IMG/VR virus record: IMGVR_UViG_3300025392_000294
Location: 1 to 60,480 of that record
Origin: a virus
Taxonomy: Duplodnaviria > Caudoviricetes
Reading direction: 5' to 3' (one strand)
Length of the DNA stretch: 60,480 nucleotides
Below the pieces are notes generated by a model, which ran no database searches, was not told where the DNA came from, and saw only the letters and a list, made by a program, of their open reading frames with translations. The translations under genes were made by a program, and so were the position numbers. Numbering within the stretch: position 1 is the first letter of the stretch; each line of letters begins with the position of its first letter. Shown piece by piece: positions 1 through 60,480 of this stretch.

Positions 1-134
1 ACTCAATCCTTAGAAAATACCATTGACCCTCCCCAACTTGTTGACCTGGAAACCCCCCCCGTCACTCTCTGAAACAAAATAGGGTGGGGGGTATATTTTT
101 TCTGAAAAGGGGTCAACTTGTTGGGGGGCTCTCG

Positions 135-147
135 TAAGTTGTTGATT
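135..147 (-). promoter_or_regulatory. IHF consensus site
   Basis: Minus strand AATCAACAACTTA fits WATCAANNNNTTR; identical copy at 59784-59796. Confidence 0.55.
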
Positions 148-462
148 ATGAAGAGAAAATATGTGCATTCTAAAAAAGAATTGTTGGCGATGTCACGGCC
201 TGGTCGGTTGACGGAAGAAGATTGTTTGGAGAAAGAGATGACGCCCAAGGAGAGGAATGTGTTTTTAGTGATAGATGAGCATTGGAAGAAGATGGGATAT
301 GGGCCGTCTTATGAGGATATTATGAGAGCGACTGGGGATAAGGGGCGGGCTAATCTTGTACGGGTGATTGATAACTTATGTAAGATTGGGGTGTGTAAGA
401 AGCTCGCAGGGAAAGACAGGAGTGTTAGGCCGGTGTATATTAACTTCAGGAACATCGAATGA
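148..462 (+). CDS. LexA N-terminal-like winged-helix DNA-binding protein (no peptidase domain)
   Basis: MTPKERNVF..I.EHW...GYGPSYEDI....G......V...L...G.......RSVR matches the LexA DBD pattern; ATG 148 chosen; ATGA overlap with terL. Confidence 0.65.
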   Translation: MKRKYVHSKKELLAMSRPGRLTEEDCLEKEMTPKERNVFLVIDEHWKKMGYGPSYEDIMRATGDKGRANLVRVIDNLCKIGVCKKLAGKDRSVRPVYINFRNIE

Positions 463-1955
463 ATGAAGCTGCCTTGATGGAAGCGATAGAGAAGATGCCG
501 CCGGAGATGGCGTCTGAGATGTGGGAGATGTTTGAGTTCTATAAACAGAGTTTGGATGTTGAGAAGGCCAGTGACGACTTCTTGCAGTTTGTAAATGAGA
601 TGTGGCCTGGGTTTATACATGGGAGACATCATGAGTTGATGGCGGAGAAGTTTGAGGAGATTGCGACTGGGAAGATAAAGAGGCTGATTATTAATATGCC
701 GCCTCGTCATACCAAGTCTGAGTTTGCGTCTTTTCTTTTGCCGGCTTGGTATCTGGGGAAGTATCCTGGGAAGAAAATTATCCAGACGTCTAATACAGCA
801 GAACTTGCGGTCGGGTTTGGCCGGAAAGTCAGGAACCTGGTGGCGTCAGATCAATACCATCGAATATTCCCCAATGTGAATCTACGGTCAGACTCTAAGG
901 CCGCGGGACGGTGGTCAACAAATCAGAATGGCGAATACTTCGCTATCGGTGTGGGCGGTACTGTGACCGGTAAAGGTGCGGATCTGCTTATCATCGACGA
1001 CCCACACTCGGAACAAGAAGCAGCTTTAGCCCAAGGAGACCCTACAGTATTTGATAAAGTGTATGAGTGGTACACATCCGGTCCTCGCCAGCGTCTACAG
1101 CCGGGAGGGTCTATTGTGGTGGTGATGACCAGGTGGGCCAAGAAAGACCTAACCGGTAAGATCATCCAGTCCATGATCGACAGGGATGGGGAGAAGTGGG
1201 AGGTTATACAGCTGCCGGCGATTATGCCGTCTGGTATTCCACTGTGGCCAGAGTTTTGGAAGTTAGAAGAGCTGGAAGCCCTCAAGTCCGAACTTCCCGT
1301 TGCGAAATGGAATGCCCAGTACATGCAGTCCCCAACCTCGGAGGAAGGGGCTATCGTCAAGCGGGAGTGGTGGAAGATATGGGATGAGGATAAGGTTCCC
1401 GTGTGTGAGTATGTCATACAGTCCTGGGATACTGCGTTTACCAAGAACGAACGAAGCGATTACTCTGCATGCACGACCTGGGGGGTGTTCTATCTCAACG
1501 AGAACGTCAGAGATCCACACGTCATATTGTTGGATGCGTTTAAAAGACGGATGGAGTTTCCGGAACTAAAGCAGGTAGCGTTGGAGGAATATAGGAATTG
1601 GGAGCCAGACGCGTTTATCGTCGAGGCCAAGGCATCCGGAGCACCACTTATTTATGAATTAAGGGCGATGGGGATACCGGTGCAGGAGTTTACGCCCAGT
1701 AGGGGAAATGATAAGATGGTGAGGATTAACTCAGTGTCCGATCTTTTCGCAAGCGGAAAGGTCTGGGCGCCGCCTACAAGATGGGCGGATGAAGTAATCG
1801 AAGAGCTCGCTGCTTTCCCCAATTCAGACCACGATGACCTTGTGGACTCAACAACACAGGCATTGTTAAGATTCAGGAAGGGCGGGTTTCTATCTTTAAA
1901 TTCTGACGAGAAAGACGAGCCGTCTAGTTATCGTCGCAAAGCTGCCTATTATTAA
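459..1955 (+). CDS. terL: Terminase large subunit
   Basis: INMPPRHTKSE Walker A, LLIIDDP Walker B, QSWDTA and HDDLVDS RNase H-like nuclease motifs. Confidence 0.95.
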   Translation: MNEAALMEAIEKMPPEMASEMWEMFEFYKQSLDVEKASDDFLQFVNEMWPGFIHGRHHELMAEKFEEIATGKIKRLIINMPPRHTKSEFASFLLPAWYLGKYPGKKIIQTSNTAELAVGFGRKVRNLVASDQYHRIFPNVNLRSDSKAAGRWSTNQNGEYFAIGVGGTVTGKGADLLIIDDPHSEQEAALAQGDPTVFDKVYEWYTSGPRQRLQPGGSIVVVMTRWAKKDLTGKIIQSMIDRDGEKWEVIQLPAIMPSGIPLWPEFWKLEELEALKSELPVAKWNAQYMQSPTSEEGAIVKREWWKIWDEDKVPVCEYVIQSWDTAFTKNERSDYSACTTWGVFYLNENVRDPHVILLDAFKRRMEFPELKQVALEEYRNWEPDAFIVEAKASGAPLIYELRAMGIPVQEFTPSRGNDKMVRINSVSDLFASGKVWAPPTRWADEVIEELAAFPNSDHDDLVDSTTQALLRFRKGGFLSLNSDEKDEPSSYRRKAAYY

Positions 1956-1963
1956 GGATCATC

Positions 1964-4453
1964 ATGATTGAAAAGTCACTCAACCAAGCACCAGCCGGAC
2001 TAGAGAGTTTAGCTCAAGATCAGGAGCCCGTGGAGATAGAAATTGTTGACCCAGAAGAAGTCCACATTAAGGCCGGTGATCTTGAGATCGATGTGGGCAA
2101 GGGGGAGGATGAGGGTTTTGACGACAATCTGGCCGATGAAGTTGATGAGTCTGTACTGGTAACGCTGGCTGGCGATCTAGATAAGAGCATTGAACAAGAC
2201 AAAAACTCCAGAAAAGACTGGGAGAAAGCCTATACAGAAGGGCTTAAATTACTCGGCTTACATATAGAAGAGCGCACAGAGCCCTGGAATGGAGCGTCTG
2301 GTGTGTTCCATCCCATGATTACCGAGGCTGTAGTACGGTTTCAGTCTGAGATGATCACCGAGACTTTCCCCGCCAGAGGGCCGGTACGAACCAAGCTGAT
2401 CGGTAAAGAATCTCCTCAGATGAAAGAAATCGCTATCAATGTCGAAGACGACATGAATAACGAACTGACAGAGGTAATGAAGGAGTTTCGACCAGAACAC
2501 GAGCGCATGCTTTGGTCTTTGCCGGCGACTGGCTCTGCATTCAAGAAGGTGTACTACGATCCCAATTTAGGACGCCAAGTATCCATCTTTATCCCTGCCG
2601 AAGATATCGTGTTGCCTTACGGCACAACAGATATGGATACCTGCTACCGTGTGACGCACGTCATGCGCAAGACAAAGAATGAAATCGTAAAGCTACAGAA
2701 TGCCGGCTTTTACCGCGATATAGAGTTGCCCGATCCCAGCAGATCTAAAGAAGAAATCCAGTCGGCAAAAGATAGGGAGACCGGATTCAGTGACCTTACC
2801 GATGAACGATACACTCTTTATGAATGCCACGTTGATCTTGATATTGAAGGATTTGAGGATCAAAATGATGACGGTGAAGAAACCGGTATCATGGTTCCAT
2901 ATGTTGTCACGCTAATTAAAGGCACGCATGATATCCTGTCCATAAGGAGAAACTGGAATGAAGGCGACACGCTCAAGCTTAAAAGGCAGCATTTTGTCCA
3001 CTACCAATACATACCCGGCTTTGGCGCTTACGGGTTCGGATTGTTCCACCTCATTGGCGGCTTTGCTAAATCTGCCACCAGCATCATGCGACAGCTCATT
3101 GATGCTGGAACTCTATCGAACTTGCCTGGGGGACTCAAGTCCAGGGGCTTACGCATTAAGGGCGATGATACCCCAATTGCTCCAGGGGAATTTAGAGACG
3201 TAGACGTTGCCTCTGGGAATATTCGGGATTCCATCCTGCCGCTACCTTATAAGGAGCCGAGCCAGGTATTGATGACTCTCTTGGGAAGTATTGTCGAAGA
3301 GGGACGCCGATTTGCTGCTACTGCCGATATGAGTGTGTCGGACATGTCCTCACAGACGCCAGTCGGAACCACACTTGCTCTATTGGAGAGACAGCTAAAG
3401 GTATTGAGTGCAGTCCAAGCGCGTACTCACTTTGCTTTGAAGCAGGAATTAAAACTACTCAAAGACATCATTCGAGATTACACAGACCCAGATTACTCAT
3501 ATGATCCAGAGTACGGCGGCAAAAAATCCAAGAAAGATGACTACGATAAAGTTGACATCATTCCCGTATCAGATCCTAATGCAGCCACTCTTTCACAGCG
3601 TGTAGTTCAGTATCAAGCTGTGATACAGATGGCGCAGATGGCCCCCCAGATCTATGATCTGCCGCAGTTACACCGATCAATGTTAGATGTTTTGGGGATT
3701 AAAAATGCGGATAAGCTTGTACCATTACCCGATGATCAGAAGCCTGCGGATCCTGTATCTGAGAATCAAGCGGCGCTTAAAGGCAAACCGCTAAAAGCTT
3801 TTCTGTTCCAAAACCATCAGGCGCATATCCAAGTCCATCAGTCGATGATGCAAGACCCAACAATTATGGCCATCGTTGGACAGAACCCACAAGCGCAAGC
3901 CATCATGGGAGCACTGCAAGCCCACATGGCCGAACATATGGGCTACTTATATAGACAGCAGATCGAAGAACAACTTGGCATGGCACTACCGCCCGAAGAC
4001 GACAAGATGACGCCTCAATTGGAAGCGGCATTGTCAGGCATGATGGCTCAAGCCGCCCAACAAGTTGCCCAACAGCATCAAGCACAAGCTGCTCAACAGC
4101 AGGCACAACAGCAAGCGCAAGACCCAGTATTGCAAATGCAGCAGCAAGAGTTGCAAATTGCCCAACAAGAAGTCCAGATCAAAGCGCAGAAACAAAAAGC
4201 CGAGGCGGCTATTGCTACGGCTAGATTGGCTCTCGAGGAACAAAAAGCCACTGCCGACATACAGCTTAATGCGATGAAGACCGGTATTGATATGAAGCAC
4301 AAACAAGCTTTGATTGCCTCCCAAGAGAACCAAACTGGAGTCAAGTTGGGAGTTGATATTGGAAAGCACAAAGCACAGCAAGATCTCACGGCACGCCAGG
4401 CCGCTCTACAACATGGCGTTGATTTAGCTGATAGATTGAAAGGCAAAGAATGA
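1964..4453 (+). CDS. Portal protein with Q-rich C-terminal coiled coil
   Basis: Directly after TerL; 829 aa; FKKVYYD and IDAGTLSN motifs; long Q/A-rich tail like P22-type portals. Confidence 0.88.
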   Translation: MIEKSLNQAPAGLESLAQDQEPVEIEIVDPEEVHIKAGDLEIDVGKGEDEGFDDNLADEVDESVLVTLAGDLDKSIEQDKNSRKDWEKAYTEGLKLLGLHIEERTEPWNGASGVFHPMITEAVVRFQSEMITETFPARGPVRTKLIGKESPQMKEIAINVEDDMNNELTEVMKEFRPEHERMLWSLPATGSAFKKVYYDPNLGRQVSIFIPAEDIVLPYGTTDMDTCYRVTHVMRKTKNEIVKLQNAGFYRDIELPDPSRSKEEIQSAKDRETGFSDLTDERYTLYECHVDLDIEGFEDQNDDGEETGIMVPYVVTLIKGTHDILSIRRNWNEGDTLKLKRQHFVHYQYIPGFGAYGFGLFHLIGGFAKSATSIMRQLIDAGTLSNLPGGLKSRGLRIKGDDTPIAPGEFRDVDVASGNIRDSILPLPYKEPSQVLMTLLGSIVEEGRRFAATADMSVSDMSSQTPVGTTLALLERQLKVLSAVQARTHFALKQELKLLKDIIRDYTDPDYSYDPEYGGKKSKKDDYDKVDIIPVSDPNAATLSQRVVQYQAVIQMAQMAPQIYDLPQLHRSMLDVLGIKNADKLVPLPDDQKPADPVSENQAALKGKPLKAFLFQNHQAHIQVHQSMMQDPTIMAIVGQNPQAQAIMGALQAHMAEHMGYLYRQQIEEQLGMALPPEDDKMTPQLEAALSGMMAQAAQQVAQQHQAQAAQQQAQQQAQDPVLQMQQQELQIAQQEVQIKAQKQKAEAAIATARLALEEQKATADIQLNAMKTGIDMKHKQALIASQENQTGVKLGVDIGKHKAQQDLTARQAALQHGVDLADRLKGKE

Positions 4454-4644
4454 TCCAAGACTTCGCACGCGTATTGCGCGACAAATTACGCACCGACATG
4501 AACAACTACGCCGATGACATGGCTGGTGGTGCTTGTCGCTCTTTTGAAGAATACCAAAAACTCTGCGGGCTAATTTCAGGTCTGGCATTGGCAGAGCGTT
4601 ATCTCCTAGACCTGCTGAAAGAAAGTGAAGAAGACGATGAGTGA
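4450..4644 (+). CDS. Small head-module protein
   Basis: ATGA overlap with portal; helical 64 aa. Confidence 0.7.
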   Translation: MIQDFARVLRDKLRTDMNNYADDMAGGACRSFEEYQKLCGLISGLALAERYLLDLLKESEEDDE

Positions 4645-5071
4645 TTTGATTTTACCCGCTGGTGTTTCTATGCCAGAAACCATCCAACCCGTGGAGGCAC
4701 CACAAGAGGATGCAAGCAATGAAGAAAAAGCCACTGTGTTACCAGAGCCGACTGGGTACAAGATACTTTGCGGGGTGCCCGACATCTCCGAAAAGATCGA
4801 TGGAACCACGTTAGATCTGATAAGGCCATCCCAATTTGCAGCACAAGAACAGCACGCCACAACCGTATTGTTTGTGTTGAAAGTTGGTCCCGACGCATAT
4901 AAAGATCCAGAAAAGTACCCCACCGGCGCGTGGTGTAAACCTGGAGATTTTGTGCTAACCCGTACCTATTCTGGTACGCGATTCAAAATATTCGGCAAAG
5001 AATTTAGGCTCATTAATGATGACCAAGTCGATGCCGTCGTCGAAGACCCACGCGGAATAAGCCGCGCATAA
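4637..5071 (+). CDS. GroES/Cpn10-like co-chaperonin
   Basis: PTGYKIL...VLKVGPDAY...WCKPGDFVL...YSGTRFKI.GKEFRLINDDQV is a GroES-fold signature. Confidence 0.8.
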   Translation: MSDLILPAGVSMPETIQPVEAPQEDASNEEKATVLPEPTGYKILCGVPDISEKIDGTTLDLIRPSQFAAQEQHATTVLFVLKVGPDAYKDPEKYPTGAWCKPGDFVLTRTYSGTRFKIFGKEFRLINDDQVDAVVEDPRGISRA

Positions 5072-5080
5072 AGGACCATC

Positions 5081-6016
5081 ATGAACGAAGAATTTAAGTT
5101 TCCCGATGAAACCGAAGACACTTCCAGTCCCCAACAAGTTGAGGGGGAAGAGGAAATTGAAATTGAAATCATCGATGACACACCAGACCGGGATAAAGGC
5201 AAACAACCTTTAAACAAGGAAGTTGCCGATCCCACAGAGGACGAGATCGCCAGTTACTCACAGAATGTCCAAAGCCGCATCAAGGAATTGACGCACGCCA
5301 GACATGATGAGAGACGTAAAGCCGAGGCGGCCATGCGTGAAAAGCAAGAACTTGAGCACCTTACGCAACAGCTTTTAGAAGAGAACAAGTCTCTTAAAAA
5401 CAACGTGCAGCAAGGCCATCAAATTATTGCGTCTTCAGCCAAAGAGAAAGCAGAAGCAGATCTAATATTAGCTAGAAAACAGTATAAAGAAGCTCAAGAG
5501 GCCTACGATACTGACGCTATTATTGCTGCTCAAGAGGCTTTAACGGAGGCAAAATGGCGTATTGAGTCATTGAAAAATTACCGTCCCGCTTTACAAGAGC
5601 GTGAAAATCCGGTACAAACTCAACCTAGACAGACACAAACTGTTCAACCAGACGAAAAATCCCTGCGCTGGCAGGCAAAAAACCAGTGGTTTGGATCGAA
5701 CGGGTTTGAAGAAGTTACCAGCTTCGCACTAGGGCTGCATCAAAAACTGGTCAATTCGGGTATAGACCCGCGCTCCGATGAATACTATCAACAGATAGAT
5801 TCACGCATTAAGAACACGTTCCCGGAAGTATTCGGCGAACAAAAACCGGCACAAGCCGCAAAGCGTCCTTCGAATGTTGTTGCTCCAGCGTCTAGATCTA
5901 CGGGCGTAAAAAAGGTTCAACTGACTCCGACGCAAGCTGCGTTAGTGAAGAAGTTTAATCTTGATCCCAAGAAATATTACCTTGAACAACAGAAATTGGA
6001 GGCACAAAATGGTTGA
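5081..6016 (+). CDS. Capsid scaffolding protein
   Basis: Acidic N-terminus, coiled coil, position between portal and capsid. Confidence 0.7.
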   Translation: MNEEFKFPDETEDTSSPQQVEGEEEIEIEIIDDTPDRDKGKQPLNKEVADPTEDEIASYSQNVQSRIKELTHARHDERRKAEAAMREKQELEHLTQQLLEENKSLKNNVQQGHQIIASSAKEKAEADLILARKQYKEAQEAYDTDAIIAAQEALTEAKWRIESLKNYRPALQERENPVQTQPRQTQTVQPDEKSLRWQAKNQWFGSNGFEEVTSFALGLHQKLVNSGIDPRSDEYYQQIDSRIKNTFPEVFGEQKPAQAAKRPSNVVAPASRSTGVKKVQLTPTQAALVKKFNLDPKKYYLEQQKLEAQNG

Positions 6017-6452
6017 TGTTAAGAAAACTCGTGAGATTGAAGTTCGTGAAAAAGAGGTTCGCAAGGAGTACAAACCTTCGAGCCAGCTGCCCGACCCTAC
6101 ACCCGAGCCTGGATATGTGTATCGTTACATCATGACGCACATACTTGGTAAGGCGGATCACACCAGATTGTCTCGCATGAGACGTGACGGATGGGAACCA
6201 GTAAAGGCGGCAGACCATCCTGAGCTAATGCTTGATGGGAATAATGAGGGCAACGTAGAAGTCGGTGGTTTGATTCTGTGCAAAAACACACAAGAGAACT
6301 TTGACGCCTACCAGCGCTATTATGCCAAGCAAGCACAAGACCAGATGGAATCAGTGGACAACAGTTTCATGAAAGACAATGATCCCAGGATGCGCAAGTT
6401 TTCGGAGAAAACATCGACGACAACTCGCGGTGCTGGATTTGGCGCAAGATAA
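6009..6452 (+). CDS. Head-module hypothetical protein
   Basis: GGAGG RBS; P.PEPGYVYR.I...GWEPV...VGGLILCK. Confidence 0.65.
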   Translation: MVDVKKTREIEVREKEVRKEYKPSSQLPDPTPEPGYVYRYIMTHILGKADHTRLSRMRRDGWEPVKAADHPELMLDGNNEGNVEVGGLILCKNTQENFDAYQRYYAKQAQDQMESVDNSFMKDNDPRMRKFSEKTSTTTRGAGFGAR

Positions 6453-6470
6453 ACTTTTTAGGAGTCTTTA

Positions 6471-7340
6471 ATGGCATATCCAATCATTCCCGCCCCTTAC
6501 GGGTTCAAGGCGGTCAGTGAGTTTGGTGGTTTACCCTATGCTGGTTCTACTCGCATGTATCCCATCGCTACTGGCTATAGCACCTCTTTGTTCAATGGCG
6601 ACATTGTTCAATTGTCAGGTGGTACTATCGTAACAACAACAATGTCTGCTGCCTCTAGCCCCGCTACTGCTGTAGCCGGTACACTAGGTATCTTCGTTGG
6701 TGCTGAGTACACAAACTCATCCAGTCAGATCGTTCGCGGTCAATACTGGCCTGCAAACACAACATCTAACTATGCCGTCGGCTACGTTATTGATGATCCC
6801 CGCACTGTGTTCAAAGCAGTGATGGTTGCTCAAGGTACTTCCTTGTCCAACACAGCTTCAACAGTTGGTTATGCTAGCGCAACTTTTATTGGTACAAACG
6901 TCTATGCCGTCACAGGTACAGCCGGTAATACCACAACTGGTGACTCAGCAATGGCCGTATCTGGTGCAGTTATTAGCTCTGGTACATCTGGTAATACTCG
7001 TATTGCTACTTTGTTGCCCTTCCGTGTTGTTGGTCTCGTTCAAGATACTGCCGTTACTTATACTGCCACAAGCGGTACAGCAACTTCCAGTAGCTCAACA
7101 TTGACCATTACCGCAGCCAATTCAAACATTCAGCCTGGCATGCAAATCATTGCTCCTGGCGTGACTGGTATGGCTCAAGGTAATTACCTAACAGTAACAA
7201 ACATCAGCAGCACAACCTTGACGTTGTCTGCCAGTGTTACCGTTCCTGCTGGTACTGCACTTTCTTTTGTTGGTTATCCTGAAGTTTTGGTGACCTGGAA
7301 TGCAACATTCCAAGGCATGACCAATACTGCTGGTGTTTAA
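6471..7340 (+). CDS. Head decoration/minor capsid protein
   Basis: Immediately upstream of the major capsid gene; T/S/G-rich beta protein; AGGAG RBS. Confidence 0.6.
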   Translation: MAYPIIPAPYGFKAVSEFGGLPYAGSTRMYPIATGYSTSLFNGDIVQLSGGTIVTTTMSAASSPATAVAGTLGIFVGAEYTNSSSQIVRGQYWPANTTSNYAVGYVIDDPRTVFKAVMVAQGTSLSNTASTVGYASATFIGTNVYAVTGTAGNTTTGDSAMAVSGAVISSGTSGNTRIATLLPFRVVGLVQDTAVTYTATSGTATSSSSTLTITAANSNIQPGMQIIAPGVTGMAQGNYLTVTNISSTTLTLSASVTVPAGTALSFVGYPEVLVTWNATFQGMTNTAGV

Positions 7341-7355
7341 TTAAGGAGCACTTAA

Positions 7356-8258
7356 ATGGCTATTTCACGCGCACAACTGCTTAAAGAGTTGCTCCCTGGT
7401 TTGAACGCATTGTTCGGTCTAGAGTACGCCCGCTACGGCGAAGAGCACAAAGAGATCTACGAAACTGAGAAATCAGAGCGTAGCTTTGAAGAAGAGACAA
7501 AACTGTCAGGCTTCTCAGCCGCACCAGTCAAGGCCGAGGGCACAGCCATCAGCTACGACAATGCGCAAGAGGCATTTACAGCTCGCTATAACCACGAAAC
7601 CATTGCTTTGGGTTTCTCAATCACTGAAGAAGCGATTGAAGATAACTTGTACGACAGCTTGTCTGCTCGCTACACCAAAGGTTTGGCCCGTGCTATGGCA
7701 TACACCAAGCAAGTCAAAGCTGCCGCAGTTTTGAACAACGCTTACAACGCTCAATACGTTGGTGGCGACGGTGTATCTTTGTTGAACTCTGCTCACCCCT
7801 TGGTGAACGGTGGCACAAACGCCAACACTCCTTCGACAGCTGCTGACTTGAACGAGACTTCTCTTGAGAATGCCGTCATTCAAATCGCCGCTTGGACAGA
7901 CGAGCGTGGTCTTTTGATCGCCGCACGCCCCAAGAAGTTGATTGTTCCACCAGCACTAATGTTCGTTGCAACACGTTTGCTCGACACAGAATTGCGCGTT
8001 GGTACAAACAACAACGACATCAACGCTATCAAGAACAACGGTTCCGTTCCAGAAGGTTACACAGTTAACCACTTCTTGACCGCTACCAATGCATGGTTCT
8101 TGACTACTGATGTGCCTAACGGCCTCAAGCATTTTGAGCGTACACCGTTGCAAAATTCAATGGATGGTGACTTCGATACAGGGAACGTGCGTTATAAATC
8201 ACGCGAGCGTTATTCGTTTGGCTGGTCAGATCCATTGGGAATCTACGGTTCCTATTAA
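7356..8258 (+). CDS. Major capsid protein (HK97 fold, Mu gpT-like family)
   Basis: MAISRAQLLKELLPGLNALFG..., PKKLIVPP, DFDTGNVRYKSRERYSFGWSDP; strong RBS; followed by a terminator. Confidence 0.9.
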   Translation: MAISRAQLLKELLPGLNALFGLEYARYGEEHKEIYETEKSERSFEEETKLSGFSAAPVKAEGTAISYDNAQEAFTARYNHETIALGFSITEEAIEDNLYDSLSARYTKGLARAMAYTKQVKAAAVLNNAYNAQYVGGDGVSLLNSAHPLVNGGTNANTPSTAADLNETSLENAVIQIAAWTDERGLLIAARPKKLIVPPALMFVATRLLDTELRVGTNNNDINAIKNNGSVPEGYTVNHFLTATNAWFLTTDVPNGLKHFERTPLQNSMDGDFDTGNVRYKSRERYSFGWSDPLGIYGSY

Positions 8259-8284
8259 ACAAACCAGGTCACAAGCCTGTTTGG

Positions 8285-8311
8285 AAGGGCCCTCAAAAGG
8301 GGCCCTTTTTT
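8285..8311 (+). terminator. Rho-independent terminator after the capsid gene
   Basis: AAGGGCCC/GGGCCCTT hairpin followed by a T run. Confidence 0.8.
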
Positions 8312-8315
8312 CTTG

Positions 8316-8343
8316 TTGACACGTTTAAAAAATAGTGTATATT
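8316..8343 (+). promoter_or_regulatory. Sigma70-like promoter
   Basis: TTGACA-16 nt-TATATT. Confidence 0.6.
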
Positions 8344-8435
8344 GTGGGTTGTCTGGGACTTTTATCTCTTGTTGCCAACCCGCCCAGGGGTCACGATGCA
8401 ACGATTAACAAGAGACTTTTGCATAAGGAATTATC

Positions 8436-9155
8436 ATGGCACGTTCCACCTTTGAAGGCCCAATCCTATCGGGCGACAACCGTTTTGGCCCTTTGCGTGA
8501 CGTTGGTTACACAGAGTTAGTTCAAGAATGTTACATTGACCTCTCCAACTCTACAGTTGGTACTGCTGGTTACAGCGGTGGTTCAGGACAGTTTGTTTCT
8601 TCCAATACCATTCCTAATTTGCAAGGTGTTGTTTATACACCTAGCTCTACATTCACCACAACAGGCCCAGTCGTACAGACACTTCCTGCTGACACATCAA
8701 CTCAGGTGTATCGCGGCGCTGTGATGTATTTGCCAATCAACAGTGCAATTCAAGACATCATCGTTGACTATCAGTTGGCCATTACTGGTGAAGGTGGCGC
8801 TACACTCAGCAACACCAGCGTATTTATTTCCAATAACTACACAGCTGGTGGCGGCACACCTACATATGGTACTGCTGTTATTTCTTCAAGCACAGGCGTT
8901 GGTACAGCTGGTCGTTTGTCAACCACTTACACAGCGACTAACTTGATCAACATGATGGCAACAACTTCTGATATTCAGAACCCACAAGTTGGTACACAGC
9001 CTAGCTTCTTCTCTCAGTTGGTGCTCACCTTGTCCATTACTGGTACAAGCGTTGCAGCTCCTACTGGCGGCAAATTGAATTTTATTGTGCGTTACACACA
9101 AGCTGATCCTACAATTGGCAACCTTACAACTTACCCATACGGTAATTTTGACTGA
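8436..9155 (+). CDS. Virion structural protein (putative decoration)
   Basis: MARSTFEGPILSG start, beta-rich, TAAGGA RBS. Confidence 0.6.
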   Translation: MARSTFEGPILSGDNRFGPLRDVGYTELVQECYIDLSNSTVGTAGYSGGSGQFVSSNTIPNLQGVVYTPSSTFTTTGPVVQTLPADTSTQVYRGAVMYLPINSAIQDIIVDYQLAITGEGGATLSNTSVFISNNYTAGGGTPTYGTAVISSSTGVGTAGRLSTTYTATNLINMMATTSDIQNPQVGTQPSFFSQLVLTLSITGTSVAAPTGGKLNFIVRYTQADPTIGNLTTYPYGNFD

Positions 9156-9160
9156 TAGTC

Positions 9161-9184
9161 AGGGGGGCTTCGGCCCCTTTCTTT
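9161..9184 (+). terminator. Rho-independent terminator
   Basis: GGGGC-TTCG-GCCCC followed by TTTCTTT. Confidence 0.75.
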
Positions 9185-9201
9185 AACGTAAGGAGTTTGT
9201 A

Positions 9202-11751
9202 ATGGGTTTGAATCTTTTTAATTTTTTCTCGCCTAACAACCAGACGGCAAGCATGGGGACGCAAACCCCAAGTACCGCTTGGCAAGGTATTGATGGTGCT
9301 GCTGAGTTTATTCCTCCACAACGCTTACGCGATGTTGTTGGTAAATTAAAAGTAAGCCAATCACAAAATATTTACGACGCCGACTTTGAATATGGCGTTC
9401 AGCCTTTGCGTTGGGAACAGATTATTAGTAATGTATCTGGTCAAGCATACATTGTTCAAAACCCCGGGCTTGGTGGCGTGTCAATGAACATTGGCGGCGG
9501 CAATACACCCGGTGATATTACGATTCGTCAGTCACGTCCTTATCACAGATACCAACCTGGTAAGACCATGTACATGGCTTCCAACGTTAACTTTGGTACA
9601 TCTGTAAGCGGACAAACACAACGCGTTGGTATTTTTGATGACTCCAACGGTATTTTCTTTTTACAGCAAGGTACTGCATACCCAGGAAATTCTGGCGCCA
9701 TGTATGCTGTTATTCGTTCTGACTCTGGTTCGGCTGGCGTTATAGATCAAGTTATTCCTTGCGATCAGTGGAATGGTAATAAAAACATTATCAATGCACT
9801 TGATTGGACCAAAGTCCAAATGATTTGGATGGAATACGCATGGTATGGAGCTGGTGCTTTGCGTTGGGGCGTTGTTCTTAACGGTGAGCCCTGGGTTTTA
9901 CACCAAGTTGGTACTGGAAACGGAATTGTTAACGGTATTGCACAAGTTAAACCTTGGAGCCGTACAGGTAATTTGCCTGTGCGCTATGAGCAAAGAGACA
10001 ACGGAAGCAGTGCTGCATCTTTGATGACGCACTATGGCGTATCAGTATTGATTGAAGGCCGTATTGATCCGCAGCGTGGTTTTACATATTCATACGGCAA
10101 TGATGCTAAGACACAAACCAGAGCTCCTTCTACTGCAATTACTCGCTATCCCGCGATGTCTTTCCGCATGAGAGCTATTGGTTCTGATATTTTTGATCAA
10201 ACCAATGCTGCCGCTACAGGCGGTTCTGCTACGACATTGACAATCAGCGCTGCAACTCCTGCAATTTCTTCTGTTGTTGGTCAACCTAATGGCGGACAAG
10301 CATTGGTCACTTTTGCATCTGCACATGGATATGCGGTAACAAATACTGCTCAAGCCAACAACCCATCCCAATATGTTACGCTAAGTTCTTTTACTGAAGT
10401 GGCAACAATTGCGACGGGAAATTACGCTTTCTCCACAACAACTTTGACCGTGACCACAGCTGTGGCTACTGGAGCGCTCCAGCCCGGTCAGGTTTTGACG
10501 GGTACAGGCGTTACAGGTTCACCCACCATTGTTAAGCAATTAACTGCAACAAGCTCTGCTGTTGGCTCTCAGGCCTATTCAAGCGGCGGTGCAGCTGGTT
10601 CAAGCGTTGTTGTGTTGGCCGCAGGCACATCGTTTGCGGTAGGCCAATTGATTGCTGGAACAGGCATTCCTGCAAGCACGTTTATCACTGCTGTTAATGG
10701 TGCCACAATCACTGTAAACCAAGCATTTACTGCTCAGGTTTCAGGCACTGTGACATCATATGCACCAGGCGGATTGGGCACATATCAAGTGAGTTCCAGC
10801 CAGACTACTGGTACAGGAACCTTGACAGCCACCACCACATACGCCGCTCAAACTTGGTTGATTCAACAAGTGCCAACAACGACAACCATGATTTTGCCAA
10901 TCCAATTGGTAAATGGTGCAACATTGACCTCTACGCCAACGGCAACGTATTGGGGCGTGAATCAGTGGGTTGGCAAGTTTGTTTATTATCAAGCCAGCTT
11001 GCCTTCAATCAGTGCAATTAGCAATCCCGCTAGTTCTACAATTGCTGGTCTGACAAATTACACATCTACCATTACATTCAGTTCAGCACATGGACTGAAG
11101 CAAGGTGATGTGATCATTATTAGCGGATCAACTCCTGCTGCAATGAATGGTATTTACTCAGTAAGCATCCCAGTATCAAACCCAACCACAACGATTACGG
11201 TTAACTGGGGCAATGTAAATCCTGGCAACTATACATCTGGCGCTTCTGCTGTGAGTCCTTATACAGGCCGTGTTACCGGAAACACAACCAGCGTTTTGAC
11301 ATTCGGTGATATTGTGACTGGCTTGCCTTTGGCCAATGGTCCTGCATCTGGCAATAGCTATCAGATTGGTCTGATTGATCGCGGTCAATTATTGCCAAAC
11401 ACATTGCTACTTAACTCTTCGCAAACATGTTTGGTTGAGTTGATTGCATCCACACCAACCAATCAGGTGTCTTTGTCTCAGGCAAACTTTGTTCCTTTGA
11501 ACACTCTGGGTTCTTATAACTCATTTGCCGAGCAAGATTTAACCTCCACATCATTGTCTGGTGGAGAGGTTGTGTATGCATTCTCTACGCCCCCCAATGG
11601 ATTGCAACAGCTTGATTTGTCAAACTTCTTTCCTGTCTTGACCAACATCAAAGGCAATATAGCGGATATTCTGACGGTTGCCGTGACTTGTGCAAACAGT
11701 GGCGGTGTGACGTTGCAGGTAAACGTGGTCTGCCAGGAAGCGATGGCTTAA
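9202..11751 (+). CDS. Large virion protein with lectin-like core and inserted T/S/G-rich beta repeats
   Basis: YHRYQPGK, RVGIFDD.NGIFF, EYAWYGAG.LRWG; repeated 'TF.SAHG' modules. Confidence 0.6.
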   Translation: MGLNLFNFFSPNNQTASMGTQTPSTAWQGIDGAAEFIPPQRLRDVVGKLKVSQSQNIYDADFEYGVQPLRWEQIISNVSGQAYIVQNPGLGGVSMNIGGGNTPGDITIRQSRPYHRYQPGKTMYMASNVNFGTSVSGQTQRVGIFDDSNGIFFLQQGTAYPGNSGAMYAVIRSDSGSAGVIDQVIPCDQWNGNKNIINALDWTKVQMIWMEYAWYGAGALRWGVVLNGEPWVLHQVGTGNGIVNGIAQVKPWSRTGNLPVRYEQRDNGSSAASLMTHYGVSVLIEGRIDPQRGFTYSYGNDAKTQTRAPSTAITRYPAMSFRMRAIGSDIFDQTNAAATGGSATTLTISAATPAISSVVGQPNGGQALVTFASAHGYAVTNTAQANNPSQYVTLSSFTEVATIATGNYAFSTTTLTVTTAVATGALQPGQVLTGTGVTGSPTIVKQLTATSSAVGSQAYSSGGAAGSSVVVLAAGTSFAVGQLIAGTGIPASTFITAVNGATITVNQAFTAQVSGTVTSYAPGGLGTYQVSSSQTTGTGTLTATTTYAAQTWLIQQVPTTTTMILPIQLVNGATLTSTPTATYWGVNQWVGKFVYYQASLPSISAISNPASSTIAGLTNYTSTITFSSAHGLKQGDVIIISGSTPAAMNGIYSVSIPVSNPTTTITVNWGNVNPGNYTSGASAVSPYTGRVTGNTTSVLTFGDIVTGLPLANGPASGNSYQIGLIDRGQLLPNTLLLNSSQTCLVELIASTPTNQVSLSQANFVPLNTLGSYNSFAEQDLTSTSLSGGEVVYAFSTPPNGLQQLDLSNFFPVLTNIKGNIADILTVAVTCANSGGVTLQVNVVCQEAMA

Positions 11752-11752
11752 T

Positions 11753-12040
11753 ATGGCCACCCCCGCATGGCAACGCAAAGAAGGGAAGAATCCGAATGGC
11801 GGTCTAAACGCCAAAGGAAGAGCGTCAGCCGCGAAGGAGGGGATGCATTTAAAGCCTCCCCAACCCGAGGGCGGATCAAGGAAGAAAAGCTTTTGCGCAA
11901 GAATGTCGGGGATGAAAGAAAAGTTGACGTCTTCCAAGACTGCCAACGATCCAAATAGTCGGATCAACAAAAGTCTACGGGCTTGGAAATGCGCTGACGG
12001 TTGTGCTATTAGAGGACATACAAAAGGTAGGATGGTGTAA
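11753..12040 (+). CDS. Small basic protein
   Basis: PAWQRKEGKNPNGGLNAKGR...SFCARM...SRINKSLRAWKC; K/R-rich. Confidence 0.7.
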   Translation: MATPAWQRKEGKNPNGGLNAKGRASAAKEGMHLKPPQPEGGSRKKSFCARMSGMKEKLTSSKTANDPNSRINKSLRAWKCADGCAIRGHTKGRMV

Positions 12041-12041
12041 T

Positions 12042-12326
12042 ATGGCTACTCAAGGTGCTGGAGCTGGAAGAGGAAAACAAGGCGGGCCAACTGCCGAGCA
12101 AATGGCCGAACGCAATAGTCCCAACTATATGACGCCAGAAACCGAGCGACAGTTAAGAGCTGAACGTGATGAGCGTTTGGAGCAAGCCAAAGCCAATGAG
12201 GCCTACAATGAGGCCAGCAAAAGCATGGGTAAAAAACGTGGCGGTAAAATTGCACACCATAAAACGCATGCCAAGAAACGTGATGGAATTGCAAAGCGTG
12301 GTCACACCAAAGGATCGATGAGATAA
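12042..12326 (+). CDS. Small basic protein with KRGG and RGHTKG motifs
   Basis: Tightly packed ORF; C-terminal DGIAKRGHTKG. Confidence 0.65.
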   Translation: MATQGAGAGRGKQGGPTAEQMAERNSPNYMTPETERQLRAERDERLEQAKANEAYNEASKSMGKKRGGKIAHHKTHAKKRDGIAKRGHTKGSMR

Positions 12327-12328
12327 TT

Positions 12329-12517
12329 ATGGCAGACATCGAACTAACAGAACGCGAACAAGCCATTGCCAAAGAGGCGGCACGCATTGCTATTGAAGAG
12401 CTCGCTGGCGAGTTCTATAGACAAGTTGGTAAAACAATTATCAACAAAGTTCTTGTTTGGGTTGGGGCGATTGTCGTAGGCTTTGTCATTGGCAAAGGCT
12501 GGAACTTTAAGATCTAA
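12329..12517 (+). CDS. Small membrane protein
   Basis: C-terminal hydrophobic helix VLVWVGAIVVGFVIG. Confidence 0.65.
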   Translation: MADIELTEREQAIAKEAARIAIEELAGEFYRQVGKTIINKVLVWVGAIVVGFVIGKGWNFKI

Positions 12518-12518
12518 T

Positions 12519-13073
12519 ATGCCTAGCACAAGCAAAAAACAACACAATTTCATGGAGGCGGTGGCTCACAATCCATCGTTTGCCAAGAAGGTGGGGGTCC
12601 CTCAAAATGTGGGGCAAGAGTTCAGTAAAGCGGACAAAGGCCGCACATTTAAACAAGGTGGAAATATGAAAAACGAAATGCATCATCATCACATGAAAAT
12701 GGCTCATCATCACTTGAAAGAAGCGATGAAACACGGTGGAGAAGCCAAAGAACCCCATTCAAAAGACATGGGCGAAAAGGCTTTTAAACACGGTGGCCAC
12801 GTTAGAAAAATGGCTGGCGGTGGAGACACAGTTGGTCGTGAAGGTATTGCCGAGAAACGCGGCATGACTACAGCCAAAATGGGTAGAGTTGCTGCTGGTG
12901 GCGAAAAGAAACACGGCGAGCACAAAATCCAAGAACGTGGCCATACACGCGCATTGCAAGAGAAAATGAAGGGTAACACTATTGGTGACGGTCCTTTGTA
13001 TAACGTCAAAGGCCCAGCCATGAAGCGCGGCGGTAAGACTCATGCCATGAAACGTGGCGGCAAAGCTTGTTAA
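12519..13073 (+). CDS. Basic K/H-rich protein with repeated (M/F)KxGG motifs
   Basis: FKQGG, MKHGG, FKHGG, MAGGG, MKRGG x2. Confidence 0.7.
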   Translation: MPSTSKKQHNFMEAVAHNPSFAKKVGVPQNVGQEFSKADKGRTFKQGGNMKNEMHHHHMKMAHHHLKEAMKHGGEAKEPHSKDMGEKAFKHGGHVRKMAGGGDTVGREGIAEKRGMTTAKMGRVAAGGEKKHGEHKIQERGHTRALQEKMKGNTIGDGPLYNVKGPAMKRGGKTHAMKRGGKAC

Positions 13074-13082
13074 GGAAAAACC

Positions 13083-13292
13083 ATGAAACATCATCACCCA
13101 GAACATCACGAGCACGTTCATCCTGCTGGTCATGAGCACCATCATGAGACTAAACATCATGTTCACCACATGAAAGAACATGAAGTCAATGGTCACAAGC
13201 ATCATCATCACATTTATGGTGAGCATGCTGCTGGTCATCACAAGCACCACGAAGTAGCCGAACATTTGCACAAACATCAAGTATCCAAATAA
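13083..13292 (+). CDS. Histidine-rich protein (29 of 69 residues)
   Basis: TAAGGA RBS; His counted from the translation. Confidence 0.7.
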   Translation: MKHHHPEHHEHVHPAGHEHHHETKHHVHHMKEHEVNGHKHHHHIYGEHAAGHHKHHEVAEHLHKHQVSK

Positions 13293-13302
13293 GGAGACTG
13301 TT

Positions 13303-13518
13303 ATGCCTATGAATTCAATGATGATGGCTCCCGGACAAATGCGCCGGCCACCTATGGCAGGTCGTATGCCAGTCAATCCCCTGTTGGCGGCTAAACGTCC
13401 TGGTGGAATGAGTAAAGGTGGTTCTGCGCATCGTGCAAGCGAGCGTGCAGATGGATGCTGTGAAAAAGGCCATACCAAAGGTACTATCGTTGCATGCAAA
13501 GGCGGGATGTACAAATGA
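13303..13518 (+). CDS. Small basic protein with GHTKG motif
   Basis: AAGGAG RBS; MSKGG...DGCCEKGHTKG. Confidence 0.65.
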   Translation: MPMNSMMMAPGQMRRPPMAGRMPVNPLLAAKRPGGMSKGGSAHRASERADGCCEKGHTKGTIVACKGGMYK

Positions 13519-13769
13519 TGGCAAGTCGTGGCATGGGAGACATTAACCCGTCAAAAATGCCGGGCAGGAAGGTCATCAAGAGAAAAGATGACCCGAATGA
13601 TGTCTCTATGTACAAGAAGGGCGGGGAGGTTTGGGATAAGCCTCGCCCTAAAAGTCTTGGTAAGCCCAACAAGTTGACCCCTGCCAAAAAGGCTGCTGCA
13701 AAGAAAGCGGCCAAAAAGGCGGGACGTCATTATCCAAATTTAATTGATAACATGAGAGCTGCGCAATGA
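13515..13769 (+). CDS. Small basic protein
   Basis: MMASRGMGDINPSK...YKKGG...AGRHYPNLIDNM; ATGA overlaps. Confidence 0.65.
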   Translation: MMASRGMGDINPSKMPGRKVIKRKDDPNDVSMYKKGGEVWDKPRPKSLGKPNKLTPAKKAAAKKAAKKAGRHYPNLIDNMRAAQ

Positions 13770-13960
13770 AACAACATATCATGAATTATTTGAGCCAAAT
13801 GGGTTATCCCGTTTCCAGCTTTGAACATACTCTTCTTGAGAAGTTTGCTGCTTTTGTAGCCGCATCTGAGCAAGCTGAACCCGTCGTTGAAACGCCTGTA
13901 GTTGAGGCTCCTGTAGTTGAGACTCCTGCTGTAGAAGAAGAAGTTGATAAGGCTAAATAA
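13766..13960 (+). CDS. Small acidic protein with PVVE repeats
   Basis: PVVETPVVEAPVVETPAVEE. Confidence 0.55.
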   Translation: MKQHIMNYLSQMGYPVSSFEHTLLEKFAAFVAASEQAEPVVETPVVEAPVVETPAVEEEVDKAK

Positions 13961-14913
13961 TGGCCATAACAACGTCCGGAGCCACGGGGTTTAATTTACA
14001 GCTTCCTGAGTTAGTCGAGGAGGCTTTTGAACGTTGTGGCAGCGAATCTCGCACTGGATATGATGTTAAAACGGCTCGCAGATCATTGAATCTGCTGTTT
14101 GCGGACTGGGCTAACCGTGGTGTTAATATGTGGACGTTTGAGCAAGACGTCATCACGTTAGCCCAAGGTCAGCCCACCTATGTGGTTCCTGACGATACTG
14201 TCGATTTACTCGAGCACGTCATCAGAACCAATGCCAATGTGGCCTCTAACCAGGCTGATTTGACGATTACGCGTATCAGCGTGTCTACTTATGCGACCAT
14301 CCCCAACAAGTTGGTACAAGGACGCCCCATCCAATTATGGATTCAGCGCCTAACAGCCAACACTTCACCGACTGCCATCACCATTGCCAGCGCTGTTGGG
14401 ACTACAGATACGCAAATTGCGGTAAGTTCACTGTCTGGATTACCAAATGCAGGCTGGGTAACCCTCGATAATGAGCTAATTGGCTACAACGAGCTTCAGC
14501 CGGCAGTCAATGGCTATCCCGCTTACATCTTAAACTGCACTCGCGGTCAAGGAACTACAACTGCGGCCACTCATAGTGCTGGTATTGCCCTCTATTTGAC
14601 CCAGAAAAACAGCGTAACCGTGTGGCCAACGCCCGATAACGCCAATACTTACCAGCTTGTGTACTGGAGAATGCGTCGAGTACAGGATGCTGGGGGCGGA
14701 ACTAACATTGCAGACGTGCCATTCAGGTTTATTCCATGTTTAGTGGCTGGTTTGTCCTACTACATGGCCATGAAGATACCTGGCGCACTCGATAGAATAC
14801 AGATTTTGAAGGCTCAGTACGATGAAGCCTGGAATAATGCAGCACAGGAGGATCAAGAGAAAGCCGCCGTCAGGTTTGTGCCCAGACAGATGTATATTGG
14901 CGGCTCTTTCTAA
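13960..14913 (+). CDS. Head-tail adaptor / tail tubular protein A-like
   Basis: LVEEAFERCG, ARRSLNLLFADWANRG, VWPTPD, VPFRFIPCLVAGLSYY. Confidence 0.65.
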   Translation: MAITTSGATGFNLQLPELVEEAFERCGSESRTGYDVKTARRSLNLLFADWANRGVNMWTFEQDVITLAQGQPTYVVPDDTVDLLEHVIRTNANVASNQADLTITRISVSTYATIPNKLVQGRPIQLWIQRLTANTSPTAITIASAVGTTDTQIAVSSLSGLPNAGWVTLDNELIGYNELQPAVNGYPAYILNCTRGQGTTTAATHSAGIALYLTQKNSVTVWPTPDNANTYQLVYWRMRRVQDAGGGTNIADVPFRFIPCLVAGLSYYMAMKIPGALDRIQILKAQYDEAWNNAAQEDQEKAAVRFVPRQMYIGGSF

Positions 14914-15302
14914 TGGGAAATAGGTTTTCTTCCGGTAAAAACTCGATTGCAGAGTGTGATCGGTGTGGTTTTCGTTATAAATTGACAAATCTCAAGAAGG
15001 AAGTCATAAAAACCAAGGTATACAACTTGTTGGTGTGTCCAACTTGTTGGGACCCAGACCAGCCGCAGTTGCAATTGGGTATGTTCCCAGTGGATGACCC
15101 CCAGGGCGTGAGAGATCCAAGGCCGGACTTGAGTTATTACCAGTCAGGCAAATTGTCAGATGGATTTGTGGGTGAGGGAAGTAGAGTTTTCCAGTGGGGT
15201 TGGAACCCTGTTGGTGGAGCCAGCAGTTTTGATGTTGCATTGACTCAAAATGATTTGATTCCAACCGTGCAAGTTGGTACAGTTACGATAGTTACAACGT
15301 AG
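14913..15302 (+). CDS. Zinc-ribbon virion-module protein
   Basis: CDRC...CPTC; DPQGVRDPRPD. Confidence 0.65.
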   Translation: MGNRFSSGKNSIAECDRCGFRYKLTNLKKEVIKTKVYNLLVCPTCWDPDQPQLQLGMFPVDDPQGVRDPRPDLSYYQSGKLSDGFVGEGSRVFQWGWNPVGGASSFDVALTQNDLIPTVQVGTVTIVTT

Positions 15303-15311
15303 GAGTTTGAA

Positions 15312-15503
15312 ATGAAACACGACGATATTAAAGAAGACAAAAAGCTGATTAAGAAGGCTTTTTCTATGCACGACAAACAGCTGCATGAGAACAAAAAAAC
15401 CAATCTTACAAAGCTTAAAAAAGGTGGCCCAACCGGCAAAGATATGCGTGCTGTTGGACGTAACTTGGCCAGAGCGCATAACCAAAAACCTGGAAGCAAA
15501 TAA
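15312..15503 (+). CDS. Small basic protein
   Basis: AGGAG RBS; LKKGG; GRNLARA. Confidence 0.6.
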   Translation: MKHDDIKEDKKLIKKAFSMHDKQLHENKKTNLTKLKKGGPTGKDMRAVGRNLARAHNQKPGSK

Positions 15504-15790
15504 TGAAAACTCAAGTCAAGCCCACCAAAAAAAATAGCCCTGCTATTCACCGTGCCAGCGATGTCAACAATGGTCCTGCTGCTGAGTATGCAAAGCCACA
15601 CGACATGAAAGGCCGTCCAGTAGGACCATCTGCCGCTTTCACAGACCCTGAGTTTGAGAAGAAAAAGAACTGGGTTCCTTTGATGGGCGTGTCTATCACG
15701 ATGGATGACCGCGTTAAAGATGACGGCATTAAGATTCGTGGCACTGGAGCTGCAACCAAAGGCGTGATGGCTAGAGGCCCAATGGCATGA
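15503..15790 (+). CDS. Small basic protein
   Basis: C-terminal IRGTGAATKG. Confidence 0.6.
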   Translation: MKTQVKPTKKNSPAIHRASDVNNGPAAEYAKPHDMKGRPVGPSAAFTDPEFEKKKNWVPLMGVSITMDDRVKDDGIKIRGTGAATKGVMARGPMA

Positions 15791-16887
15791 CATATTCCGA
15801 GCTGTCTCAACTCATACAGGATTACACGCAGAACTACGAGAGCACTTTCGTAGCGGATATTCCTATGTTTGTTGAGCAGGCGGAACAGCGTATCTTTAAC
15901 ACGATACAGTTTCCATCCATTCGCAAGAATTCAACGGGAACCATTACACAGAACAATCAGTATCTGTCGTTGCCGTCTGACTTCTTAGCAGTGTATTCTT
16001 TGGCCATTTTTGAAAACGCAACTCCTACGGCCACAGGTACATCGGGCGCGTATACAATCACCGTGTCCAGCGCTACCAACATTTTGTTGGGTCAGATTGC
16101 CTCTGGTACAGGGATAGCGACCGGAGCCACCGTTACAAATATCAACGGCTTGATAATCACGTTTAATTTGCCCAATACAGCTGCGGTTTCTGGGACGATT
16201 ACGTTCCAGGGCAATTATTCATTCTTGTTGAACAAAGACGTCAACTTTATCCGTGAGACGTACAACAACCCAACTTCCTACGGCACGCCACAGTATTACG
16301 CATTGTTTGGCCCAACAGTAAGCGGCGGATCGGTCTCTACCAACTTGTCGGTCATCATGGGTCCAACGCCCGATGCCCTCTATACTGCCGAGCTGCATTA
16401 TTACTATTACCCAACATCGATTGTCCAGTCTGCCATCAACGGCACAAGTATTTATGCGGCTGGGTCTGGCTATTCCAATGGAACGTACTACAACCAAACG
16501 CTCACAGGCGGCACAGGCACTGGAGCAAGGGCCGATATCACGGTTGCTGGTGGCGTGGTCACGGCGGTAACTTTGAATTACAACGGCTCTTATTACGCCC
16601 CTGGAGACCTATTGTCTGCCAGTTTTGGCAATGGAACCAACTTTCAGCTACAGGTTAACTCTGTAAACAACCCAACTGGCACAAGCTGGCTGGGTCAGAA
16701 CTTTGATACCGTGCTTTTGTACGGCGCTTTGGTTGAGGCTTACACCTTTATGAAGGGTGAGGCTGATGTGCTTAAAGTTTACTTTGATCGTTATTCCGAG
16801 GCACTGGCTCTAGCTAAACGTCTTGGCGATGGCATGGAGCGTACCGACGCCTACAGAACAGGTCAATATAGTCAGGCGGTTAAATGA
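15787..16887 (+). CDS. Head-tail adaptor protein with inserted beta domains
   Basis: MTYSEL..LIQDYT.N, GPTPD..YT.ELHYYY, LLYGALVEAYTFMKG. Confidence 0.65.
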   Translation: MTYSELSQLIQDYTQNYESTFVADIPMFVEQAEQRIFNTIQFPSIRKNSTGTITQNNQYLSLPSDFLAVYSLAIFENATPTATGTSGAYTITVSSATNILLGQIASGTGIATGATVTNINGLIITFNLPNTAAVSGTITFQGNYSFLLNKDVNFIRETYNNPTSYGTPQYYALFGPTVSGGSVSTNLSVIMGPTPDALYTAELHYYYYPTSIVQSAINGTSIYAAGSGYSNGTYYNQTLTGGTGTGARADITVAGGVVTAVTLNYNGSYYAPGDLLSASFGNGTNFQLQVNSVNNPTGTSWLGQNFDTVLLYGALVEAYTFMKGEADVLKVYFDRYSEALALAKRLGDGMERTDAYRTGQYSQAVK

Positions 16888-17327
16888 GCATAGTCCAAAC
16901 GGCTACGACCAGCTTTAAAGTCCAGTTGGCTCAAGGTTTACACAACTTTGGGCCCACCAGTCCGAACACGTTTTACATTGCTTTGTTTACTGCAAATGCA
17001 CTGTTAAATGCCACCATCACGCAGTACACCTCCCAACTTGTTGGGGAGGTATCTGGAACCGGCTACAGTGCAGGCGGGATTCCATTGACCATCTCACAAT
17101 CCCCCACATCGGGCTCTACAGGCGGTACAACCGCTTATTGGTCATTTGCCAATGCCATATGGTCACCGGCAGCATTTACATGCCGTGGGGCCTTGATTTA
17201 CAATCAAAGTCAAAGCAATGCTTCAGTGGCTATTCTTGATTTTGGTGGGGATAAAACCTGCACCAATTCATTCACCATTCAGTTCCCAGCCGTTAACAAC
17301 ACAAACGCAATATTGCGAATCGCATAG
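16884..17327 (+). CDS. Tail structural protein
   Basis: SFK.QL..G.HNF, FYIALFT, GALIYN, LDFGGDK. Confidence 0.6.
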   Translation: MSIVQTATTSFKVQLAQGLHNFGPTSPNTFYIALFTANALLNATITQYTSQLVGEVSGTGYSAGGIPLTISQSPTSGSTGGTTAYWSFANAIWSPAAFTCRGALIYNQSQSNASVAILDFGGDKTCTNSFTIQFPAVNNTNAILRIA

Positions 17328-17335
17328 GAGTCATC

Positions 17336-17941
17336 ATGACGAACGAAACTCAAGGATGTGGAGACTACGCTGTAGCTACACTTAATACCAATCCCAAGGT
17401 GCCAGAAGGCATGGGCATTGAAGGCTGGTATCACGTTATTTGTCATGACAAAGACGGCAACTTTAAGTGGGAAGATAAGTTTCCCAATTTGGTGGTCGCA
17501 GGCGGCAAGCAGTTAATGTTGGATACGTTGCTTAGAGGCAGCGCTTATACTGTTGTCGGACCTTTCCTTGGCCTAACAAATGCCACTTTGACTCCTGCCG
17601 CAACAGACACCATGACCACTTTGGTGGGCGGTGGTAAAGAGTTTACGGCTTATACAGTCAGCGGATCAGCGGTTCGTGGTACAGCGGTGTTTGCAGCGTC
17701 TACATCAACTGGATCAACACCCTCTAACGTGACGTCCAGTACCGCTACGGCGATTACCTACACGATCACAGGTGGCGGAGGAACAGTTTACGGTTGCTTC
17801 TTGGTGACTGGAACAGGTGCTGTCAGCACGCAAAGCAACACCAGTGGAACCTTGTATTCTGAGGGCAACTTCAGTACAGCCAAAGCCACAACGGCAGGCG
17901 ATACCGTATCGGTAACATATAGCACAACTGCTACATCTTGA
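17336..17941 (+). CDS. Tail structural protein
   Basis: KWED.FPNLVV..GKQ.ML, GTLYS, GDTVSVTY. Confidence 0.6.
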   Translation: MTNETQGCGDYAVATLNTNPKVPEGMGIEGWYHVICHDKDGNFKWEDKFPNLVVAGGKQLMLDTLLRGSAYTVVGPFLGLTNATLTPAATDTMTTLVGGGKEFTAYTVSGSAVRGTAVFAASTSTGSTPSNVTSSTATAITYTITGGGGTVYGCFLVTGTGAVSTQSNTSGTLYSEGNFSTAKATTAGDTVSVTYSTTATS

Positions 17942-17953
17942 TTGGGGCTTTAG

Positions 17954-18445
17954 ATGGCTCTGCAAGTTGCTGATAGAGTCCAAGTACAGAGTACAAGCTA
18001 CACAACAAGTAGTTTTACTCTGGGCTCTGCCGTCACTGGGTTTCAGTCCTTTTCTGCGCTAACCAACGCAAATACAACCTATTATGCGGCCACAGACTCC
18101 TCTGGTAACTGGGAGGTTGGGTATGGTGCGTACACTTCTGCAACACCAGCTCTTGCGCGCACGACCATATTGTCGTCCAGCAACTCGGGCAGCGTGGTCA
18201 CGTTTAGCGGTACGGTCAATGTTTTCATCACCTATCCCGCTGGAAAGTCTGTTAATTTAGACATTAATAACGTGGCCAATGCTCCAGTATTTGCGGCTAC
18301 CAATGGATTGGTTACAAATAACCAGACGATTGCCACGTCGTATTCGATACCAGCTGGATATGCCGCCTCTTCTGTTGGCCCTATAACCATGTCCTCTGGA
18401 GCGGCTGTTACCGTTCCTAGTGGATCACGCTGGGTGATCTTGTAA
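17954..18445 (+). CDS. Tail fibre-associated protein
   Basis: ADRV, WEVGYG, VFITYPA; C-terminal TVPSGSRWVIL module. Confidence 0.6.
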   Translation: MALQVADRVQVQSTSYTTSSFTLGSAVTGFQSFSALTNANTTYYAATDSSGNWEVGYGAYTSATPALARTTILSSSNSGSVVTFSGTVNVFITYPAGKSVNLDINNVANAPVFAATNGLVTNNQTIATSYSIPAGYAASSVGPITMSSGAAVTVPSGSRWVIL

Positions 18446-19344
18446 TGTTTGGTTTAAGCACCTTTGCCCAGTCACCGTTTGCATCAACGGGCAGTAATCA
18501 GTATGCTTTTTCCATTACCGAAGACTCTGGCTTGGCAGATTCAAGCACGCAACTTAGCACTTTTTTGCAGAGTATTACAGAGGCACTGACCTCCAGCGAC
18601 ACCAATTCTGAGTTAAGCACTTTCTCTAATAGCATATCCGAGAATGTAAATAGTGCTGACTCAAGCACCCAGGCATCGCAGTTTTACTTTGTAAACGCCG
18701 ATGGAACTACTGTTGGTGACGTTAACTCTATCTCTCAGCAGTTTACTTTTAGCAATACAGAGAATTCAGGTCTGGCAGATACGCCCGTTTTATCGGCACA
18801 ATTTAGCTCTTCATTGGTGGAAAATGCAGGTTTAGCAGACTCTAGCACCCAGCAATCAGCGTTTTTACAGTCTTTAACAGAGTTCTTTACATCTAACAAT
18901 ACCGACTCAGAGATCGATACGTTCTTCTTTGGGATCGTAGAGAATCTTGCGGTGGCGGATTCTAGCGCTCAGATATCAACGTTTTTGCAGAGTATTGCAG
19001 AGGCGGTGGTTTCTGCTGACTCGTATATTGGCGGGTTTATCTCGTTCTTCACGATTACTGAGGGCGTTACATCGGCAGACTCGAGCTCCGTCAATCTTAT
19101 TTTGACTCTAAGCATTTCAGAGGCTACGACACTTGCTGACCAGGAATCTATTCAATACGGTGCGATTTACAGCATTATTGAGAACTTGGTAGCCGCAGAC
19201 TCAAACACCGTGATTGGCTGGTTTGCTGTTGATGACAGCGAGACTGCTTCATGGCAAAATATAGGCAATACGCAAACTCCGGGCTGGACCATTATCAATG
19301 ACCCTGAATCCCCCAACTGGACCGTGATACCGTCAGGACAATAA
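18445..19344 (+). CDS. Acidic 20-aa-repeat fibre protein
   Basis: About 12 tandem 20-aa units with E-x5-D; no K, R, H or C. Confidence 0.65.
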   Translation: MFGLSTFAQSPFASTGSNQYAFSITEDSGLADSSTQLSTFLQSITEALTSSDTNSELSTFSNSISENVNSADSSTQASQFYFVNADGTTVGDVNSISQQFTFSNTENSGLADTPVLSAQFSSSLVENAGLADSSTQQSAFLQSLTEFFTSNNTDSEIDTFFFGIVENLAVADSSAQISTFLQSIAEAVVSADSYIGGFISFFTITEGVTSADSSSVNLILTLSISEATTLADQESIQYGAIYSIIENLVAADSNTVIGWFAVDDSETASWQNIGNTQTPGWTIINDPESPNWTVIPSGQ

Positions 19345-19345
19345 C

Positions 19346-20161
19346 ATGGCAATAACACCTTCATCACTGCTGTATTTACCGATTATCACCACCGGAACAG
19401 AGCCTGGTGTATGGGGTAGCGAGATAAACAACGGCCTAACACAATATCTTGATATTGCAGTTGCAGGTACTTTGTCTCTAACTCAGTCAAGCTTTACAGC
19501 CAATGCGCTGACTCTTAGCAATACCGCCGGGTCAAGCTCATCAACCGGCATAACCACGAGCACAGCCCAGTATGCAATTCTGAGCATTAACTCTTTAACA
19601 GCCAATGTGACCATCACCGCGCCCAGTTCTGGGTATGGTGGCGCCACATATAGCAAGACATACTACGTCATCAACGGCTCCAACTTTACAGTTACCATCA
19701 AAGCGTCAGGCCTAACTGGCGTCACAATCCCTGCCAATACTAGAGCCAATGTTGTGTTTAACGGCACGGACTATGTATCAGCTCAGAGTTATCTGCCATC
19801 GGCAACAATTGGTTCTGCGACCATTTCTACGTTGGCTACGGACGGTACAAGCACGGTTACGTTTGGTGGCACAGGAGCGATCACGGTTCCTGTTGGAACG
19901 ACGGCACAAGAGCCTGGTACACCTTCCACGGGCATGCTTCGGTTTAACAGCACCATCAACAGTTTCGAGGGTTATAACGGCTCCAGTTGGGGCGGTATTG
20001 GTGGAGCCGCGGCTTCCAATGCCATCTTTGTAAACAATCAAACAATTGCAACCAGCTACACTTTTGCCAGCGGTACAAGCGGGTCTAGCACAGGCCCGAT
20101 CACCCTAGCGAGTGGCGCTGTAATCACTGTTCCTAGCGGTGGACGCTGGGTAATTCTCTAA
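19346..20161 (+). CDS. Tail fibre protein
   Basis: VPVGTTAQ.P....GMLRFNS....FEGYNG..W; C-terminal TVPSGGRWVIL. Confidence 0.65.
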   Translation: MAITPSSLLYLPIITTGTEPGVWGSEINNGLTQYLDIAVAGTLSLTQSSFTANALTLSNTAGSSSSTGITTSTAQYAILSINSLTANVTITAPSSGYGGATYSKTYYVINGSNFTVTIKASGLTGVTIPANTRANVVFNGTDYVSAQSYLPSATIGSATISTLATDGTSTVTFGGTGAITVPVGTTAQEPGTPSTGMLRFNSTINSFEGYNGSSWGGIGGAAASNAIFVNNQTIATSYTFASGTSGSSTGPITLASGAVITVPSGGRWVIL

Positions 20162-20170
20162 GGAAATATC

Positions 20171-21244
20171 ATGGGACAAGTCGTACTCAATGGCGCAACA
20201 AGCGGCGCAACAACATTATCCCCAACAGATGCGGTGACGGTTACTATTACTCTGCCGTCAACAACAGGGACGTTATTCACCGCCACTGCCGGTACAGCTG
20301 GTACGGTTCCTTATTCAACAGGTACGGGTCTTGGTTATACAGGTGTTGGTACAAGTGGGCAGCCCCTGCTTTCCGGTGGATCCGGCGCGGCAACATTTGG
20401 AACATTGGGAATCGCTGGAGGCGGCACAGGAACCACCTCCACAACCTTTGTTAATTTAGCATCAAATGTTACTGGCACTTTACCAATTGCTAACGGTGGA
20501 ACGGGAAGCACGTCTACTACATTTGTAAGCCTAACTACAAATGTTTCTGGAACTCTTCCAATAGCTAATGGTGGCACAAACTCCACTGCAACTGCAACTG
20601 CGGGTGGCGTTGGCTACGGAACAGGTACTGCCCATGCGTATACAGCCGCAGGAACCTCGGGTCAAGTATTAACAAGTGCAGGCGCAGGGACGCCAACATG
20701 GACTACACCTAGTGCTGGTGCTATTACATTAATTAGCACGTTGACTGCATCTGGCTCGGCTTCTTTATCGTGGACAGGATTAAGTGGCTACGATAAGTAT
20801 TATTTGGTATTTGAGAATTTGCTTCCTGTCACAGGAAGTGGTTATTTGGCAATGCGTCTTGGTACTGGCGCTGGGCCAACTTATGCAACAAGCGGTTATT
20901 ATGCCGCAGGGACATTGTCTTTTAGTGATACCGCCACAGTTACTGGAAATGTTAGACAGGCAAATAATTCTTATGCAGCCATAGCAAGCAATTATGGAAA
21001 TATTAGCGCTTCAGGTGAAGGTGCCAGTGGCTTTATAAATATTTTTAATTTTTCATCTGCTACCACAAATAGCGCGTACTTCAATTCTATGACGGGGGCT
21101 TTAACCAATACTCCAAATTATTCAGCAGAATTTATTGCTGGGTTTTTAACAGGAAACTCAACTGCAAAAACGGCTATACAAATTTATTTTACTTCCGGAA
21201 ATATAGCATCAGGTAAAGTTTCTCTTTATGGAATTTCATCTTAA
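20171..21244 (+). CDS. Tail fibre protein
   Basis: GTLPIANGGT repeats; C-terminal SGKVSLYGI. Confidence 0.7.
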   Translation: MGQVVLNGATSGATTLSPTDAVTVTITLPSTTGTLFTATAGTAGTVPYSTGTGLGYTGVGTSGQPLLSGGSGAATFGTLGIAGGGTGTTSTTFVNLASNVTGTLPIANGGTGSTSTTFVSLTTNVSGTLPIANGGTNSTATATAGGVGYGTGTAHAYTAAGTSGQVLTSAGAGTPTWTTPSAGAITLISTLTASGSASLSWTGLSGYDKYYLVFENLLPVTGSGYLAMRLGTGAGPTYATSGYYAAGTLSFSDTATVTGNVRQANNSYAAIASNYGNISASGEGASGFINIFNFSSATTNSAYFNSMTGALTNTPNYSAEFIAGFLTGNSTAKTAIQIYFTSGNIASGKVSLYGISS

Positions 21245-21253
21245 GGATTTATA

Positions 21254-21547
21254 ATGTTATTAAACGAAAAAATTAAAGCGTATTTAGCAGTCAATAACAT
21301 TATTTATAATGTTGGTGATTATGAAACTGGCGAGACTGAGGGCAATCCTGAAGAAATCTTAGTTTGGAATGAAGCCAATCTTGGCGCTCGTCCTACGCAA
21401 GAACAATTGGATTCTGCTTATACAACACAACAAGCAAACATCACTGCGGCACAAAATGCGGCAACAGCAACAAAAGCATCAGCACTTGCAAAGTTAACTG
21501 CGCTTGGTTTAACTGTTGATGAGATAGCTGCAATCATAGGAGCGTAA
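21254..21547 (+). CDS. Tail fibre assembly chaperone (XkdW-like)
   Basis: W...LG.RPTQEQL...ALAKL.ALGLT.DEI. Confidence 0.55.
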   Translation: MLLNEKIKAYLAVNNIIYNVGDYETGETEGNPEEILVWNEANLGARPTQEQLDSAYTTQQANITAAQNAATATKASALAKLTALGLTVDEIAAIIGA

Positions 21548-21548
21548 C

Positions 21549-22481
21549 ATGACAGCATCAATTAACGCATCAACATCAGCCGGAGTGGTTGTCACTAGTG
21601 ACACCTCTGGCGCTCTTGCTCTACAAACAGCGGGCACTACGGCGGTTACGATTGATACAAGCCAGCAAGTGGGATTGGGAGTAGTTCCAAATACTTGGTA
21701 CGCAGGTTATACGGCTCTTGAATTTGGTGGATATGGTTCATTGACATCTCGTTCTGCATCGAATGACACAGAATTATCTTCTAATGCCTATCGAAATGCT
21801 TCTGCTAATTACATATATAAAAAGAATGGCACAGCACAAACGTTTGATATGGCAAATGGCATTTTTTATTGGAATACAGCTGGTTCTGGAACGGCGGGTG
21901 GAACTATAACCTTTAACCCAGCAATGACACTAGATGCTAGTGGTAACTTGTTAGTGGGGACTACAAGTAGTGCGGGTAGATTTACAGTTAATGGATCAAC
22001 CGCTGATTCCACGGCAAATTGCGTTAGCTTTAGAGATTCAAGTTCTACATCATTATTTATTGTTCGTGATGATGGAAGAATTTCAACAGGTGGTGCGTCA
22101 AGCCCTTATAGCAACACAACTGCTTCTGCCGCAAATATGTATGTGGACAGTAGTGGAATTTTTTATCGTTCAACATCATCATTAAAATACAAAACTGATG
22201 TTCAAAATACAGCACACGGTCTTACTGATTTACTCAAATTACGTTCTGTAACTTACAAAGGTAAAACAGATGGTGAAATTGTATTTGGTGGTTTGATTGC
22301 AGAAGAAGTCCATGATGCTGGCTTAACAGAGTTTGTGCAATATTCAAAAGATGGCAGTCCAGATGCCCTTGCTTATGGAAATATGGTTTCACTTTGCATC
22401 AAAGCAATCCAAGAACTCAACACCCTCATTACCGCACAAGCCGCAGAAATCGCCGCACTCAAAGCAAAAGTAGGAGCATAA
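21549..22481 (+). CDS. Tail fibre with intramolecular chaperone (peptidase S74) domain
   Basis: SSLKYKTDV...GLIAEEV...KAIQEL and terminal coiled coil. Confidence 0.8.
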   Translation: MTASINASTSAGVVVTSDTSGALALQTAGTTAVTIDTSQQVGLGVVPNTWYAGYTALEFGGYGSLTSRSASNDTELSSNAYRNASANYIYKKNGTAQTFDMANGIFYWNTAGSGTAGGTITFNPAMTLDASGNLLVGTTSSAGRFTVNGSTADSTANCVSFRDSSSTSLFIVRDDGRISTGGASSPYSNTTASAANMYVDSSGIFYRSTSSLKYKTDVQNTAHGLTDLLKLRSVTYKGKTDGEIVFGGLIAEEVHDAGLTEFVQYSKDGSPDALAYGNMVSLCIKAIQELNTLITAQAAEIAALKAKVGA

Positions 22482-22482
22482 C

Positions 22483-23007
22483 ATGAAGGAAAGAAGTTAT
22501 TTTCCTTCATATGAACTTCTGCACGAACTTTTTGAGTATCGAGACGGGAAACTTTACAATAAAGTTGCAAGAAACAGCAGAACAAAAGTTGGCGAAGAAG
22601 CCGGCTCTTATTCCGCAAAATATGCACAAGTTACTTTAATGGGTGTTCCTTGGCAAATAAGTCGTGTTATTTATTTTATGCATCATAATTTTTTGCCAGA
22701 AGTAATAGATCACATTAATGGAAATAAACACGACAATAGAATTGAAAATTTGCGTGCTGCTACTATGCGTGAAAATCAATACAACCACCGCATACAAGCC
22801 AAAAATACATCTGGCATAAAAGGCGTTTCCTGGTCTAAAAAATATCAAAAATGGTATGCTTGCATGAGAGTGAACGGTAAAAATAAAAATCTTGGTTTGT
22901 ATGATTCAATTGAAACGGCCAAAGAGTTTTTAGAATTGGCTCGTGAAATGATTCATGGATCTTTTGCCAATCATGGAACATTTAAGGAGAATATATTTTG
23001 TCAATGA
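22483..23007 (+). mobile_element. Free-standing HNH homing endonuclease with AP2-like DNA-binding tail
   Basis: IDHINGNKHDNRIENLR; NTSGIKGVSW...W.A......LG.Y; AT-rich, inserted between fibre genes. Confidence 0.85.
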
Positions 23008-23594
23008 TTTTAGATGGTACAAACGGCGCTTTCCTCCCAACATGGACAACAGGCTCTCGCCCTGCCTCGCCATCCAACGGCGAGATTGGCTACAATTCAA
23101 CGACAGGTCTAGTTGACCAATATGTTGGAAGCGCTTGGACATCCATGCCAGCAACTAACGTAGCGGCCACCTGGTCAGGACAGCAAACCTTTGTAGCGCC
23201 TATTCTTGGAACGCCAGCAAGCGGTAACTTGTCCAACACGACCGCAGATGGAACAACTTCCGTGGGGTTCTTGAGCATCCCGCAAAACAGCCAAAGCACT
23301 GCATACACAACAGTCCTGGCCGATGCTGGTAAGTGCATATTCCACCCAGCCTCAGATGCCAATGCCCGCACATTTACGATTGCAGCCAACTCTTCTGTTG
23401 CGTATCCTATTGGAACGGTTCTCCAGTTTATCAACATGACATCACAAGTGGTGACTATTGCTATCACTTCGGACACATTAACTTGGGCGCAAGGCGGCGG
23501 TACAGGCTCAAGGTCTTTGGCTCAATATGGCGTAGCAAACTGCATCAAGATTGCTACAACTCAATGGCTATTAACAGGGACTAATGTGACATGA
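22998..23594 (+). CDS. Tail fibre-associated protein
   Basis: IPQNSQS.AYT.VL.DAGK, VAYPIGT, WLLTG. Confidence 0.6.
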   Translation: MSMILDGTNGAFLPTWTTGSRPASPSNGEIGYNSTTGLVDQYVGSAWTSMPATNVAATWSGQQTFVAPILGTPASGNLSNTTADGTTSVGFLSIPQNSQSTAYTTVLADAGKCIFHPASDANARTFTIAANSSVAYPIGTVLQFINMTSQVVTIAITSDTLTWAQGGGTGSRSLAQYGVANCIKIATTQWLLTGTNVT

Positions 23595-24697
23595 GCGGAA
23601 TACTTAATGCTTTTAGTGGTGGGACGTACTCTGGACTACCCGGAGCGCCTACTATTGGAACAGCTACGGCTACTGGGTCAACTACGGCCACTGTAGCTTT
23701 TACTGCGCCAACCAATACAGGTGGATTAAGCATTACTGGCTATCAAGCATTATCTAGCCCCGGCTCTATCACGGCAACAGGAGCAAGCAGTCCAATTACA
23801 GTGACTGGTTTAACCCCATCTACATCTTACACATTCCAAGTCAGAGCACAAAACTCTATTGGTTACGGTTCGTATAGTGGATCAAGTAATTCAGTAACGA
23901 CAACTGCCGCAATAGGCTCGCAATCCTACACATCCTCTGGTTCTTACTCATGGGTTGCACCTGCGGGTGTCACTTCAGTTTCTGTTGTAGCAATTGGTGC
24001 TGGCGGTAAAGGGGGACCTGGAAATTGTGCTGGTTGTACATCTGGCGGTGGAGGTGGTGGGGGAGCATTAGCCTATGTTAATAATTTTTCTGTAACACCA
24101 AGTAATTCTTATGCTGTAGTTGTTGGTTCTGGTACAACTACTTCTAAATTAAGTTCTTTTAATAGTACAACAGTTTCTGCGGGTGGCGGAGTTAATGGTT
24201 CAACTGGTATTGCTGGAAGTGGTGGAACTGTTATTAATGGAACTGGATTTAGTGGTGGTGGCGGTGGTACTCCATGTGCTACTATAGGCGGCAATGGGGG
24301 TGGAGCAGCGGGTTATAGTGGGAGCGGTGGAGCGGCACAAAACAATCCTAATTTTAATTCTACTGCTGGAAGTGGTGGAAGTGCTAGTGGTGGCGCACAT
24401 GGAATTTTTTGTGGCGGCTCAGGAGGTGGTGGCGTAGGACTTTTTGGTCAAGGTTGTAGCGGTGCAGCTGGTATACACGCAACATCTAATGCGTATGGGC
24501 ATGGTGGAAGTTGTGGAACAAATGGTTCTATTTCTTCTGGCAACCTTGGTGGTTCTGGGGGAGCTTATGGAGGCGGAGGAGGTGGAGGTAGTTATACCTC
24601 AGATTCTGTGGGAGGCGTAGGAGGTTCGGGCGCAGTCCGTATCGTCTGGCTGGGCAACACTCGTACATTCCCATCAACTTGCGTTGGATCGCCTTAA
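23591..24697 (+). CDS. Fibronectin type III plus glycine-rich tail protein
   Basis: PGAPTIGTA...TVTGLT....YTFQVRAQN..G; Gly-rich body ending FPSTCVGSP. Confidence 0.75.
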   Translation: MSGILNAFSGGTYSGLPGAPTIGTATATGSTTATVAFTAPTNTGGLSITGYQALSSPGSITATGASSPITVTGLTPSTSYTFQVRAQNSIGYGSYSGSSNSVTTTAAIGSQSYTSSGSYSWVAPAGVTSVSVVAIGAGGKGGPGNCAGCTSGGGGGGGALAYVNNFSVTPSNSYAVVVGSGTTTSKLSSFNSTTVSAGGGVNGSTGIAGSGGTVINGTGFSGGGGGTPCATIGGNGGGAAGYSGSGGAAQNNPNFNSTAGSGGSASGGAHGIFCGGSGGGGVGLFGQGCSGAAGIHATSNAYGHGGSCGTNGSISSGNLGGSGGAYGGGGGGGSYTSDSVGGVGGSGAVRIVWLGNTRTFPSTCVGSP

Positions 24698-24711
24698 TTT
24701 TGGAGTAGAAA

Positions 24712-25191
24712 ATGAATCTTTATATTAAAACAGACGGTAACGGAAACACTATTGATCACCCTGCGTTTGAAGACAACTTGCTTCAAGCATTTGGATCTAT
24801 CCCATCAGAGTGGGAACCCTTTGTTCGGGTTGAGCGTCCAACTATTGAATTGTATCAAGTGCTTGATTCTGAGGATCCAACGTATCAAAAAGTTGATGGC
24901 GTGTGGACTGACGTTTGGGTTTTGCGTGATATGACGGATTCCGAAAAATTGGCACTACAACAATCCGTAAAAGATGCTTGGTCAGCCCTACCAAATCGTG
25001 ATAATTTCACGGCATGGACATTTGACGAGGCTACCTGTGCTTATGTGCCCCCAACGCCAAGACCAACAGATGGCAATTATTTCTGGCAAGGCACAACAAA
25101 TTCGTGGGTTGTTCGTCCGGCATATCCAGATGATGGAAAACAGTATAAACTAGACTTTCCCACAGCAACGTGGGTTCTAGTAACACAATAG
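24712..25191 (+). CDS. Tail-associated protein
   Basis: GGAG RBS; PPTPRP.DG..YFW motif. Confidence 0.6.
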   Translation: MNLYIKTDGNGNTIDHPAFEDNLLQAFGSIPSEWEPFVRVERPTIELYQVLDSEDPTYQKVDGVWTDVWVLRDMTDSEKLALQQSVKDAWSALPNRDNFTAWTFDEATCAYVPPTPRPTDGNYFWQGTTNSWVVRPAYPDDGKQYKLDFPTATWVLVTQ

Positions 25192-25200
25192 GAGAAACAA

Positions 25201-25893
25201 ATGCCCGATGGAACGACCGCAGAATTAGAAATTCCAGCCGCAGTAGAAGAACCACAACTGCAAGGATGGAGCTATTTCCCGTCTAACATTTACACAATTG
25301 AACGCCCAGACTTCTTAAAGGCCGTCAAAGAAGTGTCTGAAGAGCGTCTAAAGTTTGCCAAAACTCAACGCAAAATTGATCCAATTTATCCGGTTGTAAT
25401 GACCGATAACCTATTTGGCGACCCCCGTGTAGCGGAATTTTGCCAATTTGTTGGTGGTACAGCCTGGAACGTTTTGCAGGCCCAAGGCTACGCAATGGAT
25501 GGACTGGCAACGACTTTTACAGAAATGTGGACCCAAGAACACCACAAACACTCCATGATGGAGCAGCACGTTCACGGGTTTGGGGCCCAACTTGTTGGGT
25601 TTTACTTTCTTGAAGTGCCCGAGAAAAGCTCTAGCGTGATCTTCCATGACCCCCGCCCAGGTAAAGTACAAGCCAATTTGCCAGAAGCAAACATGGGCCT
25701 TGTCACTCCCGCCAGTCAGATGATTAACTTCATCCCCAAGCCTGGCTTGATGATCTTTTCAAACGCTTGGTTGCCCCATTCTTTTGGTCGCCATGCTGCT
25801 AATAAGCCGTTGAAGTTTGTTCACTTCAATGTAACCGTCCAGCCGGCAGCTCAGACTGTTTGTGTTACCACTCCTCCAGCGGAAATCATATGA
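25201..25893 (+). CDS. 2OG-Fe(II) oxygenase (TIGR02466-like)
   Basis: HVH...FYFL..P...FHDPR...P.PGLMIF..WLPH; double-stranded beta-helix metal ligands. Confidence 0.75.
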   Translation: MPDGTTAELEIPAAVEEPQLQGWSYFPSNIYTIERPDFLKAVKEVSEERLKFAKTQRKIDPIYPVVMTDNLFGDPRVAEFCQFVGGTAWNVLQAQGYAMDGLATTFTEMWTQEHHKHSMMEQHVHGFGAQLVGFYFLEVPEKSSSVIFHDPRPGKVQANLPEANMGLVTPASQMINFIPKPGLMIFSNAWLPHSFGRHAANKPLKFVHFNVTVQPAAQTVCVTTPPAEII

Positions 25894-26189
25894 ATAAGTA
25901 CCGCATCAGATTCAACAAATCCCGCGGACAAGACGGTCGTGGGACTGTCGATCATGCTTGGCGTGTGTTTGAGGGCGACAAAGAGTATCTTTTCAAGAAT
26001 GTCCGGATCAACACCCCATCTTTTAGCGAGAGAGAGGGTGATGATTGGAATATCTGCTGTTATGGGCTTTTGACCATTGACCGCGAAACATCAACCGCAA
26101 CCATTGGGATTAAAAATGGCAACAAAAAATTGGATAAAGGGAGCGATCAAACACCCAGGTGCGCTCCGCGAAGAACTGAAAGTGCCTAA
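25890..26189 (+). CDS. Hypothetical protein
   Basis: ATGA overlap; YRIRFNKSRG...HAWRVFE. Confidence 0.6.
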   Translation: MNKYRIRFNKSRGQDGRGTVDHAWRVFEGDKEYLFKNVRINTPSFSEREGDDWNICCYGLLTIDRETSTATIGIKNGNKKLDKGSDQTPRCAPRRTESA

Positions 26190-26295
26190 AGGCAAAGCGA
26201 TTCCTGCAAAGAAGCTAGCCGCCGCTGCAAAAAAACCTGGGAAACTGGGGCAGCGTGCGCGGTTGGCTGAGACGCTCAAGGGCCTGAAGAAGTAA
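26116..26295 (+). CDS. Small basic protein
   Basis: WIKGAIKHPGALR...GQRARLAETLK. Confidence 0.65.
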   Translation: MATKNWIKGAIKHPGALREELKVPKGKAIPAKKLAAAAKKPGKLGQRARLAETLKGLKK

Positions 26296-26304
26296 GGTGA
26301 CGTC

Positions 26305-27021
26305 ATTGATCCGTTCACCCTTGTCGCTCTGGCTACTTCCGCATTTAAGCTTGTTAAAGAGTCATGCGAGATGTACAAAGAAGGCCGGCAATTTGTTGTC
26401 GATGCCAAGAAAGAAATTGACGGGGTTGTAAAAGATGTCAAGGGCATGCAAGCTGATGCTCAAGGAATATTTGGGTTTTTCAAGAAGCTGTTTGGCGCTC
26501 AAAAAACGCCTCAAGAACAACAGGTTCAGCCTGTTAAGAAGGCAAAGCAAAAGGCAGCTGAGTTTGATGAGAACCAAATATATGCCCAAGTTGCAGATGC
26601 ACTCACCAAGTTCTTTCATGCCTACAACGGCTTAAAGAACTACGCCAAAGAGCAAGAAGAGATTGCACTGCATTCGACGGGCGAAGAGGGTCAGGACATT
26701 GCGATTAAGTTGGTGATTGCCAACTTACAGATGGAAAAGCTAAACGAAGAGATGCGTGAGTACATGGTGTACCACGTTCCTGAAGAGATGAAAGACTTGT
26801 ACAGTCGAGTCAACAAGATGGTTGGCCATATTGCCAATCAACAAGCATTAGTACGAAAGGCAGAGCTAGACAAGAAACGGAAACTGGCATGGCAAAAACG
26901 TCAAAGGCAAGAGGAGTTTCAAGCCAGAGCAACAGTTATAACGGTTACGTTTCTAATGATAGCGTGGGTATGGATAATGATGATGATCGTACATTCTTCG
27001 TCTACGTCATCGTCGTTTTGA
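26305..27021 (+). CDS. Coiled-coil membrane protein of the lysis region (probable AUU start)
   Basis: Frame open from ATT 26305 (IDPFTLVALA) after an AAGGT RBS; C-terminal TM helix. Confidence 0.6.
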   Translation: MDPFTLVALATSAFKLVKESCEMYKEGRQFVVDAKKEIDGVVKDVKGMQADAQGIFGFFKKLFGAQKTPQEQQVQPVKKAKQKAAEFDENQIYAQVADALTKFFHAYNGLKNYAKEQEEIALHSTGEEGQDIAIKLVIANLQMEKLNEEMREYMVYHVPEEMKDLYSRVNKMVGHIANQQALVRKAELDKKRKLAWQKRQRQEEFQARATVITVTFLMIAWVWIMMMIVHSSSTSSSF

Positions 27022-27128
27022 TGGCTGTAATTCTGTTGTTTATTCCTTTATTGTCATGGATGTACATAGACATAAAGATGATGGAAATTCGTGTCAACAA
27101 GGCTCTTGTAAAGATTGAAGGCAAATGA
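26970..27128 (+). CDS. Small membrane protein
   Basis: Single long hydrophobic helix. Confidence 0.5.
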   Translation: MDNDDDRTFFVYVIVVLMAVILLFIPLLSWMYIDIKMMEIRVNKALVKIEGK

Positions 27129-27349
27129 AGTATCTTTTCTTGCTATTACTGCTGTCGGGATGTGGCGATACCTATAGGTATTATTGCCAGAACCCCGATA
27201 ACTTTACCGCTGCTCAATGCCAAAAGCCTCGATGTGAGTTTGACCAAACCTGTCCCGAATATCTCATAGCACCTGTACTGGAGAAGAAAATTGAAGGAAC
27301 TGTTATTAGCCCTGTTCAACAGCCCCAAGGAGCGGCTAACTGCCGATGA
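27125..27349 (+). CDS. Lipoprotein
   Basis: Signal peptide with lipobox LLSGC; Cys-rich. Confidence 0.7.
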   Translation: MKYLFLLLLLSGCGDTYRYYCQNPDNFTAAQCQKPRCEFDQTCPEYLIAPVLEKKIEGTVISPVQQPQGAANCR

Positions 27350-27749
27350 GATAGAAGTCCGTGTTCGGGCTTTTGTGATCATCATGGTGACGCTGATCTT
27401 TGCGTTCATCACCTTTGCGCTTCTCTATTCAGTGACGTTTGTTACCCAGCCCATCAAGCAGATGGCCCCTATTGATCAAGCATATACAAAGATGCTTAAT
27501 GATATAGTTTTACTTATTGTGGGTGGTATAGGTGGTATTCTGACCAAGGGCTTAACAAACGAGGCAACCAATATGATGAATGCGGCCAAGGCCAATAAGG
27601 ATGCATATGTTGCTCCTCCTCCACCGCCTGTAGTGATGATGTCCACCCCCGCTGGCTGGACGCCTCCCCCAGCGCCTGTAAGTCGCCCAGTATTGGAGGA
27701 TGACGCGGAACGTGAGAGAATGGCGCATGCGAGGGCTAGCAATGTTTAG
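27291..27749 (+). CDS. Putative holin (two TM helices)
   Basis: Two hydrophobic segments; next to spanin and endolysin. Confidence 0.5.
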   Translation: MKELLLALFNSPKERLTADEIEVRVRAFVIIMVTLIFAFITFALLYSVTFVTQPIKQMAPIDQAYTKMLNDIVLLIVGGIGGILTKGLTNEATNMMNAAKANKDAYVAPPPPPVVMMSTPAGWTPPPAPVSRPVLEDDAERERMAHARASNV

Positions 27750-28203
27750 TTTCCTCAATCCTTGGTTTATTTTAGGCGCTATCTGCGCTGTACTAGGAGT
27801 ATATTTTTATGGACACCATGCAGGCTATCAAGAACGTGTTGCTGAAGATCAAGCAGAAATTATCCGACTTAATGACGAAGCTCGCGCCAAAGAAGCCGAA
27901 TTAAGCAAGAAGCTCTCGGGCGTAACTTCTGCACTTGTAAAGGCAAGAAATGATGTTAAAGATAAACAGTCTAGTATTAACTCTAGGGTTGACTCTGGCG
28001 AGTTGCGCCTCCCCGCCAGTTGTCCCATTCAAGCCAGTGCAGATGCCCCCGCTGGAAATACAGCCAATGCAGGCCAATCTGACCGACAGGTTATTAAAGA
28101 TATTGTCGCCATCGCAGCAGACGGCGATCTCGCCATCACCCAGCTCAACGCCTGCATCACCACCTACAACCAAGTAAGGGAGGCGGTCAATGTTAAGCCC
28201 TGA
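27742..28203 (+). CDS. Rz-like inner-membrane spanin
   Basis: N-terminal TM, coiled coil, G.LRL...GD.AI.QLNAC. Confidence 0.7.
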   Translation: MFSFLNPWFILGAICAVLGVYFYGHHAGYQERVAEDQAEIIRLNDEARAKEAELSKKLSGVTSALVKARNDVKDKQSSINSRVDSGELRLPASCPIQASADAPAGNTANAGQSDRQVIKDIVAIAADGDLAITQLNACITTYNQVREAVNVKP

Positions 28204-28786
28204 GAAGCTCCATGCTCTGGGAATAGGTGCGGAATGGTCGGAACCGTTGACTACAACTTTTGCTACGTTTGGGATGAATGATGTCAATAAACAGGCAGCT
28301 TTTATCGGACAGTGCGCTCATGAGTGCGGTCACTTCAAAAAACTGGAAGAAAACCTTAACTACTCAGTCGAAACCCTTCAAAAACTCTTTGGACATAAAT
28401 TCAAGCCGGGAGAAATTGAAGTTTACGCTCACCATCCAGAGAAAATTGCCAATCGGATTTATTCAAACAAAATGGGAAATCGGGATGAATCCTCTGGAGA
28501 CGGATGGAGGTTCCACGGGCGTGGATGTATACAGTTAACAGGGCATGATAACTATTGGCATTTTGGCAAATCCGTTGGTCAGGACTTTGTGACAAACCCG
28601 CAACTTGTTGCAACCTCTATGTATGCCGCCCTCTCTGCTGGGTGGTTCTGGAAGACGCATGGATGTAACGATCTAGCCGAGGCGCAAAATTGGACGGGAT
28701 TGACAAAACGCATCAACGGCGGTACATTTGGTCTTGATGAACGCATTAAATTGACTCAACACGCGCTTTCCGTTCTGGGCGCTTAA
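28190..28786 (+). CDS. Endolysin, glycoside hydrolase family 19
   Basis: AAFIGQCAHEC, LEENLNYS, GRGCIQLTG..NY, TKRINGG..GL.ER. Confidence 0.9.
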   Translation: MLSPEKLHALGIGAEWSEPLTTTFATFGMNDVNKQAAFIGQCAHECGHFKKLEENLNYSVETLQKLFGHKFKPGEIEVYAHHPEKIANRIYSNKMGNRDESSGDGWRFHGRGCIQLTGHDNYWHFGKSVGQDFVTNPQLVATSMYAALSAGWFWKTHGCNDLAEAQNWTGLTKRINGGTFGLDERIKLTQHALSVLGA

Positions 28787-28798
28787 TAGCATAGACGT

Positions 28799-30907
28799 AT
28801 GCCACTAATTAAGCCCGTATTCAGACCTGGAGTTAACCGCGAGAACACCCAGTATTATACTGAAGGTGGGTGGTATCAGTCCGACAAAATCAGGTTTAGG
28901 CAAGGTAGTCCAGAGAAGATTGGTGGTTGGACGCAGTATTCAGCCGCTACATTTTTAGGCGTTTGTCGCACTCTCTGGAATTGGATAACGTTAGCCCAAC
29001 AAAACTTTGTAGCCCTTGGAACCAACTTAAAGTTCTACGTTACAACTGGCGGGGCTTATTACGACATCACCCCCGTCCGCAAGGTCAGCACGCTGACATC
29101 GCCTTTTACAGCCGTGGCTGGTAGCACCAATATCACGGTGACAGCTACTGCACACGGCGCTCTCCTGGGGGATTTTGTAACGTTTAGCGGTGCCACAGGG
29201 CTGGGTGGAAACATCACCTCTGGGGTGCTGAATCAACAGTATCAGATCACAAGCGTTGCCACCAATTCGTTTACCTTTACAGCCACGGCAACAGCCAACT
29301 CTACAGATGCATCGGGCTCTCCGGGCGGCGGCACTGTAACGGCTACATATCAAATTAACACCGGCCCTGCTATCCAAACGCCTTTTAACGGCTGGGGAGC
29401 TGGGTCTTGGGGATCAGGAGCTTGGGGAAGTGGCGGTACAACGAACGTCAGTCTACAGATTTGGAATGCCTACAACTATGGCGAGAACTTGATTTACGGG
29501 CCAATCGGTGCGGCTATTTATTACTGGCAACCAGCCGTCAACACCGTCAGTAATCCTGGCGTTTTGTTGAGCTCATTGGGTGGATCGGTAACTGTCACCA
29601 GTGCCAGCCCAGGATTAATCACTGCCAGCGGTGTATCCCTGCCCAACAATTCGAGCATTCAGCTTAATGCAACGTCCATGCCAACGGGTCTAACTGCCAA
29701 TACAACGTACTATGTAACCAACTCAACAGGTACAACGTTTAATTTGGCGGCAACAGTGGGAGGCTCACCCATCAACACGTCGAGTACAGGTACAGGCGTT
29801 TACATCTCTAATTTGGTGGATGTACCGATTTATCAGAATGCCTTGACTGTATCGGACAGCTCACGGTTTGTGATTGTCTTTGGGACAAATACTTACCAGT
29901 CTACGGTGCTCGATCCCATGTTGATTCGCTGGTCAGATCAAGCCAATCCCTTGGTTTGGTATCCAGACATCACCAATCAAGCTGGCAGTGTTAGGCTTTC
30001 ACACGGCTCACAGATTATCACAACCATACAGACTCGACAAGAGATTGTGGTTTTGACGGATCAGGCCATCTATTCTTTGCAATATGTTGGACCACCTTTT
30101 GTTTGGGCGACGCAATTATTGGGCTCAACCATCTCCATCATTGGTCCTAACGCCGCAACTTATGCCAATGGTGTTGTGTACTGGATGGGCGTTGATAAGT
30201 TCTACATGTATGACGGCCGGCTCCAGACGCTCAATTGCGATTTACGCCGCTTTGTGTTCCAAAACCTCAACATACAACAGAATCAACAGGTTTATTGCAG
30301 CACGGTTGAAGGCTTCAACGAGGTCTGGTGGTTCTATTGCACCGGCGAAAACACAAATCCTGACAGTTATGTTGTTTACAACTATATTGAAAAAATCTGG
30401 TACTACGGCACACTCAACCGCACGGCATGGCTTGACACCACCCTACAGTCAAATCCTATTGGCGCCAGCTACAACGCATCAGCCGCTACGGGTCTATTGT
30501 TGAATCAAGAAAGCGGTGTAGACGACGTATCTAGCGGCACTCCTGTAGCCATCGATGCGTATATCCAGTCTTCCGAGTTTGATATTCAGCAAGGAGATCA
30601 CTTCTCTTTTGTCTGGAGGATGCTACCGGACTTGACTTTCAGCGGGTCAAACACCAGCGCCACAACTCCACAGGCGACCATGACGCTGTATCCTTTGCAG
30701 AACTCAGGCTCTGGTACAGGCACAGGCAATACCGATAAAGTGACCTATCAAGGCTCGAGCTATACCGTGACAGACAAGTTTACGGGTATTGTGTACACAA
30801 GGATTCGCGGTCGTCAGTTAATCTTCAAGATGGAATCTAACCAGGTTGGCACGACGTGGCAGCTCGGTGCGGTACGTTTTGACGTTCGTTTGGATGGAAG
30901 AAGATGA
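28799..30907 (+). CDS. Tail nozzle / stabilisation protein (P22 gp10, tubular B-like)
   Basis: PGVNRENT, IRWSDQ, beta-propeller repeats, C-terminal DGRR. Confidence 0.75.
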   Translation: MPLIKPVFRPGVNRENTQYYTEGGWYQSDKIRFRQGSPEKIGGWTQYSAATFLGVCRTLWNWITLAQQNFVALGTNLKFYVTTGGAYYDITPVRKVSTLTSPFTAVAGSTNITVTATAHGALLGDFVTFSGATGLGGNITSGVLNQQYQITSVATNSFTFTATATANSTDASGSPGGGTVTATYQINTGPAIQTPFNGWGAGSWGSGAWGSGGTTNVSLQIWNAYNYGENLIYGPIGAAIYYWQPAVNTVSNPGVLLSSLGGSVTVTSASPGLITASGVSLPNNSSIQLNATSMPTGLTANTTYYVTNSTGTTFNLAATVGGSPINTSSTGTGVYISNLVDVPIYQNALTVSDSSRFVIVFGTNTYQSTVLDPMLIRWSDQANPLVWYPDITNQAGSVRLSHGSQIITTIQTRQEIVVLTDQAIYSLQYVGPPFVWATQLLGSTISIIGPNAATYANGVVYWMGVDKFYMYDGRLQTLNCDLRRFVFQNLNIQQNQQVYCSTVEGFNEVWWFYCTGENTNPDSYVVYNYIEKIWYYGTLNRTAWLDTTLQSNPIGASYNASAATGLLLNQESGVDDVSSGTPVAIDAYIQSSEFDIQQGDHFSFVWRMLPDLTFSGSNTSATTPQATMTLYPLQNSGSGTGTGNTDKVTYQGSSYTVTDKFTGIVYTRIRGRQLIFKMESNQVGTTWQLGAVRFDVRLDGRR

Positions 30908-31092
30908 CAATACCTACAAATCCTGCTGTACCCAACATGCCGTTGGCCACCGATGAATATGAACGCCTGTACATGGACAAGCTGACCAACGTATTGCGTT
31001 TGTACTTTAACCAGTTAAACGCAATGAACGCCACAGAGCTATCTCAGATTTCCACCAATCAAGTGATGGGCTGGCTGAACACAACACTATGA
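30904..31092 (+). CDS. Small virion-module protein
   Basis: P.MPLA..EY...NVLRLYFNQL. Confidence 0.6.
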   Translation: MTIPTNPAVPNMPLATDEYERLYMDKLTNVLRLYFNQLNAMNATELSQISTNQVMGWLNTTL

Positions 31093-31427
31093 GTAACTAC
31101 CAAAACGTCACCCCAAACCAGCTCGGTCAAGCCGCGCTGACGACCAGTTACGCCACCATCTATACGGTGCCGGCCAATACAAGAACGTACTTGAAAGACA
31201 TGGACATTTGCAATACCACCGCAGGTTCGCTCAATGTATTTGTGTCTGTTGTGGCCAGTAGCGGAACTGCGGGCACAGCCAATTCTATCTTCTATACCAC
31301 GCCTGTACCGGCCTATTCAACATTGCAATGGTCTGGCACTCAAGTCATGTTGCCAGGCGTCACCCTCCAGGCCAAAGGTTCTGGAACAGGGTTAACCCTT
31401 ACAGTCAGTGGAGGGGAGGCAGTATGA
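31089..31427 (+). CDS. Small beta-rich virion protein
   Basis: TIYTVPA.T...ICNT; ATGA overlaps. Confidence 0.6.
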   Translation: MSNYQNVTPNQLGQAALTTSYATIYTVPANTRTYLKDMDICNTTAGSLNVFVSVVASSGTAGTANSIFYTTPVPAYSTLQWSGTQVMLPGVTLQAKGSGTGLTLTVSGGEAV

Positions 31428-32236
31428 CTATTGTTGTCTATCCAAACGTTGGCTCCAGCGGAAATCCAAGCACAGCCATCATTGACAACGAAAGTTCTTT
31501 GGCTTTACCTCCTTATATGCAGGTATCAAGAGGGCTTGTATCTGGCACATCGGTGGTTAATATTTACGGATTCCAAAACGCTTTACCAAACTCAAGCGCT
31601 GCAACTTTTTATCCTGTTTGGGAAAATGCAAACGCATATCCATCTTATCCATCTACAGCCATACAGATGTGGATTTTGAGCTCTTCATCTTCTGATACGG
31701 CCGTACAAGTCATCATATCTGGATTAGATTCAAGCTATAACCCAATAAGCGAAACCATAACTACCAATGGCACAACTCACGTTGCCACTGCCAACAAGTA
31801 TTTAAGAATTAATGGGATGCAAATAACGGGTACTGTTAATGCTGTTGGAACTATTAATGTTGTTGATTCAGCAACCACAACAACCAATCAGTATGGAGAA
31901 ATTATGGCGGGATCTGGAAAAAGCCAGGCCATGATTTATACGGTTCCAAATGGTTATATTTTTTACTTAACTCGATCTAACGCGTATTCAAATCAAAGCG
32001 GCAACACAATTAACAACTATTGTGTGTATCGGGTTTGGACTCAATCCAACACTGGAATAATTCAAGTCTTATTACAGGCGCCATTTACAAACTCATATCA
32101 AACGATTAGGGTTGCGCCACGCGCTTATGCGGCTAAAACGGATATTCAATGGCAAGCTGCTGGTGGACCATCTTCTGGTACATCTTCCGTTGGCATTGGT
32201 GTAGAAGGCATTTTAATTGCCACTGGTACCCCATAA
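31424..32236 (+). CDS. Virion structural protein
   Basis: QVSRG.V.G, SSS.SDT, YTVPNG. Confidence 0.6.
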   Translation: MTIVVYPNVGSSGNPSTAIIDNESSLALPPYMQVSRGLVSGTSVVNIYGFQNALPNSSAATFYPVWENANAYPSYPSTAIQMWILSSSSSDTAVQVIISGLDSSYNPISETITTNGTTHVATANKYLRINGMQITGTVNAVGTINVVDSATTTTNQYGEIMAGSGKSQAMIYTVPNGYIFYLTRSNAYSNQSGNTINNYCVYRVWTQSNTGIIQVLLQAPFTNSYQTIRVAPRAYAAKTDIQWQAAGGPSSGTSSVGIGVEGILIATGTP

Positions 32237-32267
32237 TGGTAAACTTTAACATATTCTTGGAGCAAAT

Positions 32268-34763
32268 ATGAGCTTCTTAGCAGACCCAATAGGCAATATA
32301 TCCGGCGCTATCCACGACGTGGGCAAAAGTTCTATCGGTAAAATGGCCGAAGCCGCGGCATTAGCGTATTTTCTTGGCCCTGCTGGCGAAGGATTGATGG
32401 GTGCCGATACTGCTTTGGGTGTAGGCGGCGGTCTTACGACCCTGCTAAACGGCGGCAATCTGCAAGATTCCATCAAAAGCGGTGTGATGGCTTATGGAAT
32501 AGGTCAACTAACTGGCGCTGGACAAGCTATCGGCGATACAGCAATTCCTGGCGGAGCGCCCGTTGAAGAACGTATTCCAACGCAAGTGGGGGAGCCCCCT
32601 GTTGTTGCACAAACCGCGGCAACTGCTCCACTAGCATCTCAAACAAGCTTTAGTCCACCTGCTGGCCCACCCATTAGCTCTGAAGACTGGGCAATGAATG
32701 CCAAGTATGGGGACATGACGGCTGCACCGCCTCCGGCCAGTCCAAATGTTGTGACCAACTCTATTCCTGCGGCGCCCTCTATTGCAGATCAAAATGCCGC
32801 TCAAGCATTCAATGAAACATCACCGGGCTACGGTAATAAGGGGCCAAATGCACCTATAACTCCATCTGGATTTAAGTTCCCAACAAGTTGGGCTGACCTT
32901 AAAGAATTGTACAAAAATGCATCGCCTTATGAGGTGGCTGGTGCTGGCGCTCTGGGGATTGCTGCTCTCAAGGCTGCCGCCAAACCCAATTCTGTGTCTG
33001 CTGCAAAGATACCCACGCAATACATTAATCGATACAACTACAACCCTTACACGCAACAAATGTCGATTGCGTCTAGAACACCGGCTTGTCAGTACAATGG
33101 CGCTACAGGCGGTCTTGTTGCGCTTGCAGGCGGCGGCTCAATCAAGCATTACGACGGAACTGACGGCAGCGTTGTTACTTCTAGTGCTCCAGCTTATACG
33201 TCTTACACGCCCGATCAAGTCACCAATTACATCCAGACAAGCGGTATTGACTTATCAAACCCCAATGCGGTCAATGCGGCGCTATCTCAAGCGCACATGG
33301 ATCCTGCGGCATATGCATCGTACCTAACGTCTGCAAACAACCCGTTTGCTGTTAAGACTTTAGAGAATCCAACAGCGGCTAGCGTTGCCAGTTTTGACAA
33401 ATCTTTGGGTGCAACTCCATCGCCTGATGCTCTTACAGACATTAGAAACGCTGTTGTGACCGCTCAAAATACTGTTGGTGGCCCTAATTCGGCCGCCAAT
33501 ATGCCAGCCAATACTCAAATTGCTAAAGAGATGGATGCGTTTCATGTAGATCCCGGCACTATGGGAACTGCTGTTGGCATGACTAAAGACCAAATCCAAG
33601 CAATCTATAACCAGGTTAATCCTTGTGGCCCCTATTCAACTGTTAAGAAGGGTATTGCTTCGCTTCAACCTGGCACGCAATACACAGGAACGGGCACAGG
33701 CAACACAATCATTACGCCAACAGATGTCACGCCCATAAACACAGCTCCGTCCACAACGTTGGCCGGCGGTGTTGGTGGCAACACTGGAGCAGGACAAGTT
33801 GGCGGCGGAACCGTGATCAACCCCAACGGAACAATCACAAGCTCCCCAAGAATTCCCGATATTCCTGTTGGTGGATTTACCGGCATGACGCAGCTTAAAG
33901 ACGCGTACACAAAGGGTGGTGGAAGTTTGGGATACACAAACCCAGCCCCCGCAAGCATGGATGAATTCAACAAAGAATTCAACACCATGAAGGGTGGATC
34001 TGCGGCCGCATATGACTTCTTGACCGGTAAAACAACGCAACCCAAAATACCTTATACGTCTACAGGTCAGATTGCTATTCCTTACGCCACATCTGTGATG
34101 GGATCAACCGCATACGTTAAAGACCCATCGGGTCATTATGTGCTCGGTCAAGTCACGCCTACGGACAAAACAGGCAATCCTATTACAGACGCCAAGGGAC
34201 TGCCCGTCACTGCCCATCTTGATCCGGCATCAGGATACTACGTTTATAACGATACCTATTACGATCAGAGTGGAAGAGCTGCGGCAAACACTGCCACAAC
34301 AATTACCACGCAGTCTGGTGAAAAGGCAACCCTTGATCCAGCTTTGAATTTATATGTCGACTCCAAGGGAAATCAATATAACGTTGATGGAACTCCGTAC
34401 GCGCCAGGAACAGCCGCCAAAGCTGGTGGTTTAATGGGTGTGCACATGGCAATGGGCGGTATGACTGTTGGTCATCTAGGAGGATACTCAGATGGTGGAC
34501 GTTTACTACGCGGCCCGGGTGATGGCGTCTCGGATTCGATACCTGCTACTATTGGTACTCATGAGCCTGAGCCTGCTCGCCTTGCTGACGGTGAGTTTGT
34601 GGTTCCTGCTCGGATCGTCTCCGAACTTGGTAATGGCTCCACTGAAGCAGGCGCTCGACAGCTTTACAAAATGATGTCCCGCATTCAGCATGCGCGTTCC
34701 AAAACGACTGGTAAAGACGCAGTAGCGAACAATACCAATTCGGCTCAATATTTACCTGCATAA
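32268..34763 (+). CDS. Internal virion (ejection) protein
   Basis: A/G/P/T-rich; C-terminal GPGDGVSDSIPA...ARLADGEFVVPA module. Confidence 0.65.
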   Translation: MSFLADPIGNISGAIHDVGKSSIGKMAEAAALAYFLGPAGEGLMGADTALGVGGGLTTLLNGGNLQDSIKSGVMAYGIGQLTGAGQAIGDTAIPGGAPVEERIPTQVGEPPVVAQTAATAPLASQTSFSPPAGPPISSEDWAMNAKYGDMTAAPPPASPNVVTNSIPAAPSIADQNAAQAFNETSPGYGNKGPNAPITPSGFKFPTSWADLKELYKNASPYEVAGAGALGIAALKAAAKPNSVSAAKIPTQYINRYNYNPYTQQMSIASRTPACQYNGATGGLVALAGGGSIKHYDGTDGSVVTSSAPAYTSYTPDQVTNYIQTSGIDLSNPNAVNAALSQAHMDPAAYASYLTSANNPFAVKTLENPTAASVASFDKSLGATPSPDALTDIRNAVVTAQNTVGGPNSAANMPANTQIAKEMDAFHVDPGTMGTAVGMTKDQIQAIYNQVNPCGPYSTVKKGIASLQPGTQYTGTGTGNTIITPTDVTPINTAPSTTLAGGVGGNTGAGQVGGGTVINPNGTITSSPRIPDIPVGGFTGMTQLKDAYTKGGGSLGYTNPAPASMDEFNKEFNTMKGGSAAAYDFLTGKTTQPKIPYTSTGQIAIPYATSVMGSTAYVKDPSGHYVLGQVTPTDKTGNPITDAKGLPVTAHLDPASGYYVYNDTYYDQSGRAAANTATTITTQSGEKATLDPALNLYVDSKGNQYNVDGTPYAPGTAAKAGGLMGVHMAMGGMTVGHLGGYSDGGRLLRGPGDGVSDSIPATIGTHEPEPARLADGEFVVPARIVSELGNGSTEAGARQLYKMMSRIQHARSKTTGKDAVANNTNSAQYLPA

Positions 34764-34773
34764 GGAATTAATC

Positions 34774-35832
34774 ATGGCTTGCGGTCCACAATCAGTCAAT
34801 TACAACACAATCACGATACCCTGCTATGCCGCACCTTGCGTGCAAAATATGCTGGGCAAAGCCAACAGGTTGACATGCTTTAGCGCAAACCCATACATGC
34901 AGTATCAAGGCTGTACTGTTGCGCAATTTTCACCTCTTCAGAACCAGGCTTTCAAAAATGCTGCAATGATGCGGTCTGCTCCCCAGTTGCAGTGCGCGTC
35001 TGCGCTGGCTGGACAGGCTGGTCTAGGTGCTATTAATACAGGTTATACCTACAACCCCTACCAAGCCCAGCAAGGATTGGCCACAAACGCGGCAACAGGC
35101 AAGAGCAACATTGGCTCTTACATGAATCCCTATTTGAACTGCGCATTGGCTCCTCAGCTCAAGTTGATGCAACAGCAACAAGGTCAACAACAAGCACAAA
35201 ATCAAGCTCAAGCTGTTGGATACGGCGCGTTTGGTGGCGCTCGTTGTGCAGTATTGACTGGCGCTCAAAATCAAGCCAACCAATTGGCCCAACAAAATCT
35301 TGTGGGCAATGCCTATAACCAGGCTTACAAATGCGCTCAAGGTGCGTTTACAGCCCAACAAGGCGCTTGCCAGGCGGCCGCCAACCTTAACGCACAGCAA
35401 GGTCAGTTTGGCGCCAATCTCGGCCTACAAGGTCTCAATACAGCCAACACAGCGGCCAATACATTGGGTACATTGGGTAATGCCCAGTACAACCAGAATT
35501 TGGGTATCACTGGATTGCAGGCCACAATGGGCGGCACACAACAGCAGCAAACTCAGAATGTGCTCAATCAGCAGTACCAGTGTTTCCTGAACTATCAGAA
35601 CTATCCATATCAGCAGTTGAGTTTCGAGTCCAACTTGTTGAGGGGTCTGCCTATGACCAACACAACCAGTCAGACATACACCGCTCCACCGAGCATGTTG
35701 TCTCAGGTAGCGGGTCTGGGATTGACTGCCGCGGGCTTAGGCGCGTTTAAGTCTAATGCCAAGGGCGGCGCAATTAAAGAGAAGAAATCAAACGGGATTG
35801 TGTGTATAGCGTTATCTAAAATGGGGGCATGA
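34774..35832 (+). CDS. Internal virion (DNA pilot/ejection) protein, Asp-free and Cys-rich
   Basis: Q/A/G/N-rich; YMNPY and GAFGG motifs; 0 Asp, 2 Glu, 12 Cys. Confidence 0.7.
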   Translation: MACGPQSVNYNTITIPCYAAPCVQNMLGKANRLTCFSANPYMQYQGCTVAQFSPLQNQAFKNAAMMRSAPQLQCASALAGQAGLGAINTGYTYNPYQAQQGLATNAATGKSNIGSYMNPYLNCALAPQLKLMQQQQGQQQAQNQAQAVGYGAFGGARCAVLTGAQNQANQLAQQNLVGNAYNQAYKCAQGAFTAQQGACQAAANLNAQQGQFGANLGLQGLNTANTAANTLGTLGNAQYNQNLGITGLQATMGGTQQQQTQNVLNQQYQCFLNYQNYPYQQLSFESNLLRGLPMTNTTSQTYTAPPSMLSQVAGLGLTAAGLGAFKSNAKGGAIKEKKSNGIVCIALSKMGA

Positions 35833-37259
35833 TGAGTATTGCACCACAAAGCGTTAGTTCTAATCTCCGGATGATGTCCGATGCACAGCTGGCGCAGTAC
35901 GCCCAGATGCATCAGCACGACCCTTACATCTTCCCTCTTGCTTTTCAAGAGAGTCAAGACCGCAAAAACATGCGTTCTGAAGCAATGGCAAAGCAGTCTG
36001 GTCAAGCTCAACCGCCTGTTGTGCAGCAAGACTTAGCGCAGATGATGCCCCAACAAGCGCCCCAACAAGCGCCTCAACAGCCCCAACAAGTTGCCCAGTT
36101 GCCCGAAGAACAAGGGATTGGCGCATTGCCCGCTCAGAATCTTCAGCGCATGGCTGGGGGTGGAATTACAGGCGAGCAGCATTATGCTGACAAAGGTCTT
36201 GTTCAGCCGGTTTATGGATATACAGCCACGACAGCTGCTGATTTGCCAAAAAATGTAACGCCTGAACAGGTGGCGGAATACACCAAGAAAATGCAACAAT
36301 CAGCAGAAGAAGGGGCCGCACCAGAGCAAGCCAAAACTGCCGCTTTGTTTGATCCATACATTCAGAAGCTAAAAGGCAAGCAAGCTGACATTGACGAGAA
36401 AAAGAACACCAACACCCAGATGGCTTTGCTACAAGCTGGCCTTGGTATGCTTGGCGGGACATCTCCTTATGCTTTTGCCAATATAGCCAAAGGCGGACAA
36501 GAGGGTGTAGCCGCTTATGTGTCAGGCAAAAAATCCATTCAAGACTCACAAGACTTGCTCGATCATTCCCAATTCCTGGCAGAGCAAGCTAAGAATTCCG
36601 CTCTCAAGGGTGATGTTAAAGATCAAGCCACTTTCCAAAATGCAGCGGTAGCCAACTTAATGGCCGGCAAAAATCTTGAATATCACGGTCTTCAAATACT
36701 TAACTCTTCCAAAGCGGAAGAAGGCAAGTTACGGGCCGAGCAAGAAAGCAATAGTCTTAAACGCAGTCAATTGGGAATTGAGGCTGGAAAGGCCGAGTCG
36801 TTAAAAGGTTTACAAGACGCCGAAAGACAAGTGTGGCTCAGTAAAATCCCAACCGCTGAACAGACAAAAGTTCTGAATGTTCAAAAGATTGTTGACCGTG
36901 CTATTGCACCCATCCGCACTCAACAGGCAAAATTGTCTACACCAGGAACAGAGCAGTGGGATAAATACGAAAAGCAAATCCATCAAGTTGGATTACCAAT
37001 TTGGCAAAAGCATGGAATTGAGCCGCCTCCGGAAGTTGGAGCATCATACGTTCCTCCAGAGGAAGAGGGTCATCCCATTGCAGATTTTTTTAGTGGGTTA
37101 AATCCTTTTCCCTCTAAACCAGCGGGACTGCCTACACTGGTTCCTAATGCGCCCCAAACAATTCCTGGTCCAGTGCCTGGAGGCCCACCATCATCTAATC
37201 AGATGACAAGAAATCCACCTGGAGTAAAATTCTTAGGTTTTGAGCCATCGCCTCAATAA
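35829..37259 (+). CDS. Internal virion (ejection) protein
   Basis: MAGGG; ALLQAGLGMLGGTSPYAFANI; coiled coil. Confidence 0.65.
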   Translation: MMSIAPQSVSSNLRMMSDAQLAQYAQMHQHDPYIFPLAFQESQDRKNMRSEAMAKQSGQAQPPVVQQDLAQMMPQQAPQQAPQQPQQVAQLPEEQGIGALPAQNLQRMAGGGITGEQHYADKGLVQPVYGYTATTAADLPKNVTPEQVAEYTKKMQQSAEEGAAPEQAKTAALFDPYIQKLKGKQADIDEKKNTNTQMALLQAGLGMLGGTSPYAFANIAKGGQEGVAAYVSGKKSIQDSQDLLDHSQFLAEQAKNSALKGDVKDQATFQNAAVANLMAGKNLEYHGLQILNSSKAEEGKLRAEQESNSLKRSQLGIEAGKAESLKGLQDAERQVWLSKIPTAEQTKVLNVQKIVDRAIAPIRTQQAKLSTPGTEQWDKYEKQIHQVGLPIWQKHGIEPPPEVGASYVPPEEEGHPIADFFSGLNPFPSKPAGLPTLVPNAPQTIPGPVPGGPPSSNQMTRNPPGVKFLGFEPSPQ

Positions 37260-37268
37260 GGATATAAC

Positions 37269-40200
37269 ATGCCAATCGCAAGATTTCAGTTGCCCGATGG
37301 ACGCATAGGGCGCTTTGAGGTTCCTGAAGGCACAAGTCCCGAGCAGGCGATGCAGCTTATATCCAGCAGCTTGCCAGATTTACTCCCCAAAGAGACACCC
37401 CAACAAGTTGAGGCGCCTGCTGCCGCCCCGACTGCCGTTCCAACTGCTGCTCCAACTGCCACTCAAGCTCCCGCTCAAGCTCCCAGTAAGCCTTGGTGGG
37501 CTCCATTTGCAGAAGCAGCCACAGGGGAGGCAGAGCTTGGAAAACAAGTTGGTCCAAAGGTTTTGGGCGGTAATCTTGCGCAAGATATATTTGCAGCGGG
37601 ACAAGCTACGCCCACTTATGCTAAAGCTGCCACACAGGCTTTAGTTGGTGGCAATAGTCCAGAAGATCTAACATCTCAAACAGATTGGCGACACGATACC
37701 ATTGCAGAAGCCAGAGAGCTTTCAAAGAAAAATGCAAAAGATCCAAGTCTACAAGATGAATATATTTTAGGTATCACTCGTCAAAAGGTGCGCGAGTTAC
37801 CGCAGAACGCTATGTTCTCGGTTATTTCTATGGGTGCTGGCTTGGCCGCAGGAGCTGCTGGCATGGTTGCTGGCCCTGTTGGTGCATATGGTGCGGGTAC
37901 AGCTGCGTCTGGTCTAGCCGCTTACCGCATGGATACCAATGGTTTCTTGCGAGACATTAGAGAAAATCTTGATGAGGCCTCTGTAAAGGCCACAGGAAAA
38001 CCTTTGACAGATAAGCAATGGTTGGATTACGCCAAACAATACAACGGCCTTGTTCAAGAGCATGGTCTTTGGGAGGCGGTCCCAGAGGCGCTTGGTAATG
38101 CATTGGGCGCAAAATTAGGCGCCACCATATTCAGAGAGGCCGGCAAAGGTCTCATGGGCACGTTAAAGTCGTTTGGCGCTACGGCTCTTGAGTTTGGTAC
38201 AGAGCTTGGCACTGAGACCGTTACTCAGACTGGTCAACACAATGTTGAGGTTGATGCTGGACTCAGCGATCAACCCAAGCGTTCATTTGCCAACCCCAAT
38301 GATATTGCAAAATCCGCAAAAGAAGTTTTGCCTGATGTTTTGTTGTTATCGGGAATGGTTGCTGGGGGGGCTCATGTAGCCGGTAAAGTCTATAACAACA
38401 CAGAATTTGGTCAAAACAAACAGATTGCTGATGCCATCAAAGAAAACGTTAAGGCTGGTAACTTTTCACCTGACAAGATCCGAAAAGAAGCCATAGCAAG
38501 GCTTGATCCTAACTCTTACAACCAAGAGGCCATTAAGCCAGAAGAAACTGTTGACCTCAACAAAAGATTGCCCGCCGCTGTTGCACCCCCAGAGCAGCCA
38601 CCAGAAGAGGGTCAACAAGTTGCCCCACCAACAGAGCAAGTTGCCGGCCCATCCATCAGTCAAGATACTCAAGCTATGCTGGATGAGCTGAGTGGTAAAA
38701 ACATTGAGGAAGCTCCTGTTGAAAAACCAAAGGCAGAAGAACCTAAAGTTGAAGAGCCTAAAGCATTAGAGCCACCCAAGAAGGAAGAGCCAAAAGTTGA
38801 AGAGCAAGTTAAGGAAGAGCCTGCTGCTCCGAAAGTTGAGGAGGCTCTCAATTTGCCGCCAAAAACAGAAGAACTCAAGGCAGAAGAAAAGCCAACTACT
38901 GTCGTAGAACCAGACATTAAAGTTGGCAAGTCAAAGTTGACCCCTGCCCCGATACTAGAAAAGCTTGCACAGCCTGCAATCGATGGCATCAATAAAGCAA
39001 AAGAACTTGCAAGTCAGCTGACGGAAACTATGTCGGGAAATCCTGATGCGCAAAAAGCCGTTGACAATCTAAACAGCACCTCAAGTATATTGAACGAAAA
39101 AGGTCAGGCTGCTGTTGATGAGATGGCCAGGAACAACAAGAAGACTCCTGGAGAGCAAAACAGAGCTATACAGAAGGCAAGCGCTGAGTTGAAGAAAGCT
39201 TTGATAGAGCACAACAAATCTTTGAACGCAGCAAAAAAACTAATAACTCCAACCAAAGCCAGGGTTAAGAAGACGCCGGCTCCGCTAGAGCTCGTCAACA
39301 AAACCCAAGAGCAACTAGATCTTGAAAAACTCAATAAAGATCTAGAGAGCGCTGAGATGGCCAGGAGACAAATAAAAACAACAGGTTTGTTTGGCGCCTT
39401 GAGAGGCAAATTAAAAGCAAAAGACATCAACGATATTTCTCCTGACAAAGAATACGCGCAACTTAAAAACAAAAATGGCGGAGCGTCTTTGGTCGATATT
39501 GTTGCGAGTGGTGATCTTGATGCTTATCTGCCTTACAAATTGCGCCATGATCACCCCGATTTTGATAATAAAGACGCCGCTGACTATATAGCCGAAAGAT
39601 TAAGTCAGAAAAACTACATGACGATAGAGGCCGAAGATGAGATAAAGAAAATTACTGGCGCCATAGACGAACTGCGCGGCAACATCAAAGAATTAGAAGA
39701 TCAAATCAAACAACAATTGGAGTTAAAAGATGTCAACCTCCTCCTTGAAGAAGCCTTTAATGAGCAAAGAGAAGCTGACCTTGCTGATACGGTCATTGAG
39801 CCCGAAGGCGAGAATAGAGCTGTTGAGCCAGGTAAAACAAAATTGGCACTTACCGGTCAAACACCAGATGAAGTCCGAGCGGCCGAGCGCGCCAAGGAAG
39901 ACCGCCTAAAAGCCGAGAGAGAGGCGGAAGCTAAAGCCAAGGCCGATGAAGGTGTTGGTGAGTTTACTTTGACAGGAAGTAATCGTCCTGCCGACATTGC
40001 TGCCGCCAAAGGCCAAGAGGGTTTGTTTGACGAGCGCACTCCAGAAGTTAAAGAACACCCAGAATGGGCTACTGGTCACGCTAAAGATGTAGCCGGTAAG
40101 ATTGTCTATTCCGATGACGATGCCGCCTTGCTCCAAGGTCATTCTCTTTTAAGCGGAAAGAATGTTTATTCTGCAATCGATAGAGAGTCCGGGAAAAGAA

Positions 40201-43200
40201 CAACATCCGATATTCGGAACTTTACAGGTAAGTTATTCAAGCCCGATGTGTTGCAAAGACTGCAAGAGCAGGCCAATCGTATTGAGACCGAAGACAAAGC
40301 CAACCAAGCCAAGTTTCCTGATGGACCATTCCAAAACAAAGGCAATGTAGTTGGGACGGATGACTTTGATCCAAAGTATGTTTCTTATTTAGAGGGTTTG
40401 CTGAATGCCGCCAATCTTGGTGGACTAAAAGTATTCTTAATACATCCAGATGATGCTCGTGCAAATGCCGAGAAATACAACTTGTATGGTGACTATTCGT
40501 CGGCTAAATCAGCTGGAATGAGTTTTACTGAAGACGGGTCTACTCGTCTGTTTGGTCCCAACAATAAATACGCTTACATTTCCGTCAAGCCAGGGCTTAG
40601 TGAAACAAGAACAATTGAAACGATAGCGCATGAAGTTGGCCACATTATTGAGAAAGTTGCCTTAAACAGCGCGCCAAAAGAAATTAAAGACCAGCTGGTA
40701 GCAGAGCATAAAAAATGGGTTGAAAAGAATGTCAAGGGCGCCGCGAGAGATCTAATTCTTAACTTGCGCAATCGAGAGACGGGTGAGGCTCATGCTCAAA
40801 GCGTAATAGATAACATGCCAGCCAAAGACTTGACCAGATACTGGACAAGTTTTGATGAGTGGTTTGCAGATAACGTATCGCGTTGGGCCACAACAGCAGA
40901 TAAACCTATCAGCGTTGTTGAGAAGTTCTTTGCCAATGTTGCTAAAAAACTCAAAGAACTTGTTGGTATTATTACTGGCAATAAATTTTCACCCAATGAA
41001 GAGGTTGCCAAGTTTATTGAAAATATGGGACCATCAACGGTCCAAGACTGGTATACCTCTAAAGATAAAGCAAGTTCTGAGAGTTACTTTTCAACGTCGG
41101 ATGCCGCATTTGAACCCATCTTCCAAGAAGAGAAAAAGCGCAACCCATCTTTTAAGCGCGCTGTCACTGGTCTCAACAAATCTCGCAATAAAGGCATACT
41201 CACCGATGAAGAGTTTGCTCTTAGGGTTGGCGCTGAATTGGATGCTGACAACAATAGAAAGTCTAATGCCTTAACGCCAGCCAGAAGGCGTGGCATTCTT
41301 CACATCAAGGCGAGGTTAAATGAAGAGGGCGCTAGAAATGTAATCAGCAAAGAGGCTATAGATCTAGCTGAATGGTTTATGAACCAGAACCCAAGTTTGG
41401 TTGATGATCTTGGTATATCGATCAAAAAGGGTGAGCGTGGCACTGGCGGCAACTACGAAAGCCTAAGACGCATATTTAGCTTGATGAAAAATGCGGGCAG
41501 CGATGAGACGCCAATTCATGAGATTTTGCACCATACCGAAAGGATGATGCCGGGCGATATACAAAATGCTATACGCAAAGAATGGCTGCAACAGCTATTA
41601 AAAGCGCAAAAGAATGCAAAGACTCAAGAAGAGAAAGTATTTTTTGCCGCTGTGATGGATAGTCATTTTGGTGATAACCGCGCTTTAGATATTGAAGTAA
41701 AAGACAAAAATGGGAATGTAGATAAATCTGTCAACAAATTTTTGTATGACACGATCATGCGCGCCAAAAATCCAGGAGAGTCTCTTACCAGCTCCAAGTT
41801 GGCCAAGTTTTTATTGCAGCACACTAGCTTGCCAATTGCAAATTATCGGTTTGTCAATCCATCAGAGTTTTGGGCTGTTAATGGATCGCGCATTGTTGCT
41901 GGTGATTACGCCGCAATAAAAGGCACAAAACTCGACAGGCTAAAGAATTGGTTGGGCAAGCTTGCTGAAAAGATTAAGTCATTGTTTGGGTTTAGATCTG
42001 ACGCGCCCATTCTTAAAGCGCTCAACAGTTTGAGTAAATCAGATGGAGTGTTTCAGTCATCTGAAATGCTGGGTGGCACTCAGTTTGAGTCTATTAATCA
42101 AGGCCAAATGTTCCCACCGGCACCTCAGCCCCAACAAGTTGCCCCCTTGAGCCCGCAAGGCCGACAAGGCAACATGTTCCCGCCCGGTCCTCCAAGTAAG
42201 AGGAACGTGTTTGGCGGACCCGCACCACAGAAGACCTGGGATCTTGCGCCCGAGACCAAGCTTGGCAATCTAATTAACACGCTTGACTATAAAATTCACG
42301 ACAAGCACGTTGATACAAGGCAAGTCCAAGCTGCGATTACCAAGAATGTTGGCCTGATTGATGACGCGTTTGATGCGTACATGAAGGAAGAGCTCTATCA
42401 CGGCAGGACAGCCAACGAGATCAAAGACTTTCTCAAGAATGACTTAAGCCCAGTCGTCAAAGATTTAATAAGCGCCAAGCTTAGTATCGATGATCTAGAG
42501 CAGTATTTACACAACCGCCATGCCGAAGAGCGTAATGATGCCATTGCGCAGATCAATCCCAGGTTTGCGGATGTTGATAACGAGCCTGGCTCCGGTATTG
42601 GCACTCAGGCGGCCAGGGATTACTTTAAGAATCTTGATCCAACAAAAGCGGCCGAGCTTGCAAAGATCGCTGCCAAGGTGGACGACATCATCAAGGGCAC
42701 GCAAAAGATTCTTGTTGACCGCGGTCTTGAGACTCAGGCGACAATTGACAACTGGAATCAGGCCTACAAGCACTACATCCCGCTCATGAGGGATCAAGAA
42801 GAGCTTGACTTCATGCATCATGGTGTTGGCTTGGGTAAAGGTTTCCAAGTCAAGGGAGGCGCATCCAAGCGTGCCTACGGCTCAACAAAGTCCGTGGTAG
42901 ACATTCTTGCCAACATTGCCATCCAACGTGAGAGTGCCATCATCCGTTCTGAGAAAGCCCGGATTGGTCGTGCGCTGTATGGCATGGCCTTGAAGAATCC
43001 CAATCCAGACTTTTGGTTACCAGTCAATCCTGATGCAATCAAGAATAAAGCGGCCTTGTATCAAGAGCTTGTCTCAATGGGTCTGCCCATCTCTACTGCA
43101 CAGAACTTTATCCAAGAGCCGAAGACTCCCAGCATCGATCCTTTGACTGGTCAGGTTCGGTACACCATTAATGCAGGCCTCAGAAGCAGTCCTAATGTGT

Positions 43201-44948
43201 TTCCTGTCAGGATCAACGGCAAAGACCGTTACATCTTCTTCAACACAAAGGATCCTAAAGCCATCAGAATGGCCCAAGCGATGTCAAACCTAGATGCCCA
43301 GACCTTGGGTGGCCTGCTGGGTACATCAGCGCAAATAACGCGCTGGATCGCGTCTGTTAATACACAGTTTAATCCAGTGTTTGGTGTTATCAACTTTACG
43401 CGCGATTCTTTTGGTGCCGCATTTAATTTGACCAACACTCCGTTGGCTGGCAAACAAAAAGAAGTTGCCAAACATGTTTTTCCAGCAATGTTTGCCATTT
43501 TCCAGGGTGAAAGAGCAAGCAGAAAAAATGCAGCAATCACCGGGCCTTATGTTGCTCTTTATGATCAATTCCGTCGGGCTGGTGGAACGACCGGTTTCAG
43601 AGAGTCATTCGCAAAAGGTAACTTTAGCGGCAAGGACACAACTATTGTAGAAAGATTGTGGGCTGACGAGACTCAAAGCGGCGCCATGAAAAAGGCGAGG
43701 TATGTGTTTGACGCATTGTCGGACTACAACGAGGCAATGGAGAACGCCGTTCGTCTGTCTGTATTCAAGGTCGCTCTTGATATGAATTTGAGCGAAGAGC
43801 GCGCAGCCAGTTTAGCTAAAAACATCACCATTAACTTCAACCGCAAAGGCCAATCCAGTCCTCTGCTACAAGCTTTGTATGCATTCTTTAACCCCGCTGT
43901 ACAAGGCGCCGTTCTTGTTGGTAAAACATTAAACGGTCCAGCAGGAAGAAAAATCATTGCAGGTGGTCTTGCTGTTGGCGTCCTCCAGGCTTTGTGGATG
44001 GCCGCGGCTGGGTTTGATGCCGATGAGCCGCCAGACTATATTCGGGATAAAAACTTCATCATTCCAATTGGTAACAAGAAGTATTTAACCCTCCCAATGC
44101 CACCTGGATACAACGTGGTGCCGGGTGTTGCACGCATTGCAACAGAATACATCCTTGGCAAGAACCATTTGATTAGCGGCGGTAAACCAATTACTGATGC
44201 GGCAACACAAGTCTTGGGTCTGTTTTTAGATTCATTCAACCCATTGGGTGGCGGTACTATTGCTCAGATGTTATCTCCAACGCCTATAGATCCAATCGTT
44301 TCTGTAACAATGAACAAGGATGCGTTTGGTCGTCCAATCTTTAAAGAAGATCTGGCCACCAAGCCAACACCTGGGTTCATGAGGAGCCGTGAGAATTCCA
44401 CGCAAATAAGCCAGTGGATTGCAGAGTTCTTAAACTATGTCAGTTCACCTCCTGGAACGCATTTCACCAAGGGAAAGATTAGTCCAACCGCGGATGAGAT
44501 TGACTACTATGCAGGTCAAATTGGTGGAGGAGCTGCTCGCGAGGTCATCAAGGCTGGTGAGTTGGTTAAGTCTGCCTTTACCAGCGAGCCGGTGCCCAGC
44601 TACAGAATCCCGCTTGCAGGACGTTTCTATGGCGATGCAAAGAGTCAGGCGGCCATTCAAGACAAGTTCTACAACAATATTACGTTGATGAATAAGTATG
44701 GGAATGAAATCATGAACATTCAAAAGTCTAGCCAAGATCCCAGTAAGTTTATTGCGGCCAACCCAGCGGCTCAACTTTATAACTCTGCCTCTGAATACAA
44801 CAACATGATCAATGAGATGAATAAAAACAAAAAGATGATGTTGAAGAATAAGGTTCCATTAAAAGATATTCGTGACTTTGAGGCTCAAAAATATCAATTA
44901 ATGAAATCTTTCAATGATCAAGTTGCGGATGCGCAGAAACGGAGATAA
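37269..44948 (+). CDS. Large polyvalent / internal virion protein with two HExxH zincin-like domains and LPD38-like C-terminus
   Basis: 2559 aa; IAHEVGH and IHEILHH; NITINFNRKG...LYAFFN..VQG. Confidence 0.7.
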   Translation: MPIARFQLPDGRIGRFEVPEGTSPEQAMQLISSSLPDLLPKETPQQVEAPAAAPTAVPTAAPTATQAPAQAPSKPWWAPFAEAATGEAELGKQVGPKVLGGNLAQDIFAAGQATPTYAKAATQALVGGNSPEDLTSQTDWRHDTIAEARELSKKNAKDPSLQDEYILGITRQKVRELPQNAMFSVISMGAGLAAGAAGMVAGPVGAYGAGTAASGLAAYRMDTNGFLRDIRENLDEASVKATGKPLTDKQWLDYAKQYNGLVQEHGLWEAVPEALGNALGAKLGATIFREAGKGLMGTLKSFGATALEFGTELGTETVTQTGQHNVEVDAGLSDQPKRSFANPNDIAKSAKEVLPDVLLLSGMVAGGAHVAGKVYNNTEFGQNKQIADAIKENVKAGNFSPDKIRKEAIARLDPNSYNQEAIKPEETVDLNKRLPAAVAPPEQPPEEGQQVAPPTEQVAGPSISQDTQAMLDELSGKNIEEAPVEKPKAEEPKVEEPKALEPPKKEEPKVEEQVKEEPAAPKVEEALNLPPKTEELKAEEKPTTVVEPDIKVGKSKLTPAPILEKLAQPAIDGINKAKELASQLTETMSGNPDAQKAVDNLNSTSSILNEKGQAAVDEMARNNKKTPGEQNRAIQKASAELKKALIEHNKSLNAAKKLITPTKARVKKTPAPLELVNKTQEQLDLEKLNKDLESAEMARRQIKTTGLFGALRGKLKAKDINDISPDKEYAQLKNKNGGASLVDIVASGDLDAYLPYKLRHDHPDFDNKDAADYIAERLSQKNYMTIEAEDEIKKITGAIDELRGNIKELEDQIKQQLELKDVNLLLEEAFNEQREADLADTVIEPEGENRAVEPGKTKLALTGQTPDEVRAAERAKEDRLKAEREAEAKAKADEGVGEFTLTGSNRPADIAAAKGQEGLFDERTPEVKEHPEWATGHAKDVAGKIVYSDDDAALLQGHSLLSGKNVYSAIDRESGKRTTSDIRNFTGKLFKPDVLQRLQEQANRIETEDKANQAKFPDGPFQNKGNVVGTDDFDPKYVSYLEGLLNAANLGGLKVFLIHPDDARANAEKYNLYGDYSSAKSAGMSFTEDGSTRLFGPNNKYAYISVKPGLSETRTIETIAHEVGHIIEKVALNSAPKEIKDQLVAEHKKWVEKNVKGAARDLILNLRNRETGEAHAQSVIDNMPAKDLTRYWTSFDEWFADNVSRWATTADKPISVVEKFFANVAKKLKELVGIITGNKFSPNEEVAKFIENMGPSTVQDWYTSKDKASSESYFSTSDAAFEPIFQEEKKRNPSFKRAVTGLNKSRNKGILTDEEFALRVGAELDADNNRKSNALTPARRRGILHIKARLNEEGARNVISKEAIDLAEWFMNQNPSLVDDLGISIKKGERGTGGNYESLRRIFSLMKNAGSDETPIHEILHHTERMMPGDIQNAIRKEWLQQLLKAQKNAKTQEEKVFFAAVMDSHFGDNRALDIEVKDKNGNVDKSVNKFLYDTIMRAKNPGESLTSSKLAKFLLQHTSLPIANYRFVNPSEFWAVNGSRIVAGDYAAIKGTKLDRLKNWLGKLAEKIKSLFGFRSDAPILKALNSLSKSDGVFQSSEMLGGTQFESINQGQMFPPAPQPQQVAPLSPQGRQGNMFPPGPPSKRNVFGGPAPQKTWDLAPETKLGNLINTLDYKIHDKHVDTRQVQAAITKNVGLIDDAFDAYMKEELYHGRTANEIKDFLKNDLSPVVKDLISAKLSIDDLEQYLHNRHAEERNDAIAQINPRFADVDNEPGSGIGTQAARDYFKNLDPTKAAELAKIAAKVDDIIKGTQKILVDRGLETQATIDNWNQAYKHYIPLMRDQEELDFMHHGVGLGKGFQVKGGASKRAYGSTKSVVDILANIAIQRESAIIRSEKARIGRALYGMALKNPNPDFWLPVNPDAIKNKAALYQELVSMGLPISTAQNFIQEPKTPSIDPLTGQVRYTINAGLRSSPNVFPVRINGKDRYIFFNTKDPKAIRMAQAMSNLDAQTLGGLLGTSAQITRWIASVNTQFNPVFGVINFTRDSFGAAFNLTNTPLAGKQKEVAKHVFPAMFAIFQGERASRKNAAITGPYVALYDQFRRAGGTTGFRESFAKGNFSGKDTTIVERLWADETQSGAMKKARYVFDALSDYNEAMENAVRLSVFKVALDMNLSEERAASLAKNITINFNRKGQSSPLLQALYAFFNPAVQGAVLVGKTLNGPAGRKIIAGGLAVGVLQALWMAAAGFDADEPPDYIRDKNFIIPIGNKKYLTLPMPPGYNVVPGVARIATEYILGKNHLISGGKPITDAATQVLGLFLDSFNPLGGGTIAQMLSPTPIDPIVSVTMNKDAFGRPIFKEDLATKPTPGFMRSRENSTQISQWIAEFLNYVSSPPGTHFTKGKISPTADEIDYYAGQIGGGAAREVIKAGELVKSAFTSEPVPSYRIPLAGRFYGDAKSQAAIQDKFYNNITLMNKYGNEIMNIQKSSQDPSKFIAANPAAQLYNSASEYNNMINEMNKNKKMMLKNKVPLKDIRDFEAQKYQLMKSFNDQVADAQKRR

Positions 44949-45219
44949 ATCCGCGCTCAAAGAGTTGGCCTATCGTTTTGCGATGGGCTTCATCCCAAAG
45001 CTCAACCCTCTCTTGTTTCGAGAGGTCTTTGCCTTGGTCTAACTCCATGTGGCACTTGTAGCAAAGCGACGCAACCCGATAGTCATGCGCTTTCAGGCCG
45101 CGTCCTTTGCCGTCTCGGAGCTGGTTAGAGTGCGCCGCCACCACCGTGCCATCTATGATTCCGCAATGTTGGCAAGGTAACTCGTGGCAGACATCCAGTA
45201 ACTTTCTATTCCGATACAT
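44911..45219 (-). CDS. His-Me finger nuclease-like protein (DUF1364/Ref-like)
   Basis: PCQHCG...VVAAHSN...GKG.GLKAHD...LCYKCH. Confidence 0.65.
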   Translation of the reverse strand: MYRNRKLLDVCHELPCQHCGIIDGTVVAAHSNQLRDGKGRGLKAHDYRVASLCYKCHMELDQGKDLSKQERVELWDEAHRKTIGQLFERGFISVSAHPQLDH

Positions 45220-45400
45220 TCTTTTTCCTTTTTTTGAGTGCAACAATTCCCTCTTGGGGATCTAGTTCCTCGAGTAAAGCATCGGCCAACAAGACGCATT
45301 CTTTTGCAATCTCGTGTGCCTCGTGGTCAAAGACAGTGCCGGCCAGCTTGCTGAGTGCAAACATGGCTGCCAGTGCTCGAAAGTTTTCACGGTCTTCCAT
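45206..45400 (-). CDS. Hypothetical protein
   Basis: Tight packing; LADALLEEL motif. Confidence 0.55.
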   Translation of the reverse strand: MEDRENFRALAAMFALSKLAGTVFDHEAHEIAKECVLLADALLEELDPQEGIVALKKRKKNVSE

Positions 45401-45606
45401 TAATGCATCTCCCCTTTTGATTCGGCCAATATGTCTTTGTACAGGTTTCTAATGAGATTCATGGCGTCTTCTTCTTCGACTGACAGCTTGACGCCCATAC
45501 TACAAAAGAGTGCAGCGAAAGCCAAAAAGACTTCGGTTGGGCGCTCCTCTATCTCTTCCTCAAGGGCGCGAGAGACCATGATAGCTATTGCATGCGAGGC
45601 TTTCAT
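45400..45606 (-). CDS. Hypothetical protein
   Basis: Overlapping start/stop codons with neighbours. Confidence 0.55.
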   Translation of the reverse strand: MKASHAIAIMVSRALEEEIEERPTEVFLAFAALFCSMGVKLSVEEEDAMNLIRNLYKDILAESKGEMH

Positions 45607-45866
45607 TTGCGAAGTCTCTTGATATTTTGTTCGAGGATTTCTTTTAAGTAGTCCCCTCCCGCATTCTTGAGCTCACGGTTTTTCATGACGACCTTTGCGG
45701 CATCCTCCAAGCCTCTGTTGTACCCTGCTTTGAACTGATCACCGCCGTCCATGATCATGCAGATCGCATCCCTCACCATTGAGGAGGCCTTGCGCTCCTT
45801 GGCTAATTCTTTGATCTGATCGTAGTATTCCGGCGGCAAGTACACGCTGTATGGGATTAACTTCAT
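45603..45866 (-). CDS. Ribbon-helix-helix-like regulator
   Basis: YSVYLP.E.Y..IKELA.....S..VRDAI. Confidence 0.55.
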   Translation of the reverse strand: MKLIPYSVYLPPEYYDQIKELAKERKASSMVRDAICMIMDGGDQFKAGYNRGLEDAAKVVMKNRELKNAGGDYLKEILEQNIKRLRK

Positions 45867-46285
45867 TCTTTTCTCCAGTGCTCAAAGCTTGAGCGCAATT
45901 GATTGAATAGAGCCCTTGCCTCGACGTTGGTCTTGAGCTCCTTGCGGGACTCAATATCAAGGTATCCACAAAGCCACTCTGTACAAGCAAACTCATTCTT
46001 GTCCATCAACCATTCTTTTTTGTTGAGCCAGTCCCAAAACTCTTTGTCCCGACAGAGCATGCCGGCGATCTTTACCGCCATGTCTCCTGGAAACTCGTCT
46101 TCTCGGACTATTGGCATTTCGTCGTCTCCGAGTCTGACCATGACCACCACATACCGTGATCCAACAAAATCCCTCATGAGGTCATCAGGGATGTCGTCTG
46201 GATGCACGGCAAGGGTGAGAACATAACCATCCTTGGATTGTTTTAAAGCGGTTTTAATCGCTTCGAACTGGATTGGTTCGCTCAA
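45863..46285 (-). CDS. Hypothetical protein
   Basis: TTG start with GGAG RBS; coherent 140 aa. Confidence 0.6.
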   Translation of the reverse strand: MSEPIQFEAIKTALKQSKDGYVLTLAVHPDDIPDDLMRDFVGSRYVVVMVRLGDDEMPIVREDEFPGDMAVKIAGMLCRDKEFWDWLNKKEWLMDKNEFACTEWLCGYLDIESRKELKTNVEARALFNQLRSSFEHWRKE

Positions 46286-46424
46286 GTCTTTTCTCCAAAT
46301 ATTTGATAATGATCTCTTGTTCTTCGTTCTCTTTTGCCAAAAGCAATAGAACCTCTCTCAGGTTCTCGAGAGTCTGTTTAGTTGTCCCAGGGGTCTGCGA
46401 CTGGGGTTTGCTGCTTTTTCTCAT
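46254..46424 (-). CDS. Short coiled-coil hypothetical protein
   Basis: Hand-translated MRKSSK...LENLREVLLLLAKENEEQEIIIKYLEKRL; fills an intergenic gap. Confidence 0.4.
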   Translation of the reverse strand: MRKSSKPQSQTPGTTKQTLENLREVLLLLAKENEEQEIIIKYLEKRLERTNPVRSD

Positions 46425-46638
46425 AAGTGTTTACCTTTAATGAAACCATGTGATTGCCTTCTTTGTCTTTCTTCTTCCAGCCGTCAAGCTTGATCTTGAC
46501 CTCGCCTTCAGACTTCTCAATCAGGGATAGAAGTAAGTCCCTATCGATGTCGATGTACCCGTTGAAGTGCGGTGACTTCTCGTTGAACATTTTTTTAGCG
46601 GTGAACAATGTGCCGCTGTTGGGGAAATCTGCGCTCAT
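46378..46638 (-). CDS. Putative ssDNA-binding protein (DUF736-like)
   Basis: NSGTLF...SPHFNG.I...KLDGW; acidic/aromatic tail DPWDN; next to Erf. Confidence 0.5.
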   Translation of the reverse strand: MSADFPNSGTLFTAKKMFNEKSPHFNGYIDIDRDLLLSLIEKSEGEVKIKLDGWKKKDKEGNHMVSLKVNTYEKKQQTPVADPWDN

Positions 46639-47399
46639 TTAAATGACTCCTTTTTAGCCTTGAACAAATCCAACAATTCGGCAAATTCCGCTGGATAACT
46701 CTTCTTTAAATCCTCATAAACGGATTTATTGACGCGGTATATACTCTGCACATCTTCGGCCGCTTGCGTGAGGTCCACGGTCATTTTTGTGGCTTCTATG
46801 ACCATGTTCTTCCATTCATCATCTTTGAGGAATTGGTCAATACTGATCTTCCACTCGACCATTGGCTGTGCCACGCCAATTTCCTGAAGTCCTGGGAACT
46901 CTTTTGAGTCCTTCAAGACTGTTGGTTTGGGCGTTTCTGCCTTGTATTTGGGCTTGTCAACTTGTTGGGGGTCAACTTGTTGGGGCTTGGGAGGGTCAAC
47001 TTGTTGGGGTTTAACCGGCTTTTCCAGTGGGGGAGCCGCATCAATGGGGTCGTTCTCAACCAGCTCCATCGCAGTCATCCACAGATAGCGACGTTGATAG
47101 GTCTCAACAGCGCCCAAGTTCTGTATTTCGTGCGCGCCCTTCAGGGATGCCGAGGCCATAGGGGACTGGATGACCACCATTGTGCCGTCGTCCACGTCTG
47201 TGATGGTTAGAGTGGCGAAATCTGACCCGTAGGATACGATCCCGCAGAGCCCTACTTTCTCGAATATGAGTTGGCAGGCCGGCAGAAAGTCTCCGAGCTC
47301 GAAGTATTTGTAGCCCGCAAAACTGTTTTTACCAGTCTTTTCAAGCTTGGCCAGCAGTAACTGGCACCGAGCCGTCATCAGTTTTTTGTGAACTGTCAT
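46635..47399 (-). CDS. erf: Erf-family single-strand annealing protein
   Basis: KTGKNSFAGYKYFELGDF...QNLGAVETYQRRYL. Confidence 0.8.
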   Translation of the reverse strand: MTVHKKLMTARCQLLLAKLEKTGKNSFAGYKYFELGDFLPACQLIFEKVGLCGIVSYGSDFATLTITDVDDGTMVVIQSPMASASLKGAHEIQNLGAVETYQRRYLWMTAMELVENDPIDAAPPLEKPVKPQQVDPPKPQQVDPQQVDKPKYKAETPKPTVLKDSKEFPGLQEIGVAQPMVEWKISIDQFLKDDEWKNMVIEATKMTVDLTQAAEDVQSIYRVNKSVYEDLKKSYPAEFAELLDLFKAKKESFK

Positions 47400-48274
47400 T
47401 CTTTTTCCTGTAAATATTGTTGATATTGAGTGCAAAACTTGTTGACCTGACAGAATGTCTCACAACGAGTCCTCTCCCCTGGCCGGGTCACAATCTCGGC
47501 CTTTCCTTTGACGTTAAAGAGGGCTTTGACAGCCTCTTCGTGTGATGCATGCACGCTTGTGGCGCGCTTGTTTCCCTCTTTCATGATGGCGTAAGAGGTT
47601 TGTTTTTCCCACATCTGCTCGGGTGTGCAGGGCGGCAGGTCGCCACCCATCTCGATGTCCATCTCGGCGTTGGAGTGTTCTTTGATCCGCTCGATGATGA
47701 ATGCTTCTCTGACCTCAAAAGGCCATAGATGGATCGGTATGACCTTAATCGGTGCGTCTGGGTATCCTTGCCTAGACTCGGCGTCTCTGCGGCTCCAATC
47801 GCGAATAATGGCCACGATTTCTACCTTCTTGACCGGCATCTGTTTGACCTTTTCGACTAGCCAAGCATAGATGTTGAGCTGTAATTCCCAGTCGATCTTC
47901 TCATTCATGACCGCCCAAGCACCGGTGGTCTTGTAGTCGTTGATGGTGACAGACCCATCGTCGTTGATGATCTGTAGGTCGATAGCACCGGATATCTTCC
48001 ATCCCTCGAGGGTGGTGGTGATCCGCTCTTCTACGACGTGATTGTCTGCCTTGCCGTGCTCTAGGATGCCGTGGATGGCTGTGCCAAAGATCGACCATAC
48101 GTTCTCAGTCACGTCGCTCTCGAGCTCATCCATGTGGGCTTTGCGCAGCTGCACCAACCTGGGGGCAGTGATCAGCTCGGTGGCAGATAGATTCGCCTGA
48201 CCCTTGCTGTAGGTCGGGCGTTTCATAATGTTGACGAAAGTCTCGGGGAGATTGAATTTATTCGTTATCTTCAT
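47396..48274 (-). CDS. PD-(D/E)XK exonuclease
   Basis: GTAIHGILE, ISGAIDL, INDYKTT, QLNIYAWL; C-terminal Cys cluster. Confidence 0.8.
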   Translation of the reverse strand: MKITNKFNLPETFVNIMKRPTYSKGQANLSATELITAPRLVQLRKAHMDELESDVTENVWSIFGTAIHGILEHGKADNHVVEERITTTLEGWKISGAIDLQIINDDGSVTINDYKTTGAWAVMNEKIDWELQLNIYAWLVEKVKQMPVKKVEIVAIIRDWSRRDAESRQGYPDAPIKVIPIHLWPFEVREAFIIERIKEHSNAEMDIEMGGDLPPCTPEQMWEKQTSYAIMKEGNKRATSVHASHEEAVKALFNVKGKAEIVTRPGERTRCETFCQVNKFCTQYQQYLQEKE

Positions 48275-48443
48275 CTCTGACTTCCATCATTGCGTTTGCA
48301 AAGCCATAAGCTATGCGAGCAGTTGAGTATTCGTTAGCCGCGTCTCCATTGGCTATTAGTCCTTGAAGAGCCTGGGCGGCAAAATAGTCTCGCAAGCTCA
48401 TGCCGGTCTGTTCTGTATTGTTGGGGTTTGGGAATGCGTTCAC
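48258..48443 (-). CDS. Small phage protein (GMSLRDYFAA family)
   Basis: GTG start after AGGAG; AFP...GMSLRDYFAAQALQG. Confidence 0.65.
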   Translation of the reverse strand: MNAFPNPNNTEQTGMSLRDYFAAQALQGLIANGDAANEYSTARIAYGFANAMMEVRDEDNE

Positions 48444-48477
48444 TGTTTCTCCTGTAGAATGTTTGGTTGGGACACAC

Positions 48478-48506
48478 ATTGTATTAAATTAATTCATGTC
48501 TTGCAA
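48478..48506 (-). promoter_or_regulatory. Sigma70-like promoter for the recombination operon
   Basis: Minus strand TTGCAA-17 nt-TACAAT. Confidence 0.65.
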
Positions 48507-48514
48507 GGGAATTT

Positions 48515-48826
48515 ATGGCAACGTCCACAACACAGTTGAGTCTCAAGCACATGAGGGAGAGAGGGTTTTATGCGGAAGTCGTTGAAAGATTTAACTTTTT
48601 TACCAAGCGAAAGAATGATTTTGCTGGTTTCATTGACATACTTTGTCTGTCAGAAGGTGTGGTTGTGGGTGTCCAAACTACCTCCTATGGCAACACAAGC
48701 AGTAGGGTTAATAAGATCAAAGGCCACGAGAATTACCCAATCGTCCTCTCAGCGGGGATAAAGATCGAGGTGCATGGTTGGCGGAAAGTGGACAATCGTT
48801 GGCAAGTCAGAATTATTGAGTTATGA
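48515..48826 (+). CDS. Small PD-(D/E)XK nuclease / resolvase-like protein
   Basis: DFAGFIDILC...VGVQTTS...IEVHGWRK. Confidence 0.6.
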   Translation: MATSTTQLSLKHMRERGFYAEVVERFNFFTKRKNDFAGFIDILCLSEGVVVGVQTTSYGNTSSRVNKIKGHENYPIVLSAGIKIEVHGWRKVDNRWQVRIIEL

Positions 48827-48827
48827 T
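48799..48827 (+). promoter_or_regulatory. Sigma70-like promoter for the candidate antisense sRNA
   Basis: TTGGCA-17 nt-TATGAT inside the end of the upstream CDS. Confidence 0.6.
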
Positions 48828-48834
48828 TTGGTTT

Positions 48835-48895
48835 GTTTCCTGTAGTTGCTACTCCTTTGAGGGGTTTATCCCGGCCTAGTGTCGGGATTTTTTTT
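48835..48895 (+). ncRNA. Candidate trans-acting sRNA antisense to the early-gene RBS leaders
   Basis: 5' GUUUCCUGUAGUUGC is complementary to the consensus GCAACUAC..AGGAAAC leader; small hairpin; terminator ATCCCGGC/GTCGGGAT plus T run. Confidence 0.6.
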
Positions 48896-48910
48896 GTGCT
48901 AATATTTATC

Positions 48911-48994
48911 GTTGGCGAAGCGGATTAGCCCCGCGGGAATGCGTGAAATGTAAGAGTGTTGCTCATCCCGACCCTGCTTCATGGGAGCGCCAAC
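48911..48994 (+). ncRNA. Candidate structured small RNA
   Basis: Closing stem GTTGGCG/CGCCAAC with nested AAGCGG/CTGCTT and GGGAATG/CATCCC; extended -10 TGcTAATAT just upstream. Confidence 0.45.
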
Positions 48995-48997
48995 AAG

Positions 48998-49027
48998 TTG
49001 ACAGCGTTTTAAATAGTTTGATATACT
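48998..49027 (+). promoter_or_regulatory. Strong sigma70-like promoter for the replication-side operon
   Basis: TTGACA-18 nt-TATACT with TGn extension; -35 overlapped by CAACAAGTTG. Confidence 0.7.
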
Positions 49028-49033
49028 GCGCTC

Positions 49034-49150
49034 ACATTGGTGGGGATCAATGTAAAACCGTTTAGAGATGTATTCTGACTTTACCTAATAGCGGAGTGGC
49101 TTATTAGGCAAGGTATCCCCCAGAATGCATCGTCTAAGCGGTTTTTTTTT
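49034..49150 (+). terminator. Leader with long hairpin and T9 (attenuator-like)
   Basis: AAAACCGTTTAGA/TCTAAGCGGTTTT plus GATGTATTCTG/CAGAATGCATC, then T9. Confidence 0.55.
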
Positions 49151-49529
49151 CGTCCCTACACAATGTCGTACTCCGCACGTTAGCAAGCACCTGTATGGGT
49201 GGCGCGGAAGAGAACACGCGTATCGGCAAGACCAACCGGTGCGTTCTAGACTTGTTCAGGTACTAGAGCAGACATAAGTGATATGTGACCCAGCTTTGCA
49301 CTTATCTCGATGAATGAATCACTTCGGTGGATCGTCCAGTGATGGCCGGTCGTTAGCCAAAAAGCGGACAGAAGCGCCCTTTTGGTGGACACAGTGACCT
49401 ACAGCGCTCAGGAGGGCCCCCCAGTCACCCGGCATAGCTATGTCTAAAGCCGTTTTGTCTATTAGGGAAAACACCTAGAGACGCTTGTCTGTGTAACGTC
49501 CAAAATCACCTCCTCAACAAAGGAGAACT

Positions 49530-49718
49530 ATGGACACACACCCCACTGAAAGGCGCTTTCCGCGCACGCTGAACGAGGCGTTTCCACACACGATGGAGTA
49601 CGGCGCTTGTATTTTTATCTATCCACGAGCAAAGACTGGTTACGCTTATGTGGCGGTCACTCTTAGCGTGGCCATCGCTCTAGTCTTGATTGTGAGGAAC
49701 CTATGCATCCTTTCATAA
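49530..49718 (+). CDS. Small membrane protein
   Basis: AAGGAG RBS; RRFPRTLNEAFP; C-terminal TM. Confidence 0.65.
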   Translation: MDTHPTERRFPRTLNEAFPHTMEYGACIFIYPRAKTGYAYVAVTLSVAIALVLIVRNLCILS

Positions 49719-49858
49719 ACTTGCTTGTGGAATTGCACAACCACCTTGATGAGGTCAACAAGTTGGTAGAGAAGATTGCGACCGACTATGCGTACATGGT
49801 CAAGCGGACAGAAGAACTCGAGAAGAAGATATTTTGGTTGGAGAACAATGATGCGTGA
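49703..49858 (+). CDS. Short coiled-coil protein
   Basis: Hand-translated MHPFINLLVELHNHLDEVNKL...; GAGGA RBS. Confidence 0.5.
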   Translation: MHPFINLLVELHNHLDEVNKLVEKIATDYAYMVKRTEELEKKIFWLENNDA

Positions 49859-50123
49859 AGGTTTCCCTACGATTGCCCAGCCTGTGTTTGTTTATATGGG
49901 TATCACTTATTTGCCGATCTATCAAAGACCGCTGTCAAAGCTTTGGTACACGTCGCCATCCAAGACGCTGTACACCGCAAAACAGTTGGCCGATGCCGGC
50001 GCGCAGATGGTCATGCTTGATCTGTGGGAGCGCCCTTGGTTGACTGAGATGATCAAGATAAAAGACAACACAACATCGGGGGAGATAAAACGTGAGTATC
50101 AAAGGATTTTCGGAATTGTATGA
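49848..50123 (+). CDS. Hypothetical protein
   Basis: GGAG RBS before MMREGF. Confidence 0.55.
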   Translation: MMREGFPTIAQPVFVYMGITYLPIYQRPLSKLWYTSPSKTLYTAKQLADAGAQMVMLDLWERPWLTEMIKIKDNTTSGEIKREYQRIFGIV

Positions 50124-50535
50124 AGAGTGGAAAATTTTAAAGGAGCAACAAATGAAACCACAATTATTTAGAACAACGACAAACGTCACAAGAGAAACAT
50201 TCAACTATGTAGTCAACAATCCTGGCTGTGTAGCGTCAGATATTGTTAAACACATCTCAAGTAAGGGAATGAATCCAAGCTCTGCATCGGCCATCTTAAC
50301 GGCGTGCATAAAGCAAAACATGATCAAAAGAGAAGATGGTCGTTACTATGCTTTGCAAAAAGAATACACGCCGCTGAAGTACAAAAATAAAAACACAAAA
50401 CCGAAAGTCAAAAAAGAACCGCCAGTAGTCAAGACCGCCCCAAGACTTTCTGCCGAGTACATTGTCGAGCACATTGGTATAGCCGAAGCAAAAGTATTGT
50501 ATCGAGAACTCAAAGAGATATTTGAAAATGTCTAA
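50092..50535 (+). CDS. Winged-helix-like DNA-binding protein
   Basis: TFNYVVNNPG....I.......SSASAIL.......I.R...RYYA. Confidence 0.5.
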   Translation: MSIKGFSELYEEWKILKEQQMKPQLFRTTTNVTRETFNYVVNNPGCVASDIVKHISSKGMNPSSASAILTACIKQNMIKREDGRYYALQKEYTPLKYKNKNTKPKVKKEPPVVKTAPRLSAEYIVEHIGIAEAKVLYRELKEIFENV

Positions 50536-50627
50536 TGCTCTCTTGTGGATATTGGCATTATCGGGCGTGGTAGCAATATTCATTGTTGCCTGCTGTATTG
50601 CGTGGGCTTGCATACAGGAGTTTAAAG

Positions 50628-50975
50628 ATGACTAAAGAAGAATTACTTGACCGACTTGCATTTGAAGTGCTTAAGAGTTTACCTCAGTCCCCCCGTGATG
50701 CATATGGCATTGCAGAATACATGATAGAACGCAGACAAGAAATTATTAACAGATGGGCTTTGCGTGAAGCTGTGATTGATGATGGGATTGAACATCTTAA
50801 TTTGACCGTGCGTTCTGAGCGTTGTCTAAAAGCGGATGATATTTTTACCATCACACAATTAATTAATTGCACTGAGCTACGTTTGCTTAGAACTCCAAAT
50901 TTGGGTCGCAAAAGCATAAAAGAAATTATTGAGCGGTTAGATGAAAAAGGTTTGAAGTTAAGGGGACAAGAATGA
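50628..50975 (+). CDS. RNA polymerase alpha C-terminal-domain-like protein
   Basis: IEHLNLTVRSERCLKADDIFTITQL....E..LLRTPNLGRKSIKEI...L...GL.L resembles the RpoA CTD (LELTVRSANCLKAE...LLKTPNLGKKSLTEI). Confidence 0.85.
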   Translation: MTKEELLDRLAFEVLKSLPQSPRDAYGIAEYMIERRQEIINRWALREAVIDDGIEHLNLTVRSERCLKADDIFTITQLINCTELRLLRTPNLGRKSIKEIIERLDEKGLKLRGQE

Positions 50976-51256
50976 CAAACATGGAAATACTACAACTCGC
51001 AGATCAATGCGGGGTTATAGCAGTTACCAAACATGAATGGGATGGTAAACGATTTAACCATACCGATGATTATTTGGACGGTGATGGAGCGGGTTTGGTT
51101 ATTTTTGCGAAGGCAATAGCAGAGCGTGAGCGTGAGGCGTGTGCAAAGATTGTAGAAAACAGAATTTTGCATGACAAAAATGAAAATATTAAAAAAGGAT
51201 ATTTTTATGCTCAACAAAGTATTACTCAAGATATTCGAGCAAGGGGACAAGAATGA
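50972..51256 (+). CDS. Small phage protein (AEREACAK..IRARG family)
   Basis: EREACAKIV...IRARGQE. Confidence 0.6.
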   Translation: MTNMEILQLADQCGVIAVTKHEWDGKRFNHTDDYLDGDGAGLVIFAKAIAEREREACAKIVENRILHDKNENIKKGYFYAQQSITQDIRARGQE

Positions 51257-51426
51257 AAACCAAACAAGAAATCAAAGACGAGATAAATGAATTGTATGGT
51301 GCAAACCAAGCATTGATTGAGGCAATGAATCAACTGCACAAGCAACAGATGGATACAACAAAGAAGATGTTTGCCTTAAGCAATATGCTGAGGGAGATGG
51401 AGGATAAAGATGGAAAAAACATTTGA
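51253..51426 (+). CDS. Short coiled-coil protein
   Basis: Hand-translated MKTKQEIKDEINELYGANQAL...; ATGA overlap. Confidence 0.5.
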   Translation: MKTKQEIKDEINELYGANQALIEAMNQLHKQQMDTTKKMFALSNMLREMEDKDGKNI

Positions 51427-51847
51427 AGCAATCCACAAACTGAAAGAGATAGAGATTGAGTTGCACCGCTTGAAGAACGCACTGGAGATGGCGAACAAGG
51501 CGTTAGACAAAACCCAATCTGTGGGCTGTGCTGAATGTGGCGCTAGTGGCGGCCATGCGCTTTATTGCGTTGCTTGTGCTGAAAAATATGTGATTAAGGG
51601 GGCCGTGCTGGTTGAGGAAATGCAACGCGAGCAAGACTGCGTGGGTTGGTTTGGCTATGACGAGGCATTGCGTCTTTGGTTTGAAACAAACAAAAATGAT
51701 GATTGCGCTATCCCGCTGTACAAAGACCAACAGCGCACATGGGTAGGACTGACGGATGAGGACATACAAAAATTAGCCGCAGAGCAACACGATTGGGAAA
51801 GTTTATATCTTGCAGTTCAAGCAAAACTAAAGGAGAAGAACACATGA
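51410..51847 (+). CDS. Mosaic small phage protein with Zn ribbon
   Basis: CAEC...CVAC; WVGLTDED..AKLKEKNT. Confidence 0.6.
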   Translation: MEKTFEAIHKLKEIEIELHRLKNALEMANKALDKTQSVGCAECGASGGHALYCVACAEKYVIKGAVLVEEMQREQDCVGWFGYDEALRLWFETNKNDDCAIPLYKDQQRTWVGLTDEDIQKLAAEQHDWESLYLAVQAKLKEKNT

Positions 51848-52095
51848 AAAAATGGTACGGGTTTGACGATTGCGTCATTGGCACCGCTTGCATTTGGCGA
51901 GACCAAATAACTGTTGAGGTACTGGTTTACAGTGGCGACGAGATGGTTGACCTGTTAATGAGTAGAGACGGCATGAACGAAGAAGATGCTCATGAATTTC
52001 TTGAGTTCAATGTCATAGGCGCGTACATCGGTATTGATACACCGGTGATTAGTTTTGAAGATCCAGATTGGGACGAAAGAGATTATGAAGATTAA
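51844..52095 (+). CDS. Hypothetical protein
   Basis: GFDDCVIG...DGM.EEDA.EF.EFNVIGAY.G..TP. Confidence 0.6.
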   Translation: MKKWYGFDDCVIGTACIWRDQITVEVLVYSGDEMVDLLMSRDGMNEEDAHEFLEFNVIGAYIGIDTPVISFEDPDWDERDYED

Positions 52096-52846
52096 TTTAG
52101 AAAAAATCAGAATTGATGGTGACACACAATCAAGAGAGTCACTTAGGGAGGTAACGGTTCAAGAGTACACCGAGAAACTATTGGACGGCGAGGCATTCAC
52201 CGCCATCAGGATAGTTTACGATGGCAAGGACTGGTGGCTGGCCGATGGGTTTCACAGATACTTTGCTCACAAACGCGCAAAGATCAATACGATTGAGGCC
52301 GACATCATTAACGGCACAAAGCGCGATGCGTGGTTGTATTCATTGAAAGCCAACGGCAAGCATGGACTACCAAGATCGAACGAAGACAAGCGCAGAAGTG
52401 TGATGCGTGCTCTCAATGATATTGAGCTGTGTGATAAATCAAACATTGAGCTGGCAAAGATATGCGATGTATCAGACATGACGATCGGTCGCATTCGCAA
52501 AGAAATCGAGTTGTTGAAAGAGGTCAAGAAGAAACCAAAAGCCAAGCCTGTTGAGATTGAAGAGGAGTACGTTCAAGACGAAGTGCATGAGCTCCGCACA
52601 GAGAATCAGGCGCTACTCACAGAGAATACTAAACTCAGAGATCAGATGGCGATTGGTATTTTAGAAATCGATGACGAAGAAAAAATAACCATACAAGAAA
52701 CTGTGGAATCGTTGCGCGCTGAAGTTTCTCGCTTACAATCTTTATTGGACGCCATGACTATCAGTAGGAATGACTTCCAGCAAAAGGCTGCCGACGCTAT
52801 CAATCAAATCAAATATTGGAAACGTAAGGCAGAGAAATCAAAGTGA
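52085..52846 (+). CDS. ParB/Srx-fold protein with HTH and coiled coil
   Basis: LADGFHRY (GxxR), AN..HGLP, SN.ELAKICDVSDMTIGRIR helix-turn-helix. Confidence 0.75.
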   Translation: MKINLEKIRIDGDTQSRESLREVTVQEYTEKLLDGEAFTAIRIVYDGKDWWLADGFHRYFAHKRAKINTIEADIINGTKRDAWLYSLKANGKHGLPRSNEDKRRSVMRALNDIELCDKSNIELAKICDVSDMTIGRIRKEIELLKEVKKKPKAKPVEIEEEYVQDEVHELRTENQALLTENTKLRDQMAIGILEIDDEEKITIQETVESLRAEVSRLQSLLDAMTISRNDFQQKAADAINQIKYWKRKAEKSK

Positions 52847-52875
52847 AGTTGGGCACTATCCCATCGGAGTTTTAA

Positions 52876-54351
52876 ATGCTAGAACTAAGACCCCACCAGA
52901 TTGAGGTGGTAGAAAAAATCAATCAGGGCTTTCTTGATGGACATAGAGCTCAACTGCTTTATGCTCCAACAGGATTCGGTAAGACCGAGGTCGCCATCCA
53001 ACTTATGCAGAACATTGCCAAGCAATACAAACGTGTTGCTATGGTGATGGATCGCATTGTGTTGGTGAATCAAACCAGTACACGCCTTGCGCGGTATCAG
53101 ATTCAACATGGCGTCATGCAGTCCGATCATTGGCGCTACCGCCCAACAGAGCGCATACAGATATGCTCCGCCCAAACCCTCGAGAAACGTGACACCTTTC
53201 CTGATCTTGATTACCTCATCATCGATGAGTGTCACGTTCAGCGCAGAAGTGTTGTTAAGTTCATTGAGCAAAACCCTGAGCTGAGAGTCATTGGATTGAC
53301 CGCCACGCCGTTTACCGCGGGGCTCGGCGACGTGTACTCCCATGTGGTTGGTGCGAGCTCCACAGAGGATTTGATCGACAAGGGCTGGTTGATGCCCATG
53401 AAGATTTTTATCTCAAAAGAAATCGATATGACGGGCGTGACCAAGGTTGCTGGCGAGTGGTCACAGGATCAAGTGACGGAGCGGGGCATGAAGATCACCG
53501 GCGATATCGTCACAGAATGGATCAAGAAAACGCACGACATCTTTGGCGCACCCAAAAAGACTGTTGTGTTCTGTGCTGGGGTTGCCCACGGCAGAGACCT
53601 CGAGCAACAATTTAAATCGCAAGGGTATAACTTTAAATCAATCTCTTACCTCGAGGAAGACGATTACAAGCGAGAGATCATCGAGGACTTTGGCAAGCCC
53701 GACACAAAGATTCATGGCCTGATAGCCACAGACATACTCACCCGCGGATTCGACGTCCCTGACGTGCTGATAGGCGTCTCGGCGAGGCCTTTCTCCAAGT
53801 CATTCAGCTCGCACGTCCAGCAGATGGGCAGGATCATGCGTCCATCGCCCAACAAAACCTTTGGCGTTTGGCTGGATCACTCCGGTAACTATCTCCGATT
53901 CAGAAACGATTGGGACAAACTCTTCACTGAGGGCGTGACGGAGCTCGAGAATGGAGACGGCGAGAAAGCTAAGAAAGAGCCGACCGAGAAGGAAAAGAAA
54001 GACTCGAAATGTCCATCGTGCGGTGGATTGTGGGTGGCTGGCGAGCTCAATTGCGTGCATTGTGGGTTCACCAGGCCGTTGCGTGGCGTTGCAAGCGTTC
54101 CTGGAGAGCTCATCGAGTTGGCGGGCATACAGAAGGCGTCGATGGAGATCAACAAGACGTTTTATGCCGAGCTCTTGCACTATTCCCGCTCAAGAGGTTA
54201 TAAAGATGGCTGGGCGGCACACAAATACAAGGAAAAGTTCGGGGCTTTCCCGCCTCGTGGTGATCACACGCCGATCCCAACTTCACAAAAGACTGTTAAC
54301 TGGATTAGATCAAGGCAAATAGCATGGGCTAAAGGCCAACAAAAAGCATGA
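52876..54351 (+). CDS. Superfamily 2 (SSL2/DExH) helicase with C-terminal Zn ribbon
   Basis: APTGFGKT, IIDECH, GLTATP, RGFDVP, QQMGRIMR, CPSC..CVHC. Confidence 0.9.
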   Translation: MLELRPHQIEVVEKINQGFLDGHRAQLLYAPTGFGKTEVAIQLMQNIAKQYKRVAMVMDRIVLVNQTSTRLARYQIQHGVMQSDHWRYRPTERIQICSAQTLEKRDTFPDLDYLIIDECHVQRRSVVKFIEQNPELRVIGLTATPFTAGLGDVYSHVVGASSTEDLIDKGWLMPMKIFISKEIDMTGVTKVAGEWSQDQVTERGMKITGDIVTEWIKKTHDIFGAPKKTVVFCAGVAHGRDLEQQFKSQGYNFKSISYLEEDDYKREIIEDFGKPDTKIHGLIATDILTRGFDVPDVLIGVSARPFSKSFSSHVQQMGRIMRPSPNKTFGVWLDHSGNYLRFRNDWDKLFTEGVTELENGDGEKAKKEPTEKEKKDSKCPSCGGLWVAGELNCVHCGFTRPLRGVASVPGELIELAGIQKASMEINKTFYAELLHYSRSRGYKDGWAAHKYKEKFGAFPPRGDHTPIPTSQKTVNWIRSRQIAWAKGQQKA

Positions 54352-55124
54352 GATTTGAAGAATTTGCATTTGAACACGGCCTCGTGATCGACAATCTGTC
54401 TCTTGATAAGTGGATTCGAGTCAAGACTTTGGACAAACCCAACAAGTTGAATGGCGCCTATGTCTTTGATGGACAGGGCGGGGCGGTCATCAACTTTGCC
54501 ACTATGGAGAAACACGCTATCTTTAAATCCGATAAGCCTTATGTGATCGACCATGACAAGATCAAGCGCGTCAATCAGGAGCGGTTGGATCGTCAGGAAG
54601 AAGCGCGCCGGAAGGCGGTCTACATCGTCAAGTCAGGCGTCTTGTCCACCCATCCTTACTTGATTCGCAAGGGGTTTCCCGAGCGCGGTCTTGTTTGGAA
54701 AGAGTTGCTCGTGGTCACAATGCGAGCGGGGGGTCAACTTGTTGGATGCCAGCTAATCGATAAGATCGGCAACAAAAAGTTCCTGTCGGGGCAGATCACC
54801 AAGGGAGCAAGCCTCGTGATAGACAATAAAGGGCGGGACATACTGGTAGAGGGCTATGCGACTGGTTTATCGGTGCGTAGAGCGCTTAAACTCATGAAGG
54901 CTAGGTATAGGATACACGTCTGTTTCTCGGCCTCTAATATGCTTGAAATCGCGAGGGGTCTGAATCGGCCTCTTGTGGTTGCGGATAACGACCCTGTTGG
55001 CCTGAGCACTGCTCAAAAAATAGCCTCGTGCTATTGGGTGGGTGAGGCTGGGGAGGATTTTAATGATTTTGAGACTCGGGTGGGGGCTCGGGAGGCTGGT
55101 GAGTCTCTTGTGAAATTGTTGTAG
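54348..55124 (+). CDS. Toprim-domain primase
   Basis: LVEGYATG, VVADND, DFND. Confidence 0.85.
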   Translation: MRFEEFAFEHGLVIDNLSLDKWIRVKTLDKPNKLNGAYVFDGQGGAVINFATMEKHAIFKSDKPYVIDHDKIKRVNQERLDRQEEARRKAVYIVKSGVLSTHPYLIRKGFPERGLVWKELLVVTMRAGGQLVGCQLIDKIGNKKFLSGQITKGASLVIDNKGRDILVEGYATGLSVRRALKLMKARYRIHVCFSASNMLEIARGLNRPLVVADNDPVGLSTAQKIASCYWVGEAGEDFNDFETRVGAREAGESLVKLL

Positions 55125-55190
55125 GGTCAACAAGTTGGGGGCAGTCTGCGCAACCGATAGATTGGCAGACCCCCAGTTCCTCGCACCGAG

Positions 55191-55394
55191 TCAAACCTCT
55201 TCCTCGCGGATATTGCACCGCTCAATGTCAGTTGTTTGTAGGTCGGTGATATCGTCTACATTGAAGAGCTCATAATCTAGATTGACCGCGACCTCGTGGG
55301 CGTCATCCTCATCCAAGGCGGTCACATAGACGTGGCACAGGGTCGTGTAGGTGGCGCTCACCTTGTATCGTCGTTTAAGCATGGTCATATGCAT
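55191..55394 (-). CDS. Small early protein
   Basis: YKV.ATY....V.A.DED.A.E.A. Confidence 0.55.
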   Translation of the reverse strand: MHMTMLKRRYKVSATYTTLCHVYVTALDEDDAHEVAVNLDYELFNVDDITDLQTTDIERCNIREEEV

Positions 55395-55707
55395 CCCCCA
55401 GTTTGTAGGTTTTGTTCAAAATCCTAAAAAATTTCGTGTTGTCTCTAACAACCTTTCCATCTTCTTCGGTTAAAAAGTAGGCGGTGATAATGAAATCATC
55501 CCCATCAAACCAAAAATTAAGGTCGTACTGGACGCCGTCCACCTCCGTCCAGTCCCATGATTCCATGCCATCATACGAATCCGGATCGAGTTCTCGTGGC
55601 GCCAGTTTAGCCAAAATCTTTGCCCTGAGCATGGGGTCGACCTTTACATACTGGCATTCGCAAACTGTTGGGTGTACTTTCCCGCTCGTGCATTGTTCGC
55701 AAGTCAT
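55375..55707 (-). CDS. Small early protein
   Basis: GGAGG RBS before MTCEQC. Confidence 0.55.
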   Translation of the reverse strand: MTCEQCTSGKVHPTVCECQYVKVDPMLRAKILAKLAPRELDPDSYDGMESWDWTEVDGVQYDLNFWFDGDDFIITAYFLTEEDGKVVRDNTKFFRILNKTYKLGDAYDHA

Positions 55708-55847
55708 GTTGACACCTCCGTCATTTCGAAATTGTAGAGGCGCGCGTACTGCTCGAGGGCATCGTAGCACGCCTCATAAAGGACTTCGTTCGCGAATGTG
55801 GCCGACTCAAAGACGTGGCCATCGATCTCAAAAAATATGGTTATCAT
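55704..55847 (-). CDS. Small early protein
   Basis: Hand-translated MITIFFEIDG...; ATGA overlaps on both sides. Confidence 0.5.
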   Translation of the reverse strand: MITIFFEIDGHVFESATFANEVLYEACYDALEQYARLYNFEMTEVST

Positions 55848-55966
55848 TCTTCATTCTCCTGTTCTTCAACGTCAAATCTAAGCCACCGGCATCCCTCGAA
55901 AATCTCGACAACCTCGAAGTCAATGCCGGCTTTTTCTAAGGCCTCGTATAGTTCTTGTGCGGTCAT
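55844..55966 (-). CDS. Small early protein
   Basis: Hand-translated MTAQELYEALEKAGIDFEVVEIFEG...; ATGA overlaps. Confidence 0.5.
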   Translation of the reverse strand: MTAQELYEALEKAGIDFEVVEIFEGCRWLRFDVEEQENEE

Positions 55967-56247
55967 TCTTCATTCTCCTCTTCGCCATAAAGCATATCCA
56001 AAACTTCAATACCTTCGTCATCATGCGGTACTTCAGTTACAAAGTAGCCGATTCTGTTTACATAATGCCACCCATCGACTATAAAAGTGCCAATATTTCC
56101 ATCTACTAATGTCCAAATTTTCTTTGGGTCAGTTTTCTTGATGAATTCGTACTCTTGTCCATATGTTTCAAAAAGTTGAGTTTCTTCATTTTGACCAAAA
56201 GTGTTTACGATTGGTTTGTATTTTTCTTCCCATTCTTCGTAAGTCAT
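55963..56247 (-). CDS. Small early protein
   Basis: FETYG.E..F.......IWTLVDG...G.HYVNRIGYFVTE.P. Confidence 0.65.
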   Translation of the reverse strand: MTYEEWEEKYKPIVNTFGQNEETQLFETYGQEYEFIKKTDPKKIWTLVDGNIGTFIVDGWHYVNRIGYFVTEVPHDDEGIEVLDMLYGEEENEE

Positions 56248-56483
56248 TTTTCGCTCTCCTTGGGCAGAAAATCATAAATTTTTGCAAAATATTCAATGTC
56301 TTCAATGGGCGCGTAGTATAAAAACTTGCTCACCATCTCTTGGACGTCTATCTCATTGAGCAAAAACTCCACAAAATCGTCGAGTCGCTCGCAAGAAGTC
56401 AAAGGCGCGTCTTGGGGGACGGAAAACACTTGCCTGAGTTTTTTGTTGCTTGTTTCACCCCAGTCCCAGTCAGTCTCCATCAT
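56244..56483 (-). CDS. Small early protein
   Basis: Acidic; coupled starts and stops. Confidence 0.55.
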   Translation of the reverse strand: MMETDWDWGETSNKKLRQVFSVPQDAPLTSCERLDDFVEFLLNEIDVQEMVSKFLYYAPIEDIEYFAKIYDFLPKESEK

Positions 56484-56674
56484 TTTGGATTCTCCCTTGC
56501 GTACTCAATACCGGCCTCGAATGCAATATAGGTATCCATCAGATGTGTGTATCCTTCCAAAGAGCTAACCGAATCGTTGTCTTTTAGGAACCGCAAAATG
56601 GTTTCATCGTCGCACTCGGAAATGCGACTAGAGTACAAGTCATAAAATGCTTGTTCAGTTGGTGATAGTGTCAT
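56480..56674 (-). CDS. Small early protein
   Basis: GAGG RBS; coupled to neighbour. Confidence 0.55.
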   Translation of the reverse strand: MTLSPTEQAFYDLYSSRISECDDETILRFLKDNDSVSSLEGYTHLMDTYIAFEAGIEYARENPK

Positions 56675-56843
56675 GATTTTGGCCTCGTGTTGTTTGGTAA
56701 TCTTGCTCGATGATTTCGAGTTTTCTCTTAAACTCTGCTAAAAATTCAATTTTGTTCTTGTATCCCAGTGACTGGTACGATTGCCCATAGGACAGATCGC
56801 ACACGTCAAAGTAGAGCTCCTGAATGAGTGTGAGTGTGTTCAT
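56655..56843 (-). CDS. Small early protein
   Basis: ATGA overlap. Confidence 0.5.
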   Translation of the reverse strand: MNTLTLIQELYFDVCDLSYGQSYQSLGYKNKIEFLAEFKRKLEIIEQDYQTTRGQNHDTITN

Positions 56844-57058
56844 TTTCTCGCCCCCACCACGTCATCGATTGCAGAATTTATAGAATTCCAGTTAATGCCA
56901 ATTTCAGCATCGTGTGATTTAACGATGATCTCCAACACTTTGCGGGTTTCTTCTAGGGTGAGCTCCTCGCCAATCTGTTCGCACTGGTCTGTTATATCGT
57001 CCTCGCACCATTCATCACGGATAACCCATTGTTTCTCAGTCTTAATTAATCGTGCCAT
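56840..57058 (-). CDS. Small early protein
   Basis: AGGAGG RBS right after hammerhead 1; W..DDI...HDAEIGINW. Confidence 0.65.
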   Translation of the reverse strand: MARLIKTEKQWVIRDEWCEDDITDQCEQIGEELTLEETRKVLEIIVKSHDAEIGINWNSINSAIDDVVGARK

Positions 57059-57076
57059 TTTTGGCCTCCTGTAGTT

Positions 57077-57128
57077 GCACAAGACCCGCTCGCGCGGGTT
57101 TCGCCCAGTCAGGGCTCATCAGTTGCGC
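57077..57128 (-). ncRNA. Type I hammerhead ribozyme 1
   Basis: GCGCAA CUGAUGA GCCC-UGACU-GGGC GAAA CCCGC-GCGA-GCGGG UC/ UUGUGC; predicted cut 57083|57082. Confidence 0.92.
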
Positions 57129-57362
57129 TTAGACTATTTCCCATTTCAGATCAAAAACTGTCGGGTAGAGCTCTTGCGTGGTTTCGGGTTCGCCCACGGG
57201 CTTAACCCATACGCGACCGGTTGAGCCGTCATTGTGCGGGGGTCTCCCCCCAGTGAGCTCGAACTCTTCGCCGTTGCGGGTTTTGATGATCGCGCCCTTG
57301 GGGACTGCCACGCCATCCTTGTCCACCAGTAACCAGTTGTATTTTGTTGCTATAGTTGTCAT
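57129..57362 (-). CDS. Small early protein
   Basis: GGRPPH..GSTGRVWV...ELYPTVFDLKW; stop abuts the ribozyme. Confidence 0.65.
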   Translation of the reverse strand: MTTIATKYNWLLVDKDGVAVPKGAIIKTRNGEEFELTGGRPPHNDGSTGRVWVKPVGEPETTQELYPTVFDLKWEIV

Positions 57363-57541
57363 TCGTGTATCTCCAAAAATTGATCGTAATATTCGCGCTC
57401 GAGCGTGTTCAAGAGGTTAACCGGCTTGATGTAAGCTGGGTTTCCGGTCATGCCCATGTAGGTCATGGCCTCTTCTTGTGCCCTGTGCATTGTCTTAAAC
57501 TCGCCCAACAAGCGAGAATTGTGGTTAAAAACTAGATACAT
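57359..57541 (-). CDS. Small early protein
   Basis: GGAGG RBS; LGEFKT...A..EA..Y...TGNPAYI. Confidence 0.6.
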   Translation of the reverse strand: MYLVFNHNSRLLGEFKTMHRAQEEAMTYMGMTGNPAYIKPVNLLNTLEREYYDQFLEIHE

Positions 57542-57699
57542 GAGCGCGCCTCCAATCGACCGCGGTTAAAAAGAAACACGGCCTTGTTTTTGTGTTCCTG
57601 ATACTCGCGCGCAAGCATTCGTTGAAAGCGCGCCAGTTTAATGCGGTTTGTCTCAAAAAGATAACCGGCTTGTATGTAGTCAAACTCTGTATATTTCAT
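57532..57699 (-). CDS. Small early protein
   Basis: Hand-translated MKYTEFDYIQAGYLFE...; RBS after hammerhead 2. Confidence 0.6.
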   Translation of the reverse strand: MKYTEFDYIQAGYLFETNRIKLARFQRMLAREYQEHKNKAVFLFNRGRLEARSCI

Positions 57700-57715
57700 A
57701 ATTTCCCTTGTAGTT

Positions 57716-57767
57716 GCATGAGACCCCCTCTCGAGGGTTTCGGCCTCTCAGGCCTCATCAGTCATGC
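57716..57767 (-). ncRNA. Type I hammerhead ribozyme 2
   Basis: GCAUGA CUGAUGA GGCC-UGAGA-GGCC GAAA CCCUC-GAGA-GGGGG UC/ UCAUGC; predicted cut 57722|57721. Confidence 0.93.
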
Positions 57768-57915
57768 TTTTTTGAATGATCGCGTAAATTCGGGAAATCT
57801 CGGGCTCAGTCAAGTCAAGCTCGCGTGCAATTATTTGCTCGCTGGCAACGTGCTCAAGCGCGACACTTGCTATTTTCATGATGGCGATTAGTTCTTTTTT
57901 GGTTAAATTCTTCAT
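57748..57915 (-). CDS. Small early protein ending inside hammerhead 2
   Basis: Hand-translated MKNLTKKELIAIMK...KSMTDEA*. Confidence 0.55.
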   Translation of the reverse strand: MKNLTKKELIAIMKIASVALEHVASEQIIARELDLTEPEISRIYAIIQKSMTDEA

Positions 57916-57925
57916 GATTTCCCTT

Positions 57926-58573
57926 TTAGTGCATTAAGTAAGATACAGTTTTATTCGTCCAGCAAGCGCGACAGTCGCGACACTCGCCGGCTTGGCTGGG
58001 GGCTTTACAGGCGAGCCCTAGAGGCTTTTTAGTGTGGACGTTGGACGTTGTCACGCCTCGCACGCCTTCGAGGCTCTTGGGTACCTTCACGGCCTTGTCG
58101 GGATACATACCGGAGAGCCGGACAATCAAGTTTTTGGGGATTACTCCACCGGCTGAGATAAAGTCTTTGATGATCGAGTACTCGCGCGTTGGAAGCCAGT
58201 GTTTTGTTTTCGGCGTCAATTGTGCGATTTCTACGATCTTTTTAAAGTGTTCAAGCCCCTGAAGGTCGCCGGAATCGTGCCATCTAAAGTACTGATCCGA
58301 ACCGATTAGAGTCACCATCGCGTCCACCCAGTGAGGATCATTGATTGAGTCTAATCTAGCAAATTGGGCGGGTTTAATGGTGTTCTGATAAAGTTGGTAG
58401 AAGCCGGAATTAGCGTAGCAGTAAAAACAGATCGATCCCTCAATTTGAGCCATTTTGAAACCGGTCGCGCACGCCTCGGTCGGTAGACTGTAAGACTTGC
58501 ATGGCATCTTCGAGGTTTCGGTGAGCCCACCAGTGAGCGCGCTCGCCTCTTTTTTCAACATAATTACTCGCAT
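57926..58573 (-). CDS. Gp88-like Cys-rich protein (radical-SAM-related)
   Basis: SKMPC.SYSLP...C...CFYCYA, YFRWHDSGD, HWLPTRE, CRDCRACW. Confidence 0.7.
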   Translation of the reverse strand: MRVIMLKKEASALTGGLTETSKMPCKSYSLPTEACATGFKMAQIEGSICFYCYANSGFYQLYQNTIKPAQFARLDSINDPHWVDAMVTLIGSDQYFRWHDSGDLQGLEHFKKIVEIAQLTPKTKHWLPTREYSIIKDFISAGGVIPKNLIVRLSGMYPDKAVKVPKSLEGVRGVTTSNVHTKKPLGLACKAPSQAGECRDCRACWTNKTVSYLMH

Positions 58574-58576
58574 GGC

Positions 58577-58753
58577 TTAACCCTCAATTAGTTGGTACAT
58601 ATTCCACCCGCACGTTACAACGTGCGACCCGCCCTTGATTAATTCGTCGATCATGGAGCGGTCGAAATCGTGCCAGCCGTCCCAATCGATAGGGTGGCGA
58701 CATATCTCGCGCCAGCCGTGGCGCTCATGTTTTGCGTGGTAAGCGATAACCAT
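58577..58753 (-). CDS. Small early protein
   Basis: Hand-translated MVIAYHAKHERHGWREIC...; AAGGA RBS after hammerhead 3. Confidence 0.6.
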   Translation of the reverse strand: MVIAYHAKHERHGWREICRHPIDWDGWHDFDRSMIDELIKGGSHVVTCGWNMYQLIEG

Positions 58754-58774
58754 GGTTTTGTTTCCTTAGTAGTT

Positions 58775-58827
58775 GCATAAGACTGGCACAAGTGCCAGTT
58801 TCGCCCATTAGGGCTCGTCAGTTATGC
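58775..58827 (-). ncRNA. Type I hammerhead ribozyme 3
   Basis: GCAUAA CUGACGA GCCC-UAAU-GGGC GAAA CUGGCA-CUUG-UGCCAG UC/ UUAUGC; predicted cut 58781|58780. Confidence 0.93.
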
Positions 58828-59055
58828 TACTTGGGGCTCGTATTCCTCCACCAGTTCGACCAATGCTTTCATGGCTTCTACGATGGTATTGAAGTGGCAC
58901 TCTTCGTTGTTGAGGTCTTTGAGGTAATATCCGGTGATTGGGCCTGTTGAAATCCAAATGGAATAAATCAGCGATCCATATTCGTCCATGTCATCAACAA
59001 TTTGATAGGAGTTGTTGAGTTCGCATGATTCGAAGTTTACGATTACATTGTTCAT
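58822..59055 (-). CDS. Small early protein
   Basis: Start MNNVIV after the AAGGA RBS; UAA stop lies in stem I of hammerhead 3. Confidence 0.6.
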   Translation of the reverse strand: MNNVIVNFESCELNNSYQIVDDMDEYGSLIYSIWISTGPITGYYLKDLNNEECHFNTIVEAMKALVELVEEYEPQVA

Positions 59056-59075
59056 TTTTGTTTCCTTGGTTAGTT

Positions 59076-59127
59076 GCATAAGACGCCCTTTCGGGCGTTT
59101 CGTCCAATCAGGACTCATCAGTTATGC
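59076..59127 (-). ncRNA. Type I hammerhead ribozyme 4
   Basis: GCAUAA CUGAUGA GUCC-UGAUU-GGAC GAAA CGCCC-GAAA-GGGCG UC/ UUAUGC; predicted cut 59082|59081. Confidence 0.95.
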
Positions 59128-59332
59128 TTGGCAGTACTGGCAAGGGCAAACCCTCACATCTGAATTCTGCATGGGTGAAACCGCGGTTCTTGGCGTAAGT
59201 CAACGCATTGGCGCGCGCCTCGACCAAATCATTGGACATAAAGCCGGTAATGAGTCGACCGCGGTAGAAAAGATCAACACAGTATCCGCGCCCACCATAG
59301 GGCTGATATATTTTTAATTGAACGGTTTTCAT
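59108..59332 (-). CDS. Small early protein ending inside hammerhead 4
   Basis: ...PSITDES*; RBS after hammerhead 5. Confidence 0.6.
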   Translation of the reverse strand: MKTVQLKIYQPYGGRGYCVDLFYRGRLITGFMSNDLVEARANALTYAKNRGFTHAEFRCEGLPLPVLPSITDES

Positions 59333-59349
59333 TGGTTTCCTTAGTAGTT

Positions 59350-59401
59350 GTGTGAGACCGGCTCTCGCCGGTTTCGGTCAATCAGACCTCATCAGTCACA
59401 C
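59350..59401 (-). ncRNA. Type I hammerhead ribozyme 5
   Basis: GUGUGA CUGAUGA GGUC-UGAUU-GACC GAAA CCGGC-GAGA-GCCGG UC/ UCACAC; predicted cut 59356|59355. Confidence 0.95.
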
Positions 59402-59693
59402 TGGTGGGCATAAAGCGCTTGAATAGGTCTTGGAAGGCCTGAATCAACAACCAGCGGTTGTGAGAGTCGGCGCATTGGTAGGCGTCGCCAATAGCACCGG
59501 CAAACGATCCACCGGATTCGCGCATGACCCTCGAGGCGGTGTGAAATGGGTCGTTAATGTCGAACCAGTGTTGCAGTGAGTCGAAACAGCGATCGTTGAC
59601 GCTGACGCCGGTCAAGTCGCAAAGGAACATGGTTTGCTCACTGGTAGAGTGATATTCAATTAAGTTATCGATTGTTTTGAATTGTGAATACAT
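59382..59693 (-). CDS. First early-operon protein, ending inside hammerhead 5
   Basis: GGSFA.AIG.AY..AD..N...L..AF; ...TSVTDEV*. Confidence 0.65.
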   Translation of the reverse strand: MYSQFKTIDNLIEYHSTSEQTMFLCDLTGVSVNDRCFDSLQHWFDINDPFHTASRVMRESGGSFAGAIGDAYQCADSHNRWLLIQAFQDLFKRFMPTSVTDEV

Positions 59694-59783
59694 AGTGTTG
59701 TTTCCTTAGTTGTTGTTGAAAATATGAGGCTCTGTTTTTGATACCCCATACCTTATATGTGGAAAAAATCGTGCCAGCGCTTG

Positions 59784-59796
59784 TAAGTTGTTGATT
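59784..59796 (-). promoter_or_regulatory. IHF consensus site
   Basis: AATCAACAACTTA fits WATCAANNNNTTR; lies between the divergent early operon and terS. Confidence 0.55.
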
Positions 59797-59888
59797 TATA
59801 AGGGAGTCTATTTGATTTTGGGGGTGATTGTGGGTTCAGACGTTTCGGTTTATACTCATGCAATCCAACAAGTTGGGGGTCACACACC

Positions 59889-60480
59889 ATGCCGGAAACA
59901 AGTAAGCGCGCGCCAGTCAAAAGATTATCGAGGGCGCAAATCAAAGATACACTAGACAACACACCCATCGAGAGCATATTAGGTGTAAAACAACCGCTCA
60001 CCAGTAAACAGAGAGAGTACGCGCATAAGGTAGCACAAGGTGTCATGAGTAAGAGAGAGGCATACAAGACAACGTATAACGCCCAAAGCGAGCATACACT
60101 GAACAATGCGCCTTATATGCTGGCGAGGGACTCAAGAGTGTCAAAAGAAATAGAGGCGTACAGGCTGGCAATAGAGGCGGAGAAACTGCGAACCCCCGTT
60201 CAACTGAAGGCTTTGCTAATCCACCAGCTAGTCAAGCATTCCATCGATGAGGACTTCCCACCAGCCCAGCGAATGAAGGCGCTCGAGTTGATTGGCAAAC
60301 TCTACGAAGTGGGCGCCTTCGAAGAGCGCAAGACCACCACAGTGATTCATCAAAAGAGCGGAGACATCAAAGCCCAGCTACTCGAGCGCATCAAGGCGGT
60401 CGTTGATGTGAGCGCAAAGCCGGCGCGTACCGGAGGCGCGAGTCTACTGGCGGAGATTTCAGAGGCGCTCGACCCCACCC
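59889..60480 (+). CDS. terS: Probable terminase small subunit (runs off the window end; not in the ORF track)
   Basis: Hand-translated MPETSKR...LTSKQREYAHKVAQG.MSKREAYK..Y...RMKALELIGK; would precede terL if circular. Confidence 0.65.
   Translation, partial: MPETSKRAPVKRLSRAQIKDTLDNTPIESILGVKQPLTSKQREYAHKVAQGVMSKREAYKTTYNAQSEHTLNNAPYMLARDSRVSKEIEAYRLAIEAEKLRTPVQLKALLIHQLVKHSIDEDFPPAQRMKALELIGKLYEVGAFEERKTTTVIHQKSGDIKAQLLERIKAVVDVSAKPARTGGASLLAEISEALDPT

Follow-up and report, generated by a model that had tools for sequence, protein, structure and literature searches.

What is encoded by the DNA that follows a small nuclease gene in a freshwater phage, and why is its first part complementary to the ribosome sites of six genes on the opposite strand? 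The window, 60,480 bp long, is the whole genome of this uncultured phage and is rated complete. A preliminary description of the sequence had placed a promoter, a seed, a small hairpin and a terminator at 48799-48895, and these elements are all there (Table 1). In lytic-type phages, to our knowledge, sRNAs with a known function are very few. In the available text of surveys, phage ncRNA candidates number in the dozens and have no targets assigned (PMC10914365, PMC12197685). At the locus treated here, the targets predicted for one putative small RNA are mRNAs of the phage itself, and the set is specific and unique across the genome. Because relatives supply natural variants of seed and target, the pairing is directly testable by compensatory mutations.

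Table 1. Features of the sRNA locus and its predicted targets in the 60,480-bp window (duplex energies in kcal/mol; ranks among 111 predicted TIRs).
Feature	Position	Strand	Basis or remark
Hjc-like PD-(D/E)xK nuclease gene, 103 aa	48515-48826	+	AF2 model, PDB matches
Sigma-70-like promoter (predicted)	48799-48827	+	Consensus scan, 10/12 matches
-35 hexamer	48799-48804	+	Inside nuclease ORF
-10 hexamer	48822-48827	+	17-nt spacer; overlaps TGA stop of ORF 48515-48826
sRNA seed, 15 nt, 5' single-stranded	48835-48849	+	Unpaired in MFE fold
Hairpin 1, 6 pairs including G-U	48851-48865	+	MFE fold
Intrinsic terminator: 8-pair stem-loop 48868-48888, then U run	48868-48895	+	MFE fold, terminator scan
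Target 1: leader and SD of first small gene (ATG 59693)	59700-59712	-	Duplex -16.9, rank 6/111; no upstream ribozyme
Target 2: leader after hammerhead 59401-59350 (ATG 59332)	59335-59352	-	Duplex -17.1, rank 5/111
Target 3: leader after hammerhead 59127-59076 (ATG 59055)	59061-59078	-	Duplex -18.4, rank 4/111
Target 4: leader after hammerhead 58827-58775 (ATG 58753)	58761-58777	-	Duplex -22.2, rank 2/111
Target 5: leader after hammerhead 57767-57716 (ATG 57699)	57703-57718	-	Duplex -19.0, rank 3/111
Target 6: leader after hammerhead 57128-57077 (ATG 57058)	57064-57078	-	Duplex -25.6, rank 1/111

The predicted sRNA unit is about 61-62 nt long (48835-48895) and has two hairpins, the second of which is the terminator, common to the sRNA and the upstream nuclease gene. 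The first 7 nt of the seed are CU-rich (anti-SD) and the last 8 are phage-specific; the computed cost of opening the seed is 0.23 kcal/mol. A second CU-rich stretch is formed by the 5' arm and loop of hairpin 1. The promoter match alone is non-significant, with six promoter-like sites in 3 kb against 2.8 ± 1.6 expected. The 5' end of the RNA may be generated by its own predicted promoter or by cutting of the nuclease mRNA. A similar arrangement is found in the enterobacterial sRNAs DapZ and MicL, which are embedded in 3' UTRs, have their promoter in the 3' end of the upstream gene and share a terminator with that gene. The predicted phage promoter also lies within the 3' end of the upstream gene, and here too the terminator is shared, whereas DapZ and MicL are host chromosomal sRNAs with host targets.

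No Rfam family reaches its gathering score in the whole 60,480-bp window, phage antisense RNA families are absent among the 13 Rfam matches at E ≤ 10 on 48780-48920, and neither 48400-49600 nor 56800-60000 has a match by DNA similarity in GenBank phages. A small ORF at 48833-48928 was ruled out as coding by indels of 1-4 nt across it in relatives.

The nuclease gene contains the predicted sRNA promoter in its 3' end, and in every relative it anchors the sRNA by synteny. Its protein has no Pfam or PHROG family match. The AF2 model (pLDDT 93.7) has archaeal Holliday-junction resolvases as its best PDB matches (E 3.7e-4, TM ~0.5), and by this modelled fold the 103-aa protein looks like a PD-(D/E)xK nuclease, most similar to Hjc resolvases of archaea. 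Erf and exonuclease genes adjoin the nuclease gene, consistent with an Hjc-like fold. Two other roles for the gene were considered and rejected: the Hjc-like fold rules out the protein as an RNA chaperone partner, and self-regulation of the gene by its own 3' UTR is discounted because the nuclease TIR is outside the 20 best duplexes.

Relatives are numerous in environmental collections. With the nuclease protein as query, 30 IMG/VR loci, 80 JGI loci and one MAG contig were found. The sRNA unit lies directly after the nuclease gene in nearly every locus with a protein identity of about 70% or more, and looser versions of it occur in loci down to about 55-65%. From these loci 35 distinct RNA sequences were extracted, and in the predicted fold of 28 of them two hairpins follow 6 or more unpaired nt at the 5' end. 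The -10 sequence TAnnAT (positions 1, 2, 5 and 6) is invariant in 17/17 aligned relatives, while the codons beneath it vary between clades, with TGA, TAA and TAG stops all seen. The spacing between -35 and -10 is 17 nt in both clades. The -35 itself varies and encodes conserved residues, and is therefore little informative. The seed is kept while the spacer between it and the -10 varies.

Conservation of the RNA takes a different form in each clade. In the close clade (11 distinct sequences), 7 consecutive positions of the last 8 seed nt are invariant, the CU-rich 5' part of the seed differs in length and sequence, and hairpin 1 is swapped out or missing in some members. In the sister clade, defined by about 70-75% nuclease protein identity (19 distinct sequences), standard pairs make up 95.5% of the pair cells, and double changes occur in 6 of the 13 pairs. 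This covariation is equalled by none of 500 column shuffles, and slid controls give at most 2. Of the 4 pairs in that clade's equivalent of hairpin 1, 3 show compensatory changes, and the seeds share a generic CUCCUU core. Frequent G-U pairs and the U run are compatible with the plus strand only. A covariance model of the phage RNA, R1, detects one copy in each of the sister-clade genomes G003, G004 and G005, a weak match at the own copy of the close relative G001 (19 bits) and none in this genome at E ≤ 1. The model barely links the two clades, so that homology between them rests on synteny and layout and not on sequence score. Judged by these patterns, the locus very likely encodes a structured RNA on the plus strand whose free 5' end is conserved, and we hold it highly probable that the phage sRNA exists as an RNA.

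Small RNAs of similar design are known from Burkholderia cenocepacia. The RF02278 RNAs of this organism (Betaproteobacteria toxic small RNA, or double-hairpin RNAs; ncS03, ncS05, ncS27 and ncS62) are 57-67 nt long and have CU-rich unpaired regions complementary to RBSs (PMC5688073). The phage unit resembles them in its length of about 60 nt, its free CU-rich 5' stretch, small hairpin, U-rich linker and terminator hairpin. At 61-62 nt, with two hairpins of which the second is the terminator, it lies within the size range of the family, and its unpaired CU-rich stretches are likewise complementary to RBSs, in duplexes that cover the SD. The Rfam model aligns the 5' ends (UGUnUCC), yet 48834-48895 scores 24.7 bits, short of the gathering threshold of 50, and there is no match at E ≤ 10 in the 10 related loci searched (sister-clade copies). 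The sRNA is thus an RF02278 look-alike in layout and falls outside the family by the Rfam criterion. It also differs in other respects. RF02278 is present as several dispersed chromosomal copies per Burkholderia genome, whereas the phage sRNA is single-copy and phage-borne, its seed is extended by a phage-private block of 8 nt, and its predicted targets are the phage's own mRNAs. The only relative from the genome collections is held by a MAG labelled uncultured Burkholderiales, which also contains a bona fide RF02278 RNA (51.5 bits); model R1 gives that RNA 19.1 bits (E 0.3). The host order is probably Burkholderiales. The presence of a true RF02278 RNA in the MAG that carries a relative contig suggests that the phage may copy a host design.

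The predicted targets belong to an operon of small genes on the minus strand. Five type-I hammerheads with complete cores and stems occur on this strand between 59401 and 57077, and all five have the conserved core (CUGAnGA, GAAA and the cleavage triplet) and three stems, with stem I open. These ribozymes and the six leader sequences are as the preliminary description wrote them. Rfam shows three of the five, all below gathering: the hammerheads at 59127-59076 and 58827-58775 score 30.0 and 27.2 bits against a threshold of 34 for RF00163, and the one at 57128-57077 scores 23.3 bits with RF02275, for which the threshold is 52. The remaining two are unlisted; the core of 57767-57716 is detected by pattern. 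Close relatives have 3-4 hammerheads each. A shared leader starts 4-6 nt past each cleavage site and runs into the SD, and the first two bases of the target belong to stem I. The first gene of the operon has the same leader without a ribozyme. That these genes are "early" was assumed from their size and position; a simple scan finds no sigma-70-like promoter upstream of the operon.

Cleavage has some computed effect on the target. It had been proposed that cutting exposes the leader for pairing, and the computed cost of opening the target does decrease, from 1.0-11.1 kcal/mol in the uncleaved RNA to 0.5-6.8 kcal/mol in the cleaved one. Set beside duplex energies of -17 to -26, this is a small difference (0.3-4.8 kcal/mol), and the computed gain in target access is modest.

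The complementarity between the seed and these leaders exceeds chance. When the whole genome was scanned for duplexes on both strands, the top two non-self matches were the leaders at about 57090 and 58785. Crude gene calls in the 60.5-kb genome yield 111 TIRs, and the six leaders take ranks 1-6 among them, with energies of -25.6 to -16.9 kcal/mol; the next TIR is at -15.5. This ordering, with the six leaders as the top predicted targets, is what the preliminary description had anticipated. In the leader of target 6 (57078-57064) 15/15 seed positions pair, 13 as Watson-Crick and 2 as G-U pairs, the latter counting as 2 mismatches if scored by plain complement. The summed energy of the six leaders is -119.2, and 0/1000 shuffles of the seed are as good (mean -53.7, sd 9.0, best -94.3). 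Neither half of the seed alone, nor the reversed seed, nor two sister-clade seeds reproduce the 1-6 ranking over the 111 TIRs. In 6/6 leaders the SD is covered by the seed duplex. As the six leaders carry one common motif, they amount to one match to a repeated element and not to six independent events.

Natural variation in the hammerhead leaders gives a mixed picture. Seed and leaders can be compared in three close-clade genomes with both parts visible. In one of them, G001, the hammerhead leaders and that of the first gene take ranks 1, 2, 3 and 5 of 124 for the genome's own seed. In a 3x3 cross matrix of the three genomes, foreign seeds and leaders are on average as good as own ones. For example, the window seed gives -20.2 on its own leaders and -20.2 with those of G001, and for G002 the value is -14.9 with its own against -15.5. 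The change in the G001 seed loses 7.5 kcal on one unchanged leader and gains 7.5 on another. Two half-genome contigs from the same sample (L001 and L041, likely one genome) keep the window's seed, and one leader differs. In the variants L104 and L172 the phage-specific block is at the extreme 5' end and the CU-rich stretch follows it; with the blocks in this reversed order no single continuous helix can form with leaders of this genome's type. The nuclease gene is not encoded by 10 IMG/VR contigs that share a GP88-like early gene.

The sister clade has a different predicted target. Hammerheads are absent there by pattern and by RF00163, except for one in G003, and the 5' end of the RNA is complementary to the ribosome site of the helicase gene, from the SD to the base before the AUG. 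Two lineage types match exactly over the first 10-11 nt, and another two match with a single bulged base. Lineages differ in the 4-5 bases between SD and AUG of the helicase gene, and the RNA differs in step at its first bases. In a close-clade lineage (L095/L097) the RNA pairs over 9-10 bp with its own helicase site. For its own seed the helicase TIR ranks 1/134 in G003, 2/122 in G004 and tied 5th-6th/130 in G005. The cognate assignment of seeds to helicase sites is the best of 120 permutations, a count in which shared descent is ignored. Two lineages were added as a prediction test, and neither has the exact predicted complement: in L015 the RNA pairs over 7 bp with its own helicase site, which fits the seed of another lineage better, and in L006 over 5-6 bp only. 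With added lineages the cognate score is reached by 10/720, 26/5040 and 178/40320 permutations, shared ancestry again being ignored. From the aligned sequences, then, the RNA 5' end and the helicase ribosome site appear to change together across sister lineages, imperfectly.

This complementarity is lost in the genome studied here, whose helicase TIR is non-complementary to the seed (-3.7), and in G001; the seeds of both fit ribozyme-released leaders. Because the seed tracks the helicase site in relatives, the RNA family seems to follow phage ribosome sites, as expected for a base-pairing translational regulator. The earlier proposal of a trans RNA that covers the SD is supported as a general mechanism by the helicase site in relatives, and the six leaders are indeed the best predicted targets; an average advantage of own over foreign seeds on the hammerhead leaders is not seen in the three genomes. 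Covariation of seed and leader, also anticipated, is seen at the helicase site of the sister clade and not, on average, among the hammerhead leaders of the three genomes.

On balance, 48835-48895 probably encodes a trans-acting phage sRNA that represses the mRNAs of six small genes by covering their SD. An RNA of about 61 nt would start from the promoter within the final codons of the nuclease ORF and end at the nuclease terminator. The hammerheads would release five mRNAs from a polycistronic transcript, with 5' ends 4-6 nt upstream of the target. The CU-rich anti-SD stretch and the 8-nt phage-specific stretch would together pair with leader and SD in six mRNAs of the opposite strand, and pairing over the SD would block 30S binding and translation. 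The duplex of 13-17 bp might also tag the RNA for decay. We infer from the sequence that the RNA is made, that its effect is repression, and its timing.

A second possibility is that the RNA is real and acts mainly on host mRNAs, as a copy or mimic of a host RF02278-type sRNA that damps strong-SD genes, with the complementarity to phage leaders secondary. The RF02278-like size and layout, the aligned 5' ends (UGUnUCC, 24.7 bits), the relative in a Burkholderiales-labelled MAG with its own RF02278 RNA (51.5 bits) and the generic CUCCUU core of the sister-clade seeds are all what such a mimic would have. The bases that vary tell otherwise: at its extreme 5' end the seed varies in step with phage ribosome sites, and in this genome 8 seed bases unrelated to the SD match a block in the phage leaders. 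We regard a mainly host-directed RNA as unlikely. Action on host mRNAs and action on phage leaders are mutually compatible.

Pairing with the leaders could also have an outcome other than plain repression. The 5'-OH mRNAs might gain protection or stability from the sRNA; alternatively, the sRNA might invade stem I over its last 2 bp and so modulate cleavage. The target does lie 4-6 nt from the 5' end made by cleavage, with its first two bases in stem I, and its opening cost differs by 0.3-4.8 kcal/mol between cleaved and uncleaved RNA. The duplex nevertheless touches only 2 of the 6 stem I pairs, it covers the SD in every leader, which blocks initiation by established sRNA mechanisms, and the sister-clade phages use the RNA on a helicase leader free of ribozymes, so that we consider such an outcome quite improbable.

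Equally improbable is that there is no regulator at all. The nuclease gene would then simply have its 3' UTR and terminator here, and the complementarity would be due to chance or to the fossil of a leader cassette inverted onto the minus strand. Taken alone, the promoter match is indeed within background, the upstream gene needs a terminator anyway and the minus strand does read as the leader motif. But that strand has no start codon past the motif and no U run after the hairpin, and its G-U pairs become mismatches, while on the plus strand the seed is kept across a variable spacer, the -10 persists over stop codons of three kinds, no seed shuffle is as good and the seed covaries with the helicase TIR. 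A relic hammerhead on the strand opposite the sRNA was ruled out, as no model matches there at E ≤ 10.

An sRNA that represses the six small-gene mRNAs would have precedents in part. The nearest functional one among phages appears to be c4 of P1 and P7, an RNA that pairs in trans around the RBS of a phage mRNA and blocks its translation (PMC12197685). Specificity of c4 lies in short complementary blocks, which differ between related phages; it serves immunity in temperate phages, and its pairing bases sit in loops (PMC12197685). The phage sRNA differs in that its seed is a free 5' end, no integrase was found in its genome and its predicted mRNA targets number six. The locus had been put forward as a candidate for an undescribed system. 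As a kind of RNA it is hardly that: double-hairpin sRNAs with an anti-SD stretch and this architecture are known, and action on ribosome sites has been described for phage antisense RNAs, c4 among them.

Clustered type-I hammerheads between short genes of phages and prophages have been proposed to cut long transcripts into gene-length mRNAs (Perreault et al. 2011, PMC3088659). The available text of that report describes neither a common leader after cleavage nor a partner RNA, both of which are predicted here. A private tag at ribosome sites is also known from the SAS/ESAS of Cluster K mycobacteriophages, a conserved sequence that overlaps the SD of some non-structural genes (Pope et al. 2011, PMC3203893). 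In the available text of that paper the reader of the tag, a phage RNA or a protein, is left open, single copies in reverse orientation are noted, and no cognate RNA is described; tag, phages and host phylum differ from those of the leaders studied here (PMC3203893). A literature search, limited to listings and available text, found no paper on a phage sRNA paired with hammerhead-released leaders.

A wider arrangement can be drawn, as a tentative one that we think rather doubtful as a whole. It is an all-RNA module in a probably virulent phage, in which hammerheads would produce monocistronic 5'-OH mRNAs with a private leader tag, and one sRNA, built on the host's double-hairpin anti-SD design, would shut off the whole set. 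The sRNA might also tune ribozyme cleavage through stem I, and the scaffold would have been re-aimed by evolution of the seed between the helicase and the ribozyme-released genes. An sRNA that acts on the six leaders would in any case provide a functional partner for the clusters of phage hammerheads, for which a purpose has been sought since 2011 as far as the available text of the original report indicates (PMC3088659), and a case of a phage borrowing the anti-SD sRNA design of its host.

The lifestyle of the phage bears on one further suggestion, that the RNAs form an immunity circuit. Neither a tyrosine nor a serine integrase was found in the genome, which is rated complete, and an immunity role is therefore unlikely. 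The phage may be virulent, though a ParB-like gene is present among its other genes.

The 103-aa nuclease encoded directly 5' of the sRNA (48515-48826, plus strand) matched no family in Pfam or PHROG. A Hjc-like Holliday-junction-resolvase fold is predicted for it with high confidence by modelling, and its invariant residues include E24, D35, D41, Q54, T56, R64 and K67.

On the 3' side of the sRNA the window has an ORF-free stretch of 630 nt (48896-49530). A second sRNA-like unit (48998-49150, plus strand) was observed 100 nt downstream of the sRNA unit, and its promoter and terminator-like end can be aligned in several close relatives. Farther along the same stretch, a non-coding block at about 49160-49300 (plus strand) is conserved in alignment across both the close and the sister clade (the latter at ~70-75% nuclease protein identity). 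An Rfam search of the block matched no family; another structured RNA or an element of origin type are possible readings.

The equivalent intergenic region is occupied by other RNAs in some relatives. Two distant ones, with about 55% nuclease identity (loci L025 and L027), carry the bona fide Betaproteobacteria-1 RNA (RF02932) listed in the table, and in locus L009 a tRNA gene is found.

Coordinates of RNA-related features in the window and in two distant relatives
Feature	Location	Strand	Score or basis
Second unit, sigma-70-like promoter	48998-49027	+	11/12 matches, with TG; best of the region
Second unit, long imperfect hairpin with U run at end	~49050-49150	+	sequence
Betaproteobacteria-1 RNA (RF02932)	L025 3692-3813		87.6 bits
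Betaproteobacteria-1 RNA (RF02932)	L027 3718-3838		82.9 bits

A MAG labelled uncultured Burkholderiales (G016) contains a nuclease-sRNA locus related to the phage one (L172) together with a genuine RF02278 double-hairpin sRNA (locus L173, C91:10574-10637, minus strand; 51.5 bits). Their joint presence in one MAG gives a hint of the host order and of the model that the phage RNA resembles.

Partial seed complementarity, with about 10 contiguous pairs, also occurs in the translation-initiation region (TIR) of the small gene that runs divergently to the nuclease gene (48443-48479, minus strand). The duplex, at -14.6 kcal/mol, ranks 9 among 111 crudely called TIRs of the window, and in the related loci L095 and L097 the equivalent TIR pairs with their own variant seed at -15.8 kcal/mol. 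From complementarity, this TIR is a possible seventh target of the sRNA.

In a different phage lineage that shares only the GP88-like early gene with the window, an RNA-like unit (L073 5610-5661, minus strand) combines a hairpin and a terminator with a CU-rich 5' end. It is antisense to the early region of its own phage, and the sister-clade RNA model scores it at 25 bits (E 0.016).

A sigma-70 promoter scan of the minus strand 5' of the first small gene (59761-59776 region) found nothing. At 59761-59776 a TGGCAC word is followed, after a 5 nt gap, by a T-rich stretch, an arrangement that may loosely resemble a sigma-54 -24/-12 promoter. A short hairpin lies directly 5' of the helicase Shine-Dalgarno sequence (~52845-52875, plus strand) and is conserved across all clades, the helicase leaders of L038, L039 and L040 included; a role in processing or pausing is possible.

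Follow-up and report, generated by a model that had tools for sequence, protein, structure and literature searches.

In prophages, several hammerhead ribozymes are often found on either side of one gene or of a short block of genes, and the processing of such RNAs into operon-length or single-gene mRNAs has been proposed in the sections of Perreault et al. 2011 (PMC3088659) that deal with these clusters. Three prophage clusters, contained in polycistronic RNAs of ~2 kb, were cleaved in vitro in that work, and one clustered array cleaves in E. coli. Thus the gene-punctuating layout, which an earlier note on the DNA analysed here had regarded as unusual, was already described and cleaved in vitro in 2011. 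The same source reports the 'HHphage' hammerhead of the haloviruses HF1 and HF2. This element precedes the first start codon of its early transcript by 13 nt, and the 5' end mapped for that transcript is no more than 3 nt away from the hammerhead cut. In RNA mycoviruses, type I hammerheads of the 5' UTR are needed for translation initiation, according to the cited part of PMC13725137. Passages of PMC6765202 and PMC6155905 still treat the question of what bacterial and phage hammerheads do biologically as open, and a literature search on in vivo roles of phage hammerheads, with wordings that were not exhaustive, found no established function for such arrays.

In the present study we describe an array of this kind in the window, that is, the whole stretch of 60,480 nucleotides, whose phage context is evident from the virus record and from matches to large terminase, ERF, helicase and Toprim. 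Five hammerheads lie in 2.3 kb on one strand, between short gene blocks, and thus form a cluster.

Results

Anatomy of the five hammerheads

The elements and their predicted cuts are as follows.

59350 to 59401, minus strand: hammerhead 1, type I, predicted cut 59356/59355 (sequence, fold)
59076 to 59127, minus strand: hammerhead 2, type I, predicted cut 59082/59081 (sequence match, fold)
58775 to 58827, minus strand: hammerhead 3, type I, predicted cut 58781/58780 (sequence match, fold)
57716 to 57767, minus strand: hammerhead 4, type I, predicted cut 57722/57721 (sequence, fold, counterparts in relatives)
57077 to 57128, minus strand: hammerhead 5, type I, predicted cut 57083/57082 (sequence match, fold)

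The earlier note had placed five minus-strand elements with a full core at these positions, and both sequence and fold bear this out for all five. The order of parts is the same throughout: stem I (6 bp), CUGA(U/C)GA, stem II (4-5 bp), GAAA, stem III (6-7 bp with a tetraloop), GUC and the second strand of stem I; in hammerhead 3 the core reads CUGACGA and stem III has 7 bp. By sequence, the catalytic core of the five copies (CUGA(U/C)GA, GAAA, then U and C17) agrees with the consensus C3 U4 G5 A6 N7 G8 A9, G12 A13 A14, A15.1-U16.1 and H17 of PMC3088659, and all five conform to the acceptance rules for hammerhead candidates in the cited part of its methods. The helices around the core carry standard pairs at 10.1-11.1, 1.1-2.1 and 15.1-16.1, and the topology is that of type I, with an open stem I and with loops closing stems II and III. 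Stem I measures exactly 6 bp in all copies found. The minimum-free-energy fold is the three-stem hammerhead in each of the five pieces (66-67 nt each; z-scores -1.8 to -4.0), and the mean column identity of the copies within the window is 81% over 52 nt. These data support the five elements as genuine hammerheads by sequence and structure. The first bases of the predicted 3' products (59355, 59081, 58780, 57721 and 57082) delimit fragments of 274, 301, 1059 and 639 nt, the same values that had been claimed before.

When 100 nt of context were added on each side, the whole hammerhead was the minimum-energy fold in one of five cases and stems II and III were retained in four of five. Neither a stem I/loop II pseudoknot (Watson-Crick, by eye) nor a known tertiary contact was identified, so the speed of cleavage at physiological Mg2+ is uncertain. 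Three features are nearly or fully constant among the 33 distinct copies: the A before stem I (33/33), U18 in loop II (33/33) and the AAC directly 3' of stem I (32-33 of 33). This invariant A, the AAC and U18 could form a tertiary contact between stem I and loop II.

Detection against chance and against Rfam

A strict type I descriptor, scanned over both strands, gave 5 matches in the window, compared with a mean of 0.04 in 200 mononucleotide shuffles (maximum 2; at least one match in 6/200) and 0 matches in the reversed sequence. A looser hammerhead pattern did not discriminate (6 found, 3.45 expected). The suggested comparison with Rfam hammerhead models gave a divided answer: no match was obtained in the whole window at gathering score, whereas in E-value mode the hammerheads were detected by RF00163 and HH9, all of them below the curated cut-offs of 34 bits (RF00163, clan CL00010) and 52 bits (HH9). 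Against RF00163, hammerhead 2 scored 30.0 bits (E 1.4e-4, or 5.1e-7 in a search of its own genome) and hammerhead 3 scored 27.2 bits; two copies matched HH9 better, namely hammerhead 5 (23.3 bits, with 19.1 bits for RF00163) and hammerhead 1 (20.9 bits). In the RF00163 alignments loop II and stem III are longer than those of the model and are scored as insertions, and we therefore take the low scores as a limit of the model and not of the RNA. The elements do not fit RAGATH-1 (RF03152), a hammerhead family with an upstream hairpin, to which only the generic core aligns (20.7-23.3 bits, E 1.1-4, gathering score 56.3). A covariance model, R1, built from four of the window copies recovered hammerhead 3, which had been left out of it, with 49.7 bits; hammerhead 1, one of the copies used in building it, scored 79.6 bits.

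The operon, its junctions and the shared leader

The hammerheads are set in a run of small genes, and each is followed by a shared leader.

55191 to 59693, minus strand: operon of 18 small genes (40-215 aa), from the open reading frame list
57047 to 59355, minus strand: five shared leaders following the cuts (sequence, alignment)
59694 to 59725, minus strand: leader of the first gene, CAACAACUAAGGAAACA, followed by ATG at 59693 (alignment)

A scan of the first ten genes assigned one to Pfam GP88 (PF17338) and matched two PHROGs, both without assigned function; no further family was found in these ten genes with Pfam and PHROGs. The distribution of the hammerheads follows a simple junction rule. 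None is present at the 12 tight junctions (genes overlapping by up to 20 nt or separated by up to 10 nt), and one is present at each of the five junctions longer than 10 nt (48-70 nt), where it fills the gap between a stop codon and the following ribosome-binding site. The segments between predicted cuts hold 1, 1, 1, 3, 3 and 9 genes, the array thus leaving up to nine genes unseparated. The preceding gene ends on or against the ribozyme: loop II contains the UGA stop of a 103-aa gene in hammerhead 1 (59384-59382), of a 74-aa gene in hammerhead 2 and of a 55-aa gene in hammerhead 4, the UAA stop before hammerhead 3 falls within the 5' strand of stem I (bases 4-6), and a UAA stop abuts base 1 of hammerhead 5.

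After each cut the leader consists of six stem I bases, AACUA, a spacer, AGGA or GGAG, and an ATG 22-27 nt from the cut. The distances for cuts 59355, 59081, 58780, 57721 and 57082 are 23, 26, 27, 22 and 24 nt, within the 22-28 nt claimed in the earlier note, and the common motif (G/A)CAACUA...AGG that it had also noticed is present in 5/5. From before to after cleavage, the predicted accessibility of the ribosome-binding site goes from 0.76 to 0.71, 0.62 to 0.88, 0.67 to 0.68, 0.53 to 0.63 and 0.39 to 0.56; as these changes are small and inconsistent, unmasking of the ribosome-binding site by cleavage was dropped as a mechanism.

The leader of the first gene carries the shared motif without a hammerhead, so that the primary transcript presumably starts nearby. 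The 140 nt upstream of it are conserved in relatives. No sigma-70-type promoter was found upstream of 59693 on the minus strand; the conserved upstream block contains TGGCAC-N5-TTTCC, which bears only a loose resemblance to a sigma-54 site.

Covariation and conservation in related viruses

R1 was searched against the window and 37 loci, giving 47 matches, all of them on the strand of the shared gene. The copies number 5 in the window, 5 each in L005 and L007, 4 in L006 and in each of L008-L012, 3 each in L016 and L017, and one each in L019 and L004; metagenome contigs contributed 21 more matches. The search of related phages for the same arrays, proposed in the earlier note, was accordingly positive: 11 of 36 related loci carry 1-5 copies on the shared-gene strand. 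The proposal that the stems differ between copies and yet stay paired was also confirmed. Over 22 distinct sequences, in an alignment fitted to the model, pairing holds in 345 of 345 pair cells, and for 13 of 16 pairs both sides have changed in a compensatory way; no shuffle out of 500 reached the observed level, and slid controls were 31.5-45.7% paired.

In the 31 hammerheads examined, the preceding stop either abuts the ribozyme or sits in stem I or loop II, and the ATG follows the cut by 22-27 nt in 30 of them and by 30 nt in the remaining one. Across genomes the stem I sequence goes with the position, being GUGUGA behind the first gene, GCAUGA ahead of the MKY gene and GC(G/A)CAA ahead of the MARLIK gene, from which it follows that the copies are old and have been maintained separately. 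Hammerhead 4 has positional counterparts in L005-L012, and hammerhead 5 is present with identical sequence in L008-L012. In L005 and L007 one positional copy carries the core change CCGAUGA (U4C) with all stems intact. Four close relatives (L013, L014, L015 and L018) have the same genes with a plain junction of stop, ribosome-binding site and ATG, and no hammerhead; thus this junction, at least, can do without the element.

At the nucleotide level, a search with 3681 bases (56800-60480) gave no match among 50,697 phage records. A strict pattern of hammerhead plus CAACUA leader, run over viral contigs from which near relatives may have been missing, found one other contig, L004, from an unrelated-looking phage with a single hammerhead. 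With our own type I/II/III descriptor, L013-L015, L018 and L020-L042 gave only weak, chance-like matches with short stems inside coding regions. R1 did not match the two cultured-phage loci (L041 and L042), and Rfam at gathering score returned no ribozyme in 28 loci. The sole Rfam match in those 28 loci was a Flavobacterium-1 RNA in Pelagibacter phage HTVC027P. Six metagenome contigs contain the 20 bases following cut 4, and in none of them does the match lie at the contig end, an observation with no bearing on cleavage.

A candidate small RNA antisense to the leader

On the opposite strand, away from the operon, the following element was recognised.

48834 to 48895, plus strand: candidate small RNA (sequence, fold, conservation, duplex energies)

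It is preceded by a promoter-like TTGGCA-17-TATGAT at 48799-48827 and has an intrinsic terminator, and its 5' end, which is predicted to be single-stranded, runs antisense to the shared leader. In G001 it is 84% conserved, with promoter, seed and terminator kept. Eight viral contigs share 17 seed bases; two are true homologues (L053 and L055) and six are unrelated contexts, and no hammerhead is present in these eight loci within the fetched stretches, which lie outside the operon region. A homologue search in three fragments from further records gave no match. The candidate small RNA is possibly part of the hammerhead-leader system.

Discussion

The analyses above demonstrate the anatomy of the elements, their structural covariation, their positional conservation and the junction rule. 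The core, the covarying stems and the cuts just 5' of a ribosome-binding site in a shared leader make self-processing of a polycistronic RNA the most economical and, we believe, the best reading of the array; to the proposal that five functional type I hammerheads cut one operon RNA into six pieces we give a probability of roughly 0.7. The minus-strand operon would be transcribed as a single RNA from 59693 to 55191, and each hammerhead would fold on emerging from the polymerase and cut after its GUC, dividing the RNA into pieces of 1, 1, 1, 3, 3 and 9 genes. Because of the type I topology, the upstream piece would keep nearly the whole ribozyme at its 3' end, as two hairpins and a 2',3'-cyclic phosphate, and the downstream piece would begin with six stem I bases bearing a 5'-OH, followed by the near-uniform, unstructured leader. 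Within each piece, neighbouring genes overlap or lie almost end to end, and translation is probably coupled between them, so that a hammerhead would be placed wherever coupling is broken. Ribosomes that terminate on the preceding gene would occupy the 5' half of each ribozyme, and translation may therefore compete with folding. Cleavage might affect the stability or the translation of the mRNAs. The 5'-OH product of the glmS ribozyme undergoes faster degradation in Bacillus, and a 5'-OH end is thus not stabilising in every host.

Self-processing could be one half of a two-part switch, an extension that we consider rather unlikely. Cleavage would give five mRNAs the leader that is already on the primary transcript, and the candidate small RNA, antisense to this leader and its Shine-Dalgarno sequence, would silence all six messages at once, for instance when early gene expression gives way to later. 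With its three-frame stops and ready leader, the hammerhead-leader unit would at the same time serve as a portable socket into which new genes are plugged.

The gene map also bears on an unlikely alternative at the DNA level, in which the hammerhead-leader unit (~75 bp) is a repeated boundary for swaps of gene cassettes between co-infecting relatives, aided by the phage Erf annealing protein and a PD-(D/E)XK nuclease, with RNA cleavage secondary or merely tolerated. ERF and PDDEXK_1 genes are present at 46635-48274, and in the map the hammerhead slots are conserved but what lies between them varies: slots 1 and 2 enclose c2, c30, c2 plus c30, or c2-hammerhead-c3, the extra gene c31 of L005 and L007 is accompanied by an extra hammerhead, and the extra gene c6 of the window terminates inside hammerhead 4. 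Leaders are conserved to just beyond the ATG and the genes downstream differ. Furthermore, most copies contain stops in all three frames; the core itself includes UGA, and UGA or UAA occupies bases 4-6 in 22/33 copies and bases 18-20 in 29/33. However, the compensatory changes in all three stems indicate that selection acts on the RNA fold and not on DNA identity, copies of 52 nt with 81% mean column identity are too divergent for good recombination, mosaic gene content is frequent in phage operons without such repeats, and the ORF calling behind the gene map is crude.

We find it improbable that the hammerheads lower or time expression instead of stabilising the mRNAs, either because cleavage uncouples the downstream blocks and opens them to decay, or because translation of the upstream gene gates cleavage, block ratios then following ribosome traffic. 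Slower phage variants and regulated cleavage have already been proposed in the cited part of PMC3088659, and the U4C change in one L005/L007 copy with intact stems suggests that activity is tuned or lost at some sites. In all five window copies a stop codon lies between 2 bases before the ribozyme and its base 20, so that a ribosome that stops there would open up stem I, the core and stem II; nevertheless, adjoining stop codons may merely reflect genome compaction.

RtcB ligases use 5'-OH and 2',3'-cyclic phosphate ends as substrates. That some excised pieces are joined in this way (RtcB is cited in part of PMC8782182), or by the hammerhead reverse reaction, into circular mRNAs of 301 and 1059 nt has hardly any probability, for although the 5' end left by hammerhead 2 (UUAUGC) could re-form stem I with hammerhead 3 (GCAUAA), and that left by hammerhead 3 could pair with hammerhead 4 (GCAUGA, with one G-U pair), such similarity is expected anyway from the common descent of the copies, matching ends occur in only two of the four internal pieces, and spliced or circular products of clustered hammerheads were looked for and none detected in the work reported in part of PMC3088659.

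Self-processing therefore remains our preferred reading, and the array is a further case of the known phage hammerhead clusters that leaves the overall picture unchanged. It offers a compact test case, with five type I copies, a rigid architecture and a simple junction rule, together with relatives that lack the element at the same junction and a candidate small RNA aimed at the leader, and it is suited to testing whether cutting by ribozymes governs mRNA stability, translation or timing in a phage operon. As a natural insulator with a 6-nt scar it may also interest synthetic biologists.

Among known systems, the early polycistronic RNA of T7 is cut by RNase III at intergenic structures into gene-length mRNAs that keep a 3' hairpin, a layout like the one proposed here; in T7, however, a host protein cuts and leaves 5'-phosphate and 3'-OH ends, whereas here the RNA would cut itself, leaving 5'-OH and 2',3'-cyclic phosphate. 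RiboJ, an engineered satellite-RNA hammerhead, resembles the array in that self-cleavage 5' of the ribosome-binding site sets an mRNA 5' end independent of upstream sequence, but after cleavage it remains attached to the downstream RNA, together with an added hairpin, and here the type I topology would leave 6 nt only. The promoter-stem-loop (PeSL) units of T4-type phages likewise are short repeated regulatory units that bound variable cassettes of small genes, and consist of promoters and terminator hairpins instead of ribozymes.

The mycovirus hammerheads, as described in the source cited above, are also of type I and just upstream of an ORF, with self-cleavage tied to downstream translation; they differ in belonging to eukaryotic RNA viruses with cap-independent translation, as single or paired motifs and not as an operon array. 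The HF1/HF2 hammerhead likewise sits a few bases ahead of a start codon within a polycistronic early transcript, but is a single copy of a core variant requiring high salt, in an archaeal virus. Closest are the clusters of Perreault et al. which, in the parts of the paper drawn on here, comprise complete hammerheads on one strand within a few kb, between small phage genes mostly annotated without function, and carry the identical processing hypothesis. Those clusters belong to prophages and hold three hammerheads, whereas the present array, in an uncultured phage, has five, all of type I. In each of them stem I has the fixed length of 6 bp and stands between an invariant A on its 5' side and AAC on its 3' side; the leader is uniform, and every junction longer than 10 nt is occupied by a hammerhead.

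Hammerhead ribozymes in the window

The window is a complete virus record (60,480 bases, estimated completeness 100%). Its minus strand carries five elements, each 52-53 nt long, from 59401 down to 57077:

59350-59401, minus strand, hammerhead 1, predicted first base of the 3' product 59355
59076-59127, minus strand, hammerhead 2, predicted first base of the 3' product 59081
58775-58827, minus strand, hammerhead 3, predicted first base of the 3' product 58780
57716-57767, minus strand, hammerhead 4, predicted first base of the 3' product 57721
57077-57128, minus strand, hammerhead 5, predicted first base of the 3' product 57082

Each is formed, in order, by stem I (6 bp), CUGA(U/C)GA, the stem II hairpin (4-5 bp), GAAA, the stem III hairpin (6-7 bp and a tetraloop), GUC and the other strand of stem I, giving a complete hammerhead core with type I topology in all five. 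The elements have what Perreault et al. (PMC3088659) asked of candidates, namely a consensus core with standard pairs adjoining it. In folded pieces of 66-67 nt the three-stem hammerhead is both the minimum-energy and the centroid structure in 5/5 cases; in a longer context the 6-bp stem I faces competing pairings, and only one of the five still gives the complete hammerhead as its minimum-energy structure. A search of both strands with a strict descriptor, which demands the core and minimum lengths of 4 bp for stem I, 2 for stem II and 3 for stem III, located exactly the five hammerheads, against a mean of 0.04 and a maximum of 2 in mononucleotide shuffles, six of 200 of which gave at least one hit; the reversed window sequence gave none. 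The five complete-core minus-strand hammerheads of the earlier note are thus confirmed.

Rfam gave no match in the window at the curated cut-offs; in E-value mode hammerhead families match all five sites, with RF00163 at 30.0 and 27.2 bits (cut-off 34), HH9 at 23.3 and 20.9 bits, and RAGATH-1 showing only weak scores (20.7-23.3 bits). In these alignments stem III and loop II, both of them long, are handled as insertions. Among 33 distinct copies, the base preceding stem I is A and the first base of loop II is U in every one, and the three bases past stem I are AAC in 32-33; these invariant positions may reflect the tertiary architecture of the ribozyme, the leader, or both.

Relatives and covariation

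Related viral loci (n = 36) were fetched by using the sole operon gene matched to a family (215 aa, Pfam GP88). A covariance model built from four window copies recovers the fifth, which was absent from its training set, and yields 47 matches in the window and 37 loci, every one sharing its strand with the common gene.

Covariance-model matches in the window and in viral loci from the comparative searches (L-numbers; L004 comes from a pattern scan)
Window: 5
L005: 5
L006: 4
L007: 5
L008-L012: 4 each
L016: 3
L017: 3
L019: 1
L004: 1

Metagenome contigs contribute 21 further matches, five of them in one contig and four in another. The model found no hammerhead in 25 of the 36 related loci. Judged by the large terminase, the phage group has its closest cultured relatives in phage 023Pt_psg01 (62%) and Pelagibacter phage HTVC027P (54%), and a search of the corresponding regions of both found no hammerheads. 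In HTVC027P (MN698241.1; locus L041, 5480-5600) a Flavobacterium-1 RNA (RF02976; 90.2 bits, above the cut-off) lies directly upstream of a small-gene block with a GP88-like gene, in the region where the clade of the window has hammerheads.

The earlier observation that the stems differ in sequence and stay paired holds over 22 distinct sequences: 345/345 pair cells are standard and 13 of 16 pairs show changes on both sides, values favoured by an alignment fitted to the covariance model and matched by 0/500 shuffles. Sliding the partners lowers pairing to 31.5-45.7%. Since stem I sequences are position-specific across genomes, the copies are older than the split of these phages and have been maintained separately. 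One positional copy, in L005 (6882-6931) and L007 (4544-4593), stands behind an extra 61-aa gene and carries the core change CCGAUGA (U4C) with three intact stems. Its activity may be attenuated, or the ribozyme may be dying out.

Placement in the operon and the shared leader

The operon comprises 18 genes on the minus strand, from 59693 to 55191. At twelve junctions the genes overlap by as much as 20 nt or stand at most 10 nt apart, and none of these has a hammerhead; the five wider ones (48-70 nt) contain one hammerhead each. The upstream gene ends with its stop codon inside loop II at hammerheads 1, 2 and 4, within stem I (5' strand) at hammerhead 3, and right beside the ribozyme at hammerhead 5. 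For hammerheads 1-5 respectively, 23, 26, 27, 22 and 24 nt separate the predicted cut from the next ATG. In the window and its relatives this distance is 22-27 nt in 30 of 31 hammerheads and 30 nt in the other, with the stop codon likewise placed at or in the ribozyme, L008 standing in this count for L009-L012, which carry identical copies. Past the six stem I bases the leader reads AACUA, then a spacer, then either AGGA or GGAG, in agreement with the proposal of cuts just upstream of a ribosome-binding site followed by a common leader. The same CAACAACUAAGGAAACA leader precedes the first operon gene, where no ribozyme accompanies it. In L004 (780-3560), an unrelated-looking phage contig, one type I hammerhead is followed by CAACUAGCAA, and the CAACUAGC leader motif precedes at least four other genes without a ribozyme, so that it also occurs independently of hammerheads.

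In relatives there is strong conservation over the 140 nt preceding the first gene (59693), and no sigma-70-type promoter was detected in this upstream region. The conserved stretch includes TGGCAC-N5-TTTCC (59761-59776, minus strand; TTGTC in some relatives), which is loosely similar to a sigma-54 -24/-12 element. A 10-bp quasi-palindrome, CAACTTGTTG/CAACAAGTTG, with C and G runs at its flanks, occurs at 59866-59875 and in the upstream regions of L005-L007, in intergenic DNA adjoining the operon.

In four close relatives (L013, L014, L015 and L018), whose GP88-like proteins are 81-85% identical, the same two genes are joined by a plain, tight stop-RBS-ATG junction and no hammerhead is found downstream of the GP88-like gene. 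The hammerhead-leader unit is therefore an insertion/deletion block of about 75 nt, dispensable at that position. On a gene-order map the hammerhead slots stay put as their gene content varies, extra genes being accompanied by an extra hammerhead, and the phage genome encodes ERF and a PD-(D/E)XK nuclease. A secondary role of the slots as cassette boundaries would fit.

A candidate small RNA complementary to the leader

48799-48895, plus strand, candidate small RNA (about 60 nt) or 3' UTR, with promoter-like TTGGCA-17-TATGAT, antisense seed, hairpin and terminator

Following the promoter-like hexamers, GUUUCCUGUAGUUGC is the exact complement of a consensus leader; a small hairpin comes next, then a terminator. 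The 5' end of the candidate is antisense to the shared leader and Shine-Dalgarno of the predicted hammerhead-released mRNAs and of the first gene, and fold prediction leaves its seed single-stranded. For duplexes with the six leaders the predicted energies are -25.6, -22.2, -19.0, -18.4, -17.1 and -16.9 kcal/mol, whereas the background lies at -8.0 (standard deviation 2.8; 10,054 windows); at most 43 windows, the leaders' own counted in, score as low as the weakest leader. Two related phages (L053 and L055) preserve the promoter-like hexamers together with the seed and the terminator. The element could also be just the 3' UTR of the plus-strand gene ending at 48826. If the small RNA is real, the shared leader would provide a common handle for control in trans.

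Likely function and comparison with known systems

Judged from sequence, the most likely and simplest reading is the published one, in which the operon RNA would cut itself into six pieces, among them predicted fragments of 274, 301, 1059 and 639 nt. With type I topology, every upstream piece would carry two hairpins and a cyclic phosphate at its 3' end, and every downstream piece would retain only a 6-nt scar, a 5'-OH and the uniform leader. Tightly joined genes inside the pieces are probably translationally coupled. The gain may lie in stability, in even translation or in timing. Predicted accessibility of the ribosome-binding sites is barely altered by cleavage.

The interpretation in the earlier note is partly supported: self-processing is the most likely reading, and the arrangement is not unusual. 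Perreault et al. (PMC3088659) found that in prophages several hammerheads often border one gene or a few, proposed that they process the RNA, and saw three such clusters cleave in vitro. They also record an early transcript of a halovirus in which a hammerhead precedes the first start codon by 13 nt. Later reviews restate processing and call the function open (PMC6765202, PMC6155905). In Desulfovibrio, type II hammerheads near phage-like genes do cut, according to end-specific sequencing (PMC8782182), and a 2026 paper reports that translation requires type I hammerheads in 5' UTRs of RNA viruses (PMC13725137). The value of the array is mainly that of a convenient experimental system, and beside these precedents it stands as a tidy type I example within its phage group.

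Follow-up and report, generated by a model that had tools for sequence, protein, structure and literature searches.

Open reading frames ending at or within type I hammerheads in a compact phage operon

Hammerheads and reading frames at the locus

The window (the whole stretch of DNA analysed, 60,480 nt) belongs to a 60-kb uncultured freshwater phage and carries a leftward operon made up of small genes. In a structural scan that covered both strands of the window, exactly five type I hammerheads emerged, all on the minus strand and spanning 57077-59401. These elements, the open reading frames (ORFs) that end at them and one example of their 3' flank are listed in the order of transcription.

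59382..59693, minus strand: ORF of 103 aa, first of the operon, ending VTDEV*; stop UGA at 59382-59384, in loop II of hammerhead 5
59350..59401, minus strand: hammerhead 5, predicted cut 59356/59355, loop II UGAUU (scan; R1 model, 91.1 bits; fold, z -3.3)
59108..59332, minus strand: ORF of 74 aa ending ITDES*; stop UGA at 59108-59110, in loop II of hammerhead 4
59076..59127, minus strand: hammerhead 4, predicted cut 59082/59081, loop II UGAUU, stem I ending UAA (scan, model and fold)
58822..59055, minus strand: ORF whose stop UAA at 58822-58824 takes up the final three bases of the 5' strand of stem I in hammerhead 3 (position -3)
58775..58827, minus strand: hammerhead 3, predicted cut 58781/58780, loop II UAAU, core CUGACGA (scan; fold; model, 61.6 bits)
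57748..57915, minus strand: ORF of 55 aa ending MTDEA*; stop UGA at 57748-57750, in loop II of hammerhead 2
57716..57767, minus strand: hammerhead 2, predicted cut 57722/57721, loop II UGAGA, stem I 5' strand ending UGA (scan; fold; model, 92 bits)
57129..57362, minus strand: ORF of 77 aa whose stop UAA at 57129-57131 adjoins stem I of hammerhead 1 (position -9)
57077..57128, minus strand: hammerhead 1, predicted cut 57083/57082, loop II UGACU (scan; fold; R1 model, 89.6 bits)
57058..57076, minus strand: 3' flank of hammerhead 1, AACUAC followed by a Shine-Dalgarno sequence and the start codon of the next gene (alignments)

The original prediction had placed three ORF ends of the form (M/I/V)TDE(A/S/V)* at a UGA in loop II (57748, 59108 and 59382), one at the stem I UAA (58822) and one right before stem I (57129), with loop II opening with UGA or UAA in all five copies; coordinates, sequences and the ORF list bear out each of these placements. 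The three loop II stops all occupy loop positions 1-3, which is +11 counted from core C3, and finding three of five ORFs in one frame is within chance (binomial P for at least 3/5 at 1/3 each = 51/243 = 0.21). In every window copy, each of the three frames meets a stop triplet between -9 and +13. Nine tblastn matches cover 99-103 residues of the 103-aa ORF at 62-82% identity, seven being full-length, and the junctions of this ORF's protein family stop at +11 in six cases and at -14 in two. The stop of the 77-aa ORF has the invariant A(-7) as its third base, and orthologues stop at -9 (three junctions) or -8 (one junction). The probable start of ORF 58822..59055 is the ATG at 59055, preceded by AAGGAAAC, and no homologue of this ORF was found among the fetched loci.

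All five copies share a 6-bp stem I, the core CUGA(U/C)GA...GAAA, a stem II of 4-5 bp, a stem III of 6-8 bp and a GUC cleavage site, with stem I open and hairpins II and III closed in both the scan and the minimum-energy folds. The minimum-energy structure of each copy is the hammerhead (z -2.4 to -4.9). The core residues C3 U4 G5 A6 N7 G8 A9 and G12 A13 A14, the A15.1-U16.1 pair and a non-G H17 are present in 5/5 window copies, and 99 of 102 related copies have the same core, the remaining three carrying C at position 4. Across 66 distinct related sequences, 99.9% of the alignment cells are paired and 13 of the 16 pairs have changed on both sides, in an alignment that was fitted to the model and so favours pairing; none of 500 shuffles scored as high and slid controls reached at most 46% paired.

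At gathering thresholds, Rfam returned no match to the window hammerheads. The best scores for Hammerhead_1 (RF00163) were 30.0 bits (hammerhead 4, E 0.00037) and 27.2 bits (hammerhead 3), below the gathering score of 34. These two copies align over positions 1-45 of 45 and share the topology and core of that family, whereas the window elements have a longer stem III and a different loop II consensus. The other three copies match the HH9 or RAGATH-1 models only, and weakly: HH9 (RF02275) scored 23.3 bits for hammerhead 1 and 20.9 bits for hammerhead 5 over model positions 10-63 and 13-63 of 77, against a gathering score of 52, and RAGATH-1 (RF03152), with its upstream hairpin and A-rich linker, scored 21.1-23.3 bits (E 2.9-8.9) against 56.3 bits. 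We regard the elements as ordinary hammerhead cassettes at gene boundaries, with ORF overlap, and from their core and fold all five are predicted to self-cleave.

The surrounding operon offers few other landmarks. Among ten operon proteins, GP88 (PF17338, 57926-58573) is the sole identification in Pfam and PHROGs, together with two PHROGs of unknown function; Pfam found nothing on 59889-60479, and megablast of 40000-60480 against GenBank phages gave no match. A promoter and terminator scan of 55000-60480 returned four promoter-like sites, none usable, where 6.7 were expected. A sequencing-run search placed the sequence in 24 freshwater metagenome DNA runs and in no RNA run.

Stop positions and operon compaction

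We compared stop positions, counted from core C3, in two sets of junctions. The family set holds 66 unique related junctions, drawn from viral contigs by a search pattern in which parts of the core and of the 3' flank are fixed; the broader sample has 122 other viral type I hammerhead junctions among the matches listed. Upstream ORFs were called by a simple longest-ORF rule. In the family, every upstream stop lies between -14 and +12: at -14 (3 junctions), -13 (2), -12 (1), -9 (15), -8 (7), -3 (12), +1 (8), +11 (13) and +12 (5). Stops at -9 and -8 use the invariant A before stem I, those at -3 lie in stem I, those at +1 are the catalytic UGA and those at +11 and +12 are in loop II. In the broader sample, 62 of the 122 stops overlap the ribozyme, with 17 straddling the edge of stem I, 10 in stem I, 27 coinciding with the core UGA and 8 in stem-loop II. 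Thus, the catalytic UGA serves as a stop codon in about one fifth of these sampled viral junctions. A full-text literature search, covering main texts as distinct from supplements, found no paper describing stop codons inside hammerheads.

The prediction that the stop always precedes the cut holds throughout the family, where none of the 66 ORFs crosses the cleavage site; in the broader sample, two of 122 do cross it. Stops within -20 to +14, which is within the reach of a terminating ribosome, occur in 66/66 family and 109/122 broader junctions, far more commonly than at random positions in the same loci treated with the same ORF procedure (266/2004, 13%). Stops more than 14 nt upstream are found in 0/66 family junctions and 11/122 of the broader sample, a near-lack that could also reflect selection for overlap.

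However, the ten ribozyme-free junctions of the window are spaced at -20 to +10 nt, with 4-nt overlaps predominating in the ORF list, and therefore the closeness of stops to ribozymes matches the general compaction of the operon. The position of the stop also varies within protein families: the 66 junctions represent 28 upstream families, which mix +11 with -14, +12 with -3 and +1, -3 with +1, +12 with +11, and -3 with +11. On the far side of the ribozyme, the AACUA(C), Shine-Dalgarno and start codon arrangement recurs behind every one of the five window copies; in 54/66 junctions the next gene starts 20-35 nt past the cut, so that both flanking translation events touch stem I.

Recombination joints and stop triplets in the scaffold

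Two of the three loop II endings in the window can be seen to come from recombination that replaced the native stop. The 74-aa ORF (59108..59332) is chimeric: over residues 1-55 it shares 91-94% identity with 61-aa proteins at three related loci, which end in VENLNP or VENINR followed by TAA with no ribozyme behind, and its last 19 residues are unrelated to those proteins, with a blastn breakpoint near 59167. The second case is the 55-aa ORF (57748..57915), whose homologues at five related loci align only to residue 48; the four whose ends were read have C-termini of their own and TAA stops, with no ribozyme after them. This ORF lies on an inserted segment and has no stop of its own, its final six residues being encoded by the ribozyme scaffold.

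57769..57927, minus strand: 159-nt segment with a ribosome-binding site and the 55-aa ORF, present in the window and absent from three relatives (alignment)

The same break is found by blastn against seven related loci, those three among them, and in relatives that lack the segment the GP88-like gene ends at a stop codon that includes the first base of stem I.

Such joints raise the possibility that the 5' half of the ribozyme is selected to supply stops in three frames, with the ribozyme, ribosome-binding site and gene forming an exchangeable module, in which translation of any gene newly recombined upstream would stop ahead of the cut. All three frames are closed between -9 and +22 in 5/5 window copies and in 40 of 63 unique family copies, and where frame 0 stays open before the core, closure comes mostly at +12 or +15. 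In addition, the two window ORFs that lack native ends are terminated by the ribozyme, and blastn mosaic breakpoints at 59323, 58756 and 57768 coincide with cassette edges. Yet 23 of the 63 copies leave some frame open, the obligatory core UGA closes frame 1 whatever the selection, a U-N-A loop and a Y-R-A stem end give stops about half the time from the structure of the code, and three further breakpoints (59167, 58574 and 56859) lie away from ribozymes.

The composition of loop II bears on the same question. Its consensus is U-N-A-N-U, with U at position 1 in 34/34 distinct loops, A at position 3 in 32/34 and mostly U at position 5. Position 2 varies (G in 16, U in 9, A in 7 and C in 2), so that U-N-A is the prevailing pattern and roughly two loops in three carry a purine at its centre; this purine excess (23/34) is mild but real. 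The 23 stops observed at loop positions 1-3 match what column shuffles give (22.1), whereas all nine distinct loops with U at position 2, and thus no stop at 1-3, have a stop at positions 2-4 (5.2 in shuffles, fraction reaching this 0.003), and 32/34 loops carry a stop in either of the two registers (27.3 expected, fraction 0.001), both in tests that ignore phylogeny and hence shared ancestry. These enrichments hint at selection for stops in loop II, but we consider a selected stop-supplying module unlikely.

The loop might instead be kept solely for a tertiary contact needed in catalysis, its reading as a stop being coincidental. In natural hammerheads, loop II docks on stem I at the place that is occupied here by the invariant A(-7) and the 3' AACU flank. 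Loop-loop contacts are stated to be general for natural hammerheads (PMC13725137). Such a contact, which would allow activity at cellular Mg2+, may be reflected in conservation: the U-N-A-N-U loop, with its near-invariant positions 1 and 3, is accompanied by an invariant A(-7) and a 3' AACU flank after a fixed 6-bp stem I, and similar U-N-A-A-U loops occur in other phage hammerheads with a 6-bp stem I. Watson-Crick pairing of loop II with the AACUA flank as a pseudoknot was set aside, as by eye the two lack consistent complementarity, and covariation is uninformative with both sides nearly invariant. Against a purely structural role, position 2, which decides between stop and sense, varies freely. 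Since UUA, UUG or UCA stands at loop positions 1-3 in 19/66 junctions, URA itself is not required. Moreover, 13 of the 66 junctions use the loop triplet as their stop, where selection on the triplet must act. We therefore regard tertiary contact as a very improbable sole explanation for the loop II triplet.

Termination, cleavage and known systems

We conclude that ORF ends at or in these ribozymes most likely arise from tight packing and gene shuffling, rather than from a dedicated control switch. The full explanation that we favour, with modest confidence, is one of hammerhead cassettes in a packed operon, with opportunistic stops and a scaffold that catches ORFs after cassette exchange. Each cassette consists of the invariant A(-7), stem I with its 6 bp, the catalytic core, stem II of 4 bp with its U-N-A-N-U loop, stem III and the cleavage site, the stem I 3' strand, AACUA, a Shine-Dalgarno sequence and a start 20-35 nt after the cut. 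As the operon is packed, upstream ORFs reach or enter the ribozyme in its 5' half, terminating at whichever stop triplet comes first in their frame. The scaffold supplies these in all three frames, as N-R-A or U-A-G through the invariant A(-7) and G(-6), as Y-R-A at the end of stem I, as U4-G5-A6 in the core and as U-R-A in loop II. Since stop triplets are thus on offer in every frame, the loop II stops can be read as opportunistic, and the same scaffold terminates ORFs whose native ends vanished during cassette exchange beside ribozymes. Self-cleavage would then split the polycistronic RNA. The upstream piece would keep its stop codon, and its 3' end would be formed by the hairpins of stems II and III and a cyclic phosphate; the downstream piece would have a 5'-OH and start shortly before its own ribosome-binding site.

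A ribosome on these stops covers the 5' strand of stem I and, at +1, +11 and +12, also the core and stem II, as judged from footprint sizes. The ribozyme could presumably fold only with no ribosome on the stop, so that termination and cleavage would be mutually exclusive in time; we saw no evidence that this exclusion has been selected as a switch. The original prediction went further, proposing that termination inside the ribozyme couples cleavage to upstream translation. One part of it stands, in that a terminating ribosome must melt the ribozyme and stops precede the cut. Several findings argue against the other part, a selected coupling through loop II: there are at least six stop sites, the catalytic UGA among them, stops shift within families, two of the three window endings are recombinant, and loop II follows U-N-A rather than strictly URA. 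Moreover, of the 53 junctions that do not use the +11 triplet, 34 have a stop there and 19 do not.

In its general form, such gating would mean that termination inside the ribozyme is selected and that upstream translation sets the timing or extent of the cut, tuning the stability or translation of the neighbouring cistron. It would account for stops lying within reach of a terminating ribosome, for the lack of family stops past the cut and for the close spacing of the next start. However, compaction alone predicts equal closeness, protein families do not conserve the position of the stop, and the part of the ribozyme occluded from stops at -14 to -8 would differ considerably from that occluded at +11 or +12. 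There is likewise no conserved alternative pairing between upstream ORF and ribozyme: in a consensus fold of six hammerhead 5 orthologues, the hammerhead stems are retained and no pairing to the ORF is conserved. In 150-nt context, the full hammerhead appears in the minimum-energy fold of one of five copies, and those folds represent only 0.7-5.8% of the ensemble. On these weak context folds and the orthologue consensus, we rejected a variant in which the upstream coding sequence sequesters the ribozyme and translation frees it. Taken together, we hold gating to be decidedly unlikely, and it seems just as improbable that phage type I hammerheads are widely gated by ribosomes, often via the catalytic UGA, a form of translation-coupled RNA processing that we did not find described. 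Were gating true, translation of the upstream neighbour would determine when and how fast each cistron is released. If the overlap is a by-product only, it shows the extent of phage compaction, with a structured RNA doubling as a catch-all translation terminator at recombination joints.

In T7-like phages, RNase III sites between early genes provide intercistronic cuts that yield separate units with defined, structured ends. Here, by contrast, the RNA itself would cut, not a host enzyme, leaving 2',3'-cyclic phosphate and 5'-OH ends. A close likeness is to the arrays of Perreault et al. 2011 (PMC3088659), whose main text describes tandem hammerheads between genes of prophage-like polycistronic transcripts that cleaved during in vitro transcription, the A. 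tumefaciens array also in E. coli, and leaves their purpose open. Both systems place several hammerheads between the genes of one phage-type transcript, cutting it up. Compared with that description, the window copies score below Rfam gathering thresholds, have a fixed 6-bp stem I, an invariant A(-7) and an AACUA-Shine-Dalgarno flank, and are overlapped by upstream ORF ends; the terms 'stop codon' and 'overlap' each occur zero times in that main text, counted apart from its supplementary figures.

Two further systems link ribozymes to coding regions. A review describes a discontinuous hammerhead in a mammalian 3' UTR that cuts between the stop codon and the polyadenylation signal (PMC6765202). 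Like the window copies, it lies just after a coding region, so that cleavage comes after the stop and bears on what becomes of the mRNA, but as described there it belongs to a eukaryotic 3' UTR, a long insertion divides it, and no ORF overlaps it. Self-cleaving ribozymes before ORFs of RNA viruses have been proposed to aid translation initiation (PMC13725137). As presented in that study, they resemble our elements in being type I hammerheads directly upstream of an ORF with a link to translation, and differ in that they belong to eukaryotic RNA viruses and act at initiation; matches in DNA bacteriophages were set aside there.

The same review notes that additional work is needed to define the role of bacterial and phage hammerheads (PMC6765202). 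The systematic adjoining or overlap of ORF ends and ribozymes provides a concrete, testable link between translation and self-cleavage. Annotators should also be aware that the 3' end of a gene may conceal a hammerhead, and that the ribozyme dictates short C-terminal tails such as TDEx, QLMRx or a final N.

Hammerheads at the ends of upstream genes

A structural scan of both strands located exactly five type I hammerheads in the window, which is a complete contig of 60,480 bp, all on the minus strand and confined to the first 2.7 kb of a leftward block of small genes that runs from 59693 to about 55375; the large ORFs of the contig (459-55124) lie nearly all on the plus strand. Every copy consists of a 6-bp stem I, the core CUGA(U/C)GA, a 4-5-bp stem II, GAAA and a 6-8-bp stem III, with GUC as the cleavage-site triplet in all five, and in 5/5 copies the hammerhead is the minimum-energy structure (z -2.4 to -4.9). 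These ribozymes gave no match in Rfam at gathering thresholds; in E-value mode, the best scores were 30.0 and 27.2 bits for Hammerhead_1 (gathering score 34) and 23.3 and 20.9 bits for HH9 (gathering score 52). The five elements belong to the already known type I hammerhead ribozymes, and their RNAs are predicted to cleave themselves.

Window hammerheads (structural scan) and upstream ORF ends, with stop positions counted from core nucleotide C3
57077-57128, minus strand: hammerhead 1
57129..57362, minus strand: ORF whose UAA stop abuts stem I, -9
57716-57767, minus strand: hammerhead 2
57748..57915, minus strand: ORF ending MTDEA*, stop UGA at loop II positions 1-3, +11
58775-58827, minus strand: hammerhead 3
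58822 (end), minus strand: ORF with a UAA stop formed by the final three bases of the stem I 5' strand, -3
59076-59127, minus strand: hammerhead 4
59108..59332, minus strand: ORF ending ITDES*, stop UGA at loop II positions 1-3, +11
59350-59401, minus strand: hammerhead 5
59382..59693, minus strand: ORF ending VTDEV*, stop UGA at loop II positions 1-3, +11

The original prediction held that three ORFs end in (M/I/V)TDE(A/S/V)* at a loop II UGA, that one stops at the stem I UAA (58822) and one directly before stem I (57129), all of which the ORF list bears out, and that loop II opens with UGA or UAA in every copy, as it does (UGACU, UGAGA, UAAU, UGAUU and UGAUU). Between -9 and +13, each of the five copies offers a stop triplet in every frame: at -3 or -9 in frame 0, the core UGA (+1) in frame 1, and at +11 in frame 2.

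Four window copies served to build a covariance model, which identified 102 copies, five of them in the window and the others in 44 related loci obtained by a pattern scan of viral contigs. Pairing holds for 99.9% of cells across 66 distinct sequences, in an alignment whose fitting to the model favours pairing; the slid controls (at most 46% paired) and the count of pair types nonetheless give a clear result. Compensatory changes affect 13/16 pairs, and 0/500 shuffles reached the observed pairing. Judged from these comparisons, the hammerhead fold of the family is secure.

Stop positions are labile within the ribozyme scaffold

Each unique junction of this 6-bp stem I family (60 nt upstream plus the ribozyme; n=66) was assigned the longest upstream ORF starting more than 60 nt upstream, stops being accepted between -90 and 200 nt past the predicted cut.

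Upstream stops in the family (junctions; upstream protein families)
-14: 3/66; 2
-13: 2/66; 1
-12: 1/66; 1
-9: 15/66; 7
-8: 7/66; 4
-3: 12/66; 9
+1: 8/66; 5
+11: 13/66; 7
+12: 5/66; 2

Random positions of the same loci, treated identically, have a stop within -20 to +14 in 266/2004 cases (13%), as against 66/66 in the family, and a separate scanner pass (63 unique junctions) gave the same picture. No upstream ORF runs past the cut at any of the 66 family junctions, and the claim that the stop always precedes the cut thus holds for 66/66, with 2/122 exceptions among the matches listed in the broader sample described below. The -9 and -8 stops draw on the invariant A(-7), and -8 also on G(-6); the stop at -3 coincides with the end of stem I, and that at +1 with U4-G5-A6 of the catalytic core. 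Since stops are spread over -9/-8, -3, +1 and +11/+12, loop II is one among several stop sites in the scaffold.

The upstream proteins belong to 28 families, inside which the stop position shifts (+11/-14, +12/-3/+1, -3/+1, +12/+11 and -3/+11); in the family of the VTDEV* ORF, the loop II stop is kept in six junctions. The short tails TDEx, QLMRx and final N are set by the ribozyme and are no conserved protein part. The operon is equally tight at window junctions without a ribozyme (n=10), where gaps range from -20 to +10 nt and are mostly 4-nt overlaps.

A looser pattern returned at least 120 stretches and 118 new loci, 101 of which contain, according to the scanner, at least 145 unique type I hammerhead-like sites; among the matches listed, 122 sites with an upstream ORF of at least 45 aa form the broader sample, the other 23 being dropped.

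Upstream stops in the broader sample, among the matches listed
More than 14 nt before stem I: 11/122
Within 14 nt before stem I, no overlap: 47/122
Straddling the 5' edge of stem I: 17/122
Inside the stem I 5' strand: 10/122
Core UGA: 27/122
Stem-loop II: 8/122
Beyond the cut: 2/122

Among these listed matches, 62/122 stops overlap the ribozyme, and of the internal stops the catalytic UGA is the most frequent. Stops in loop II are a speciality of the class with a 6-bp stem I and a U-N-A-N-U loop.

Polycistronic RNAs of phage type are known to contain hammerhead arrays, with activity seen both in vitro and in E. coli (Perreault et al. 2011, PMC3088659), and a later review, in its passage on such arrays, still terms their purpose undefined (PMC6765202). 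The main text of the 2011 paper, whose gene maps sit in supplements, nowhere uses 'stop codon' or 'overlap'. A full-text literature search, with supplementary gene maps outside its reach, found no description of stops inside hammerheads, and systematic ORF overlap of ribozymes was not found described in the literature searched.

Loop II and the terminating ribosome

We lean towards compaction and cassette exchange as the most likely cause of the overlap. Selected catching of stops by the ribozyme scaffold is a live alternative, though a rather improbable one, on which the composition of loop II bears. A set of 34 distinct 5-nt loops has U at position 1 in 34/34, A at position 3 in 32/34 and U at position 5 in 27/34, with position 2 variable (G16, U9, A7, C2); URA is therefore read as U-N-A with a purine in the middle, in 23/34 loops, in line with column shuffles (expectation 22.1; a fraction of 0.27 of the shuffles reach the observed number). 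At junctions where the +11 stop triplet is not used as the stop, it is present in 34/53 and absent in 19/53 (UUA 12, UUG 4, UCA 3). The U-turn motif is UNR, and a structural reading would fit, in which a U-turn plus purine stack often reads as stop because 3/4 triplets of the form URR are stops. In tests that ignore shared ancestry, loops with U at position 2 carry a stop at positions 2-4 in 9/9 cases (5.2 expected, 0.003), and 32/34 loops carry one in either register (27.3 expected, 0.001), a hint that more may be involved.

Ribosome gating of the ribozyme is likewise live, and we regard it as unlikely. Counting from the A-site codon, a ribosome shields roughly 12 nt of downstream mRNA; terminating at -9 or any later stop, it would cover the entire stem I 5' strand, and at +1, +11 or +12 also the core and stem II, so that folding and termination would be mutually exclusive in time. 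The proposal that a terminating ribosome unfolds the core is thus sound physics, for all stop sites and not loop II alone; of the proposed coupling of cleavage to translation, this exclusion in time stands, but nothing in this analysis shows selection as a control device.

Masking of the ribozyme by upstream coding sequence was considered and rejected. Folded singly within 150 nt of sequence, 4/5 copies no longer form the complete hammerhead, and the 5' halves of hammerheads 4 and 5 are predicted to pair with upstream coding sequence in the minimum-energy folds of 59048-59197 (z -2.8) and 59322-59471 (z -2.2), both on the minus strand; these structures are weakly populated, and no conserved ORF-ribozyme pairing relievable by translation was found, the consensus of six hammerhead 5 orthologues keeping only the hammerhead.

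Recombination joints and cassette anatomy

Sequence comparison traces two of the three loop II endings in the window to recombination. The first involves a 159-nt segment (57769-57927, minus strand) carrying a ribosome-binding site and a 55-aa ORF, a clean insertion that separates the stop codon of the GP88-like gene from stem I of hammerhead 2. It is missing from relatives (L032:7270-7390, L004:6020-6140, L031:4314-4434), where the GP88-like stop overlaps the first base of stem I. Alignment of the 55-aa ORF with homologues in five loci (L029, L003, L016, L022, L037) ends at residue 48; in the first four loci, whose ends were read, the proteins finish in C-termini of their own at TAA stops that no ribozyme follows. 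The insertion's left joint (...AUGCACUA / AAAGGGAAAUCAUG) is similar to the 3' end of the hammerhead cassette (...AUGCAACUACAAGGGAAAUUAUG), which suggests recombination through this short cassette-like similarity.

The second is the 74-aa ORF (59108-59332, minus strand), a chimera. Its residues 1-55 are 91-94% identical to 61-aa proteins of L004, L015 and L007, which end ...VENLNP/VENINR plus TAA with the next gene directly after and no ribozyme, while its last 19 residues are unrelated to them and run into hammerhead 4; a blastn breakpoint lies near 59167, and the last 19 residues and hammerhead 4 come from elsewhere. By blastn, 59800-55500 is a mosaic relative to seven loci (L004, L012, L015, L031, L032, L040, L043), with breakpoints at cassette edges (59323, 58756, 57768) and away from them (59167, 58574, 56859). 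The repeated 50-70-nt ribozyme cassettes may act as recombination linkers.

GP88 (PF17338; E 1.2e-21; 57926-58573, minus strand) is the sole Pfam match among the operon proteins scanned; of nine other small proteins, one (56840-57058) matches a PHROG of unknown function and eight match nothing.

Throughout the alignment, the base preceding stem I is A and stem I is always 6 bp, and AACU is the 3' flank in nearly all rows, followed by a Shine-Dalgarno and, in 54/66 junctions, a start codon 20-35 nt past the cut. In the remaining 12/66, an AUG within the stem I 3' strand, 3 nt past the cut, open and in frame with the downstream gene (e.g., window 59076-59081), misleads a simple start rule; these AUGs are probably chance, about one third being expected. 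All five window cassettes have the invariant A before stem I and AACUA(C/A) after it, then a Shine-Dalgarno (e.g., 57058-57076 and 59332-59349, minus strand). After the cut, the upstream product would retain its stop 29-49 nt before the new 3' end, with hairpins at the end, and the downstream product would begin shortly before its own ribosome-binding site, opening with a fixed ~12-nt leader whose candidate roles are a tertiary contact, translation or both.

In three related copies (L015:6368-6435, L031:4581-4648, L029:4218-4285), core position 4 is C rather than U (CCGAUGA); their stems are all intact. As this change strongly impairs hammerheads, these copies may be inactive or altered; C at this position also abolishes the +1 stop triplet.
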